Shown piece after piece: positions 1 through 50,699 of a stretch of DNA of 50,699 nt. Positions within the stretch are counted from its first letter, which is position 1. The number at the start of each line of letters is the position of its first letter. A program made the position numbers and the translations under genes. Origin of the DNA: a phage; sequence record PZ150740.1, one strand, 5' to 3'. The notes under the pieces are model-generated. The model had not been told where the DNA came from and searched no databases. It saw only the letters and a program-made list of their open reading frames with translations.

Positions 1-4
1 GGGC

Positions 5-49
5 ACTTTATCAAATGCCCTTGCGGAAGTTTTAACAAAAAGTGCTATT
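5..49 (-). promoter_or_regulatory. box promoter unit (box 29-49, -10-like TAAAGT 5-10); leader continues at window end
   Basis: Perfect box; 18-bp spacer; stop of gene 48-338 in box. Confidence 0.5.
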
Positions 50-338
50 AGCTCAGATAGTAAAGCTCATCGCGCGCGAAGTCGTCAAAATCTCGCTGTG
101 TCAGCGGTCGATCCTCTCGCGCCGCTTCCTCTATCATGTTGATCAAGAAATCGTTCATCGCTCCTAGTCCACCATCCGGCATATAGCAAGCTGCGAAAGC
201 TCGCGCCCATGAACGAGCATTTTTGAATCCGGCGCGCTTCATTGTGACTGGCGAGTGTTTAGAGTCGTTCCACTTGTTAAACTGCGCGATGTTTTCAAAA
301 GCGTTAACCAGTAGTTTGCGGTAAGTTTTGTTTGCCAT
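48..338 (-). CDS. hypothetical early protein
   Basis: ORF track; stop codon embedded in box copy at 29-49. Confidence 0.5.
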   Translation of the reverse strand: MANKTYRKLLVNAFENIAQFNKWNDSKHSPVTMKRAGFKNARSWARAFAACYMPDGGLGAMNDFLINMIEEAAREDRPLTQRDFDDFARDELYYLS

Positions 339-349
339 TTTAGATCCCC

Positions 350-553
350 TTATTTTTGTTTAAGTCCCATCAGCATCTTGCGCACGCCATCCTTTTTCCC
401 GTCAGAGTAGCCAGCAATTGAACCAGCGGCAAACATCATCAAGTTGCCCCAAAAGGCCATAATGCCCTCATAGTTAATGGTTAAATGGCTGCCGAAAAGG
501 ATCAGAAAAAGAATAATAATACCAGTCTTCATTTTCACCTCAGTAACAATCAT
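350..553 (-). CDS. small hydrophobic (membrane) protein
   Basis: ORF track; hydrophobic stretch GIIILFLILFG; true start may be internal Met (MKTGII). Confidence 0.45.
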   Translation of the reverse strand: MIVTEVKMKTGIIILFLILFGSHLTINYEGIMAFWGNLMMFAAGSIAGYSDGKKDGVRKMLMGLKQK

Positions 554-788
554 TAACGTGAATCAGTACGAAAAAACGACACTTGCGTAAGCGGTGGCGC
601 TTCTTGACGTACATATAGGCATCACTGTAATACTTAAATTCAGTGGCAATGATGCCGAAAAAGTCATCTGTAACATAGTGCCAATTTCCGCCTAAGCTGC
701 GTCGCTGCACATGATAAGTAGAACAGTCGCGGCAAAATACGATCCGGTATTCCGGCTTAAACAGTCGTTTCAATGCGTTAAAAACCAT
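540..788 (-). CDS. hypothetical Cys-containing protein
   Basis: ORF track; several Cys pairs. Confidence 0.45.
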   Translation of the reverse strand: MVFNALKRLFKPEYRIVFCRDCSTYHVQRRSLGGNWHYVTDDFFGIIATEFKYYSDAYMYVKKRHRLRKCRFFVLIHVNDCY

Positions 789-887
789 AGTAGCGCCCTC
801 ATGCTATAAAGAAAAAGTAGCATTGATAATACCGCAATCATTGCGGAATGAAAATCAAAAGGTGGCTTAGGATTCGTTGCGTTATTG

Positions 888-1268
888 TTATTTTCCAGCA
901 TTGCGCGCGATCCTCTTGTAACCATAGTAGAAATCATCGCCTACGCCACGGAATTTTAACGCGTTACGCGCCAGGCGGCGGATTCGACGATTATCCAGTT
1001 TGCCGTAATTGGTTGGCGCTTTAATCGTCTTGATTGGACAACCTCTATGATTAGTGATTCGTTTAAGAGTGGCAACAATACCCTCAAGCGCACGGATAGC
1101 GAAGCCGTCGAAGCCAAGATCTTTATTGATTAGATAGCCATTGATACCAGGGATTCCGAACCTTTTGCTATCAACCTTAACAATCTGGCCCTTCTTCATT
1201 CCGCTATCTGGAATTGCGTAAGTAACTAAGAATTTAGTGCCGACGCGAATTTTTCTGATGTTAACCAT
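888..1268 (-). CDS. hypothetical protein
   Basis: ORF track. Confidence 0.5.
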   Translation of the reverse strand: MVNIRKIRVGTKFLVTYAIPDSGMKKGQIVKVDSKRFGIPGINGYLINKDLGFDGFAIRALEGIVATLKRITNHRGCPIKTIKAPTNYGKLDNRRIRRLARNALKFRGVGDDFYYGYKRIARNAGK

Positions 1269-1338
1269 TGTGATCTCCTCTTGATTGTTGATGTGCGCAT
1301 TATAGCGGGGCCGATAACCCCGCGTTTAGCAATTCGTG

Positions 1339-1929
1339 CTATTTAATCTGCGTGTGCTTCCATTTGACAGTATTGACGATCTCGTTTACAGCCAGTTCCG
1401 GCTTACCGTCCTGCAAGTGGAAATCATAGTGATGGATTCGATAGTGATAACCGCTCAGGTCAATGTAGTCTCTCGAATCGCCAGCAAACGTGAAGCCGTC
1501 GCGATGCAATCGGCAAATATGCACCTCATGCCCCGCCTTAACGAGCGGCTTGATTTCTTCGGGGAATCCGCCATCACTGATCACAACCGACAAATCTCGG
1601 TACATCTCGTGAATCTCTTCAACCATTCGACGCCCGAAATAGTGATCTCCAAAAACTGGCTTCATTACATCCTCGCTAATCCAGATCATGAATTGTCGAG
1701 GCGACTTGCCACCTAAGATAACTTGAGGCTTTTCTTTTTGCTCTCGGTCGTTGTATAGGCCCATAAATTCATCGTATCGAGTCGGGCCAAGCATAGAAAA
1801 AGCAATGTCGAACATAGGTTGCTTGAATGATGCCTTAACCGCTTGGTAACGATGGCCCGTTAGGTAAGCTGCAATAGTGTCCTTCCCGCAACCTGGCGGC
1901 CCATTAAGGATGATAATGTCTCGTTTCAT
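1339..1929 (-). CDS. P-loop nucleotide kinase (dNMP kinase-like)
   Basis: Walker A GPPGCGKDT at N-terminus, resembling the SGKDT P-loop of phage dNMP kinases as recalled. Confidence 0.6.
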   Translation of the reverse strand: MKRDIIILNGPPGCGKDTIAAYLTGHRYQAVKASFKQPMFDIAFSMLGPTRYDEFMGLYNDREQKEKPQVILGGKSPRQFMIWISEDVMKPVFGDHYFGRRMVEEIHEMYRDLSVVISDGGFPEEIKPLVKAGHEVHICRLHRDGFTFAGDSRDYIDLSGYHYRIHHYDFHLQDGKPELAVNEIVNTVKWKHTQIK

Positions 1930-2323
1930 GATTAATGATCTCCATAGCGAAAAATCGCATTAAATTTTTTCCCGCGCTTCTTGTCTTCGTTGCGCTTCTT
2001 GCGTTGCTTTTTCACAAGCTCCACATGCTCATCGTACCCGCGACGCTTCTTTTTGGTAATGATTTTTTCAAAGTTACGCATCATTTCCCCCTTTAGGTTT
2101 TCTCAAAATGGCGCACTTCATGAATGCGCCATAGCAAGAATCACCACTCAAATTTATGTTTGTCTCTGATGATCTCGTAAATTGCTAACCACACCCAAAC
2201 AAACCAGAAAGCGAGAACGATTTTATCGTCTTTGTCTGTCGCGTCAGAATATTTCACCAACGCGCGGAACGTGAATAAGCCTGAAATGTAAAGAAAAACA
2301 ACCAAAAAAAACAAGTAACCAAA

Positions 2324-2587
2324 TCATTTATTTTCTCCTTCAACTACCAGCGTGTAAAGCAGAACAGGCTCTACCATGTCGCGGCGGCGTGGCTCTCGTG
2401 GTGAATCGGGCCATGCGCATTTCCCGATTGACACAATATGGCCTACCAGGTCACTAAGTTTTGAGATTCCATCTCGACGGATAACGTTGTACCCAATATC
2501 CTTGCCGTTAATAGAATGGATAGCAAAAAAGCTAGGCGCGCCATCAACAACGTCTACCGCTTTAAAAAACTCGATCTTGTTAGTCAT
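2324..2587 (-). CDS. hypothetical protein
   Basis: ORF track; preceded by box promoter unit. Confidence 0.5.
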   Translation of the reverse strand: MTNKIEFFKAVDVVDGAPSFFAIHSINGKDIGYNVIRRDGISKLSDLVGHIVSIGKCAWPDSPREPRRRDMVEPVLLYTLVVEGENK

Positions 2588-2618
2588 GATTTAATCCTCG
2601 TTTGTTGTTGATGGGCTT

Positions 2619-2663
2619 ACTATACCGCAAGCCCGTTAAGATGTTTTAACAAAAAGTGCTATT
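2619..2663 (-). promoter_or_regulatory. box promoter unit (-10-like TATAGT)
   Basis: Perfect box 2643-2663; 18-bp spacer; hairpin GGGCTT/AAGCCC around -10. Confidence 0.55.
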
Positions 2664-3372
2664 ACGCATTAACAAAATCGCCGTCGTTGTGCTTGAACTC
2701 CCAGGCCGTTCCTGCTTCATCACACACGAGAAACGCCGTTTCGTTGTAGCTCCAAACATCATAAACCTTATCTTTTATAAAGTTGGCACTGACAAGGCTG
2801 TCTTTGCTGCCGATGAATCTTGCTCGCTCTGTGATCTTGATAGCATCAACGCCGTGAGATTGTATGTGAGCGTGTGGCTTGTCGTATTCCGTGACCTGAT
2901 AGGTTGTGATCCCCAAGCTGCGGAAGTGCTTAACCACGTTCGGCGAATCGTCAAAGGCGCAAACAATGTTGTCCAGGCCAATAGCGCGCAAGGCTTCTTC
3001 TTTAATAACCGTATCCTTTCGATTGTCCTCCTGGCGGCGCATGATGATTTCGTCAAACTTCACGCCGTTCTCATTCAACCATTTGCAGGTTTCATAGCGC
3101 ACCTCGTCGCTGCGTCCGGTCAGGATGACGATGGCAAATCCCGACACCCACAAACCGTTAATAACCGCGATCGTGCTTTTAATCGGTGAATCTCCGGCGG
3201 CGGCCCTGTTAAATTCGCTCCACGATTCCGTAAGGTGCAAGTTTTCAGTTGGCAGCAAGTGCAAGCGATGCGATCCGTCCGATAGTGTGCCATCCAGATC
3301 AACGATAACAATCGGCTTGCTGGTGATTAATTCGTACTTCTTGCCCCACAGTTCGAAAGTATACTTTTTCAT
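2662..3372 (-). CDS. HAD-superfamily phosphatase
   Basis: N-terminal DxDGT motif (IVIVDLDGT); stop codon in box copy 2643-2663. Confidence 0.6.
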   Translation of the reverse strand: MKKYTFELWGKKYELITSKPIVIVDLDGTLSDGSHRLHLLPTENLHLTESWSEFNRAAAGDSPIKSTIAVINGLWVSGFAIVILTGRSDEVRYETCKWLNENGVKFDEIIMRRQEDNRKDTVIKEEALRAIGLDNIVCAFDDSPNVVKHFRSLGITTYQVTEYDKPHAHIQSHGVDAIKITERARFIGSKDSLVSANFIKDKVYDVWSYNETAFLVCDEAGTAWEFKHNDGDFVNA

Positions 3373-3384
3373 CTATCGCCCCTG

Positions 3385-3564
3385 TCATGCTCTATGGATA
3401 TATTCAGCCGTGATAACGATTAGCAAGGAAAATGCTGGAATGCTCCAAATCACTTCCGCAAACGAATTGTCGTAATTCAGCCGGAATCTATGCCGCGCCG
3501 CGTGGATAAGCCACGTAAAAATGAATAACGCCCAGCACAACACAATAATAGTAAAATCTTCCAT
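3385..3564 (-). CDS. small membrane protein (59 aa, below ORF-track cutoff)
   Basis: Hand-translated ORF MEDFTIIVLCWALFIFTWLIH...; fills gap between flanking genes. Confidence 0.3.
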   Translation of the reverse strand: MEDFTIIVLCWALFIFTWLIHAARHRFRLNYDNSFAEVIWSIPAFSLLIVITAEYIHRA

Positions 3565-3585
3565 TGCATTCTCGCTTGTTAAATT

Positions 3586-3795
3586 TTATTGCAATTGCTC
3601 AATCTTTGCCGCCAGTTTATTTAACACGTTCGCCATGCGGCGGGCGCTCTCTGCCGAAAGTATTCCCCGAAAGTCTGGCATCCTGCCATATTCGAAAGTG
3701 CCATCTATAAATATCTGATTTCCACGCTGATAAACGTCGATAGTGTCTCCGTAGTCGTCGGTGAATTTATATTTTGCTGTTTTGTTCTGGTTCAT
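3586..3795 (-). CDS. hypothetical protein
   Basis: ORF track. Confidence 0.5.
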   Translation of the reverse strand: MNQNKTAKYKFTDDYGDTIDVYQRGNQIFIDGTFEYGRMPDFRGILSAESARRMANVLNKLAAKIEQLQ

Positions 3796-3797
3796 GA

Positions 3798-4157
3798 TTA
3801 ATCCTTAAACGCGTGAGCAATTTTGCTGTTAACCTTCGCTTTGATAATCGCGACGCAATAATCAGACAGGCCTCCTCTTGCAATGCGCGATTGCTGATTA
3901 TTAAATTCAATGATGGCCTCGCCAGTTTCGCCATCAATGAAGCGCTCGCGGCCCCAATTGTCTGATATGCGAGCTACACGGGAAACAGCCAGGTAGGGAT
4001 CGTCAATCCCGTAAAATTCCTTGACTGCCTTTTTTGTTAGCTCGTCCTTTTTCGCTACGATTTTCATCGCCACATTGTGACCAATCTGATCTACTGACTG
4101 GTTGCGTTCGATGATATGGCTTACGCGAAAATCAACGTCTTTGTAGCTCTTGAACAT
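3798..4157 (-). CDS. hypothetical protein
   Basis: ORF track. Confidence 0.5.
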   Translation of the reverse strand: MFKSYKDVDFRVSHIIERNQSVDQIGHNVAMKIVAKKDELTKKAVKEFYGIDDPYLAVSRVARISDNWGRERFIDGETGEAIIEFNNQQSRIARGGLSDYCVAIIKAKVNSKIAHAFKD

Positions 4158-4384
4158 TATTTGACTTCCTCAAAGGTTGCGATAAGGTCGGCGTAAGCGC
4201 AAATTGCGTTGCCGTTTTGACCGTTCAGGAACATACGGAATCCTTGATTGTTATTGACGTAAAACGATCCGGTTGATGTTCTCATTTTCTGCGCGGAGTA
4301 GATATGCCCCACTGTGAACATAAAGCCGCAACCTGGCGCTACACTGACACACTTCATTTTTTTCTGGATGATTAAACTTTCCAT
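4157..4384 (-). CDS. hypothetical protein (start adjusted to MESLIIQ)
   Basis: ORF track frame; ATG at 4384 downstream of box unit and RBS-like GAGAGGGGAAA. Confidence 0.45.
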   Translation of the reverse strand: MESLIIQKKMKCVSVAPGCGFMFTVGHIYSAQKMRTSTGSFYVNNNQGFRMFLNGQNGNAICAYADLIATFEEVK

Positions 4385-4414
4385 CGCGTTTCCCCTCTCG
4401 TTGAAAGTAGGGCC

Positions 4415-4458
4415 ATTATACCTGGCCCCACATTTGAGTTTTAACAAAAAGTGCTATT
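4415..4458 (-). promoter_or_regulatory. box promoter unit (-10 TATAAT, 17-bp spacer)
   Basis: Perfect box 4438-4458; hairpin GGGCC/GGCCC around -10. Confidence 0.55.
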
Positions 4459-5351
4459 TACACTTTGACCTTCCACTTAACCATCGTTCCGCGCTTGATG
4501 CTGATCTCACCCGCAACAGTCCGGTTTTTAGTGCCGCCATAGTGAAGCAGGAGAATAACAACATCATCATGAATTTCGATCGTCTTTGGTGTAGCCGTTA
4601 ATTCATACCAAGTGCCGTCATCAAGCCGGACTCCTTTTAGCGTGGCTGCAACTGGCATATCTTCAATCGCGCCCTGCGTTACGATTTCTTGATAGGCAAA
4701 GGCACTCTTATCAATACGCCAGCCTCCAGGCGCTTTCATTTCGGCGACCGCTTTGTGGATCTCCTCGCCAATGATTTTTTGAATTGAAGTCTTTCCGCCG
4801 CCGAATGGTGTTTCTCCAAACAAGTGTTTTGTAATGTCTTCCACGTAGTAAATCTTATCCTCTTCGTTGTGCGGATTGAATTTGTTGTGACCATTGACAA
4901 AGAAATCAACTTTCAACTCTGATTTCTGACCATCGCTATAAACGCCATTGTCGCGCGATGTGTAGCGAATCGTTGAATTACCAGCGGAGCGGAACGTGAT
5001 CGGATACTTGATATTGTCCACGCTTAAGCACCACAGCTTTTTGTAGTCGCATGTTTTCATATTTACCATCGGAATCTCTGCGCGTTCCGTTGAGCGCACT
5101 GGTAACACCTGGCCCTTATATGGCTTGTAGTGCAAGCATGTGTAGCCTGGCATTGCATAGCCATAGTCTTTAAGTGCGTTGTAGTGCTTGTTATGTGCAT
5201 CAATGAAGTGTTCAATCTCCATGCTTGATGGCGCACGCTTGTAGCTATGCAAATCAACCTTATGGCAGGTTTTTTCATCGGTAAAAATGTAATGACCAAT
5301 ACCGCGAGATTCGAAGGTGATCGGGAATTTAATGTCAGCAAGTTTTAACAT
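4458..5351 (-). CDS. hypothetical protein with internal duplication
   Basis: ORF track; repeated segments ADIKFPITFESRG / VDNIKYPITFRSAG. Confidence 0.5.
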   Translation of the reverse strand: MLKLADIKFPITFESRGIGHYIFTDEKTCHKVDLHSYKRAPSSMEIEHFIDAHNKHYNALKDYGYAMPGYTCLHYKPYKGQVLPVRSTERAEIPMVNMKTCDYKKLWCLSVDNIKYPITFRSAGNSTIRYTSRDNGVYSDGQKSELKVDFFVNGHNKFNPHNEEDKIYYVEDITKHLFGETPFGGGKTSIQKIIGEEIHKAVAEMKAPGGWRIDKSAFAYQEIVTQGAIEDMPVAATLKGVRLDDGTWYELTATPKTIEIHDDVVILLLHYGGTKNRTVAGEISIKRGTMVKWKVKV

Positions 5352-5405
5352 GGTGCTTTCTCCTGATTGGTTTTGTGGGCGACGCCGTGCCGCCCTATGT
5401 GATTT

Positions 5406-5450
5406 ATTATGCCTGGTTATCGTTTTCGAGTTTTAACAAAAAGTGCTATT
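5406..5450 (-). promoter_or_regulatory. box promoter unit (-10-like CATAAT)
   Basis: Perfect box 5430-5450; 18-bp spacer. Confidence 0.55.
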
Positions 5451-5635
5451 TAGAATTTTACCTCTTCCACAAGCTCAACCATTTTATAACCAAGACGATA
5501 AGAGTCACCGAACAACAAGATCCCCATAAATTCATCATAGCTTATTGACTCTTTGCCAACCGTTCTAAGCTCTCCGTTGTGAATCACAGTATCGCCGATC
5601 TTGATTTCTGATTTATGGACTAATTTCGTTTTCAT
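5450..5635 (-). CDS. hypothetical protein
   Basis: ORF track; stop in box copy. Confidence 0.5.
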   Translation of the reverse strand: MKTKLVHKSEIKIGDTVIHNGELRTVGKESISYDEFMGILLFGDSYRLGYKMVELVEEVKF

Positions 5636-5650
5636 TTATTCACCTGCTAA

Positions 5651-5836
5651 TTAAAAGAAAGCTACATAGTTTGCAATGCCTTTGGCGTCGTCGTTTGGCA
5701 TTGCTTTTACAGCCAGGTCATAACCTGCCTCTACCTTCTGCTTTGCTGTTTCTTCGTTGTAGCCCCAGATAACCAGGATTTTAACTACGTTTTCTTTGTT
5801 CAGGACTTTAAGGTCTTTGGTGATGCGACGTGCCAT
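5651..5836 (-). CDS. hypothetical protein
   Basis: ORF track; box unit upstream. Confidence 0.5.
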   Translation of the reverse strand: MARRITKDLKVLNKENVVKILVIWGYNEETAKQKVEAGYDLAVKAMPNDDAKGIANYVAFF

Positions 5837-5868
5837 TTTTGTTTCCTCAATCTCGTTTCGATGAGGCT

Positions 5869-5913
5869 ATTATGCCAGGCTTTGCGCCTGGCGTTTTAAC
5901 AAAAAGTGCTATT
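5869..5913 (-). promoter_or_regulatory. box promoter unit (-10-like CATAAT)
   Basis: Perfect box 5893-5913; spacer is palindrome GCCAGGCgcaaaGCCTGGC. Confidence 0.55.
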
Positions 5914-6169
5914 TAATATCTGTTGTGACTTGCTGGTGCATTACGTTCTTTCCGCTGTTGTACGTGCTATCCGTTGCGCCTTTGCAATTGGTGTAATAGA
6001 TGGCGCGACCGTTATCATAGAATCTGTATGCTGTGCATCCGTCAACAGTGAACAGGCGACCGACCTTGAAATCTGACTCCGCGCCTACGACAACCGTTGA
6101 TTCTGATGCCTTTTCGCATCCGGTCAGGAGTGTCATTGCCGCCAAAACGCCGATTAATGCCTTTTTCAT
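5909..6169 (-). CDS. lipoprotein (possible Cor-like superinfection exclusion protein)
   Basis: Signal peptide with lipobox LLTGC; small Cys/Tyr-rich mature part; Cor assignment is inference. Confidence 0.5.
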   Translation of the reverse strand: MKKALIGVLAAMTLLTGCEKASESTVVVGAESDFKVGRLFTVDGCTAYRFYDNGRAIYYTNCKGATDSTYNSGKNVMHQQVTTDIK

Positions 6170-6633
6170 TATTGCTCCTCCTCTTTGATGATTTCGCGGA
6201 TCATATCCTGGTAGCGGCTTACGCCCTCACAAGCTCCAGCCAGTTTATCCCCTTCCAGGTCCACGATGTTCGGAATTGCTGCCAGTAAGCGATCGGCAAA
6301 CTTTTTGATCGCCCTTGCCTTGATAGCTGGCAATTCTTCGGGTGTGATGATTTTCCTTTTCGATTCTCGGACCATGCGGAAAACGTAAAATTTATCATCT
6401 TCCGTTTCCTCAACCTTGATGCTTACCCGACCTGCGGCCCTTACTTCTGGAACGCGGTTGATAATGGTCCGGCTGTAGGATGAACTGCGCGTGATCTTGT
6501 AGCAGTCATCGCCGCTTAACATTCCGGCCAGGTCAATTAGTGACATTTTATACTCTTCAATATCGCCACTAGCCAGGCGGCGACCAAGCTCGCGAAGCCA
6601 ATCGCAATAGTCCTTAGTGGTCTTCTGTTCCAT
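6169..6633 (-). CDS. hypothetical early protein (start adjusted to MEQKTTK)
   Basis: ORF track frame; strong RBS GGAGGAAAGGAA before ATG at 6633; first gene after leftward consensus promoter. Confidence 0.5.
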   Translation of the reverse strand: MEQKTTKDYCDWLRELGRRLASGDIEEYKMSLIDLAGMLSGDDCYKITRSSSYSRTIINRVPEVRAAGRVSIKVEETEDDKFYVFRMVRESKRKIITPEELPAIKARAIKKFADRLLAAIPNIVDLEGDKLAGACEGVSRYQDMIREIIKEEEQ

Positions 6634-6664
6634 TTCCTTTCCTCCAGTTGTTGACTGTTGGCGC

Positions 6665-6692
6665 ATTATAAAAGCTATTTGGTGCGTGTCAA
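6665..6692 (-). promoter_or_regulatory. near-consensus sigma70 promoter (TTGACA-16-TATAAT) for leftward early genes
   Basis: Minus strand reads TTGACAcgcaccaaatagctttTATAAT immediately upstream of gene 6169-6633. Confidence 0.6.
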
Positions 6693-7114
6693 TGTTTTTG
6701 TTGTATTCAAAACGTTACCAATATCGAAAAACTACAAAATCATGCGCAAGTTGTTGATTTCAGGGCTGTTATTTTTCTGTTCACGCTGTTAACGCAATCC
6801 GCCGGAAAAAGTATATATACATATGCAATCCGCCGCGCGCGCAACTATCCATATATACCCACACACAACCAGACCATAACCAACAAAAAGCACTGTAACA
6901 GTGAGAACAAAAAGAAAACATTATAGATATATATAAATAAATAATCTTTATTTTCAATGTATTATAGAGGGATTTTTTTGTTTTTTCCGTTTTCGCTACA
7001 CCGGAAAACCGCGCGGAAACACGCCGCCTGAAATCGGTAACAGGGGTGAACAAAAGACAACAACCACTGACAGCCAGGCGGAAAAGTGAGGCAAGAGGGG
7101 AAGGTTTCACTATC

Positions 7115-7220
7115 TCCCCTGCAACCAATGATTAAACGTGATTACTTTTCTCATCAAATTTGCAAAGGCAATCATCATTTTGACGTGATTTGATTACGAA
7201 TGATTACTTTTGATTATTTC
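7115..7220. repeat. cluster of GATTA(C) direct repeats (iteron-like) in divergent control region
   Basis: About six copies of (T)GATTAC/GATTT within ~100 bp, e.g. tgattacttttc twice. Confidence 0.35.
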
Positions 7221-7246
7221 GATCACAATCCTGGCGCTAACCGTCA

Positions 7247-7291
7247 AATAGCACTTTTTGTTAAAACTCAGACCACCTGATCGGGTACATT
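7247..7291 (+). promoter_or_regulatory. box promoter unit (-10-like TACATT)
   Basis: Perfect box 7247-7267; leader ACACACATCGAAACGAA. Confidence 0.55.
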
Positions 7292-7325
7292 ACACACATC
7301 GAAACGAACCGCTCAGGAGATAGCA

Positions 7326-7598
7326 ATGAACATCAGCAAAACCACTTTCAACTTCGCTAAGCGTCACGGTCTGGATCTGACTGTTGAAGACTTCGGCGAT
7401 GTTCTGCAACTCTGCATATGGGAAGCAGATAACGATTGCGAGTGGCTTTGCTCTTACCGTATCAACTACGATTGCTTGACCTGGCACGGCAATATCTATC
7501 TGCCGCAAGAAGTGAAGGAAGAATTGCCAGCGACTATCAACAACGAAGTTTTCTTGCGTCAGGTGCTGAAATTTATCAGTGAGGAGATCAAGAAGTGA
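7326..7598 (+). CDS. hypothetical early protein
   Basis: ORF track; box unit 7247-7291 upstream. Confidence 0.55.
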   Translation: MNISKTTFNFAKRHGLDLTVEDFGDVLQLCIWEADNDCEWLCSYRINYDCLTWHGNIYLPQEVKEELPATINNEVFLRQVLKFISEEIKK

Positions 7599-7864
7599 TG
7601 GCGGTGATTACCGAAAATGATTTGGATCTGGCGGAGGCATTTTGCAGGGCCGCCAGGGCTAACCTGGATGTGGCTACTAAATTTCTTCCGGTGCGCCCAC
7701 TCTTTTCGTGTGCGCCCGTGAATAAACCGACTCGCGTAATGATCGTGATTGAAGGTGATGGCCTGTACGCTGAAAAGACGTTCCACATCAGCAACATTAA
7801 GGGCCGTGCTGATTTTATCAATGATGTTTGCTTATTGCAGGAGAAGAAAAAATGCTTAATGTGA
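7598..7864 (+). CDS. hypothetical protein
   Basis: ORF track; start overlaps upstream stop (TGATG). Confidence 0.5.
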   Translation: MAVITENDLDLAEAFCRAARANLDVATKFLPVRPLFSCAPVNKPTRVMIVIEGDGLYAEKTFHISNIKGRADFINDVCLLQEKKKCLM

Positions 7865-8064
7865 TCAAGAAAGCACATGAGATGGGTATGGATGTTTCAA
7901 TCTGCGACGCTTCCTCGCGTCACCCGTCAGCACCTGAAAATATGGTTGTTGTCATCGTACATAATCACCGCTATGAGTGCCGTGCGATGTTTGAGAAGCA
8001 GGATAAAGAGTCTCAACGCTGTTTTATCAACGAAGTTTGCGATCTGTATGGGAGAATCAACTGA
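7852..8064 (+). CDS. hypothetical protein
   Basis: ORF track frame; ATG after GGAGAAG RBS. Confidence 0.5.
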   Translation: MLNVIKKAHEMGMDVSICDASSRHPSAPENMVVVIVHNHRYECRAMFEKQDKESQRCFINEVCDLYGRIN

Positions 8065-8330
8065 TGGCACGTATCAATGCACCTATTCCAGTTAAGCGCA
8101 AAGCGCGTTTGCTCAATAACGGATGTTACGCCCTGCGGCCAGCATTTAAGGATCGCACATTTCCGGTTATCGTTAACGTGTCTCACGTAAGCCGTAGCGG
8201 AAACCTGGTATTCGTTAAAGGTGAAGATCTGGCGGCGCTTGGATTCTACGGCGGTGTTTATAGCGAACCGCTCGGATTCTGGCTTGTAGATCCGTTAACT
8301 GGCGAGCGTGAAATCGAATTTCTGGACTAA
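8064..8330 (+). CDS. hypothetical protein
   Basis: ORF track frame; TGATG overlap; stop TAA embedded in box 8330-8350. Confidence 0.5.
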   Translation: MARINAPIPVKRKARLLNNGCYALRPAFKDRTFPVIVNVSHVSRSGNLVFVKGEDLAALGFYGGVYSEPLGFWLVDPLTGEREIEFLD

Positions 8331-8374
8331 ATAGCACTTTTTGTTAAAACTCAATCCTCTCATTCCTGTACATT
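8330..8374 (+). promoter_or_regulatory. box promoter unit (-10-like TACATT)
   Basis: Perfect box; leader ACACGCATCGACAACGAA. Confidence 0.55.
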
Positions 8375-8407
8375 ACACGCATCGACAACGAATGTGAGGA
8401 TTTGAAA

Positions 8408-8560
8408 ATGGTTACTCTGATTACCTGGGAACACGAAAACAGCCAGCCGGAAGCGCGCGAATTTGAAACCGTAGCCGCTTGTTACAACCTGGCGAAAAAT
8501 GGCGGATTCTACAAGGCGCAAATCGTTAACGAGTTTGGAGTTGTTGACTATGAGTTCTAA
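8408..8560 (+). CDS. small protein (50 aa, below ORF-track cutoff)
   Basis: Hand-translated MVTLITWEHENSQPEAREF...; preceded by box unit and RBS TGAGGA. Confidence 0.4.
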   Translation: MVTLITWEHENSQPEAREFETVAACYNLAKNGGFYKAQIVNEFGVVDYEF

Positions 8561-8837
8561 GTTTTACAGCTACACCGACACAGTGGATTTTGAGGGGATA
8601 CAATTGCCCCTCCCGAATATATACCGCTATATCACTCGTGACGAACGCGGATTTATTGAAGCCTGGCGCGCGAAGCCAGTGCGGGATCTTGAATTTGGTG
8701 GCTTCCGATCCCTTGAAGGTGAATTGCCGATCTGCTTTGGTCATCAAAGCGGTAAAAACCTTCCTGTTGTTGAGCGTCAGTATCGCCGCCACAAGATTAC
8801 AAGGCAACTTATCTCTTTAACTGGAAAAGTTGTTTAA
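8550..8837 (+). CDS. hypothetical protein (start adjusted to MSSKFYS)
   Basis: ORF track frame; stop TAA inside box 8836-8856. Confidence 0.5.
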   Translation: MSSKFYSYTDTVDFEGIQLPLPNIYRYITRDERGFIEAWRAKPVRDLEFGGFRSLEGELPICFGHQSGKNLPVVERQYRRHKITRQLISLTGKVV

Positions 8838-8880
8838 TAGCACTTTTTGTTAAAAACGATGTGCGCCTGAATGGTATATT
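8836..8880 (+). promoter_or_regulatory. box promoter unit (-10-like TATATT)
   Basis: Box with 1 mismatch; leader ACATCCATCGACAACAAA. Confidence 0.55.
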
Positions 8881-8911
8881 ACATCCATCGACAACAAACG
8901 AGGATTTAAAG

Positions 8912-9109
8912 ATGGAAAATCAAGTTGATGTTAAAGTAATTATTCGCGACAAGTCTCACGAAAAAGGCTTATTCAAGAAAGGCACTGAAATTACCATCGA
9001 TCTTGATGATATGGTTGCTTACCATTCAGGCTTGGAATGGAAGGTTGTTAAGGTTAACGAATATCATTTCAAGTTGGCTGGCTTTGAAACCGTAATGGAG
9101 ATCATTTAA
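8912..9109 (+). CDS. hypothetical protein (start adjusted to MENQVDV)
   Basis: ORF track frame; RBS GAGGA before ATG. Confidence 0.5.
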   Translation: MENQVDVKVIIRDKSHEKGLFKKGTEITIDLDDMVAYHSGLEWKVVKVNEYHFKLAGFETVMEII

Positions 9110-9321
9110 TGGCAAAGCAATTAAAACTTAAATGCGTAGAAACTTATAACTCAACTTGGAGATTTACGCGCGGAAAAGAATATCGACTAATGGGAAATCT
9201 CAAAGAAGATCCCCATGTAATTTCAGACAATGGTCTTCACCTTTATTTAATGGAATACAACGATGGCTATATTGGCGCTGGTGTTCCAGGCCATAAATTT
9301 AAGATGAAAAATAAGAAATGA
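9109..9321 (+). CDS. hypothetical protein
   Basis: ORF track; TAATG overlap with upstream gene. Confidence 0.5.
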   Translation: MAKQLKLKCVETYNSTWRFTRGKEYRLMGNLKEDPHVISDNGLHLYLMEYNDGYIGAGVPGHKFKMKNKK

Positions 9322-9429
9322 TGCTATTTATTTTCAAAAATGCCTGGATGGTGGCTGTTGCAAATGATCATTACGGCGGCGACGGAAAAAGAGCGCCACG
9401 TCATTCATATTTCAATTGAGGATATTTAA

Positions 9430-9657
9430 ATGAAAGCAAAAGTTTTAAACATTATGGCAACTATTGACGCTCATCACCGCGTTGCTGTAAAACTTGATAA
9501 GTCTTGCGGAATTAGCCAAATCACTATCACCGAGGGCAAAGGCGGCTATCTTATTGGTATCCATCCAGGCGGTAAGGTGCGCAAATACAATAAAGATCAG
9601 GTAAAAGAATTACTGGAAGAAAACGCTTTCTATATTCAAAGTTGGCGCGCTCTTTAA
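9430..9657 (+). CDS. hypothetical protein
   Basis: ORF track; followed by terminator. Confidence 0.5.
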   Translation: MKAKVLNIMATIDAHHRVAVKLDKSCGISQITITEGKGGYLIGIHPGGKVRKYNKDQVKELLEENAFYIQSWRAL

Positions 9658-9664
9658 TTAATCT

Positions 9665-9685
9665 GGCGGCGTTTTGCCGCCTTTT
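9665..9685 (+). terminator. rho-independent terminator
   Basis: GGCGGC-gtttt-GCCGCC hairpin followed by TTTT. Confidence 0.5.
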
Positions 9686-9699
9686 AAATGAGGTGGAAA

Positions 9700-9816
9700 A
9701 TGATAGATAAAGCTATTGATTTCTTTTTTTATTCGATTATTGGTGCGGTTGGCTTTTTGGTTACTGCTGCTGGCCTGGCTATTATCTTAGCTGTTATTAA
9801 GGGGATTATGCGATGA
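9700..9816 (+). CDS. small single-TM peptide (38 aa, not in ORF track)
   Basis: RBS GAGGTGG then ATG; hydrophobic core IIGAVGFLVTAAGLAIILAVI. Confidence 0.35.
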   Translation: MIDKAIDFFFYSIIGAVGFLVTAAGLAIILAVIKGIMR

Positions 9817-9977
9817 GTCAAGACGGATTTTTTGAACGCCTTCAAATGGCAGAAGATGCCGGACTAAATAAAGAGGCGGCGCTTGAGGTGGCATATAAAA
9901 TTAAGACTCTTGATGAGGCTTTAGGTGATATGGATATGGATCTGAATCAAGCGCAATATTTGCAGATCCCACTATGA
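9813..9977 (+). CDS. small acidic protein (54 aa, not in ORF track)
   Basis: ATGA overlap with upstream ORF; hand-translated MSQDGFFERLQ... Confidence 0.35.
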   Translation: MSQDGFFERLQMAEDAGLNKEAALEVAYKIKTLDEALGDMDMDLNQAQYLQIPL

Positions 9978-10171
9978 TTGTTAATGATTGTGGATGCGAT
10001 TTCGATCCTGGTTGTGCGCGCTGTTTTCCGTTTTGAGGTAATTACGATGTATAAAGGTTTAATATTCTCCCTATTGATGGATCTGGTAAAGCCGTTAAAG
10101 ATTGGGCTGATAATGGCTATAAGTGCATTTGCTTTAATGCTGACGGCGGCGATCACGGTGATTACCAGTCA

Positions 10172-10756
10172 GTGCGCATACAGCATGAGAATATCGAATA
10201 CGTTAACGTCTGGATTGATGAAAGATTTTACCACCGCGCGCGCTGGGAGGAATGGGGCATTCCTGACTTTATTATGGCATTTCCACCATGCACCGACCTT
10301 GCAAATAGCGGATCTCGCCATTGGGCCAAAAAACGCCTTGAGAATCCATCGTTCCAGGATGAGGCCGCCGACACTTGCAGGATCGCGGCTGATATAGCTG
10401 ATTATTTCGGTGTTCCTTACATGATCGAAAATCCGGTTGGCAAGTTGTCAACGTTATGGCGAAAGCCTGATTATACGTTCCATCCGTGCGATTACGCTGG
10501 CTATCTGCCGGAAGATGATAAACATCCCGACTTCCCTGATATTATTCCGGCGCGGGATCGCTACTTTAAGAAAACGTGCCTCTGGACTGGCAACGGCTTT
10601 GTTATTCCTCCACGCGCTTTAATCCTGCCGAAAGAGGAAGACAAAGATAATCCAGGCTGGGCCAAAACTGGCGGCAAGTCATCGCGCACAAAGATGATCC
10701 GCTCCCTCACTCCGCGCGGATTTGCTCGCGCCGTCTTTGAGTCAAACTCAAAATAG
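10172..10756 (+). CDS. cytosine-C5 methyltransferase-like protein (catalytic core; N-terminus uncertain, frame open from 10055)
   Basis: FPPC (PC-motif-like), ENP(V)G (ENV-like), PARDRYF and GNGFV motifs in C5-MTase order; no ATG for motif-I region. Confidence 0.4.
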   Translation: MRIQHENIEYVNVWIDERFYHRARWEEWGIPDFIMAFPPCTDLANSGSRHWAKKRLENPSFQDEAADTCRIAADIADYFGVPYMIENPVGKLSTLWRKPDYTFHPCDYAGYLPEDDKHPDFPDIIPARDRYFKKTCLWTGNGFVIPPRALILPKEEDKDNPGWAKTGGKSSRTKMIRSLTPRGFARAVFESNSK

Positions 10757-10796
10757 CACTTTTTGTTAAAAGCCAGGTGTAAAAACCTGGCATAAT
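10752..10796 (+). promoter_or_regulatory. box promoter unit (-10-like CATAAT)
   Basis: Box with 1 mismatch; spacer palindrome GCCAGG-tgtaaaaa-CCTGGC. Confidence 0.55.
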
Positions 10797-10825
10797 CACA
10801 TCGAACAAACAAAGGAGATCTGATC

Positions 10826-11026
10826 ATGAATGTTATCTGTAATGAAACCAACGTATTGATGAAAGGCCGTTTTAAAACGGTTTATCAGAAGATTGCAGGA
10901 AGTAATGATGTGATCGAGGTGGAAGAATTCAGGTTAAGACGCTTGTTAAGGGTAGCCGCTGGCTTCCAGCAAACCGAGATGATTACCGCGCCATTAACAC
11001 AAAAACCGTTCTTTGCACGTTTGTAG
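10826..11026 (+). CDS. hypothetical protein
   Basis: ORF track; box unit 10752-10796 upstream. Confidence 0.5.
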   Translation: MNVICNETNVLMKGRFKTVYQKIAGSNDVIEVEEFRLRRLLRVAAGFQQTEMITAPLTQKPFFARL

Positions 11027-11034
11027 ATCATAAC

Positions 11035-11211
11035 ATGCCGTGCAAAAAGCACTTTAAGCAGGGCAAGCGATACCGAATCGAGAAAGGGCGACCGCTTGGA
11101 AGCGTTGCGGGTTATGTTTTTGATGAGTGCGGCGACCGCTGGAACCTGTACCGTGAAGAGGTCGGATTCTCTGCTGGCGGCTGTTATCTGTTTGAGGGTA
11201 AATATCTGTGA
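11035..11211 (+). CDS. small Cys-containing protein (58 aa, not in ORF track)
   Basis: Hand-translated MPCKKHFKQGKRYRIEKGRPLG... Confidence 0.35.
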   Translation: MPCKKHFKQGKRYRIEKGRPLGSVAGYVFDECGDRWNLYREEVGFSAGGCYLFEGKYL

Positions 11212-11429
11212 TAAACAGTGAAAACCGTTACAAAGTAACGCATTCTACCACAAAGACTTTCAAGCCTGGCGATATAGTCAGGCCCATCAAAAAAACGGCG
11301 GTAGGTTGGCTGATTGGTTTTTCATATCATAAGGCGCTTTACTTTACGTTTAAGGATGGGATTACAGGAGAATGCTACAGCGACCGCCAGCCTGATCGAC
11401 TTCTGGTTGCAATAGAGCGGATCAAATAG
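11208..11429 (+). CDS. hypothetical protein
   Basis: ORF track; stop TAG inside box 11425-11445. Confidence 0.45.
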   Translation: MINSENRYKVTHSTTKTFKPGDIVRPIKKTAVGWLIGFSYHKALYFTFKDGITGECYSDRQPDRLLVAIERIK

Positions 11430-11469
11430 CACTTTTTGACAAAACGGGGTAGTATTGGGCCGTTAAAAT
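11425..11469 (+). promoter_or_regulatory. box promoter unit variant (TTGACA inside box; -10-like TAAAAT)
   Basis: AATAGCACTTTTTGACAAAAC; hairpin GGGCCG/CGGCCC overlaps -10. Confidence 0.5.
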
Positions 11470-11497
11470 TTACGGCCCACAAAGGAGAAGCTAACGA

Positions 11498-13078
11498 ATG
11501 TTTTCATTAGAAACGAACAAATTAACTCCACAGCAAATAATCGCTATGGCTGAAAGCCAGAACCTTTCACCAGTTCGCGTATCAATTCAGGCTAACGGCT
11601 ATCGCCAGTCGTCCAGCTTTTGGGGCGACGTGAAGGATGTAAATAGCGGTCATGATCGCTACCCCGTTATTTCTCTTGGTAATGATATTGATGTTGTAGG
11701 CAAGTTATCACGCAGTATTGCGCGATCCGTTCAATTTCCTGAATCATCGGCTTACATGCACTTTATCGGCTGCATTTCCGCCGCTATGCTTGGACGCTTT
11801 ACGGTTGACTATCACGGAACCGATCAGCCGACTGCGCTTTACGTGGTTACAAGCCAGCCGCCGTCAACTGGTAAATCTGCGATCAACAGTATGGCTATTG
11901 CTCCGATGATTGCGGAAGTTGAGAAGATCAACGAGCAACGCCGCAAGGAAAGAAAGAAAATACAGGCAAAGTTGGCAGGTCTTGCAAAGGAGATGAAAAG
12001 CGAAAGATCCGGCGCTGATATGGAATCTCTATACCAGGAAAAAGAGGATCTGGAGGAGAAGCTGGAAAAGATGTGTGATATAACTTTCCCTGTTTCAGAT
12101 ACAACTCCAGAAGGCTTGGCGAAAATCAACAACAAGCAAGGTAACTTTGCCGTAATATCTGACGAAGCAACAAGTATTAATAGCCTGTTAGGCTTGACCT
12201 ATGCAAATAGCGAAAGGAAGACTAACAGTGAGCTAGTGCTTAAGGCGTGGGATAATGGTCACGTATCAATTGCCCGTGCTAATGCTGACAATAATATGAG
12301 TTTTCGCGCGCTTGGATGCATGAGCGTTATAGCACAGGATGAAACGATAAGCGGTATCATGGACGCTGGATCGCGCGGTATCGGTGTGAGTGAGCGCTTT
12401 TTGTTGGTCCGCGAAGAATCATTCTTAGGCCGTCGCTCATTCATTGATGAAAATGGTGATTCTACCTATGAGGCGGTGGATTCTGAATTGAAAGCCCAAT
12501 ATTATCAATTGGTGCATAACATCATGAGCGAATCAAATATATCGCTGAAAATAAGCCGCTCAGCTATGCGAGTGCTCAACATTGCTCGTCAGGATATGGA
12601 ACCGCATCTTGCAGACGGCGGAAAGTATTCTCATACAATGTTACGCGGTGCGCTGGGTAAAATGGATAAACAGGTGATCAGGCTTGCTTCCGTCCTGCAT
12701 GTTATCCGTAACTGGTTTAATCCTGCCGGATACCCGCAGAAGTCGAAAGAGATCGACGTGGAAACAATGCAAGAGGCGTTGATCATGTTTCAGGAATTGA
12801 GCAAAACATACATTAGCGCCGCCAATGCTTCTGGTTATGCTGGTGATGATGCTGAAATGGGTAAATTGATTGAATTGATCACGAGGCACGGCAAGGCTAA
12901 CAAAGGGATTCTGAATATTCGCGCCCTGTACGAATCAGCGAGAAAGGTAAAACCTTTCGTTGGTCAGGCTGGCGTAATGAAGAGGATAGAGGGGCACTTG
13001 CTGCCAATGCTGGAAGAAAGAAATTATGTTTGTGTGATTAATGGTGTTATTTTTGTCAATCCAATACTGCTGGGATGA
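11498..13078 (+). CDS. large early protein, possible replication-associated ATPase
   Basis: 526 aa; deviant P-loop-like PPSTGKS; placement in early right block; family assignment uncertain. Confidence 0.35.
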   Translation: MFSLETNKLTPQQIIAMAESQNLSPVRVSIQANGYRQSSSFWGDVKDVNSGHDRYPVISLGNDIDVVGKLSRSIARSVQFPESSAYMHFIGCISAAMLGRFTVDYHGTDQPTALYVVTSQPPSTGKSAINSMAIAPMIAEVEKINEQRRKERKKIQAKLAGLAKEMKSERSGADMESLYQEKEDLEEKLEKMCDITFPVSDTTPEGLAKINNKQGNFAVISDEATSINSLLGLTYANSERKTNSELVLKAWDNGHVSIARANADNNMSFRALGCMSVIAQDETISGIMDAGSRGIGVSERFLLVREESFLGRRSFIDENGDSTYEAVDSELKAQYYQLVHNIMSESNISLKISRSAMRVLNIARQDMEPHLADGGKYSHTMLRGALGKMDKQVIRLASVLHVIRNWFNPAGYPQKSKEIDVETMQEALIMFQELSKTYISAANASGYAGDDAEMGKLIELITRHGKANKGILNIRALYESARKVKPFVGQAGVMKRIEGHLLPMLEERNYVCVINGVIFVNPILLG

Positions 13079-13470
13079 TTATGTTTTTGCTTGATCTGTA
13101 TAAATGGTGTGAGTCATACGACTGGTTTAACAGGCAGCACATAGCCAAATTTATCTATCAGCATAGAGAATGTGAGCGGCTCGCACGGGCCGCCGGACTT
13201 ACGCCGCGAATGTTCGCCAGCCTTGCATCTAAGGAATTTTGCGCAAGAATGATGACGGCTGGTTATATAGATGGGGTCTGCGGAAAATACTGGTCCAAAG
13301 GATCGTCAAAGCGGCCTTTCGGATTCGAATTGTATAGCCTGGATGGTATGCGCAACGACTGGATCAGGGATATGGCGAGAATAGGGGAGATGGGCGATGA
13401 TGAATTGTTCCAGGCAAAAGCTGATAGACAAGATCTTGAAGCACTGCGCCGTAAATTCAATATCACATGA
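13075..13470 (+). CDS. hypothetical protein
   Basis: ORF track; ATGA overlap with upstream gene. Confidence 0.5.
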   Translation: MIMFLLDLYKWCESYDWFNRQHIAKFIYQHRECERLARAAGLTPRMFASLASKEFCARMMTAGYIDGVCGKYWSKGSSKRPFGFELYSLDGMRNDWIRDMARIGEMGDDELFQAKADRQDLEALRRKFNIT

Positions 13471-13586
13471 GGATTTTATTCATGCTTTACTTACGCTACT
13501 TTATTCAGATATGCGCGCTTTTAGCACCACTGAACATGTTTTATGCAATGATGATGGTGTATTACTGGTTACGGTAAAGCGTATGG

Positions 13587-13631
13587 AATAGCATTTTTTG
13601 TTAAAACGCCCGGCCTAGTGTCGGGTATATT
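13587..13631 (+). promoter_or_regulatory. box promoter unit (-10-like TATATT)
   Basis: Box with 1 mismatch; 40-bp near-identity to unit at 16802-16846 on the opposite strand. Confidence 0.55.
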
Positions 13632-13667
13632 TGTTTCATCGAAACGAAACAACCAAAAGGTAAAATT

Positions 13668-13892
13668 ATGTCCAGCAAGTTTTTAGTAGTTCGCGTATAT
13701 AATCATGACAACGGATCTTCTGCTGAAATCCCAACAATTTACGACAGGGATTTTGGATGGAGTGAGCAATCGGCGGTTGAAAATGAGCGCAAGATTGCAG
13801 AACTGTACGGCGACACTTGCAGCATTGAAGTAAGGCAGTACGACGAATCGAACAAGCCAACAAACGAAACTCATATGTGGCCCGACGCATAA
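13668..13892 (+). CDS. hypothetical protein
   Basis: ORF track; box unit 13587-13631 upstream; terminator downstream. Confidence 0.5.
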   Translation: MSSKFLVVRVYNHDNGSSAEIPTIYDRDFGWSEQSAVENERKIAELYGDTCSIEVRQYDESNKPTNETHMWPDA

Positions 13893-13898
13893 AAATAA

Positions 13899-13926
13899 AG
13901 GAGGCATTAAGCCTCCTTTTTCTTTT
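13899..13926. terminator. rho-independent terminator (plus strand), overlapping 3' end of spanin gene
   Basis: AGGAGGC-attaa-GCCTCCT followed by TTTTTCTTTT. Confidence 0.5.
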
Positions 13927-14302
13927 CTCTCCAGTAAAGACAAATCAGCACAATTAACACAACCACGCATATGATTACTGGATCGTACCATCTGCCGTTA
14001 TTACCCTGCACGACCTGAATTTTGTCTGCCTTGATGGTATTGGCCTGAATGGTTGATGTTGTGAAATCCTTCTTGCTGGACGTGTCCACCTTGTCAACCG
14101 CAGATTCCTTTATTGTGGTTTCCTGTTTTGTGCTGGCGTCCTGCTTTGCTGTAATGCCAACTGTCTGCTTCACGTTCTCCGCGCCAGCCTGTGCTGTGAT
14201 TTCCGGCTTACTGCCGATTAATCCGGTCAGTGGCGTAACGCTTGAACATCCAGACAAGATCACCGCCATTGCGATTGGTGTAAGTAAAAATTTCTTCATC
14301 AT
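13907..14302 (-). CDS. unimolecular spanin (u-spanin)
   Basis: N-terminal lipoprotein signal (ILSGCSS) plus C-terminal TMD (VIICVVVLIVLICLYW); immediately downstream of endolysin. Confidence 0.6.
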   Translation of the reverse strand: MMKKFLLTPIAMAVILSGCSSVTPLTGLIGSKPEITAQAGAENVKQTVGITAKQDASTKQETTIKESAVDKVDTSSKKDFTTSTIQANTIKADKIQVVQGNNGRWYDPVIICVVVLIVLICLYWREKKKEA

Positions 14303-14303
14303 T

Positions 14304-14788
14304 TCAATCCATTGTGCAATATTTGTATTCGACCTTGCGCCTGTTAAGTAAGCCTTTAGACTTCTCGCGCTTTCCTGTTTTGGGGTTATGGTAATACGTC
14401 CAACGATAAAGCTGATCGCAAGCCTCGTTTAATTTCCCCTGGTTGATGAGTTTCAGCATTGTTGAATTTCTGAAAGCTCCAACTCCTGCATTATAAGTGA
14501 ATGAGTACATTGCTGCACGCATACTATCAGGAATGTCAACCTTAACTTGCTTGTCAACTTCTTTTTTAGCAACCTGGATATGTTTAGCCAACAAAGCATC
14601 ACACTCTTTTTAGTGTACGTTTTCCCCAGGATAACATCTGGTCCGGTTATTCCTGCGCAAACAGTCCATACTCCCGCAATATCTTTGTATGGCTTGTATC
14701 TTACCCCTTCGATCTCTTCAAGAAGTGGAGAAGTCAAGGCAACCGCAACGCCAAAGGCCGCAGCCGCTACCTTGTTCTTTATGCTCAT
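14304..14788 (-). CDS. SAR endolysin (lysozyme), reading frame interrupted by 1-nt frameshift near 14600-14612
   Basis: Two track ORFs in different frames; N-part has SAR-like TMD and [19 protein letters not shown]-part [17 protein letters not shown]; resembles P21-type lysozyme as recalled. Confidence 0.6.
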
Positions 14789-15003
14789 TACTTGCCCCTG
14801 ATTTCAATAGCTTTTTGAATATCACCTTTTTCGATCGCCTCGTGGAATTTTTTACTATCACGCCAGCGAAGGTAAGCGCCCCATGCACCGAATGCAGCCA
14901 TTAAAACAAAGCTGGCAATAGCAATGGTTAACTGCCCTGTAGCTGCGCTTGCGATAGATGAACCGCCAGATCCGGCGGTAGCTGCGTTAATAAAATCTTT
15001 CAT
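14788..15003 (-). CDS. holin (pinholin-like)
   Basis: 71 aa, two hydrophobic segments, Gly/Ala/Ser-rich first TMD; directly upstream of endolysin. Confidence 0.55.
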
Positions 15004-15147
15004 TTTTATTCTCCATATTAATTAAAGTCAATATATTGACCGAATGATAAACTTACATGGTAAAAAATTAAACAAAAAAAGAGGCGACAAACGCCGCCCC
15101 TTTGCAAGTTTTTGATTTAATTTGTCATTGATTTAAATAAAAATTCA

Positions 15148-16265
15148 TCAATTCATCATTTCTGGATAGTGAACAAATCGCCCCACTTCTCCATGCTCTT
15201 TGTCGTAAATGATAACCGCTGCACGGCGTCGAGATCTCCAGCCACCGCGCGCGGCGTATGCGTCTTTTGCCGCCAGGGTGCTATGCACCTCAACGATGCC
15301 AAGCGACGTTTCCGTCACAGTCTGGTGATGCCAGTGCCCTACGTGCGCATACATAGTTTTTGAGTTTCCGAAGTCCTCCCGCCAATCTGACGCGCACATC
15401 ATTAGCAAAGTCTCAGGTTTGCGCACTGTGTGCCCGTGATGGTACGCAAGGAAAGTTTTTCCGTATTGCGTGTGGTGAACAACGCGAGGAGAAACATCAA
15501 CGTAAACGCGCGGCTCGTTCTCATATGCTGCCGCCATTGCTGCGCGTAGCCAAATCATTCCTGATTGGTCGTGATTCCCCTCTACTACCTGGACCTCAAC
15601 ATGTTTATGCTTTAACAGCATTTTATTAATTGCGCGGCGCACTGCACGTATTGCAACGTAAACCAATTTTGCATATCGGCTATCTTGATCAAGTACGTGA
15701 CCGCTTGCAGGTGTCACCGCCTCCAGGCCGTCGCTATGCAGCATATCGCCACCAATCAGGATAACAGCCTTTTCGCTGTCCGGTGCGCACATCAAAGCAT
15801 AGTCGATAAAGTTATTCATAACGCGCTCTGCCGTCGCAGTATCCCAATTTTCGCCGCATTCGTGCTTATGGGCCATAGCGCCTAAGTGCATGTCAAAGAT
15901 CGGATACAATGAAAGCGTTTCATTATAGTTACGCTCCTGCAATGGAACTGGATCTAATCGCGGCACTTCCTCGCTAAATGCCTCCATTGCTGCGCGCATC
16001 AATGCCTCTAATTGCTCTTTATCCTTGCTGGTTTTTGTCCACTTGAGGATTATGTTGCCTTCTTTGTCAGTCATTACTGACTCACCATGAACACCAAAAC
16101 CAGGCGCTCCAATGGTCGATAACTGTCCTTGCTTTGCAAGACGCGCCGCGCGACGCTCGACGCTTCTCACATTCATTCCGTACTCTTGAGCGATCTGTTT
16201 ATATGTCTTACCTGCCGCCCGTTCGATCTTGAGTTGCTCATCTGTAATTTTTACATTTTTCATTC
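15148..16265 (-). CDS. calcineurin-like metallophosphoesterase with N-terminal HTH-like domain
   Basis: Motifs GGDMLHSDG, EGNHD, HHGH; N-terminal segment YKQIAQEYGMNVRSVERRAARL; start adjusted to MKNVKI. Confidence 0.6.
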
Positions 16266-16357
16266 TGCTACCTATCTCATTACTATATGGTACATAACTG
16301 TAACAGCGATGATAACGGGTAACGGTAGAACAAACAAGCGCCACATGATAACTATCC

Positions 16358-16600
16358 TCATTTATAATATTTGCGAGGCTCTCGGATTTTAGCCATTGCC
16401 TCTTTGAAATCAATTTTTGTTGGAACTGCTGGAACTCTCACCATTTTTCGCGGCCTTTCCTTGAGGAAAGTCATCTTATCGCCGCTAATTATGCTCACAT
16501 CTGCAATATCAAAGTATTGCGCGATCTTCTTTATATCGTCGGCTATTCCGCATTCTTTAGCGTGATTCCATACCGCATCTCTACCTTGCTCAACCTTCAT
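16358..16600 (-). CDS. hypothetical protein (start adjusted to MKVEQGR)
   Basis: ORF track frame. Confidence 0.45.
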   Translation of the reverse strand: MKVEQGRDAVWNHAKECGIADDIKKIAQYFDIADVSIISGDKMTFLKERPRKMVRVPAVPTKIDFKEAMAKIREPRKYYK

Positions 16601-16769
16601 GCTTATAATATGCCTCCGCTTGTTCAATTGGCGCGTGACCGTATGCAACTTTCAGTAAAAACATTGCGATGTCCCAATCAAACTGGAACCCTTCCTTTGA
16701 ACCGCCCTCTACTGAACCTTTTGCTACTTCTTGAGCAAGATTAAAAGCGCGTTTATCGAATACCACCAT
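16590..16769 (-). CDS. small protein (59 aa, not in ORF track)
   Basis: Hand-translated MVVFDKRAFNLAQEVAKGS...; RBS GAGGAAATAAAA; downstream of box unit. Confidence 0.4.
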   Translation of the reverse strand: MVVFDKRAFNLAQEVAKGSVEGGSKEGFQFDWDIAMFLLKVAYGHAPIEQAEAYYKHEG

Positions 16770-16801
16770 TTTTATTTCCTCATGTTTGCTTCGTTGAAAT
16801 A

Positions 16802-16846
16802 ATTATGCCCGACACTAGGCCGGGCGTTTTAACAAAAAATGCTATT
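16802..16846 (-). promoter_or_regulatory. box promoter unit (-10-like CATAAT)
   Basis: Box with 1 mismatch; near-identical to unit at 13587-13631. Confidence 0.55.
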
Positions 16847-17102
16847 AGTGGATCATTCCGTGCTGAAAATTCCACGAATCGACAAACTCTTGCATGTCAT
16901 TTCTTATTTGTTCGTGCCATTTTTCAAGCGGTAGTTTTCTTGTCTCCTCAAAGCTCATATCTAATGCGCTTGAAAATTCCCACGGATCGCAATCAATCAT
17001 CTTTTTCACGTTATGGTTTTTATCAAGTGCATCGCACACCATAGCGCGAAATAACAACCATTCGCCAGTTTCATTTAAATAAACGCTTCTCTCTTTTTTC
17101 AT
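16845..17102 (-). CDS. hypothetical protein
   Basis: ORF track; stop in box 16826-16846. Confidence 0.5.
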   Translation of the reverse strand: MKKERSVYLNETGEWLLFRAMVCDALDKNHNVKKMIDCDPWEFSSALDMSFEETRKLPLEKWHEQIRNDMQEFVDSWNFQHGMIH

Positions 17103-17106
17103 CGTG

Positions 17107-17832
17107 TTAGCTCCGTTTGCGTGCGCGACGTTCGGTTACAGAAGGGCAAATATCGCTGATCTTAACGTATCGCGTTTTCTGCTCCTCGCCTTCTTTAAGT
17201 TTGCGCATGACAAAAATCACGCTTCCCTTGTTGTTGCCCTGCACAGGCTCACCAGTCAATCCAGACACAAAGGCGATTCTTCCGGTGCGGGAGTATTCTA
17301 CTCCACCCTCTTCGTAAACCTCGCCAGTGATCCAGATGATTTCAGCCGCGTTTTTCTGCGCTTCATAAAACCATGCTGTAGAGTTGTCGGCTGGCAACAA
17401 AACATCAATTTGGTTGTTGTGCTCCATTTGCTCAATTGCTTTCTTGATAAATGGAGTTGGGTTGCTGTACGGTGGGTTAAGCCATACGTGCTTGTTGCTA
17501 CCCCACCAACGCTTTAAGCAGTTTGTTTCCTTGCTATAGAACTTCTCGCAAACTGCGTTTTCCTGGCTTGCTGCTGCGTCGAGATCGTATTCACCAAATT
17601 CTGATTCCATCCACTCCACGATCTCTTGAGGAGTGCTCCACATATCGCGCACAACGTCCGGCGTGGTGCTTCCAGCGTATCGGTTGCCGCTTACCTTATA
17701 ATATTGATTTGGCTTTACTGCCTGGTAATGGCCTCCAGTTGCAAGGGCATTCCCTATAAACGTTTCTCTCTCCAACTGCTCAAAGCTAACGAATGCGTCA
17801 TGAGTGTCTTTATCTAAAATATCTTTAGCCAT
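17107..17832 (-). CDS. dam: DNA N6-adenine methyltransferase (Dam-like)
   Basis: NPPY motif (WLNPPYSNP); box unit upstream. Confidence 0.75.
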   Translation of the reverse strand: MAKDILDKDTHDAFVSFEQLERETFIGNALATGGHYQAVKPNQYYKVSGNRYAGSTTPDVVRDMWSTPQEIVEWMESEFGEYDLDAAASQENAVCEKFYSKETNCLKRWWGSNKHVWLNPPYSNPTPFIKKAIEQMEHNNQIDVLLPADNSTAWFYEAQKNAAEIIWITGEVYEEGGVEYSRTGRIAFVSGLTGEPVQGNNKGSVIFVMRKLKEGEEQKTRYVKISDICPSVTERRARKRS

Positions 17833-17871
17833 TTCATTTCTCCGCTATTAAAAGCAATCTCGTGTTATTGA

Positions 17872-17916
17872 ATTATGGCGCAATCCATCGCGCCAGTTTT
17901 AACAAAAAGTGCTATT
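17872..17916 (-). promoter_or_regulatory. box promoter unit upstream of Dam gene (-10-like CATAAT)
   Basis: Perfect box 17896-17916; spacer hairpin GGCGC/GCGCC. Confidence 0.55.
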
Positions 17917-18232
17917 TAAGCATGTATTCAATAGCCAACTTAAACTGATTGAATCCGTAGGCGACCGCAGCGAATCCTCCTAAGCTGCGAACGCGACGCA
18001 AAAAAGCCTTTTGTTCATCGCTGACTGGTGATGCTTTCCCCTTGCCTGATTTATTTACTCGTTTGATCTCAATCGCTGCAAAGGGGTATTTTCCGTTTAA
18101 ACCAATCAGGATGATGAAATCGCTTACTCCCTTAACCAAGCCGGACTGCTGATCAATCATCGCCGTTACTTTAGACTTCTCATTCTCGTTTACCGTATGC
18201 CACGCCAGCAAGTAAGGATGAGCATAAGTCAA
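17912..18232 (-). CDS. VRR-NUC domain nuclease
   Basis: KGVSDFII ... IEIK ... SDEQKAFLRRVRSLGG pattern typical of VRR-NUC; start codon uncertain (TTG in track). Confidence 0.6.
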   Translation of the reverse strand: MTYAHPYLLAWHTVNENEKSKVTAMIDQQSGLVKGVSDFIILIGLNGKYPFAAIEIKRVNKSGKGKASPVSDEQKAFLRRVRSLGGFAAVAYGFNQFKLAIEYMLK

Positions 18233-18329
18233 CCACTGAAAACTATCTATCTGGTGATTAACTTCCTTTCTCGTGTCGGTTGATCTCTTTCGTAAAACTC
18301 AAGATAATCGCCTTTATCAGTTATAGCCA

Positions 18330-18860
18330 TTAAACAAACTCCCGTTTTGCAATGTTATCCTCACCTTTGCCGTTTTTGCGATGCGTTACGCGTACAGGAG
18401 GCATGATGTGATGAGCGTATGACATTATTTTACGCGCATTTCTATAGCTCGCCACCATACCAGCAATCTTGCGATCCGGTATGTGCTGCAATGCTATTTT
18501 TCTCCATATCGTCCGGCAAATGTTGCTTTCTGACTCAGGGAAAAATCTTTCGTATGCCTTGAACGTGTCGCCGTTGGCCTCAAGCTCATAGCAAAAAACA
18601 ATTCCTTTCTGGTTTTTCGTCATATCAACGCGGAAAGATTTAACGTTGCACCAATCGTTTTTGGTGTAGTGCTTACCGCTTAACTTCTCGTTAGGATCGA
18701 CAAGAGAAATATCGCAACAACGGCAAACTCTCGCCACTACGTCGTTTTTTGTTCCGCAACCGCGCTTGATTATCTTTTTTGTTCTCTGATCTACCTGGTC
18801 CTCGCAAATTCTGTAAGTCCAAAAATGCTCGCATCTCTTCCCGTTATCGTCTACGTGCAT
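18330..18860 (-). CDS. Cys-rich (zinc-ribbon-like) protein
   Basis: Multiple CxxC-like pairs (CEHF...C, CRCC). Confidence 0.45.
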   Translation of the reverse strand: MHVDDNGKRCEHFWTYRICEDQVDQRTKKIIKRGCGTKNDVVARVCRCCDISLVDPNEKLSGKHYTKNDWCNVKSFRVDMTKNQKGIVFCYELEANGDTFKAYERFFPESESNICRTIWRKIALQHIPDRKIAGMVASYRNARKIMSYAHHIMPPVRVTHRKNGKGEDNIAKREFV

Positions 18861-18909
18861 ACATCGGCGAGCGTAAAAGCTGTTTAGCGTTCCACATATC
18901 GGGCAAGTC

Positions 18910-20325
18910 TTAGGCTCTTTCCGTTTGTAAATCTCTTTTGAAATTGCGCTTGCTCAAGAATTCGATCGAATACAAATCCCCTAACTCATCCATAGTACCT
19001 GCAAAATCCAATACAAGATGATCTTTTTTCTTGAATCCCTGCTCAATGTGCCATTGCTTAAGCAGTCGCATACCGCGCCCCAAAAGCTGGATAAGCAATG
19101 TTAGAGATCCTATCTTTCTCAGTATTACCGAAGTATCCCAAAACGGAACGTTAACGCCAGTGGTAAGCGCCTGTACCTGGAAGATGTATTTTACTTTCCC
19201 CTCGTATGCCTCCCTCAGCCACTCTTTACGCTGATTATCTCCAGTTTTGCCAGTTATGATCCTGTATTCAACGCCTTGCGGCAGTGCGGCGGCGGCCTCC
19301 TTGCAGTGTCTTTCCCCTGCGCATGTAACTAAAACTCCGTTCCTGTCTTTGCATATCTCATGGACTTTAGCCATGATTTTCTGTGTCATTGTTGCGTCTT
19401 GATGGATCTTTTCTTCCATCTTGCGCAATGTTTTAGCGTCAAAGTCTGAAACGCCATCCTCGCTACTGGCTTCGAACTCTGAAAGGTCATACCCCAGGTC
19501 GCCTACGTCGCCGAAATTTGTTGGCACTACCGAACCGAATTTGATTAAGTAGTTTGTGTCTATGTTAGTAACCTGCTCACGCCAGAATCCCTTTTTGTTC
19601 TTATCTTCAACCAGTATTGGAACCACGCCGCGAAATTCAGATCCAGTCATACCGAATATTCGCAATTCGTGCCCGTATGCCTCGCGACACCTGCGCATCA
19701 TTTCCATGATTATTACGGTGTACTGTGTGCGCCCTGTTCCGAACATTCGATCGCCATTGGAATCAAATTGCTGTTCTTCTCCAATCAGTACAGGCAAATC
19801 CTTCTTAGTGGTCATCTGCTGGTAAGATTCATTATTTTCTATCGCGTCCGCGAGATCCTCCCAATCCACCTGGTGACATTCATCAATACCGATAACGTGC
19901 GGAACATAATCACCTAACGACTTAAACAATCCGTTTACTACAGTGCCCTCAGAACCGACTACGATCGGAAAGTATGCGCTTTTTGTTTTCAGTCCGGCAC
20001 AATAGATTGAGTTTGGCACGCCAAGATTGCTGATCTCTTCCGAATCCTGATCAACAATTTCAGCCTGGCGAGCAAGCACCATCATTTTCAATCCCATTTT
20101 GCGGCATTGCGCCGCAACCATCGCAAACATCAATGTTTTGCCAGCCGACACAGAAGCCTTAACAAAGAAAGGATGCTCATAGTTTTTCATGCGCTTTGCG
20201 ATCTCGGCATACGCAACGCACTGATAAGGATAAGGCACTATATTGCCAACCGTGAATCGCTCTTGGATGCTTTTTATTACTGCCTCGCCTAACGCCGATA
20301 TTTGTTTTTCTATATTTGGAATCAT
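18910..20325 (-). CDS. SF2 DNA helicase (DExH-box)
   Basis: Walker A SAGKT; GIDECHQ (DECH box). Confidence 0.8.
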   Translation of the reverse strand: MIPNIEKQISALGEAVIKSIQERFTVGNIVPYPYQCVAYAEIAKRMKNYEHPFFVKASVSAGKTLMFAMVAAQCRKMGLKMMVLARQAEIVDQDSEEISNLGVPNSIYCAGLKTKSAYFPIVVGSEGTVVNGLFKSLGDYVPHVIGIDECHQVDWEDLADAIENNESYQQMTTKKDLPVLIGEEQQFDSNGDRMFGTGRTQYTVIIMEMMRRCREAYGHELRIFGMTGSEFRGVVPILVEDKNKKGFWREQVTNIDTNYLIKFGSVVPTNFGDVGDLGYDLSEFEASSEDGVSDFDAKTLRKMEEKIHQDATMTQKIMAKVHEICKDRNGVLVTCAGERHCKEAAAALPQGVEYRIITGKTGDNQRKEWLREAYEGKVKYIFQVQALTTGVNVPFWDTSVILRKIGSLTLLIQLLGRGMRLLKQWHIEQGFKKKDHLVLDFAGTMDELGDLYSIEFLSKRNFKRDLQTERA

Positions 20326-20357
20326 CTTAAACCTTTAAAAAATGCCATTTGGAGTAT

Positions 20358-20402
20358 ATAATAGACTCATTACAATAAACTGTTTTAACAAAAAATGCTA
20401 TG
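20358..20402 (-). promoter_or_regulatory. box promoter unit upstream of helicase (-10-like TATTAT), overlapping divergent plus-strand TATAAT
   Basis: Box with 2 mismatches; plus-strand TATAAT at 20357-20362 for gene 20413. Confidence 0.5.
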
Positions 20403-20412
20403 AGGTGACTAG

Positions 20413-20889
20413 ATGAAAGATGCACGAATTGCAGTGTCTACGGGTGAGATCGACAAGCGCACTATTAACGGTAACAACGGAACGCGACGAGGTAAAGACA
20501 AAAAGCCACGAAAACACCGAACCGGATTTCTTATCCTGCGAGATGAGGTAAAAGCAAGCCTGAAATCTCGCCTTGACATTCTGATCGAGTATTACGGCGG
20601 TGTTCCTGCTATGGCTCGGCGTCTGCGCGTATCTCAGCAGGTAGTTAACCAATGGCGAAAGCGTGGTATGATTTCAGCCGCCGGAGCGCAAAAGGTGCAT
20701 AACGACTACAAATATAATGGATGCAAAGGATACCGCGCCTCGTTTTGTCGTCCAGATCTGCGGTTTGACTCTAACGGTAAGCCCATTACTACCCGTTGCG
20801 ACAAATACGAAATGTTGCGCGTAGTCAAAAATTCAGACTACGAACCTGGTGGGCGATTCTACAAAGGTGATAACAGCACGAATAGCTAA
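20413..20889 (+). CDS. putative HTH DNA-binding regulator
   Basis: Segment GVPAMARRLRVSQQVVNQWRKRG resembles Cro/YdaS-type HTH; basic N-terminus. Confidence 0.45.
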   Translation: MKDARIAVSTGEIDKRTINGNNGTRRGKDKKPRKHRTGFLILRDEVKASLKSRLDILIEYYGGVPAMARRLRVSQQVVNQWRKRGMISAAGAQKVHNDYKYNGCKGYRASFCRPDLRFDSNGKPITTRCDKYEMLRVVKNSDYEPGGRFYKGDNSTNS

Positions 20890-20896
20890 TGATAAG

Positions 20897-20932
20897 GCCC
20901 AGCGAAATGATAATATTTGCTGGGCTTTTTTT
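20897..20932 (+). terminator. rho-independent terminator
   Basis: GCCCAGC ... GCTGGGC hairpin followed by TTTTTTT. Confidence 0.5.
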
Positions 20933-20945
20933 ATTGAGGTTTGCT

Positions 20946-21875
20946 ATGAACACTGAAAACTTTATGACCTATCAGAAAGAAGATGTTTTGCCATATATGA
21001 AGGGGTTATGGCGTGAAGCTCTACAAAGCATTTGCGGACTGCATAGCGATGTTTTCAACAAAAAGCATCAGCCTTGCCCACACTGCGGCGGTAAGGATCG
21101 TTTTAGATGGACTGATAAGTTAAACGAAGAGGGCGACGGCGGCGCGATCTGCAACGTGTGCGGTAACGACACTGGAATCGGTTGGTTAATGAAATTGACT
21201 GGAGAACCTTACAGCGAGGCCATCAACATTTTGGGCCGCTTCCTCGGCAAAGTGCCACAAGATTACAGGATCAGAGCAAACAAACGCGCTTCACGTTCTT
21301 CTGGCTACTCGTTCGGGAAACAGGCAAGTCATGAATGCTGCGAAAAAGTGATGGCAAAAACATTAAAATTCGATCGCACACCTTTAAGCGTTTATGAGGG
21401 GATATATCCGCCGGAAGATTGTCATTATGATTGCGGCGTCAAGGATGGTCGATACATTCACGCGCTACCTTGTCACCTGGTGCATGATGACGGGCTGGAT
21501 GATGAAATGTGTAACGTGCTTTTCATTGATGAGGATGGAAAGGATTGGTTTTTAGCTCGCGACTACACGCGCGGATCTGTTGTTAAAACAGGTAGCACGG
21601 ATAAGACGATCTATTTGTGCCTTGATTGGGTTGACTCCCAACACGTTCATTTATCAACTGGTCAAGAGGTGTGGGCCTGTTTTACTCCTTCAAATCTTGA
21701 AATGGTTGCGCATAGATATAAAGGAGAAAGAAGAATGCGCGTAGTCTGCCGGAAAGATGATCGTGATGTGATAATCGCGGCAGAGGAAAGAGGTCTTGAC
21801 ATAATGATGCCTGTTAACGATAATTTTAAACAGGGCGTAGAAAGAAAACTCTACAAGCCCGAATCACTGCTATAA
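20946..21875 (+). CDS. primase-like protein with zinc-ribbon (start adjusted to MNTENF)
   Basis: CPHCGGKDRFRW ... CNVCG zinc-binding motif typical of primase zinc-ribbon domains. Confidence 0.65.
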   Translation: MNTENFMTYQKEDVLPYMKGLWREALQSICGLHSDVFNKKHQPCPHCGGKDRFRWTDKLNEEGDGGAICNVCGNDTGIGWLMKLTGEPYSEAINILGRFLGKVPQDYRIRANKRASRSSGYSFGKQASHECCEKVMAKTLKFDRTPLSVYEGIYPPEDCHYDCGVKDGRYIHALPCHLVHDDGLDDEMCNVLFIDEDGKDWFLARDYTRGSVVKTGSTDKTIYLCLDWVDSQHVHLSTGQEVWACFTPSNLEMVAHRYKGERRMRVVCRKDDRDVIIAAEERGLDIMMPVNDNFKQGVERKLYKPESLL

Positions 21876-21890
21876 AACTCCGCTAGTATT

Positions 21891-21916
21891 GCCCCGCTTA
21901 TGCGGGGTTTTTTTTT
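21891..21916 (+). terminator. rho-independent terminator
   Basis: GCCCCGC-ttat-GCGGGG followed by T9. Confidence 0.6.
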
Positions 21917-21981
21917 GCACTTGAAAATGCTATTATCTGCATTATCATTAGCAAAAAGTGCTATTTAGGAGGATTTTACAA

Positions 21982-24612
21982 ATGGCGATTTACAGACAAG
22001 GCCAAGCGTCTATGGACGCGCAAGGTTATGTAACTGGTTACGATACAAAATGGCGTGAGCAATTAACATTGATTCGCCCAGGTGCAACTATTTTCTTTCT
22101 TACTCAACCTTTGCAAGCTGCTGTGATTACAGAGGTGATTAGCGATACAAGCATTCGCGCAATTACTACTGGCGGCGCGGTAGTCCAGAAGACAAATTAC
22201 CTGATCTTGCTTCATGACTCGTTGACGGTTGACGGGCTGGCGCAGGACGTAGCGGAAACATTGCGTTACTATCAAAGCAAGGAAACGGAGATTGCTGACG
22301 CGCTTGAATTTTTTAGAGATTTCGATCTTGATGGGTTGAAAGATCTTGTAAATCAGGTGAAACAAGGCGCTGAATCAGCAAAACAAAGCGCTAGTGCCGC
22401 AAAGACTTCTGAAACAAACGCTAAAACATCGGAAACTAATGCCAAAGCATCTGAAAATGCAGCCAATGCAAGTAAGAATGCGGCTAAAACATCGGAAACT
22501 AATGCTGCTAACTCGGCTAGTGCCGCAAAGACTTCTGAAACAAACGCCAAAACATCGGAAACTAATGCCAAAGCATCTGAAAATGCAGCCAATGCAAGTA
22601 AGAATGCGGCTAAAACATCGGAAACTAATGCTGCTAACTCGGCTAGTGCCGCAAAGACTTCTGAAACAAACGCCAAAACATCGGAAACTAATGCCAAAGC
22701 ATCTGAAAATGCAGCCAATGCAAGTAAGAATGCGGCTAAAACATCGGAAACTAATGCTGCTAACTCGGCTAGTGCCGCGAAGACTTCTGAAACAAACGCT
22801 AAAACATCGGAAACTAATGCTGCAAACAGTGCAAACAAGGCTAAAACAGAGGCTGATCGCGCAGCGGCTGCTGCTGGAAGCTCAGAGGCTCAGAATAGAG
22901 TGCCGTATGCTGGTGTAACATTACCTGCGCCTACTGGCGTAAGGGATATGCTCAAGCGGTTGCGCGATACTGTCAAAGGAGGATTCTGGCGCGTCGATGA
23001 TATTACGCAGTTCCCTTCTGGCGAGATGACGCCGTTCAGGTATGGTCCAGGGGTGTGCGGCGGCGCTGGTGACACATTTTTTGCGTTTAACGTTGACTAT
23101 CAGACCTCTCGCGTGAAGGTTTTCGCTGGAAACAATGCCGCGATTAACGGCTCATCTGGAAATGTGGGTGCCATTGAACTGGCGAAGCTGGGTGCTAACG
23201 GTGACGTGGCGATCGGAGACGGCGGGACAGGCGCATCGAACGACCAGGGAGCGCGCGCAAACCTTCAGGTCATGCATGAGCGCCGGGCAACGTTGGTTAG
23301 TGAAGACCTTAACATCCTTCAGGGTGATAAGGCTGGATTTTATTATACTAGCTTATCTGCCAACGCAACGCCGGAGCGTAATTATCCCGTTCAGGAAGCA
23401 GGTTGTCTACTTGTTCAGCGCACTGGCGCTAACGATCCTAAAAGCTGCATACAGACGTTTACAGGATACAATAGCGGGCGTCGTTTTATGCGATGGCTTA
23501 GTAACGCGACTACTGGCATCTGGTCGAAATGGTACGAGTTGTATAACGCGGGGTCGTCGCCGGAATATAACGCTTACGTGAGAGCTAAAAGCGGTGATCG
23601 AATCGTCGAAATGTTTGTAGGAGGCACGGATGTTGGCATTCGCAACCGCACGTCGCAGAAAGTGCTACAGCTGCGTGATGATGGAGGCCTTTCGTATGAC
23701 AACAAGCTGATCGCGTATAACGGACTTGTAGCCAGCGGCACCTTCGCTATGACCGTACCAAGCATTAAAGTTACAACCGCTAATGGCGGTTTTCGTATCG
23801 ACGGAACAGCATCAACAAACAACCAACCGCTGCACGTAACAGGGTACAACTCCGCAGGCACGCGTCTTTGGTTTTTAGGTAAAGATACTGGAACGAGTGC
23901 GTTATTTCTAAATGACATAACGAAAAGCAAGGTTGAACTTATCGATTCTGGGGTTGTGTTAGGTACGAAAGACTTTGCGGGAAAAGCATATGTACAGGCG
24001 GCGAGTTTAGAGATAGACCGACCGAGTGGTAAGTATTTCAAAATGCAGAACGACGGAAACTCATCACACCCTGCAAGTTTCAAATTGTGGGGGAACGGGT
24101 CAGATAGACCGTCTGTTATTGAGTGGGCTTTCGATAACGGCCCTGGGTGGGTTTTTTACGGTCAGTTAAATAAAGATAACTCAAAGCATCTTCAAGTTAA
24201 CGGCCCTGTAAATGCGACAGCATTCAATCAAGCATCTGACAGAGATCTTAAGGACAACATTGAGGAGATTGATAACGCAACTGAATCATTGCGCAAAATG
24301 AGCGGATACACTTACACGCTTAAGGAGAATGGTTTACCTTATGCTGGGGTAATTGCTCAAGAAGTAATGGAGGCAATACCGGAAGCTGTTAGCGGATTCA
24401 CTCGGTACACGGATCTTGCTGGTCCAACTAAGGATGGAAATCAGCTAGTTGGCGAGGAAAGATTCTTATCTGTTGATTATGGCGCTGTTACTGGATTGCT
24501 TGTGAAAGTATGCCGTGAAAGTGACGATCGCATAAGCAAACTTGAAAATGAGGTTGCAGAATTAAAAGATTTACTGTCAAAGCTAATCAACAATCCTACT
24601 ACTCTTAACTAA
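21982..24612 (+). CDS. tail fibre with tandem Ala/Ser/Thr-rich repeats and C-terminal intramolecular chaperone domain
   Basis: 42-aa repeat x3.4; C-terminal [13 protein letters not shown]...YAGVIAQEV...LENEVAELK typical of autocleaving chaperone domains. Confidence 0.8.
22390..22819 (+). repeat. intragenic tandem repeat, 126-bp unit, about 3.4 copies, near-identical
   Basis: Unit starts at 22390, 22516, 22642, 22768; only 1-2 substitutions between copies. Confidence 0.85.
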
Positions 24613-24618
24613 AAAAAT

Positions 24619-24644
24619 GCCCCGCAAATGCGGGGCATTTTGTT
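24619..24644. terminator. bidirectional rho-independent terminator
   Basis: GCCCCGC-aaat-GCGGGGC flanked by A-run and T-run, between convergent genes. Confidence 0.65.
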
Positions 24645-24645
24645 A

Positions 24646-25098
24646 TTAGAATGGTATATCATCGTCAAAGTCAATCGGAGGCTGATTGCTTTGCTGTGGC
24701 TGCTGTTGAGTGTTTTGTTGCTGTTGCTGTTGTGGTTGCCCCCAACCTCCTTGCGTTCGCTGTTGATATTGTTGCTGACTTTCCCCACGCTGGCTAAATA
24801 GCAAGTTTGCAAATCCGCCAGGCTGCACGGTGCTGTAAATCTTTCCGTTGTATTCTCGCGTTTCAACTCGCAAGGTATCGCAGGAAACAGAAATAACCTT
24901 GCCTACCTGGAACGCCTCAGCATACCAACCATTCAGGCCGTCTGTTTTCGCGTTAAAGAAAAATACATAGTTTGTATACTGCCAATTGCCTTCACGGTCT
25001 TTATATCGTTCGGAAAGCTCAACAACATATAGCGTGCTGCCGTTAGGCATTTGCTTTACTTTTGGCTCTTTTCGGATCTCACCTGTAATAACGTGCAT
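24646..25098 (-). CDS. ssb: single-stranded DNA-binding protein
   Basis: Gln/Gly-rich linker and acidic C-terminal tail DFDDDIPF; start adjusted to MHVITGEI after RBS. Confidence 0.85.
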   Translation of the reverse strand: MHVITGEIRKEPKVKQMPNGSTLYVVELSERYKDREGNWQYTNYVFFFNAKTDGLNGWYAEAFQVGKVISVSCDTLRVETREYNGKIYSTVQPGGFANLLFSQRGESQQQYQQRTQGGWGQPQQQQQQNTQQQPQQSNQPPIDFDDDIPF

Positions 25099-25112
25099 TT
25101 TGTTTTCTCCTA

Positions 25113-25140
25113 TGACAAAAGGGGCGCAAGCGCCCCGTTT
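25113..25140 (-). terminator. rho-independent terminator after Erf gene
   Basis: GGGGCG-cttg-CGCCCC followed by TTTTGT on minus strand. Confidence 0.5.
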
Positions 25141-25141
25141 A

Positions 25142-25798
<657 letters not shown>

Positions 25799-25871
25799 TT
25801 AATTCTCCCGTTATCTGGTTGGCGAATTATATCACCAACCATTATAAAAGTTTAGCTATTTATTTGGTTTG

Positions 25872-26927
25872 TCATAGATACTGCCTGAATTGAGCGCGTA
25901 CCCAATCAGGAGTATCAAGATCAATTTCTGGTTGCCCGTTTGCATACGAAGGCCATTCATCTAACTGTTGGCAAACGTTGAACTTGTTGATCACGCTCAT
26001 GTACTGGATGCGACCGATCTTCAATTGCTCAATGTTCATGCGGAATGCGAGCGGCAAGTAAGGCTCTTTCTTCTCTTGAGCAAGCAATCTCACAATTACT
26101 GGCCTTTCCTCGTCTGGATACGCCTTTTTAAATAAATCATGCTGCAAAGCCATTTTGAGATAATAGCCGTGATTGTAAGCCAGGCGCTGGAAGTCAACCG
26201 GATTTGCGCTAACCGTTGTTTTATAGTCAGTGATAATCACAGCTTCTGGATAGATGACTTCTTCATAAATCGGTCGGCCTTTTTCGTCGTAACCGTTAAT
26301 GATTGTGGCCTTTACATCCTTGTTTACGTCAACGTGATCAAGGCGCACTTTAACTTTTACGCCATTGATGATCCCGAATATTGACATTTCACGCTGCGCG
26401 GTTGGGCTATTCATGCAAGCATTATGCTCAGGTATTGCCTCAAGTACGCGCCGCATCGCTACACAGGCATCATAATCTTTCGCGTCGATTAGCTGCACGC
26501 CGTCCGCTGCGGCCTGGCATTCTGCCATCATTTCGATAAGCCACCATACATTGAGATCCTCACCGCACTTGTACAGCATTTCCAGCAATTCGGGGTATTG
26601 CTTACCCGTTGTACCTTTCAGGCCAAAAGATTTCAGCTTTGAGGCCAACGCCGTTTGACTTGTGATCAGATCTTTAAAATCATCCTGCGATGGTGCGCGG
26701 CGATATGTTTTTTCGAATAACTCCTTGCTTTCAAAATTGGTATGCGACTGCGTACCGAAAACAAGTGCCTTAGTTTCCTGGCGAGGCTTGTACTTCCAGT
26801 ACGCCGGGCAAGTGCTGTAAATCTCCGCCAAGCTGGAACCGCTGACGTATTCAGCAGTCCACGCGTTAGGATCATGATAAAGCTCATTGCTCATTTCTTC
26901 GCTGGTGTAGGCGTTAAAATCACTCAT
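25872..26927 (-). CDS. recombination exonuclease (PD-(D/E)xK family)
   Basis: Position upstream of Erf/SSB; D...(I)TDYK nuclease-like motif. Confidence 0.55.
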   Translation of the reverse strand: MSDFNAYTSEEMSNELYHDPNAWTAEYVSGSSLAEIYSTCPAYWKYKPRQETKALVFGTQSHTNFESKELFEKTYRRAPSQDDFKDLITSQTALASKLKSFGLKGTTGKQYPELLEMLYKCGEDLNVWWLIEMMAECQAAADGVQLIDAKDYDACVAMRRVLEAIPEHNACMNSPTAQREMSIFGIINGVKVKVRLDHVDVNKDVKATIINGYDEKGRPIYEEVIYPEAVIITDYKTTVSANPVDFQRLAYNHGYYLKMALQHDLFKKAYPDEERPVIVRLLAQEKKEPYLPLAFRMNIEQLKIGRIQYMSVINKFNVCQQLDEWPSYANGQPEIDLDTPDWVRAQFRQYL

Positions 26928-26957
26928 CTTTAATGCTCCTGGTTGCTTTGTGTGTGC

Positions 26958-26985
26958 ATTGTAGCCATTTGGTTGATTTAGTCAA
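26958..26985 (-). promoter_or_regulatory. near-consensus sigma70 promoter (TTGACT-16-TACAAT) for recombination genes
   Basis: Minus strand reads TTGACTaaatcaaccaaatggcTACAAT; spacer resembles promoter at 6665-6692. Confidence 0.55.
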
Positions 26986-27353
26986 TAGTTGTTTTGTTTT
27001 TTCTGTTTTCTAAACGTTCTCAGATGGCAATAAAACAAATTTGACGCGTAAGTTAATGATTAATATGTGTTATTTTTCTTGTTCCCTTGTTCTCTCAGAT
27101 ACGCCGGATTATATACATACACATGAATGATGGCACATACAGATACTCAGAAAGAAAAATCACCACAAACAACCAAAACCACAAGAAACACAGATAACAA
27201 GAAAAAACAAATATACATACATAAATAAATAAACTATTGATTTTATATGTATATATCTATTTTGTTGATTATTTATTGTTCTTATGTTGGCTAAAATTTG
27301 CGCTAAATTTACGCCGTCTTAAATCCGATAACACCGGAAAACAAAAAATAACA

Positions 27354-27397
27354 TGTAGCACTTTTTGCTAAACCCAGCTTGTCGGATCGTGTATAGT
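27354..27397 (+). promoter_or_regulatory. degenerate box promoter unit (-10-like TATAGT) upstream of lipoprotein gene
   Basis: TGTAGCACTTTTTGCTAAACC (4 mismatches); leader TACAGTCAACAACAAC. Confidence 0.45.
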
Positions 27398-27428
27398 TAC
27401 AGTCAACAACAACTAAGGAGTATTGAAG

Positions 27429-27704
27429 ATGAAAAAATTAATCGCAGTTATAGCCACCGTAGCCGCTCTGACCGGATGTTCTTCTTCGCCTACTGGCAAC
27501 TTCAAGGAGATCGATTGCACGGCAAAATTTAACGTTAAAACATTCCCTGTTAACGGATTCCATGAGGTTAAAATTAATGCTGTCCGCGAAAACAGATTCA
27601 GCCAAAAGCAATACAGGTTGAGCGTTGACAATAAAGAAGTTAAATTTATCAACCGTTGGCAAGATGAAAGAAAATTCATTGATTTGAGGTGCAAAAATGG
27701 CTGA
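27429..27704 (+). CDS. lipoprotein
   Basis: Signal peptide with lipobox ALTGCSS; start adjusted to ATG at 27429. Confidence 0.55.
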   Translation: MKKLIAVIATVAALTGCSSSPTGNFKEIDCTAKFNVKTFPVNGFHEVKINAVRENRFSQKQYRLSVDNKEVKFINRWQDERKFIDLRCKNG

Positions 27705-27975
27705 ATATGGGTATGCAATATATGATGAGCAAGGTAGAAATGTTACTGGCCTTTTAACTCCAGTTTTTTTCTTGGATAAATTTACTCAATCATCTGGCAG
27801 TAAGACCTACTCAAACAGGCCGCCAGGTAAGTCGTTGAAAGCAATATATGTTGGAATGAATTCGTGGCGCGGAGGAGATCCTGGCGCTCCAAGTTTAGGT
27901 GTAAGCGGTGATACTGTTACATGGAGCGGACTTTCTGGATCTGACTCAAGATATATATATACTTTTTGGGGGTAA
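27697..27975 (+). CDS. hypothetical protein
   Basis: ORF track. Confidence 0.45.
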   Translation: MAEYGYAIYDEQGRNVTGLLTPVFFLDKFTQSSGSKTYSNRPPGKSLKAIYVGMNSWRGGDPGAPSLGVSGDTVTWSGLSGSDSRYIYTFWG

Positions 27976-28592
27976 TAATGTACGGGATGAGCATAAAAAA
28001 ACCAGACGGATCATTGTGGTTAAGTCCAGATTTCACTCCTGTTAACCTTATAGATAAAGGTAAAATATCAGCAAAAACAGGAACCGTTTTTAATACTTCT
28101 ATACCAATAAATAGACCGTGCTTCTTTTTTGTAAGGTTAACATCAAAATCATACATAGCATTTAATCAGTTTAATAATGGTGGGAAGCACGCAATAAAGA
28201 TAGAAAAGTCCGACAATCAAGGTGAGGTATTTGTTTATGCTTTTAGCAATATGGTTACTCCTCCTGGTAGTCACGGAATAGCTTTTTATAATGCTAATGG
28301 TGAGATGGTTTATCATGGAAAGATGAAGCCTTTGGATGCAAAACTTGTATCTGTAAGCGGGATCACTTTTGACGTTAACTTGGGATACCCTTGCGCCATC
28401 ATGCCATCACTAACAGCTTTAAACTCTGTGCGTAATCCGTCTTTAGGTGGATTCATGATATTTGAGTCTCAAGCTGCCGCGTATGGCAACGGGGTATATT
28501 CTTTATCTAGGCAGGTTGCGCAAACTTCTGGTCCTGTTGGTATTTACACGGCTTCATCTGTTTTGGTTATAAATTCATCACACTATGATTAA
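27966..28592 (+). CDS. hypothetical protein
   Basis: ORF track. Confidence 0.5.
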   Translation: MGVIMYGMSIKKPDGSLWLSPDFTPVNLIDKGKISAKTGTVFNTSIPINRPCFFFVRLTSKSYIAFNQFNNGGKHAIKIEKSDNQGEVFVYAFSNMVTPPGSHGIAFYNANGEMVYHGKMKPLDAKLVSVSGITFDVNLGYPCAIMPSLTALNSVRNPSLGGFMIFESQAAAYGNGVYSLSRQVAQTSGPVGIYTASSVLVINSSHYD

Positions 28593-28596
28593 AATT

Positions 28597-28622
28597 AAAG
28601 GGGGCTATGCCCCCTTTTTTTT
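28597..28622. terminator. bidirectional rho-independent terminator
   Basis: AGGGGGC-tat-GCCCCCT with T8, between convergent genes. Confidence 0.65.
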
Positions 28623-31600
28623 ACCAACTTCCGGTTATTCTCCCTATCTCAACCCTCAATTGTCCATTTGCATCTTTCACCTTTAATCCTTCGTTAGTGA
28701 ATTTTGTAGCTCCTTCTCCCGCTCTCGTTCCGTAGTTCTCAAAGTTACCATTTTTATCAAGCCTCCATCCTTGCTGATTCTGAACAAAGTTATTTGACTG
28801 AATCACGTTACCAATCATTGCGTTAGTAATGGACCCGTTTTTCACTAGCAGGCTGTTAATGAAAACCTGGTTGTTTTCAACAACGAAAGGCAAAGTAAAC
28901 GTTCCGCCAGTAGAGCTAGTCATGATCGCGAACCTGTTAGCATCAAACAAGATTTGCGAGATCAAGCCTTGAGAAGATTGCGACAACTGCATGATCATTC
29001 CTGCGCTGTACTTCTGCCCCTTGTAAGTAAGGCCCAATTTCATAGCGTACTTAGCGCCAACAGAATCAACGTTAGCCCACGAATCAAGTTTTTCGGCTAG
29101 TGCTGATTCAACGTCTCCGAATTTGGCTGTTAAAGCCTGGTCAGCCTGAACCCTTGCCTCTGTCTCATTAGCGATAGCCTGTCTTACTTCTGAGATGTTC
29201 GCCTCAACATCAACCTTGATTGCATCGTTAAGGTCATTAATCTCTTTCGAAAACTTAGCGTCAAGCTGCTGAACGGCTTGCGCACGCGCTTCTGATTCAT
29301 TGGTAATGGTTTGCCTTACCTCGCCAATACTTGCAGCCGTATCTCGTTTTACGCCGTCTATTTCCTTCGTAAATTTAGAATCAAGCTGCTGAACTTGAGT
29401 AGCTCGCGTCTCTGCTTCGTTGGCAATCGCTTCCTGAACGGTTTTGATACTTGAAACTATATCGTCATCAATTGAAGCCTTTAACTCTTCGATTTGAGTT
29501 ACTCGCGCCTCCGTTTCGTTGGCGATAAGCTCAAGAGCGTGACCATATTCAGCCTTGCGCTTTCCGTTTTGTACTCGCGTCCATTTCACATCAGCATCGT
29601 TTGCCAATGCGTTCTGGATGATTGATTGCGCCTGGTCTTTGATTTTGTTGGCACTGTCTATGGCGTTCTCTTTGATTTCTTGACCCGCTTCGGTATCAAA
29701 AATCTTGTCCAGAATGTCGCCTAAAACAGATTCAACATCATCTGACGCCATGCCGCGAACAAAGTCAGTCCAGCCGGAAACATTGCCGATCCTGTCAACG
29801 CTACGGATTCTATACCATACAACTTGCCCCGCTGGTAACGTGCTATGCCAATACTCATATTGAGGATACGGGATCAGAGTAAGCAAACTTGAGTTTTCCA
29901 CTGTTCCATCTGGCGATTGGTGAAGCTCAATGTAAGCCGTATCTCCAGACCCTTCCGGCATACCCCATTTGACACGAATGCCAAAAACTTCATTATCAGA
30001 AGCTGTAAGATTAATCGGCGCTCCTGGCTCGCCAACTTTACCCGTCAGGGTGGCGGTTGCAATCTTTGACCACGGGGAGGTGTTCCCACTTGCAGAAACA
30101 GATCTAACCCTTACTTGATAGTTCCCCGCGTAAATTCCTTCCACCTCTATCTCTTTGTTAGCTGTCTGCGGCGTGTTCAGCCAGTTACCATCACCTTTTC
30201 GCCATTGCATTTCATACAGTGACGCATAAGGAACTTTTTCCCACGACACAACCATAGTTTCAACGCTGACGCCCTGCACGACGCGAGAATAAGAAGAGAT
30301 CTGCACGTTATCAGGTGCTGCCATCACGTCAGGTTGAACAATTGAAGTTGGCCTGTCATCAATGTTTACGCCATAATCAATCTCGTCGTATTTGTTCGGA
30401 TCGTACTCCACAGCCGTGATTGAAAAGGTAAACTCGTTTTCGTCATCACCCTTGCTGATAGTTGTCACAACGTATTGCTGCAACGCAAGGTCAGTGCGGT
30501 CAATCGCAAAAACAGTATCAGGCTTAACATCAAAACCAAAGCCAATATTTAACTCAATGGTTTTTCCGTCTGCGCTCACCTTTGAGATCGTTCGCTTAAC
30601 TGGCTTTCCGTCCGGCTTGTTGATGATAATAAAATCACCAGGACGAGCATCAACCTTAAACGGAACGAAAACCTGCAATCCTGAAACTTCCATCACTCGG
30701 CCCGATAGGTTTAACGTTAGGTTGCTGCTCTGAAAATTATCAGCGATAGCAATCACATCACCTATTGATGGAATCATCCCCTCCAGTCCAGTAGCAAAGT
30801 TTACAGTAGTGCTTCTAAGGTTTGTTTTCAAAACCCACCGACCGCGACGATTCGCTTCGCTCCTGCGTGTACACCCGATCGCTGTAATGCTTGTTGGATT
30901 GTATCCAAATCGTAATGCCGCCTCAGTATCAAAAACACCCTCTACGTCCTGTTGATACATGTTTTGTTCGTCGTCAAACGTCACATTACATTGCGTGTAC
31001 ATGCTTTTTTCGCTTGCTGCTGTGTACTGAAAATCACCGTTGATGACGTTTTCATTAGTAAACACGTATGATGGATCGCGCGGTTTATCAATCACGATTG
31101 ATAAGCTCTCTCCATTCCAAAAGCTCATTCCGCGAAAGATTGAGCAAATGTCACGGATTAGCTGATAAGCCTCTACTTGATTCTGGATCACCACATCGCA
31201 TAGGTAGCGAGGCTCTGTCCCGCCCTTGCCGTCTGGAACTTTCTGATCACAGTAAACACCTGCCTCGTATAAGCTCCACTTGTCGATCTGTATTCCTAAC
31301 TCTCGCTGGTCAAGCCCATAACGCTGATTCGTCACCAGATCATAAAGAACCCATGCAGGATTATTTGACCACGCTTTTTTAAAAGTCCCATCCCATGACC
31401 CGTGATATTCTCTTGATATTGGATCATAGTTGCTTGGCACATTAATAATCTTCCATTTCTTTTTTATAGAAATGTTAGGGATTTGCGTAGGAAACAATTC
31501 GCTGTCAAATTCTACGAATACAAGGCCAGTCAGAGGATAACGGAATTTTGCATCCACAACCTCAGCGTAACTTTGCAGTTTGATTTTATCAGTCACCTTT

Positions 31601-32199
31601 GAAGATGTGCTGTCTGGAGTCAGTCGCTTGACTCTGATTAAAACGCGCTCCTCAAACTTAGGAAGATCAATCCTTCTGCTGCGGTCATATCCTGATCTTG
31701 TCTTGCCGTCAATTACATCTCTCATAACCTCGCTATAAGAACCGCCATCAACAGCCATATCTACGGCATATTGAACCCTTACACCAACAAGATCGCCGTT
31801 ATCCTCCTGTTTTATGCCAGTTGGCATCAGAATCTTGATTCTGATTGCGGAAAGATTTTTGTTTGTTACAGAGATAATATAGGGATTGTCTGCTGTAATA
31901 TCTCGCGAAACTGTCACCTCGCTTGATGTGTCAGTAAAACCCTGGATGTAATCTTGCGTCTGTGTGCCTGGTCTATATTCAGCCGTTACCCCCTCATAGT
32001 TAACAGTGCCATCACTGGCAATGACAGGAACATCATCAAGATAAAGATCACGCAACGTGAAATCTGGATCGCACTCGCCATCAGATACAGCCAGCAAAAC
32101 TTTAATCTTGTTTATCGAGATCAGGTTATCTTCCATCTCTTTTGGCACGTATGGCTTTTTGCTTCCGCCCTTACTGCCGCTTATCATATATTTAGCCAT
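28621..32199 (-). CDS. tail tip / host specificity protein (lambda J-like)
   Basis: Strong resemblance to lambda J (VPSNYDP...WDGTFKKAWSNNPAWVLYDL); start adjusted to MAKYMISGSKGG. Confidence 0.85.
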   Translation of the reverse strand: MAKYMISGSKGGSKKPYVPKEMEDNLISINKIKVLLAVSDGECDPDFTLRDLYLDDVPVIASDGTVNYEGVTAEYRPGTQTQDYIQGFTDTSSEVTVSRDITADNPYIISVTNKNLSAIRIKILMPTGIKQEDNGDLVGVRVQYAVDMAVDGGSYSEVMRDVIDGKTRSGYDRSRRIDLPKFEERVLIRVKRLTPDSTSSKVTDKIKLQSYAEVVDAKFRYPLTGLVFVEFDSELFPTQIPNISIKKKWKIINVPSNYDPISREYHGSWDGTFKKAWSNNPAWVLYDLVTNQRYGLDQRELGIQIDKWSLYEAGVYCDQKVPDGKGGTEPRYLCDVVIQNQVEAYQLIRDICSIFRGMSFWNGESLSIVIDKPRDPSYVFTNENVINGDFQYTAASEKSMYTQCNVTFDDEQNMYQQDVEGVFDTEAALRFGYNPTSITAIGCTRRSEANRRGRWVLKTNLRSTTVNFATGLEGMIPSIGDVIAIADNFQSSNLTLNLSGRVMEVSGLQVFVPFKVDARPGDFIIINKPDGKPVKRTISKVSADGKTIELNIGFGFDVKPDTVFAIDRTDLALQQYVVTTISKGDDENEFTFSITAVEYDPNKYDEIDYGVNIDDRPTSIVQPDVMAAPDNVQISSYSRVVQGVSVETMVVSWEKVPYASLYEMQWRKGDGNWLNTPQTANKEIEVEGIYAGNYQVRVRSVSASGNTSPWSKIATATLTGKVGEPGAPINLTASDNEVFGIRVKWGMPEGSGDTAYIELHQSPDGTVENSSLLTLIPYPQYEYWHSTLPAGQVVWYRIRSVDRIGNVSGWTDFVRGMASDDVESVLGDILDKIFDTEAGQEIKENAIDSANKIKDQAQSIIQNALANDADVKWTRVQNGKRKAEYGHALELIANETEARVTQIEELKASIDDDIVSSIKTVQEAIANEAETRATQVQQLDSKFTKEIDGVKRDTAASIGEVRQTITNESEARAQAVQQLDAKFSKEINDLNDAIKVDVEANISEVRQAIANETEARVQADQALTAKFGDVESALAEKLDSWANVDSVGAKYAMKLGLTYKGQKYSAGMIMQLSQSSQGLISQILFDANRFAIMTSSTGGTFTLPFVVENNQVFINSLLVKNGSITNAMIGNVIQSNNFVQNQQGWRLDKNGNFENYGTRAGEGATKFTNEGLKVKDANGQLRVEIGRITGSW

Positions 32200-32278
32200 G
32201 ACTTTTAACCTTTTGTGCTGTTTCTTGGTTTGAACATTATAAAGGCACAAAAAAACCCGCGCAAGGCGGGTATTTTTT

Positions 32279-32878
32279 TTATGCTTTATCTTCTGCGTAG
32301 CTGCCAGCCGACCAGATCGCGCCGCCTACTGTCCTATATCCATATGGCAAAGGAACCGGATAGCCTGCCGCCGTGGTATTTACTGCGCCGCCGAAAGCGT
32401 AAGAAGGCTTGTTTTCTGCTGATTGGCTTTGCAGTTTCATTCCGCCCTGCTGCGGCGAGATCATTTGCATGACACCGCCAAGCGCGATAGCACCACCCAT
32501 GAGGAAAGCAGAAGATGCAAACGAACTAGCCATCATTGCTGCCACGCCGCCACTTGCAATCACTGCCACCGCCATGATGGTAACACCAAGTATTGATTGG
32601 AACAGTCCTCCTGACTTCGACCCCGTGGGAATTGGAATTATCCTGACCTCTTTCGCGCATTTCCAAGTGCGTTCGTCATGCTGGTTAATCTCTTTTCCGT
32701 CAACAATAACAGCGTAACGCATACGCGACCCCACTTCGCTTTGCATGTAGTCTTTGAACCCTTCAACCTGGGAAGATAACGCGCGTATTGCTTCGGGGTA
32801 TGAGTCAACCGCCATTTTGTGAAAGACGCCAAATCTACGCCCCAGAGAACCAGATAGCTTAATTACTTTCAATGTCAT
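32279..32878 (-). CDS. tail assembly protein (lambda I-like)
   Basis: Position between K-like and J-like genes; Gly/Ala-rich C-terminal half. Confidence 0.6.
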   Translation of the reverse strand: MTLKVIKLSGSLGRRFGVFHKMAVDSYPEAIRALSSQVEGFKDYMQSEVGSRMRYAVIVDGKEINQHDERTWKCAKEVRIIPIPTGSKSGGLFQSILGVTIMAVAVIASGGVAAMMASSFASSAFLMGGAIALGGVMQMISPQQGGMKLQSQSAENKPSYAFGGAVNTTAAGYPVPLPYGYRTVGGAIWSAGSYAEDKA

Positions 32879-33590
32879 ATTTCAGATCCTTATGTCGGCA
32901 AATTTTTACAGTGTGCTCCTGATACCATCCAGAATACAAGTCGATGCGAGATAGCTTTCCAAACGCATGATGTAATAGCTGGTTGTTACCCAAATAAATC
33001 CCCGCATGATTCCAGACTGGCGATGATAGTTGCATAATCACCATATCACCAGGTTTTGGAGGCTCGTTAGTTTCAACAAATCCCTCTTTCAAATAATTAT
33101 CCTGGTAAAGATTTTCACCATATTCTGACTTCCACCACTCGTAAGGCTTTCGGAAGTCATTCAATACTACTCCGTGCTGTTTATGCCATGCCATGATAAG
33201 ACCCCAGCAATCAAACGACCCCAGCGACCACGGGCGACCGATAAGCGGCCTCTCCTGCGGCTCGACAATTCTCATATCACCTTCTGGCCATGAAACTATA
33301 ATCCACGACACACCCATTTCATCGCACATACATGAGTCGTGCGCGCTCGGTATCGTGCTAGCACCATCCCCGCAATGGGAATGCACCACCGCGATTAATT
33401 CGCCTTTGTCGAGCGATTCAGCGTATTCTACGGCGTCCATTTCAAAATGATTTTCTGGATCGTCATGCACATTGGTTATGCGGTGATATTTCTGCACCCG
33501 TGACTTTTGAGTTATGACGCCGCAAGCCTCTTTAGGGTATTCCTCTTTAACGTGCTGCATTATTTCAAGTTTAATTTTTGCACTAATCAT
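32859..33590 (-). CDS. tail assembly protein (lambda K-like; JAB/MPN plus NlpC/P60)
   Basis: HSHCGD...S..D JAMM-like motif and Cys/His peptidase-like C-terminal part; start adjusted to MISAKIK. Confidence 0.65.
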   Translation of the reverse strand: MISAKIKLEIMQHVKEEYPKEACGVITQKSRVQKYHRITNVHDDPENHFEMDAVEYAESLDKGELIAVVHSHCGDGASTIPSAHDSCMCDEMGVSWIIVSWPEGDMRIVEPQERPLIGRPWSLGSFDCWGLIMAWHKQHGVVLNDFRKPYEWWKSEYGENLYQDNYLKEGFVETNEPPKPGDMVIMQLSSPVWNHAGIYLGNNQLLHHAFGKLSRIDLYSGWYQEHTVKICRHKDLKYDIESN

Positions 33591-34351
33591 TATTGATTCC
33601 TCCGTAGCAGTGACGCCACCGCGCAACCGCCGAAATCCAACTCGTTTTGCTGACCGAATCTCAATTTGCAAGCCGTTACAGTTCCGGCGCAATAGTCTTG
33701 TGATGGATCTGTTACTGGCTTATTGTCTTTATCGAACATTGCCGATCCGTTATAAGAGCAACCCTTTCCGCTCCTATACCATCCCCTTTGCGCCCAATAG
33801 CAAACGCTTTGAGTGATGCGCGGCGGTATCATTAATCCATCCATATCGTAAGGCGATGTCAGATCAAATTTCGCCACCTCTCTATTATACTGGCTTGGGC
33901 GCTCAATGTAATAAACCAATTTTCTGTAAGCGCCATCTTTGATTGCTCCGCCTTCTCCGATAAATTCCTTTGCCGTGATCCAGAAAGTCACCTTTGCTTG
34001 CATCATGCCATTGTAATTTCTGATCATTGCGCTAACCCTGCTGTCAAGGTTTGACAATATAAGCTGAGGCTTATCTGCCCTGCCGTTACTTGTGAAGTTA
34101 ATCCCGCTCACACCGAAAGGCCGCGCCCCGTAAACCTCACCCCGGAAAATAATATCTTTCGGCGGCAAGATTCCAGTTTGCTGCGCTTGCATTAATTCTT
34201 CGGCAGTATAAGAGATGTTCTCATTGTGAAATCGGTAAATATTTGCTCCGAACTTCGTCCCGTCAATCTCTACAAGCGTTATAATTTCGCCTGGGTACAA
34301 ACTTTGTAGGCAGTTCTCAAATTCAACTCTACCTGATTCTTTATTAGCCAT
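33590..34351 (-). CDS. minor tail protein (lambda L-like)
   Basis: Position; C-terminal Cys cluster CAGTVTACKLRFGQQNELDFGGC. Confidence 0.65.
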   Translation of the reverse strand: MANKESGRVEFENCLQSLYPGEIITLVEIDGTKFGANIYRFHNENISYTAEELMQAQQTGILPPKDIIFRGEVYGARPFGVSGINFTSNGRADKPQLILSNLDSRVSAMIRNYNGMMQAKVTFWITAKEFIGEGGAIKDGAYRKLVYYIERPSQYNREVAKFDLTSPYDMDGLMIPPRITQSVCYWAQRGWYRSGKGCSYNGSAMFDKDNKPVTDPSQDYCAGTVTACKLRFGQQNELDFGGCAVASLLRRNQ

Positions 34352-34414
34352 TTTCTACCTCCTTTTTGCTCATTGTAACATCAAGAAAAAAGCCGCACAA
34401 AGGCGGCTTTAAAA

Positions 34415-34771
34415 TTACTGCATTGATGTAAATTGTTCCGTAAAAGTGGCTTTTACTTCCTGAACGGTTGGCGACAGTGGAGTAAGGCCGACGCTGCCGC
34501 TTTTCACCCTGAACAATCCAGGGCTTCCATCGGGCATGATCCACAAGAAAGGTTTTAGCCTGTGCTCATTCAGGAACTTGACAACATCTCTGTAATCAAG
34601 CCCAGCGTAAACAATGCTAAACTCTCGCCGGATTGTGTTAAAGCCTCCAGATGCTACCTGTGTGTATCCGTTACCGAATGCAATCTCTCGATCGTTATTT
34701 GATGACGTCATGGACCCGCCGCCGTTCTGAACCTGCGTACACCACTTAAACTGATCCAGCTTCATTATCAA
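34415..34771 (-). CDS. minor tail protein (lambda M-like)
   Basis: Size and position between tape measure and L-like gene. Confidence 0.55.
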   Translation of the reverse strand: MIMKLDQFKWCTQVQNGGGSMTSSNNDREIAFGNGYTQVASGGFNTIRREFSIVYAGLDYRDVVKFLNEHRLKPFLWIMPDGSPGLFRVKSGSVGLTPLSPTVQEVKATFTEQFTSMQ

Positions 34772-37449
34772 CCTCGCTTGCTCATAACAAATTCGTAAAC
34801 CTCCCCGCCCTGCATACAGGAACGTTTAATCATATCAGTAAAGATCATCTTAACGCCAGTTTCGATGCCCTTCGGATCGCTGCCGTTATTGATGCTAACA
34901 TCAATCCCACCAATGTTAAATTGAGGTGCTCCACCAGTGACAGCGCCACCGCCAGTATAGCCGGAACCACCAACAACGCCGCCATTAGCATAGCCTCTCA
35001 TCATGCGGTACAAGTTGCCTACCCCGATACTCTGCGTCGCCTCCTTCGTCATGACAAATTCACCTTTATGGACAATTCCGGCTGGCTCATACTTCCCGCC
35101 GTCGCCAGTGTATCCACCGCCAGCAAATCCGCCAATGTTCTTAAGCAAGCTCCCCATCGTCCAGGTTTGACCACCCATCAGGCCAGATAACGCATTAAAG
35201 ACAACCATTTTCGTGATCATCTGAATAATCATTTTGATGATAGCCGTCGAGAAGTCTTTAAAGTTTGCCTTGCCAGTAGCGATAAAATTCGCTAATTGGT
35301 TTGTAAGGCCGTTTAACGCCTCGCTTGCGATCTGCTGAACATTGCCATAGGCATTGTTTGCATCTTCCGCGAATAGCTCCCATGCGTTCTTTGCTCCGGC
35401 TAACCAGTTGCTTTGCGCCTCGTCTTGCGCCTGGTAATACAGCTTAAGTTTCGTCTCCATTTGCTGAAAAACTTCGTCGCTAACGCTTCCGCCTTGCGCC
35501 TCGTAGTCGGTGCGCAGCTTGCGTAACTCTAACTCACGCTCGATCTGCTTTTCAGTGTAGCCAAGTTGCTTAAGGCCAATCGCATCAATAGCCGCCTCCG
35601 TTTCACGGATAAACTTAAGACTATCTTGCTCCAGCTTGTTTTTGCGCTCCTGCAAAACAATCTGATCCCCTAGCTCCGCTTTTTGCCTTGCCATTTCAAG
35701 AACGGCTTTTTGCTCGTTTAGTAGCGCCTGTTCCGCTCCAGTCAATTTACGCTTGCTCTGCGCATCCTCCAGGATCTCTATCTGCTTTTCGATGCTCCAT
35801 AAAGATTTACGCTGACGAGAAATAACATCATTAACAGTGCGATGCTCTTTAAGCGTTTCCAGTTGCGCTTTTAAAACGTACAACTCTTTATCAAGCTGCT
35901 CAGTCGGGCCGCGAACTATTCCGCCTTTAGCCTCTTTCTTTTTCTGCTCCTGCTTCTTGATCTCCTCAAGCTCTTTGCGTCTGAACTCCACGTTTTCAGC
36001 CGCGCGCTTTTTCAGTTCTTCATCAGCAGAACGCGCCACACCCTTCTGATCCTCAATGGCTTTGTTTAAAGCCTCTTGTGCTGCTCTCACTCTGTTTAAT
36101 GACAGGTTTTCTTTGTCGATTCGCTCCGCTCGCTCAGCCATATCCCTATTCGCATCTTTTACGACCTTTCCAATGTCTTCATAAGTGTTAAGTGCAAACT
36201 TAAGCATAGGATTAACATAGCCAAGCTCTTTACCTAACAGGCCGCCTGACGGGGAAGCGTAATCACGTTTCGCTTTCAACACTTCATACCACGAATCGCC
36301 CAACTCAAGGACTTTGTTTTTGTGGTTTGCAATTTCGTTATTCAAGCTAACAAAGCTAGACGCGCCCTTGTACTCGTTGACTTTCTTTTTTGCGTCATCA
36401 TAAGTCATGCCAACGTCAACCAGTTTTTTAATCGCCTCGCTCGCGCCGTCTTTCGTGGTGATGTAAGCCTTTGCCAGATCTTCGGCGCTTTCTCCTGTTT
36501 TGTCGGAAAGCTCCTGGATTCCGGTAGCAATCTTTTCGGCAAACTCACCAGAAAGACCAGTTGCATCCTCAACTGTTTTTGTGATCTCCTTTAGCTGCGC
36601 ATTTGCCTTATATGCATTGTATGCAGCAAATCCAAGAGCACCAGTCAACACAGTCATTCCAGCACTTAAAGGAGTGATAAAGGTCATTAGTGCCTTAAAT
36701 GTATTAGCCACCCCACCAAAAGAATCCTTAATCTGTCCACCCTGCTGGATTGCTACCAACCAAACGGGCATACCAGAAGCAAGTGAAGTCACCACGTCTG
36801 TGATCTGCATTGGCAATAGCTTCATTGCTTGATTGTATTGGCCTGTAGAAATCCCAAGTTTTTGGATCTGCTTTTCCTGCTCTTTCAGTCTTGCGATGTA
36901 AGGTGCCGCCTCCTGGCTAACTCCAAGCTGTGCCGCTTTCATTTCCAGCAATTCAGACTTGCTTTTTCCGGCTGCTTCTTCCTGCTCACGCAAAGCCTGG
37001 ATGAATTTTTTAGCCTCTTCCGCTGCACGCGCTTTGTTCTTTGATTCCTCAAGCGCCGCGCGGCCTTCCTCTGTCATCGCTTTTTTTGTTGCGATCAGCT
37101 TGTTTTGCTGTGTCTCAAGAATTGCCCCAAGCTCAAAAAAAGTCTCATCAGGAACAATGCCCTTTTTCCATAGCGCATCAAGCTGTGTCGCCGCATTTCG
37201 CAGCTTATCCATCTTTGACGCGGTGGGATCAATTGACTCCTGGATTTTCTTAAATTCTGCTTTCTGGCGCGCCAATTCTTCGGCAAACTGTTTAGCTTGC
37301 TGTCGCGCCACAACCTCAGAATCAACAAATTCATTAACGCTTTTTTTTGCGTCGTCGTTTGCCTTCTTGAATTGCTGCAATGATTTAACAGCATTATTGA
37401 CCTGCGACACGTCAACGCCTAGCGTTAGGCCAGCGTATTTCTCAGCCAT
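34768..37449 (-). CDS. tail tape measure protein
   Basis: 893 aa, coiled-coil-rich, follows G/GT chaperone genes. Confidence 0.8.
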   Translation of the reverse strand: MAEKYAGLTLGVDVSQVNNAVKSLQQFKKANDDAKKSVNEFVDSEVVARQQAKQFAEELARQKAEFKKIQESIDPTASKMDKLRNAATQLDALWKKGIVPDETFFELGAILETQQNKLIATKKAMTEEGRAALEESKNKARAAEEAKKFIQALREQEEAAGKSKSELLEMKAAQLGVSQEAAPYIARLKEQEKQIQKLGISTGQYNQAMKLLPMQITDVVTSLASGMPVWLVAIQQGGQIKDSFGGVANTFKALMTFITPLSAGMTVLTGALGFAAYNAYKANAQLKEITKTVEDATGLSGEFAEKIATGIQELSDKTGESAEDLAKAYITTKDGASEAIKKLVDVGMTYDDAKKKVNEYKGASSFVSLNNEIANHKNKVLELGDSWYEVLKAKRDYASPSGGLLGKELGYVNPMLKFALNTYEDIGKVVKDANRDMAERAERIDKENLSLNRVRAAQEALNKAIEDQKGVARSADEELKKRAAENVEFRRKELEEIKKQEQKKKEAKGGIVRGPTEQLDKELYVLKAQLETLKEHRTVNDVISRQRKSLWSIEKQIEILEDAQSKRKLTGAEQALLNEQKAVLEMARQKAELGDQIVLQERKNKLEQDSLKFIRETEAAIDAIGLKQLGYTEKQIERELELRKLRTDYEAQGGSVSDEVFQQMETKLKLYYQAQDEAQSNWLAGAKNAWELFAEDANNAYGNVQQIASEALNGLTNQLANFIATGKANFKDFSTAIIKMIIQMITKMVVFNALSGLMGGQTWTMGSLLKNIGGFAGGGYTGDGGKYEPAGIVHKGEFVMTKEATQSIGVGNLYRMMRGYANGGVVGGSGYTGGGAVTGGAPQFNIGGIDVSINNGSDPKGIETGVKMIFTDMIKRSCMQGGEVYEFVMSKRG

Positions 37450-37487
37450 TTTAAAACCTCCAGATATTAAAAAGCGCCTTGCGGCGC

Positions 37488-38122
37488 TTATGTTTTGTTT
37501 GAATGAATCATTTCTAGCGCCTTTTGTTCCATGATGCGCAAATCATTTAGCGCCATCTCCCGATCCTCAATCTTGTAAATGTCAAAAAGCATAGGCAAAA
37601 CGTTATAGTCGAACCCATACACACTGCCGCTAGTCGATCTCCATTGCGTCTGCATAGCGCAAAACAGATCCCAAGATTGAAACATTGATTCATCAAAAAT
37701 TACCTCCGGCGGCTCCTCCCCTTCGTAGTCTGAACGGGATAGGCCGACGGCCTCTAATTGTGCGTCAGTTGGCGGCTTGAGGTAAAACAGGTAAACCGCC
37801 CGCTTTAGTTTTTTACCCGCTGCCCCGCAAGTGCTTTCATATAATGACCAGTCAGCGATAATGACGCAGAAGGGTAATAATCCAGCAATTTAGCAACGTT
37901 TTCCTCGTTAAATTCATCTTCCAGATCCCAACCGGAAGCAAGGAAGGTGATCATTTCTACGTCACTCATCGGCTTTTCTGCCGTGTATCGCTCGTGAATC
38001 TCGCTTGCCTTCTTGTGGCGCACAGTGAAAACAATAACTTGCTCATCACCATTTGGAAGCACGAAAGAAACAGGCAGTTTAAAATCAGGCAGTGGGCCTA
38101 ACGTTAGTTTCATCTTTGCCAT
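37488..38122 (-). CDS. tail assembly chaperone G and GT fusion via -1 frameshift (G = 37805-38122)
   Basis: G ORF ends ...VKN-stop; -1 frame open from slippery site to 37488 and matches track ORF 37488-37685. Confidence 0.7.
37808..37814 (-). other. slippery heptamer A_AAA_AAC for programmed -1 ribosomal frameshift
   Basis: Minus strand GTA AAA AAC TAA at end of G ORF; -1 frame continues 100+ codons. Confidence 0.65.
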
Positions 38123-38145
38123 CTCAAGATCTCCTTATAGCACTT

Positions 38146-38190
38146 TTTGTTAAAAGTGGAATTAATTTATTTGATAGATTGATTTTACAG
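38146..38190 (+). promoter_or_regulatory. orphan box copy, antisense to tail operon
   Basis: TATAGCACTTTTTGTTAAAAG + 18 bp + TAGATT on plus strand; its complement abuts RBS of G gene. Confidence 0.4.
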
Positions 38191-38197
38191 GAATGAA

Positions 38198-38222
38198 AAA
38201 AGGGGCGCAACGCCCCTTGTTT
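38198..38222. terminator. rho-independent terminator downstream of major tail protein gene
   Basis: GGGGCG-caa-CGCCCC with flanking T/A runs. Confidence 0.6.
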
Positions 38223-38884
38223 TACTTAACGTCAGAAGGTAAGAACGTGAATCGACCTTTCAGAGATACGGAAAGGGAAACAGTTTCCATTTCGTTCATA
38301 GTGGTTTGCGGAATGTCATTAAAAGACAATACGCCAGCCCAGCAACGCATCTCTTTAGCTTTCGGCACGTACATACGCAAGGCGGTCACGTCGCCGGACT
38401 CCTCAGCCTCGCGCAAGATCGGATAAATCGGATTATCATACTCATGCGCGAAAGTATAGGTAAGAGAAACGGCGCTCTTGTAGGTCGGCAACTGCTGCTC
38501 CTGGTCATCAGCCAAACACTGATAAGTGTAATACTGTTGCTCGCCGCCGTCCTGCGCAAGATCCTGTACGCAAGGAACCTCTACCCAAGATTTCACTTCT
38601 CGGAAAGTTGCTGTGTTCTGTCCTTCTGGAAATACGTTTGTATCTTTAGTGCTAACACCCTCAAGAGTAACACTTACATTATCTGATACTTCCTTAACTC
38701 GAAGCACTCGACTAACAAGTTTGCCCCAAGAAGATGTTTCAATAAGAACATAAGCGCCTTTTTTGATGCTTTGAGTGTTTTCGGTTGTAAAAACAGGATT
38801 ATCAGCATTGCTGATTTGAGTCGCGCTAATTGGCTCACCCATATTAACGCCGATGAAAATTTGAGAACCATTAGGCAAGTGCAT
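38222..38884 (-). CDS. major tail protein
   Basis: Position upstream of G/GT; followed by attenuating terminator. Confidence 0.6.
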   Translation of the reverse strand: MHLPNGSQIFIGVNMGEPISATQISNADNPVFTTENTQSIKKGAYVLIETSSWGKLVSRVLRVKEVSDNVSVTLEGVSTKDTNVFPEGQNTATFREVKSWVEVPCVQDLAQDGGEQQYYTYQCLADDQEQQLPTYKSAVSLTYTFAHEYDNPIYPILREAEESGDVTALRMYVPKAKEMRCWAGVLSFNDIPQTTMNEMETVSLSVSLKGRFTFLPSDVK

Positions 38885-38886
38885 GA

Positions 38887-39288
38887 TTATTCCTCCTTTG
38901 TGTCAAGCCTAACACTGAAACGGATCGGCAAGAACCAACCTGTTTCACTTTTTAGTAATGCGTGGACGTTTGCCCCCTCGCTAATATAGCCAGTTTCAAA
39001 CATTCTACCATCATAGAAAAATCTCGCAATCTCTTTAGCCAGCAAACGCGCTTTATCAGTGCCACCGCCAGGAGGAATGACAATCCCAACCTGAACCAAA
39101 CCGATATAAGAAACACATTTTCTATCAAGAGATATGCGATCCGTGTCTGCTTCCATGTAGTTAAATTTTAACCACATAGAACCATCTCCAGGCGGCACAA
39201 AATCAACGTTTTCATAGGCTATCTTAAATTGTGATTCATATTCAGCCGCCAGCGCCTTTCTTGCCGCCAACATTAAATCATAGTGCAT
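38887..39288 (-). CDS. tail terminator / tail completion protein (by position)
   Basis: ORF track; synteny. Confidence 0.4.
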   Translation of the reverse strand: MHYDLMLAARKALAAEYESQFKIAYENVDFVPPGDGSMWLKFNYMEADTDRISLDRKCVSYIGLVQVGIVIPPGGGTDKARLLAKEIARFFYDGRMFETGYISEGANVHALLKSETGWFLPIRFSVRLDTKEE

Positions 39289-39730
39289 TTTTTGCCCTCG
39301 AATCCTTTATTGCCTTAGCCATATAAGATCGCAGCTTTACCGCCACGATTCCAAGTACGCCGGACGGCGCTTGTTTTGAATGCCCGTATTCAAGCGCGTT
39401 GGCGTAAATGAGCATGTTTGAAAAATAGATTGACCGCACCGCGCCACCGCCACGCATGATTGCATATATTGCTCGCTTACCTTCTGCAATGGTTTTACTA
39501 CCATCGCGATCGTATTGGTTGAGCGCATATAGCGGCGGCTTGTTTGCCGTTATCTGCCAGTTGGCTTTATATCGGCCCGTATCAACTGGCGAGCGATTTA
39601 CAAGATCCTCGTGGACGTTTGTCGCGAACATTTCAACGCAATCAACAAGGCCGCTGCTTACTGAATCAATCCACCTGCTTATATCACCGTGAAATTCCCT
39701 GATCTTATAATTATCAGCCATGCACAGCAA
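39278..39730 (-). CDS. head-tail joining protein (by position)
   Basis: ORF track; synteny. Confidence 0.4.
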   Translation of the reverse strand: MLCMADNYKIREFHGDISRWIDSVSSGLVDCVEMFATNVHEDLVNRSPVDTGRYKANWQITANKPPLYALNQYDRDGSKTIAEGKRAIYAIMRGGGAVRSIYFSNMLIYANALEYGHSKQAPSGVLGIVAVKLRSYMAKAIKDSRAKNAL

Positions 39731-40094
39731 TCCTCCTTAATATCGGACGATAAGCCGCCGTGATGTTAGTCTGCCTGACTGGTCTTGCTTCAACGACAAC
39801 ATAACGTTCGCCATCAATTTCAATCTGATAACCATTTTTGATCTCAGTTTCATTGGTGAATATCCCCAACTTGTCGGTTACTCGGATTGTTTCACCGTCA
39901 ACCTCTCTAGTCCTCGGAGATCTAACAAGCCCCTTTATCATCACTGAAATCTCCGGCTTGGTAACTTCCTCTCCGCCGATAATCTCAACCCCTCCCTGCT
40001 GCGTGATGCACTTAAACATACCGTTAGCATCGCTGAAAAAGTTAATCCCAGCCGTAGCCATTCTTGCAATCTCATTGTAGTTCATCGGCAGCAT
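39714..40094 (-). CDS. head-tail connector / head closure protein (by position)
   Basis: ORF track; synteny. Confidence 0.4.
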
Positions 40095-40564
40095 CTCCGG
40101 CGCAATCCAGTCACAAGGCCAAAGCCGCCACCGTTCTTACGGTTTAACACTTCGTACATTTTGCCCCACGGCGTTTGTCGGATCTGCTTTCCGCTTGTAT
40201 CGGAAGAAATTCGATCAAACGTCTGACTAAACTCACCAGTCAGAGTGAACGAGGCAACGCGGCGGGAGTAGCTTTCTACGCTTTCACCTTCCTGTTTCAT
40301 TGCCCCGTCTAAGGTCATAAGGTGAAGAGTGTAAAGCGCAACCGCTTTCGGGTATGAGTTTTTAAACCGTTTTTTGCAAACAAACTCTTTAGCAAGCTCA
40401 ATCCATGCCACAATTAAATCGGGATCAACCTGTTGCATTGGTGGGGCCAACTTTACGATTTGCTGAACGATTTCAGCGTCTGTGTAAAATTCATCTACCA
40501 TTTTGTTTTCTCCAGATGTGACAAAGGGCGCATAAGCGCCCCAATTATTAATATTCGCCGCCAT
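40082..40564 (-). CDS. head-tail adaptor protein (by position)
   Basis: ORF track; synteny. Confidence 0.4.
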
Positions 40565-40829
40565 CCTCTAGCTCTTTGCGGCTCTTACCCTCGGTAGGAT
40601 CTTTTTTGCGCTTCTTCTCCGCTTTCGCCTTGATTTGCTCGTTAATTTCGGAATTGTCTTTAACTTCCACATCGCCGCGAGCGATTAGGTATTCAACTGC
40701 GGAATCATTAATGCGATCGGATTCAATTTCAATTTCATCACCAGGATGATAACGCTTACCGTCCATAATAATCATGCAAACGCCAGTTACTTTAAGTTTT
40801 AAGGTTTTGCTCATTTTTGTGTACTCCAT
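40548..40829 (-). CDS. small structural-module protein
   Basis: ORF track; Lys/Glu-rich C-terminus; true start may be internal MSKTLKL. Confidence 0.4.
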
Positions 40830-40872
40830 AAATAAAAAAAGGGGAACCCTTAAGGCTCCCCATGTTATCTAA

Positions 40873-41844
40873 TTACTCAGCTTTTTTCAAGCCAGTAATA
40901 AGCACCATCGTAAACGGACGATAAATAGTAAGGCCAGTACACTTGGAAGTGCAAGGAACCTTGAAATGTAGGTCTTTTGGCTGCGCCGGAAGCATGTTAA
41001 ACGCTTCTGGAATCTCAATGCTCATGTTCATTGGATCTTTTTCGTAAACCAAGCAACCTTTCGTACCTTTGCCGTCAATGTCCTCAAGCTCTGCGATAGA
41101 GTCGATAGTGATACCGCCGTTTTGCTTCTGGAAGTATTCAAGATAACTTTCAGTGGTATTTTCCATTCGAACCGTTAGGACTTTACGCATGGACGGCGGG
41201 ATCAGGATGTTGGTCGCGCGGTGCTGACCTTTGGTCACTTCCTCGATCGTTTCGATTGCAGCCTCCAGTTCATCGCTTGCTACCTGCGGGAACTTGGTAT
41301 TGCCGTCATTGCTCATCCAGCCTTTGGATGCAATTTTCGTAAGGTTAGGATGATCGAAAACTGAAACGATCTTATGAGGCTTGGAACCTTTGAACACCAG
41401 GAAGTTAATCAACTGATCATGTGCATTTTGCGCAGCGTTAGCCTTGCGAGTTGACAGGCTCTTGCCAGTTCGCTGACCTGCTTTAATCTCATCAATGGAG
41501 ATCAGATAAGCGTTACCCAGGCGGAACACTTTGCCAAACTCAGAAGTCATCAGCGCGTCCACGGTCGGCAGATCATCGGTGTAGTCGGCGATAATTTTCG
41601 CGTAGCCAACCTTATCAAAAGTCTGATACTCGAAAGTCTTATCAGTATCAGAAAGCTCGTTTGTTACAGGGAATACGCGAAGCGCGGAACCTGCCGGATA
41701 CTCTTTCTCGTATGCGGTAGAGCGGATCTTGTGTAGCTCTTGAGCGGTCCAAATACCCATATCAGAAGCGTCGGACTTAACACCCTGAATCTGCAAATGA
41801 TTCGCTACAATCGTAGCATCTAGTTCATCATATTTTTTAGCCAT
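40873..41844 (-). CDS. major capsid protein
   Basis: 323 aa, position after scaffold and paralogous head proteins; strong RBS GGAGGAA. Confidence 0.7.
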   Translation of the reverse strand: MAKKYDELDATIVANHLQIQGVKSDASDMGIWTAQELHKIRSTAYEKEYPAGSALRVFPVTNELSDTDKTFEYQTFDKVGYAKIIADYTDDLPTVDALMTSEFGKVFRLGNAYLISIDEIKAGQRTGKSLSTRKANAAQNAHDQLINFLVFKGSKPHKIVSVFDHPNLTKIASKGWMSNDGNTKFPQVASDELEAAIETIEEVTKGQHRATNILIPPSMRKVLTVRMENTTESYLEYFQKQNGGITIDSIAELEDIDGKGTKGCLVYEKDPMNMSIEIPEAFNMLPAQPKDLHFKVPCTSKCTGLTIYRPFTMVLITGLKKAE

Positions 41845-41854
41845 TTTGCTTCCT

Positions 41855-41884
41855 CCATAAAAAAGGCCGTTAAATGTAACGGCC
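41855..41884 (-). terminator. hairpin plus T-run immediately upstream of capsid gene RBS
   Basis: Minus strand GGCCGTTA-catt-TAACGGCC followed by TTTTTTAT. Confidence 0.45.
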
Positions 41885-41889
41885 TAGAT

Positions 41890-41910
41890 GATAGCACTTT
41901 TTGTTAAACG
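41890..41910 (+). promoter_or_regulatory. orphan box copy, antisense to head operon
   Basis: GATAGCACTTTTTGTTAAACG; no good -10 at fixed spacing. Confidence 0.35.
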
Positions 41911-41934
41911 CGCAATGTTTTTTTATGCTATCAG

Positions 41935-42717
41935 TTATGCGCCAGCGGTTTTCTTAAATACAATATCAAACTGGTCAGCAACTCCAGAACCATCATTAGC
42001 AGTCCAGTTGACATTAACTCTGCCTCCTACACCAGTAGGAACAACAAGACCTGTGCGGCTAACACTGGCAACCTTTGGATCTTGTGGATTTGTAATTGTC
42101 CACTGACCCGTTTTGTCATCAGCCCAAGTCGGAACAACCGTTACCTTTAATTGAACGTTATTGATCGTCTCTGTGCCCTCTATGTATCCATTTTCAGCCT
42201 CAATAATCGCACCAGTAAGAAGGTATTTTCTATGATGAAGCGGCGTTATCCTTACTCCTACTATGTTTATTGTTTCATCAAACTTGTAGAAGTCACCAGT
42301 AAAAATCCAGCCATCGACGATTTCATCGCCATCACTCTTTGCTACAAAACCATCATTGTTAACATAAACAAGATCCCCGTGCTCAGGGGGAGATTCAATT
42401 GTTTGAGTTACACACCATACAACACCTCTTGTCAAAATGTTGATGGAGTCTCCTTCCTTGTAGTCGGAATACCCGTCTTCCTCGTTAACTGTCGTTGTTA
42501 TGTTGCTCCTTAGCGCAACACCCGCAACCACAGCGTCCTCCTCTTTGTGGTCAACAAATATGTTGTAACCGCCGATTCTCTCCTTAAAGAAAACAACCTT
42601 ACCAGCAATGATCGATTCAGAACCACAAACGCCAGTACCATCAATATTGTAGCGAGTAGAATCAACCAAACAACCAGGGCAAGAAAGACCCATAACAGAT
42701 GAATAATCTTTAGCCAT
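41935..42717 (-). CDS. head-associated structural protein with C-terminal Ig-like extension (paralogue of 42768-43277)
   Basis: Shares MAK...YNIDG...GVA.RS...IN..T.G.VW.V...GFV.S.G....WIFTGD pattern with neighbouring gene. Confidence 0.5.
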   Translation of the reverse strand: MAKDYSSVMGLSCPGCLVDSTRYNIDGTGVCGSESIIAGKVVFFKERIGGYNIFVDHKEEDAVVAGVALRSNITTTVNEEDGYSDYKEGDSINILTRGVVWCVTQTIESPPEHGDLVYVNNDGFVAKSDGDEIVDGWIFTGDFYKFDETINIVGVRITPLHHRKYLLTGAIIEAENGYIEGTETINNVQLKVTVVPTWADDKTGQWTITNPQDPKVASVSRTGLVVPTGVGGRVNVNWTANDGSGVADQFDIVFKKTAGA

Positions 42718-42767
42718 TTTATTTCTCCTTACATAATAAAAAAGGCGCTCAAGCGAGCGCCTTGATT

Positions 42768-43277
42768 TTAGCTTGGGAAGACCTGAACTTCAAACAATGT
42801 AATCACATCCTGACCAGAACCGTAAGTTGTTTTATCGCCAGTAAAGATCCAGTTCGTTGTAATTGCTCCAGAACTTTTAACAAATCCTGTGGAATCATCA
42901 ATTTTCACAGGCTCGCGATATTGTGGAGTCTTTGCCTTATCGGAATCATCTACGACCATCCAAACTCTACCCTCTGTCATGACGTTGATGCCTCCACCAA
43001 CTTCATAAACCATACGACCGTTTTCTCCGGTTGTCTGGAAGTGCGATCGGATAGCCACGCCATAAGGAACGTCACCGCTTGAAGTGATGGCGTCGATAAG
43101 TTTGTTACCCATAGAATCTACGCCTTTTAATTTTACCGCCACGCCAACGGGGATAGCGATTCCATCATCCTTGTCAAGAACACAAGCGCCGTCGATGTTA
43201 TATGCCGAAGTATCGGATACCTGACCAGGAAGAGCGCGCGCCATAGTGTCAAAATAACTTGCTCCAATTTTAGCCAT
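42768..43277 (-). CDS. head-associated structural protein (paralogue of 41935-42717)
   Basis: Paralogy to adjacent gene; position between scaffold and capsid genes. Confidence 0.5.
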   Translation of the reverse strand: MAKIGASYFDTMARALPGQVSDTSAYNIDGACVLDKDDGIAIPVGVAVKLKGVDSMGNKLIDAITSSGDVPYGVAIRSHFQTTGENGRMVYEVGGGINVMTEGRVWMVVDDSDKAKTPQYREPVKIDDSTGFVKSSGAITTNWIFTGDKTTYGSGQDVITLFEVQVFPS

Positions 43278-43289
43278 TTTAATTACTCC

Positions 43290-44405
43290 TTATTTCAGTT
43301 TCTCAAAACGAGCGTTAGGATTCAGCTTAGAACCTGAGTCATCCTGCTTTTCATTCGCGAAAGAGTCACCTTTAATGCTCTTACGCTGCGCCGCCATTTT
43401 ATCAGAGTTTTTGGCAATGTCGAAAGCTGTTTCGATATAGGCATCAGTTTTATCGGAAACGTCATTTCCCATAACTTCTTTGATGTATGCAACCTTGATT
43501 GCTTTCGCATCCAGGCCGTCGCACTTGATGCCTAACTCTTTAGCGTCCGCTACTAATTGAGCATGTTGCGCGGCATCTTCTTTGGCTTTCTTGACTGCGG
43601 CATCAATCTGATCCTGAATGCCATCTACTTTGGTTTGCAGTGCGTCTCGCTCAGCTTCCAGGCCGTCCGCCTTTTCTTTCTGCGCTTTGGCATCAGCTTT
43701 CAGTGATTCAATGTGATCCGCAACTGCTTTCGGCACGTCAAACTCTACAGCGCCATCCAGTTTAATTTTTACAGTCATGATTTGATCCTCTTTGTTGTTA
43801 ATAACGTCGTCACTATACGGAAAATCTTGCTGGCTATCAAGGTTTAATTTTGCAATGCCAGCTCGACCTCGGAAAACTAACGCGATGTGGTTTACCTTGA
43901 TTTCAGTCTGGATTGCATCAAACTTAACCCAATCAGGAGAATCAGGTTTCCAGTCTTCGCTAACGTCCTCATCGAAAACGTACTCACCAGTTTTATTATT
44001 GCCCCAGCCTGGTTTATCAATATCAACCGATGTATAACCAACTGAAATTTCCGCCGTGTCTCGCTTCTTCGCGCTTTCGATTGCTCGTTTTGAGTAAATG
44101 CTTAACGGAACCTCTACGCCGATCCCGTTAGGAACACCAGCGCCAGCACAAGAACCAACCACAACCTTTTCGGCGTTTTCTGGCGTTACCGTGACGTGAC
44201 CAACCGTGACTGGCTTCCCTGCGAAGGTGGCGAGCGAGTCGGCCTTGAATACTTCGGACGCCGGACGAAATTCTCGGCGCTCACCGAAAGGAGTCTGATA
44301 GACTTGTAAACCAATTCGCGCCACGATAGGGCGATCAACTAAAAACCCGTTATCATCAAAGTGCGCCTTTACTTTGGCGCTATCAAATCTTTGTTTTGCT
44401 TTCAT
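43290..44405 (-). CDS. head scaffolding protein (possibly with N-terminal protease-like domain)
   Basis: C-terminal Ala/Lys/Asp/Glu-rich coiled-coil region; position. Confidence 0.5.
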   Translation of the reverse strand: MKAKQRFDSAKVKAHFDDNGFLVDRPIVARIGLQVYQTPFGERREFRPASEVFKADSLATFAGKPVTVGHVTVTPENAEKVVVGSCAGAGVPNGIGVEVPLSIYSKRAIESAKKRDTAEISVGYTSVDIDKPGWGNNKTGEYVFDEDVSEDWKPDSPDWVKFDAIQTEIKVNHIALVFRGRAGIAKLNLDSQQDFPYSDDVINNKEDQIMTVKIKLDGAVEFDVPKAVADHIESLKADAKAQKEKADGLEAERDALQTKVDGIQDQIDAAVKKAKEDAAQHAQLVADAKELGIKCDGLDAKAIKVAYIKEVMGNDVSDKTDAYIETAFDIAKNSDKMAAQRKSIKGDSFANEKQDDSGSKLNPNARFEKLK

Positions 44406-44415
44406 TTAATACCTC

Positions 44416-45171
44416 TTAACTATTCCAATCTGGTATAGCCCAACAACGACAACCGAAAGGCTCACCAGGAAAATCATGTTCAGAATCTAGCGCAATGCGC
44501 TTACCTTCCCATTGTACATGCTGCAATCGCTCTCTGTCATCAAGCATACCATGCCAAAAATAATGAGTTACTTTTGCATCGTAAAGACGCTGGCGCATGA
44601 GTCTACTATTCCAAGCGCCTATGATGTTTTCCGCCCTGGTCTTACCCCAAGAGCTATACACTGCGAACCTCTTACCAGCCAATTCATTGACCTGACTATC
44701 TCTCATTCCGCGAAAGTTTGCCAATCTAATATTGGTTGACCAGTCAGACACGATGTTTCCAAATAGTTTTTGAAGAGATGCGATCGTCATGTCATGCCAT
44801 TGACCGTATAGCGTCCTATACCAACTCTCATTCGCATTGGCCCCAATAGCCATAAGGATGATAACGGCGTAATTTGACTTGCCTCCCGTTGATTTCGCTA
44901 CGTTAATAAATTGCTTTGAGTTGAATTTATACACAGCAAGGCCGATAGCCGGAAGTGATGCGGCGATGCCATCTATTAGCTTTAACGCGAAGCTACTAAT
45001 CTCATCCTCTGCGGCGTTGATTTCTTCGGTGTCCGCGTCAAATTTCATTTCCTTTGTTTTGCTGCGCATCAGCACAACAAGATCCCTTATCGCCTCCTGA
45101 ATTGAGCGGCGCAATTGCCGCTCGCTTGCTTCAGGAAAGCGCCATTGTTTAACGACGCCTTTCACTATCAT
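44416..45171 (-). CDS. minor head protein (Mu F / SPP1 gp7-like head morphogenesis protein)
   Basis: C-terminal ...GEPFGCRCWAIP motif typical of this family; position after portal. Confidence 0.75.
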   Translation of the reverse strand: MIVKGVVKQWRFPEASERQLRRSIQEAIRDLVVLMRSKTKEMKFDADTEEINAAEDEISSFALKLIDGIAASLPAIGLAVYKFNSKQFINVAKSTGGKSNYAVIILMAIGANANESWYRTLYGQWHDMTIASLQKLFGNIVSDWSTNIRLANFRGMRDSQVNELAGKRFAVYSSWGKTRAENIIGAWNSRLMRQRLYDAKVTHYFWHGMLDDRERLQHVQWEGKRIALDSEHDFPGEPFGCRCWAIPDWNS

Positions 45172-46466
45172 TGATCGTTACCCTCGGTTGTTCCTGGCTC
45201 CGGCTCTACGTCCTGCTCAGGTAATTTAATGTTATTGCCGTCTTTTAGTTTAACGTTAGGCGCAATGGCTCGCAATGTGTCGCGCGCCTCCTCTGTATCC
45301 ATGAATTGACCGTCAATAGCTTTGCTCAAAGAATCAATATTCTTGTTCAAGATCTCGGCCTGGTCCTTTTCACTTGGAACGCTTAACGGCGCAAACTGAA
45401 TGCTCCATTCTTCCTCTTGAATCAGGAACGGGATCAGAAATTCAAGGATTGGTTTGTATTCCTCCTTTCTCTTTCGATCGATCAGCTTATAGAAGGTTTC
45501 AAGCGCTGTGTTCTGGCTCGCACTAACACCGCCAACGTTCTTGTTTTTGAGGATGATTTCATGGATGCCGGAAAGAGATACAATGCGATCCATCTTCTTT
45601 TCCAGGAATGAATCTACGCCGGAAATATCAGAATTTAAAACATCATATTCCTCATCTTCCGCATCAATGCCGATCGCACGGCCTACGCCACCCTCATCAT
45701 CAACTTGAGCAAGGCGCAAACGCGCGGCGTTAACACCATCATCATCATCACAAAGATCGGCAAGTCCTTTAGCTTTCCATACTGCCTGTTGCTTACGTCG
45801 CAACAATTGAGTTGCTAAGTTTTCGCAGTAGTTATAATCACAAATGGCCTCAACAAGTCGCTTATTCAGGACCGACTCACCCCACCCATCATTTGATTGA
45901 CGTCGCTGATTTGGTAGACGCTCACCGTCGATAATACAGATTCGCGAATAGTGAACCTGGTATTCTGGCAAGTCGGCACCAGGTGCAATGGTGTAAATTA
46001 ATGGCTCACCATATCGTACCTTGCGTGGATTAGTTTCTCGCTTTTCTACTCGAACCTGAAAGCGATCGTAAACGCGAACATCTTCAAGGATTGCACCAGG
46101 CGCTACAGGTGACTTTAACGCCCTGCCATCCTGAACGATTGCCACGATTGCAGCGCCACCAAAAAGACGCGACCAGCAAAGCGCATCAATGATTTTATCG
46201 TTTAGTCGCTTCTCATCCCACAAAGATCTGATACTTTCCTCATCTTCCACGCCATCAATATTAAATCCAGGCGTTACCATTTCCTCTGGAACAACGTCGA
46301 TGATTCTTTTTGCTAGGCCGTCGCGAATGTAAAAATCAGCGTGCGTGGTGTATTCGAACCCTTGCATAAAGAAAGGCAATTCCACACGCCCATTGCCCTT
46401 GCTGCCCTTGAAAATCTCGTTGTATCCATCGGCCTTAACTAGCCTTGTTTTTTCACTCATCGTCAA
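45168..46466 (-). CDS. portal protein
   Basis: Size 432 aa, position immediately downstream of terminase large subunit. Confidence 0.75.
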   Translation of the reverse strand: MTMSEKTRLVKADGYNEIFKGSKGNGRVELPFFMQGFEYTTHADFYIRDGLAKRIIDVVPEEMVTPGFNIDGVEDEESIRSLWDEKRLNDKIIDALCWSRLFGGAAIVAIVQDGRALKSPVAPGAILEDVRVYDRFQVRVEKRETNPRKVRYGEPLIYTIAPGADLPEYQVHYSRICIIDGERLPNQRRQSNDGWGESVLNKRLVEAICDYNYCENLATQLLRRKQQAVWKAKGLADLCDDDDGVNAARLRLAQVDDEGGVGRAIGIDAEDEEYDVLNSDISGVDSFLEKKMDRIVSLSGIHEIILKNKNVGGVSASQNTALETFYKLIDRKRKEEYKPILEFLIPFLIQEEEWSIQFAPLSVPSEKDQAEILNKNIDSLSKAIDGQFMDTEEARDTLRAIAPNVKLKDGNNIKLPEQDVEPEPGTTEGNDQ

Positions 46467-46530
46467 ATCTCCATAATAAAAAAGGCTGGAAAAATCCAGC
46501 CTTGATTATATAACTTTTTAGCAATTAGTG

Positions 46531-48099
46531 CTATTTATTGCGTAGACCAGCCAGCTTTTTCATCCTTGCCACCGGATCATCTGCCAAATTCATTTCGACG
46601 TTAACAGCATCAACTATATTATCGACAATATCATCATGGGGATGAGAATCATCAAAAGTGAATGCTGCAACCTCTGCCAGTATCTCAGGCAGCATGGGGT
46701 GATTTTCTGGCAGTGCCACACGTCCGGCCCTCATCACTGGCGCGGCGTCCATTGCTCGCGTTACCTTGTCATTGCTTCGCTGAACGGGATTTATATCAAT
46801 CTGGATCTTCTTTTTGGCCCCCTGAATCAAACCCGTGCCGCTGGCCTTATCCTCAATGTGGATACGTCGCAAGCTGCCACACTCCTTATTGCGCTTCCAG
46901 CACTGATTAACGAAGGCAATAAAATTTAATTCAAGATCCGGCGCTTCCCACTTTCCGCGAATGCCATCAATGAAGTAAACGCGATTCTTATACATCCCCC
47001 AATAACAAAAAACTGAATAGTCGTTAAGCTCTCCGGCCTTCTGCGCGGTATCTCCAGTAATAAATGTGTATTCAAAGCGATCCGGTTTTGGTAGTGCGCA
47101 TTTTTCGCCGCTGCCGTAATACTGGAACCACTCTGTTTTAAACACGTTCCCGCCAAGCGCGATTGGTTGCTGTTGGTATTGGCTGGCGAACGTGTAAGGA
47201 TCTGCATTGCGCAATGCAAGCAATTCCTCCGCGCTTTCCTTTGCAGGCCAAAATGAATAATGAGCAACGCCATCTATCATAACTGGCTTACTTGACAGCA
47301 CATCACGATCAAATTCAGGCTTCAACCAATCAGGAAGCGTCTCGCGGTATTCTTTCGTAACCAGCGCCGGAATGCTCACAACTTTAAACTCGATACCACC
47401 CATCCCGCCATTAAGCATAAACCAGGTGGAATCATTAACGTGTAGTCGCTGTTGCACCATAACAATCGGCGTGGTGTCTTTCATTCGACGCGATCGCACT
47501 GTGTTTTTTAACCGCATGTGGATAGCCTCACGCTTTACCTTAGAAAGCATATCATCCGGCTTGTCTGGATCGTCAAGAACCAGCATACCAGTAAAACCAT
47601 CGTCCATATAGCCGCCACGCAAACCTGTTACCTGGCCGCCAATAGAACGTGAGTTAACTTGCAATTTAACCTTGCCGCCTTCGGTGACTATCAGATCTTT
47701 AGCGCTCGCCTTTGCCAGTTTTCCTGGCCATAGCTCTTGCCACTCAGGAGAACCAATAATCTCCTTTATCCGGTTGCTGTTTTGCTGGACAAGGCCATCA
47801 CTAAACGAAAGGTTAAGGTTTCTCACTTTCCGGCTTTTCAATGACGCGTAGGGTGACATGTGGATCGAGAAAATCTCAGTCTTACCGCTACCTGGCGTAA
47901 TGTTGAAAATCACATTCTGCGACTCTCCATTGATGATCTTCTCTACCTCACTGCACAATAAGCTAAAATGCCAGTTGCTCTGGAATTTTTGCCCCTGCAA
48001 TAACTGGAACCAGATTCTGATCATCTTTTCGAATGAATGCTCACTGATTTCTTTAATGGCTCGCTTTTGCGCCGCCGTCAAATCTTCCCATATGATCAT
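46531..48099 (-). CDS. terminase large subunit
   Basis: Walker A-like NITPGSGKTE, Walker B MLVLDDPDK; size 522 aa. Confidence 0.85.
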   Translation of the reverse strand: MIIWEDLTAAQKRAIKEISEHSFEKMIRIWFQLLQGQKFQSNWHFSLLCSEVEKIINGESQNVIFNITPGSGKTEIFSIHMSPYASLKSRKVRNLNLSFSDGLVQQNSNRIKEIIGSPEWQELWPGKLAKASAKDLIVTEGGKVKLQVNSRSIGGQVTGLRGGYMDDGFTGMLVLDDPDKPDDMLSKVKREAIHMRLKNTVRSRRMKDTTPIVMVQQRLHVNDSTWFMLNGGMGGIEFKVVSIPALVTKEYRETLPDWLKPEFDRDVLSSKPVMIDGVAHYSFWPAKESAEELLALRNADPYTFASQYQQQPIALGGNVFKTEWFQYYGSGEKCALPKPDRFEYTFITGDTAQKAGELNDYSVFCYWGMYKNRVYFIDGIRGKWEAPDLELNFIAFVNQCWKRNKECGSLRRIHIEDKASGTGLIQGAKKKIQIDINPVQRSNDKVTRAMDAAPVMRAGRVALPENHPMLPEILAEVAAFTFDDSHPHDDIVDNIVDAVNVEMNLADDPVARMKKLAGLRNK

Positions 48100-48626
48100 T
48101 AAAGTTGCTCCAGAATATCAATCACAGCCTCTTTCACCTCATCGGCAGTTACTGCGTCAATGCTTGCATTAGCTGCCGCGCTCGCTTCAACGCTCACTGT
48201 TGCTGGTTTCTCTACGCCGATCTCTTTACCGATAAATCCAGCGTTAATCATGTTATTTGCCGCAAGCTGGAATTTTTGCTCGTAAATTACTTTATCAACA
48301 AACTCCATCACATCGCAGAATCCAGGCTCTTTACGCCACTTGCTTACAGCCGCCTCAGTAACTCCGAGATACAAGCTGAATCCGTTTACCGTGAAAACGC
48401 GAGGCTTGTAAACTCTGCTCTCGTACACGTCACCCTGAAAGGAAGCAGTTTCAGCCGCCTGAATGTGATTCTCTTCGGCCCAAGTGAAATAGCGGATCGC
48501 CATATCAAAAACCTGTTCCGGCGTGTACTTGTGGCGGTTATTTAGCGTGACAATATCGCCATAAGTTTTATTGTATAACTCTTTGAAATTTAATGCCTTT
48601 ACAGCAGGCTCAACGTTTTTAGCCAT
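48099..48626 (-). CDS. terminase small subunit (putative; start adjusted to MAKNVEP)
   Basis: Position upstream of and overlapping terL (ATGA); RBS AAGGAGGA. Confidence 0.5.
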   Translation of the reverse strand: MAKNVEPAVKALNFKELYNKTYGDIVTLNNRHKYTPEQVFDMAIRYFTWAEENHIQAAETASFQGDVYESRVYKPRVFTVNGFSLYLGVTEAAVSKWRKEPGFCDVMEFVDKVIYEQKFQLAANNMINAGFIGKEIGVEKPATVSVEASAAANASIDAVTADEVKEAVIDILEQL

Positions 48627-48669
48627 TGTTAATCCTCCTTTGGTTAGATGCCTGATTATACCAAACAAC

Positions 48670-48700
48670 GGGCAATAAAAAACCCGCCGTGCGGCGGGTC
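48670..48700 (-). terminator. rho-independent terminator upstream of terminase promoter
   Basis: CCCGCC-gtgc-GGCGGG hairpin followed by TTTTTTATTG on minus strand; then TGGTATAAT extended -10. Confidence 0.5.
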
Positions 48701-48704
48701 ATTT

Positions 48705-48929
48705 TTAAGCTGTATATTTTACTTTTCCATCTTTGGCTCGAATGGAATTTAGGATCTTGCTACCGATCATCAGGTATTGACCACGGACAAGCCATTTCTT
48801 TTGTTTTTCGCTCCAGATTGCAGAAGCGTACCAACCTTTATTAATCACGAACTTATAAGCAAAGCGCATGACAACGGAAAAGATAATGATAGCCATGATA
48901 AAACCAATGCAGAAAGATAATGCGATCAT
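48705..48929 (-). CDS. small membrane protein
   Basis: ORF track; hydrophobic N-terminus. Confidence 0.45.
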   Translation of the reverse strand: MIALSFCIGFIMAIIIFSVVMRFAYKFVINKGWYASAIWSEKQKKWLVRGQYLMIGSKILNSIRAKDGKVKYTA

Positions 48930-49111
48930 TGTAAAGCCCTCACAAGGTTAATTGAAAATTGATGTGTTTCAGGATTAGCGCCAGATTGCTCTTTTGCTTT
49001 TGCTACTGCTTCCAGTTCATCAAGAGCATCAACTACGCATTCATATTCCTGTTTGCATGATTGGCAATTACGCCCCATTCGCCGGATCGTCATCTTCACT
49101 TTGTAATTCAT
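48926..49111 (-). CDS. small Cys-containing protein (start adjusted to MNYKVKM)
   Basis: ORF track frame; CQSC...C motif. Confidence 0.4.
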   Translation of the reverse strand: MNYKVKMTIRRMGRNCQSCKQEYECVVDALDELEAVAKAKEQSGANPETHQFSINLVRALQ

Positions 49112-49301
49112 CAGCGACAACCTCACGCTTAATGCTGGTAATGTTGTGAATCGGGTAAGCAACATTACCGATAGAAATGCAAGTTTCGTCACCGTCTAGC
49201 TGATCCTCTGTAGCTTCTACTGTAAAGCTGTTAACAAAGCTATTGTAGAAAGGATGAATAACGGTATCACGGAAAGAAACGGTTAATTTGTATTTAATCA
49301 T
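49068..49301 (-). CDS. hypothetical protein
   Basis: ORF track; RBS GGAGA; downstream of structured leader. Confidence 0.5.
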   Translation of the reverse strand: MIKYKLTVSFRDTVIHPFYNSFVNSFTVEATEDQLDGDETCISIGNVAYPIHNITSIKREVVADELQSEDDDPANGA

Positions 49302-49434
49302 TTTGAATCTCCATTAAAAAAGGCGATACGTCTTACGGATTATCTTGCATTGCAAAAACCTCCTGCATATCGCCGTTGCTGTGTGACTATCGCGTCACGC
49401 GTTCGGACTAAGCCGCTCTTATGTAAACGACGCC

Positions 49435-49463
49435 ATGCTAACCAATCAGGAAAGAGTTGTCAA
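49435..49463 (-). promoter_or_regulatory. sigma70-like promoter (TTGACA-17-TAGCAT) with long structured leader
   Basis: Minus strand TTGACAactctttcctgattggtTAGCAT; ~125-nt leader with inverted repeats before gene 49068-49301. Confidence 0.45.
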
Positions 49464-49694
49464 TCATTCCCTGTCGAAAGCGTTCCCCCAACGTCCGCGC
49501 AAGTAACCACATAGCCAAATGAATTGAGTGATCGTCAACATTGGCGCGATTGGCTGGTAGTGTTCTGCAATGATGCCCTTCATTACTTCATCAACATACT
49601 TCCCGCGCTTTTCCACATCCGCTTTCATCGCCTCGCCGCACTTTTTAGCCTGGCGTTTAGCTGCGTTGAATTGCGCCTCATTCATTCCAAACAT
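49464..49694 (-). CDS. hypothetical protein
   Basis: ORF track. Confidence 0.5.
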   Translation of the reverse strand: MFGMNEAQFNAAKRQAKKCGEAMKADVEKRGKYVDEVMKGIIAEHYQPIAPMLTITQFIWLCGYLRGRWGNAFDRE

Positions 49695-49878
49695 TACAGA
49701 CCTCTACCCTTCCACAAGTTGTACATTTCGAAATAGTGCATTGCTGTTTCAGTGTCGCCTCGCTCTAATGCTTCCTCTTGCTTCTGTGCGCACCACTGCG
49801 ACGGTTTTATGTAGTTATCCATTGAATCACCTTAACTAAAAAATTCATCGTTAGAATGAGATTTATGCTCTCCTATGG

Positions 49879-50202
49879 CTATTCATTTTCGTTAAATTCT
49901 CCGCGCATTATGCACTTGATGTTTTCCAGTGAGTTGTGCTTGTACTCGTTCCACTGCTCAGTGGTGAAATTCATGCTCCTGGGCGATCCCAATTCTTCGC
50001 TAATTAGATCGTCAATCAATTGGCTCACCTCGTCGACAACAAGTTCGTTGGTTTGTTCGATGTTCTCCACGCACTCAAAACCCTGAATGCACCCACCTAA
50101 AACCTGTTGACGCTTTTTAGCCTCATCAAGAGTGTCACAAATTGCGCGACGCTCCTGCTTGTTTTCGTTAGTTCCGATCTTGTAGTAGTGAATATAAATC
50201 AT
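49879..50202 (-). CDS. hypothetical protein
   Basis: ORF track. Confidence 0.5.
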   Translation of the reverse strand: MIYIHYYKIGTNENKQERRAICDTLDEAKKRQQVLGGCIQGFECVENIEQTNELVVDEVSQLIDDLISEELGSPRSMNFTTEQWNEYKHNSLENIKCIMRGEFNENE

Positions 50203-50480
50203 AAACCTGATTCCTCCATAGTCTCGTTTATGCGCTTCCAGTTTTCGACTTGCTGATCTCTGTATCCGTTCTCACCGAACCAAGCCGCTGTTTCTGCCTG
50301 ATCAGTGCCAACAGGAACAAATGCGTGTTCAAGCTGGTTAAAAACTTCACGCGCTACCGTCTCAGGAATTTTAACAGTTGCCTGGACGCCGTCATCATCC
50401 CGCCAGCCAAAGGCCGCTAACATAATGCGCGCTTGCTGCTCTGACAGGTTAATCGTGATCATTCTTCTACTACCTCGCAT
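50199..50480 (-). CDS. hypothetical protein
   Basis: ORF track. Confidence 0.5.
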   Translation of the reverse strand: MRGSRRMITINLSEQQARIMLAAFGWRDDDGVQATVKIPETVAREVFNQLEHAFVPVGTDQAETAAWFGENGYRDQQVENWKRINETMEESGL

Positions 50481-50671
50481 TCGTCATGGTTAACACTAAT
50501 ATTATCGCCAGCCTTGATAAACTCGCTGTTACGCGGCGCAATAACACAATAAGATCCGTCACTGAAATGACCGTCAACCTCCAGCACATCACCAACAACC
50601 AAACCGCATTGCTCAAGAGTAATTGATCCGTCGCCGTTGATAGTGTCGATTTTGGTGATTTTGATTTTCAT
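50459..50671 (-). CDS. hypothetical protein (first gene of box unit that spans the window junction)
   Basis: ORF track; RBS GAGGAAAG; leader matches box-unit leader consensus. Confidence 0.5.
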   Translation of the reverse strand: MKIKITKIDTINGDGSITLEQCGLVVGDVLEVDGHFSDGSYCVIAPRNSEFIKAGDNISVNHDECEVVEE

Positions 50672-50699
50672 TGCGCTTTCCTCTGTTTCGCTTCAATAA

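What the first reader, a model, noticed from the sequence alone, without database searches (positions are those of the whole stretch)
49302..49463. sigma70-like promoter with a long structured leader upstream of the terminase-proximal gene block
Directly after the stop of gene 49464-49694, the minus strand reads TTGACA-17-TAGCAT, followed by a leader of about 125 nt with nested inverted repeats (GGCGATA...TATCGCC at 49322-49374; GTGAC..GTCAC at 49383-49398) before the RBS of gene 49068-49301. A long structured leader here could be a regulatory RNA element, or the region may contain the packaging initiation site. Both are speculative.
Basis: partly seen in the sequence, partly recalled or inferred. 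Interest (0 to 1): 0.4.

Follow-up and report, generated by a model that had tools for sequence, protein, structure and literature searches.

The report
Conserved promoter and structured leader RNA
A host-type promoter in this T1-like phage launches a small folded RNA, conserved across the whole T1 phage family just upstream of the DNA-packaging genes, that is not in RNA databases and probably controls how far transcription runs into those genes.

Summary
The window is a T1-like coliphage (Drexlerviridae, Warwickvirus).

**What is there**
- A promoter, TTGACA-17-TAGCAT, at 49463-49435 on the minus strand.
- From predicted +1 (49428) it would make a 113-nt RNA: a 13-nt single-stranded 5' motif, hairpins P1 and P2, and a long hairpin P3 followed by U6 that abuts the next gene's ribosome-binding site.

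**Conservation**
- The promoter plus RNA occurs once per genome, at the same place, in every complete related locus examined (99 loci).
- BLAST with four versions finds about 600 phage records.

**Evidence that it is an RNA**
- All three helices are kept by compensatory changes (0 of 500 shuffles reach the observed values).
- G-U pairs outnumber A-C by 37 to 4, so the fold belongs to the transcribed strand.

**Novelty**
- No Rfam family matches.
- It is absent from 185,579 bacterial and archaeal species genomes.
- No paper in the library describes it.

**Interpretation**
- The packaging-site idea is not supported: T1's physical end is 7.6 kb from its copy.
- The function is inferred, not shown.
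- The most likely role is a promoter-proximal leader or short RNA that governs read-through into the terminator-rich packaging and structural genes.
- A trans-acting small RNA is the main rival.

The parts
49458..49463 (-). -35 hexamer TTGACA; overlaps the TGA stop of the upstream gene
   Evidence: TTGACn in 58 of 59 distinct family promoters.
49442..49449 (-). Conserved spacer motif CTGATTGG (family consensus CTGAnnGG), ending 1-3 nt before the -10; supplies G at -14
   Evidence: present in 58 of 59 distinct promoters. CTGAnnGG-N0-4-TAnnnT occurs 9 times in the window against 1.15 expected. Role unknown.
49435..49440 (-). -10 hexamer TAGCAT (TAnnnT in all relatives)
49429..49434 (-). Discriminator: 6 nt here, 7 nt in most relatives, variable in sequence. 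Conservation restarts at C-1/G+1.
   Evidence: information 0.04-0.6 bits at -7 to -2, 1.8 bits at -1.
49416..49428 (-). Predicted start G (49428) and 5' single-stranded motif GUUUACAUAAGAG (family consensus GUnnAC(A/G)nAAGAG)
   Evidence: The motif was part of the selecting regex, but the covariance model recovers it in loci the regex missed. The start site is predicted, not mapped.
49404..49415 (-). Hairpin P1: CGG/CCG, 3 bp here and 4-5 bp in relatives; variable loop
   Evidence: pairs 14:29, 15:28 and 16:27 switch between CG, GC, UA and GU.
49399..49403 (-). Conserved linker AACGC between P1 and P2
   Evidence: A26, A27 invariant; C28, G29 nearly invariant.
49383..49398 (-). Hairpin P2: GUGAC-GCGAUA-GUCAC (5 bp, 6-nt loop with conserved CG)
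   Evidence: 98.8% of cells paired; 4 of 5 pairs change on both sides.
49375..49382 (-). C/A-rich single-stranded linker ACAGCAAC (CAACAAC in relatives)
49322..49374 (-). Hairpin P3. Outer 9-bp stem 49374-49366 with 49330-49322; inner GG/CC 49363-49362 with 49338-49337; lineage-specific inserted hairpin 49357-49343; conserved CCGUAA(GA) at 49338-49331 on the 3' side of the loop.
   Evidence: -19.8 kcal/mol, z = -4.1; 96.1% paired, 7 pairs with changes on both sides, 0 of 500 shuffles; the short form of P3 is conserved in T1-, TLS- and Eclunavirus-type phages.
49316..49321 (-). U6 tract directly after P3. With the G+C-rich base of P3 it makes an intrinsic-terminator-like site; the predicted RNA 49428-49316 is 113 nt.
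   Evidence: A U-rich tract is present in Warwick-, Hanriver- and Webervirus types and absent in T1, TLS and Eclunavirus types.
49299..49312 (-). RBS GGAG (49312-49309) and ATG (49301-49299) of the first downstream gene
48705..49301 (-). Small-gene module served by the element: 77 aa (49301-49068); 61-aa CxxC protein, phrog_2919 (49111-48926); 74-aa membrane protein, DUF7299 (48929-48705)
   Evidence: All are of unknown function. The CxxC and DUF7299 genes recur between the element and TerS in the relatives whose sequence or annotation was read.
48681..48700 (-). Strong intrinsic terminator ending the small-gene module, followed by an extended -10 (TGGTATAAT, 48663-48655) in front of TerS
   Evidence: -14.6 kcal/mol, z = -4.5.

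Best explanation
**Shown**
- A near-consensus sigma-70 promoter (49463-49435, minus strand) sits at the head of a conserved, structured RNA.
- The RNA has a single-stranded 5' motif, hairpins P1 and P2, a C/A-rich linker, and hairpin P3 with a CCGUAA loop motif.
- There is one copy per genome in all Drexlerviridae examined. It always points toward the small CxxC/DUF7299 genes, the terminase and the structural genes.
- The element is an RNA of the transcribed strand.

**Inferred for this phage**
- Host RNA polymerase starts at or next to G 49428.
- P3 plus U6 acts as an intrinsic terminator 12 nt before the ATG. Many transcripts would then end as an RNA of about 113 nt.
- Only read-through transcripts would express the three small genes and continue toward the next terminator (48700) and the packaging and structural genes.

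**Inferred mechanism**
- The conserved 5' domain is the regulatory module that sets read-through, either by binding a factor or by acting on the transcribing polymerase itself, as HK022 put RNA does.
- The element would then be the transcriptional gate at the boundary between the early small genes and the packaging/late genes.
- That block contains several terminators directly abutting ribosome-binding sites, which must be read through.
For: **Identity and anatomy**
- The window is a Warwickvirus.

**Conservation**
- 89 of 100 related loci match a strict promoter + 5' motif pattern.
- Covariance model R1 recovers six of the loci the pattern missed at 55-57 bits and a seventh (Jk06) weakly at 16.8 bits.
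- R1 finds exactly one copy in the window (66.8 bits, E 3.5e-18) and one in a whole related genome.
- All six metagenome contigs found by pattern also score as copies.
- Conservation drops in the discriminator and restarts at C-1/G+1.

**RNA structure**
- P1 and P2: 91.5% of cells paired against 65.6 +/- 1.9 in shuffles. Covariation score 0.694 against 0.226; slid controls at most 0.135.
- P3: 96.1% paired and 7 pairs with changes on both sides, 0 of 500 shuffles.
- The short form of P3 is perfect in 14 of 15 sequences, with 10 different stem versions.
- G-U 37 against A-C 4.

**Terminator and read-through**
- P3 folds at -19.8 kcal/mol (z = -4.1) and is followed by U6.
- Co-directional late-operon terminators at 42760, 41883, 40860 and 37487 are followed within 8-15 nt by RBS and ATG, leaving no room for a promoter.

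**Against a purely translational role**
- tRNA genes follow the element in Jk06, a Veterinaerplatzvirus and L204. L191 has what looks like a fourth, read by eye only.

**This promoter is unusual in the genome**
- It is the only intergenic TTGACn-17/18-TAnnnT in the window.
- The roughly 17 other promoter-like sites belong to a different repeat-associated class.
Against: - There are no transcript data. The start site, termination at P3 and any read-through control are all predictions.
- The U tract after P3 is missing in T1-, TLS-, Eclunavirus- and Sauletekiovirus-type copies. Termination therefore cannot be the family-wide function.
- No conserved alternative (antiterminator) pairing was found by inspection.
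- P1 and P2 are short simple hairpins, unlike the long bulged stems of put RNA. R1 finds nothing in HK022.
- Other promoters lie closer to the structural genes: an extended -10 before TerS and a repeat-type promoter before the portal gene. The late genes need not depend on this promoter.
- No Q- or N-type antiterminator was detected among 44 hypothetical proteins of a close relative.
- Webervirus copies keep only the 5' motif, P1 and a terminator-like hairpin.
Confidence: 0.45

Rival explanations
1. It is a stand-alone small non-coding RNA gene. The roughly 113-nt RNA (promoter to P3-U6) is itself the product and acts in trans, by base-pairing through its conserved 5' motif or by sequestering a host or phage protein. 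Expression of the downstream genes is a side effect of leaky termination. A precedent is StxS, the short PR'-tR' transcript of Stx phages, which acts as an sRNA.
For: - It is a discrete promoter-to-terminator unit in the window and in Webervirus, where BLAST finds 349 records.
- The 3' end could be defined in other ways elsewhere. tRNA genes start 8-11 nt after the P3 tail in three lineages, with a probable fourth in L191, so RNase P cleavage would release the RNA.
- It has a conserved single-stranded 5' end, a C/A-rich linker and a U tail, features typical of Hfq-associated sRNAs.
- StxS precedent: PMC7547250, abstract seen.
Against: - T1-, TLS- and Eclunavirus-type copies run straight into an RBS and ORF, with neither a terminator nor a tRNA.
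- Positions 3, 4 and 8 of the 5' motif vary freely, which is unusual for a seed that pairs with a conserved target.
- No target was sought or found.
Confidence: 0.25
2. It is a 5' UTR element acting after transcription on the downstream message, affecting mRNA stability, processing or translation initiation. For example, P3 next to the Shine-Dalgarno sequence, or the SD-like AAGAG at the 5' end, could modulate ribosome access or protect against RNase E.
For: - P3 ends 9-12 nt before the RBS in most versions.
- The 5' motif is purine-rich and SD-like.
- Versions without a U tract cannot act by termination.
Against: The same element, including P3 and its tail, precedes tRNA genes rather than ORFs in several lineages. 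The identity of the first downstream ORF also varies.
Confidence: 0.12
3. It is a lambda-Q-type late promoter region, that is, DNA-level control. A phage protein would bind the conserved spacer motif CTGAnnGG, load onto polymerase paused in the conserved initial transcribed sequence, and make it terminator-resistant. The RNA hairpins would be secondary.
For: - A strong constitutive-looking promoter, then a short transcript, then a terminator, all upstream of the late genes. This matches the PR'-6S-tR' layout.
- DNA conservation runs almost continuously from -35 to +13, including a spacer motif.
Against: - The conserved +1 to +13 region contains no -10-like nAnnnT element to induce a sigma-dependent pause (by inspection).
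- No Q-family Pfam hit was found among 44 hypothetical proteins of the close relative PeterMerian.
- Strong covariation shows that selection acts on the RNA helices.
Confidence: 0.08
4. It is the packaging initiation (pac) site or another DNA-level site such as an origin.
For: It lies near the terminase genes, about 650 nt upstream of TerS. In some phages pac lies in or near the small-terminase gene.
Against: - T1's terminal repeat is at record positions 1-2800, while its copy of the element is at 7588-7765.
- The TLS and SU57 papers place pac at the genome end, before the small-gene block.
- Stems maintained by compensatory changes and strand-specific G-U pairs fit an RNA and not a sequence-specific DNA site.
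Confidence: 0.02

Closest known systems
Lambdoid late promoter region PR'-6S RNA-tR' (and its Stx-phage version, whose short transcript StxS is a regulatory sRNA; PMC7547250)
   Same: A strong sigma-70 promoter just upstream of the late, packaging and structural genes. A short transcript ends at an intrinsic terminator about 100-200 nt downstream. Downstream expression needs read-through, and the short RNA may have its own function.
   Different: No Q homologue was detected. No -10-like pause element lies in the conserved initial transcribed region. Here the RNA itself is under structural selection. T1- and TLS-type copies lack the terminator's U tract.
HK022 put RNA (cis-acting processive antiterminator; PMC9378689)
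   Same: It is promoter-proximal, as putL starts next to the PL start site. It has adjacent stem-loops, needs no dedicated protein, and sits upstream of transcription units containing terminators. In neither case is an Rfam model available.
   Different: put consists of two long stems with bulges and a triplex, about 70 nt in all. Here there are short 4-5-bp hairpins, a single-stranded 5' motif and a third hairpin. No similarity is detectable (R1 finds nothing in HK022). There is one copy per genome instead of two. Activity is untested.
Lambda N-utilisation (nut) sites: boxA + boxB
   Same: A single-stranded conserved motif is followed by a 5-bp hairpin with a small conserved loop, in a promoter-proximal leader upstream of terminators.
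   Different: The transcribed strand has no boxA. CGCTCTTA occurs only as the reverse complement of the 5' motif (by inspection). The P2 loop has 6 nt and is not a GNRA-like pentaloop. No N-like gene was identified.
Leader-terminator attenuators and riboswitch expression platforms
   Same: A structured 5' leader ends in a terminator hairpin plus U tract immediately upstream of the RBS.
   Different: No conserved mutually exclusive antiterminator helix was found. No Rfam riboswitch or leader matches. The terminator's U tract is not universal in the family.

Membership tests
Sigma-70 (housekeeping) promoter | -35 TTGACA-like and -10 TATAAT-like hexamers 16-18 bp apart | tested here: met
   TTGACA-17-TAGCAT, 10 of 12 matches. 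G at -14 is read from the sequence.
Sigma-70 (housekeeping) promoter | Elements conserved in position and sequence among relatives | tested here: met
   TTGACn in 58 of 59 distinct promoters. Spacer is 17 nt in 56 and 18 nt in 3. TAnnnT in all, though that was required by the selecting pattern. The covariance model recovers further loci independently.
Sigma-70 (housekeeping) promoter | Transcription start mapped 6-9 nt after the -10 | not testable with these tools
   Only inferred, from conservation restarting at C-1/G+1.
Intrinsic (Rho-independent) terminator | G+C-rich stem immediately followed by a U tract | tested here: met
   The GGCG/CGCC base of P3 is followed by U6. Fold energy -19.8 kcal/mol.
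Intrinsic (Rho-independent) terminator | Compact hairpin with a short loop (3-8 nt) | tested here: not met
   The 9-bp outer stem encloses 35 nt, which are themselves structured. The consensus scan did not call it a terminator.
Intrinsic (Rho-independent) terminator | U tract conserved in homologous copies | tested here: inconclusive
   Present in Warwick-, Hanriver- and Webervirus types and several unnamed lineages. Absent in T1, TLS, Eclunavirus and Sauletekiovirus types.
HK022 put RNA | Sequence and structure similarity to putL/putR | tested here: not met
   R1 gives no hit in the HK022 genome at E <= 10. The architectures differ (PMC9378689).
HK022 put RNA | Cis-acting suppression of downstream terminators through the beta' zinc-binding domain | not testable with these tools
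   Needs in vitro transcription or genetics.
Lambda Q / PR' late control | Q-family antiterminator gene in the genome | tested here: not met
   A Pfam scan of 44 hypothetical proteins of the close relative PeterMerian lists no Q family. Only 25 of the 27 families matched are shown, and distant homologues could be missed.
Lambda Q / PR' late control | -10-like sigma-dependent pause element in the initial transcribed region | tested here: not met
   The conserved GUnnAC(A/G)nAAGAG contains no nAnnnT (by inspection).
Lambda N / nut site | boxA (CGCUCUUUA-like) on the RNA, followed by a boxB hairpin | tested here: not met
   A boxA-like string exists only on the non-transcribed sense. P2 is boxB-sized but has a 6-nt loop.
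Hfq-type trans-acting sRNA | Own promoter, terminator hairpin with a U tail, conserved single-stranded seed | tested here: inconclusive
   Met in the window. There is no terminator in T1- and TLS-type copies, and 3 of the 13 motif positions vary freely.
pac site of T1-like phages | Coincides with the physical or terminal-repeat end of packaged DNA | tested here: not met
   T1 terminal repeat at 1-2800 against element at 7588-7765. pac placement in TLS and SU57. Not tested on this phage's own virion DNA.
Any Rfam 15 family | Match to a curated covariance model | tested here: not met
   No relevant hit at E <= 10 in the window or at E <= 1 in ten diverse relatives.

The most novel reading that the evidence does not exclude
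The element is a new, family-wide RNA that acts directly on host RNA polymerase or on a host factor. One possibility is a put-like, protein-independent processive antiterminator. It would load at the one canonical sigma-70 promoter and carry polymerase through the many terminator-RBS junctions of the T1-family late operon. That would explain how these phages, which have no known late regulator, express their structural genes. A more speculative variant: the P3 loop (xCGUAA followed by the stem) mimics a tRNA anticodon loop and recruits or decoys a tRNA-binding protein.
Probability: 0.2. Interest if true: 0.85.

Novelty: new variant of a known kind. Interest (0 to 1): 0.62.

Why it matters
T1 is one of the original T phages, yet how it and its roughly 800 sequenced relatives control late gene expression is unknown. 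No phage polymerase, sigma factor or antiterminator is known, and the late operon is full of terminators. This element is the only canonical host promoter of its type found between genes in the genome. It is joined to an RNA under clear structural selection and sits exactly at the early/late boundary.

That turns the open question into concrete experiments: a 113-nt RNA, three helices with natural compensatory variants, and one terminator. It also adds an unannotated structured RNA family to a group of phages widely used in therapy collections and as model systems (the BASEL collection). Finally, it marks a strong, conserved expression site where different lineages have inserted tRNA genes.

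Tried and rejected
1. **Rfam.** No family matches in the window or in ten relatives.
2. **First collection scan.** A 15-base gapped pattern in viral contigs returned about 120 mostly chance loci and was abandoned.
3. **Bacterial and archaeal genomes.** A 21-base pattern gave one hit in a MAG. The covariance model shows it is only a chance match to the 5' motif, without hairpins.
4. **Leader peptide.**
   - The mini-ORF MQEVFAMQDNP inside P3 lies in a 17-nt insertion absent from most Hanrivervirus copies.
   - The plus-strand ORF 49350-49514 is broken by the same indel.
   - Both are rejected.
5. **"Intergenic region more conserved than its flanking genes."** Searches suggested this, but it does not hold. 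Within the genus the region is 98% identical, the same as the adjacent genes.
6. **Pairing of the 5' motif or AACG linker with the CCGUAA loop, the P3 5' strand or the tail.** The candidate pairings are not conserved across lineages (inspection).
7. **K-turn reading of the UAAGA internal loop.** Rejected because the partner A is U in several sequences.
8. **RfaH ops resemblance.** GGCGGTA occurs in Webervirus, but it is just the P1 stem and is not conserved elsewhere.
9. **Flanking proteins.** PHROGs and Pfam give only families of unknown function.
10. **Literature.** No paper in the library links Drexlerviridae with antitermination or describes an sRNA in them, and "inducer of pleiotropic effects" returned nothing. 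One search was too loose to be useful.

Full report
**What the window is.** BLAST places the region in T1-like siphophages: family Drexlerviridae, subfamily Tempevirinae, genus Warwickvirus. The best matches are phages Kalemo and tunus. On the minus strand the order is as follows:
- many small genes of unknown function;
- a 76-aa gene (49694-49464), homologous to T1 gp59;
- the 162-nt intergenic region of the finding;
- three small genes (77 aa; a 61-aa CxxC protein; a 74-aa DUF7299 membrane protein);
- a strong terminator (48700-48681);
- TerS, TerL, portal and the structural genes.

**Check of the observation.**
- TTGACA (49463-49458), a 17-nt spacer and TAGCAT (49440-49435).
- GTGAC/GTCAC (49398-49394 with 49387-49383).
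- GGCGATA/TATCGCC, which is part of a 9-bp stem (49374-49366 with 49330-49322).
- The RBS (49312-49309) and ATG (49301).

From the single sequence alone this is not beyond chance. The scan finds 6 promoter-like sites where shuffles give 4.9 +/- 2.1, although this site is the best at 10/12. The whole leader folds with z of only about -1.7. Only the long hairpin is exceptional (-19.8 kcal/mol, z = -4.1).

**Comparative evidence.** I collected the homologous region from 100 loci. They came from GenBank phages of eight genera or subfamilies and from IMG/VR contigs found through the gp59-like protein.
- A strict pattern (TTGnnn, 16-18 nt, TAnnnT, 4-9 nt, GTnnAC...GAG) matches 89 of the 100.
- Covariance model R1, built from 33 distinct sequences of the 5' domain, recovers six of the missed loci at 55-57 bits. 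It recovers Rogunavirus Jk06 weakly, at 16.8 bits.
- One more missed locus is a Webervirus variant, seen by eye.
- Two (Pantoea phage AAS23 and L191) have a diverged 5' part but keep the promoter and the last hairpin.
- One locus is truncated.

So every complete locus has the element, always once. It lies directly after the gp59 homologue or one gene further on, and 2-4 small genes (in some lineages a tRNA gene) before TerS.
- R1 finds exactly one copy in the window (49428-49373, 66.8 bits, E 3.5e-18).
- It finds one copy in the whole PeterMerian genome and one in the first 12 kb of T1 (7624-7681).
- BLAST with four versions of the element finds 131, 349, 70 and 57 phage records, one place per record.
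- The gp59-like protein is found in 835 records.
- A 21-base pattern scan of 185,579 bacterial and archaeal species genomes gave a single match. The model shows it to be chance.
- The same scan of metagenomes gave six phage-like contigs, several from human gut, all with high-scoring copies.

**Anatomy shared by the family**.
- A -35 TTGACn, almost always a 17-bp spacer, and a conserved spacer motif CTGAnnGG ending just before the -10.
- An imperfect -10 (TAnnnT) and a variable discriminator of 6-7 nt.
- Conservation then restarts sharply at C-1/G+1: GUnnAC(A/G)nAAGAG.
- Next come hairpin P1, the linker AACG, and hairpin P2.
- A variable middle part follows: a C/A-rich linker in the window's type, extra hairpins in T1 and TLS types.
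- Last is hairpin P3, whose loop ends in CCGUAA.
- Part of the motif's conservation was imposed by my selecting pattern. However, the model finds the same motif, with small deviations, in loci the pattern missed.
- Webervirus has a short form: 5' motif, P1 and a terminator-like hairpin.

**It is an RNA structure.**
- For P1 and P2, 91.5% of cells form standard pairs (shuffles 65.6 +/- 1.9). There are 90 cells with changes on both sides (36.8 +/- 4.6). The covariation score is 0.694 (0.226 in shuffles). None of 500 shuffles reaches these values, and sliding the partners by 1-3 columns gives at most 0.135.
- For P3 in the window's type, 96.1% of cells are paired. Seven pairs change on both sides (3.4 +/- 0.9, 0 of 500). 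The covariation score is 0.45 against 0.258.
- In the T1, TLS and Eclunavirus types the short P3 is a perfect 5-bp stem in 14 of 15 sequences, with ten different stem versions. With partners swapped between sequences it is perfect in only 17 of 184 cases.
- G-U pairs number 37. A-C, which would be G-U on the other strand, numbers 4. The fold therefore belongs to the transcribed (window minus) strand.
- Caveats: the sequences are related, the shuffle control is not a probability, and I derived the structures from these sequences. The slid controls and the many independent stem versions speak against an artefact.

**What it is not.**
- It is not a known RNA family. Rfam 15 gives nothing relevant in the window or in ten diverse relatives.
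- It is very unlikely to be the pac site.
  - T1's record begins with the 2.8-kb terminal repeat, while its copy of the element is at 7588-7765.
  - The TLS and SU57 papers put pac at the genome end, ahead of the small-gene block.
- It is not a leader peptide. The mini-ORF in P3 lies in a 17-nt insertion missing from most Hanrivervirus copies.
- It does not belong to the phage's main promoter class.
  - The window has about 17 copies of the TLS-type 21-nt repeat ATAGCACTTTTTGTTAAAA, each followed at a fixed distance by a -10-like hexamer.
  - The finding's promoter is the only intergenic TTGACn-17/18-TAnnnT.

**How it probably works.** What follows is inference.
- In the window, P3 has a G+C-rich base and is followed by U6 and then, 4 nt later, the RBS. 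Polymerase starting at 49428 should often stop at about 49316-49321, giving an RNA of about 113 nt. Only read-through would reach the three small genes.
- The same layout (hairpin, U tract, RBS) recurs downstream. The terminators at 42760, 41883, 40860 and 37487 are followed within 8-15 nt by RBS and ATG, with no room for a promoter. Read-through of terminators is therefore a built-in requirement of this phage's late expression.
- A single conserved promoter-proximal RNA at the head of this block is the obvious candidate for the device that sets read-through. It could do so by recruiting a factor or by modifying the polymerase itself, as HK022 put RNA does (PMC9378689).
- The element precedes tRNA genes in Jk06 (Arg-CCU), a Veterinaerplatzvirus (Arg-UCU) and L204 (Ser-GCU), and apparently in L191, where I read a tRNA-like start by eye only. 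It is therefore not a translational operator of one particular ORF.

**Against a simple terminator or attenuator model.**
- T1-, TLS-, Eclunavirus- and Sauletekiovirus-type copies have an A/C-rich tail (AACCAUUCAGGAG) instead of a U tract.
- I found no conserved alternative helix.
- Other promoters lie nearer the structural genes.

**Against known antitermination systems.**
- No Q family appears among 44 hypothetical proteins of a close relative. There are only weak hits to a sigma-70 region 4 domain, a KOW-like domain and Cro-like HTH domains.
- The conserved start region contains no -10-like pause element.
- There is no boxA on the RNA.
- The model finds no similarity to put in HK022. Rfam has no put model, so its silence says nothing about that class.

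**Main rival.** The RNA may itself be the product, a trans-acting small RNA.
- Its 3' end would be made by termination in the Warwick-, Hanriver- and Webervirus types, or by RNase P cleavage where a tRNA follows.
- The short PR'-tR' transcript StxS of Stx phages shows that both roles can coexist (PMC7547250, abstract).

**Novelty and verdict.**
- No paper in the searchable library links Drexlerviridae with antitermination or describes an sRNA in them. The TLS re-annotation lists three sigma-70 promoters and 21 terminators but not this element. The 2004 T1 genome paper was not available to me and may list the promoter.
- I rate the existence of a real promoter plus a conserved structured RNA at about 0.9, and the proposed read-through-control function at 0.45.
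- It is a new RNA family of a broadly known kind: a phage promoter-proximal leader or short RNA at the early/late boundary. It has features that fit none of the known systems tested.

Noticed in passing
window + strand 7248, 8331, 8837, 10753, 13588, 38137, 41891; - strand 46534, 20401, 17915, 16845, 5912, 5449, 4457, 2662, 1342, 48: About 17 copies of the TLS-type 21-nt direct repeat ATAGCAC(TTT/GAA)TTG(T/C)TAAAA. Each is followed about 19-20 nt later by a -10-like hexamer and then an RBS and ATG, always co-directional with the gene. Many have a G+C-rich palindrome between the repeat and the -10. This looks like the phage's main promoter class, with a non-canonical -35. The TLS paper leaves the repeat's function open.
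   Followed up: partly
window - strand 42760, 41883, 40860, 37487 (also 46500, 38215, 34407, 32270, 28613): Co-directional intrinsic terminators inside the structural operon. Several are followed within 8-15 nt by the next gene's RBS and ATG, so downstream genes can only be expressed by read-through.
   Followed up: partly
window 48655-48700 (- strand): A terminator (48700-48681) is immediately followed by a perfect extended -10 (TGGTATAAT, 48663-48655) and the TerS RBS. This is a terminator-promoter junction, suggesting that TerS and TerL have their own promoter.
   Followed up: no
L144 1403-1478 (Jk06), L146 1432-1508 (Veterinaerplatzvirus), L204 2102-2189, L191 about 1925 onward: Different tRNA genes (Arg-CCU, Arg-UCU, Ser-GCU, and one not typed) are inserted 8-11 nt after the element's last hairpin in separate lineages. 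The locus appears to be a preferred expression site for stable RNAs. The window itself has no tRNA gene.
   Followed up: partly
window 7277 (+), 8867 (+), 49449 (-) and six intragenic sites: CTGAnnGG-N0-4-TAnnnT occurs 9 times against 1.15 expected (0 of 100 shuffles reach 9). Three occurrences lie at intergenic promoter-like sites, so the motif may be a promoter-associated signal of unknown meaning.
   Followed up: partly
GenBank MG0656xx 'Campylobacter phage' records (e.g. L020 = MG065641): About 20 records labelled UNVERIFIED Campylobacter phages are classified as Hanrivervirus and carry this coliphage-type element. The host attribution looks doubtful.
   Followed up: no
window 49694-49464 (- strand); SFP17 locus L230 327-557: The conserved 76-aa gp59-like protein (phrog_303, 835 phage records) just upstream of the element is annotated in a few records as 'inducer of pleiotropic effects (ipe)'. 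No paper in the library uses the term.
   Followed up: partly
L021 (PeterMerian) hypothetical proteins: There are weak Pfam hits to Sigma70_r4_2 (E 1.8e-3), an EF-P KOW-like domain (2.3e-4) and P22_Cro/YdaS HTH domains among the hypothetical proteins. The output does not say which proteins they are. They are possible candidates for transcription factors of this phage group.
   Followed up: no
window 1-60 and 50640-50699: The window's length (50,699 bp) and gene content match a complete, circularly permuted T1-like genome. A repeat-type promoter at position 48 is cut by the window start, so the minus-strand early operon runs from about 7.1 kb across the window ends into the genes upstream of the element.
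   Followed up: no
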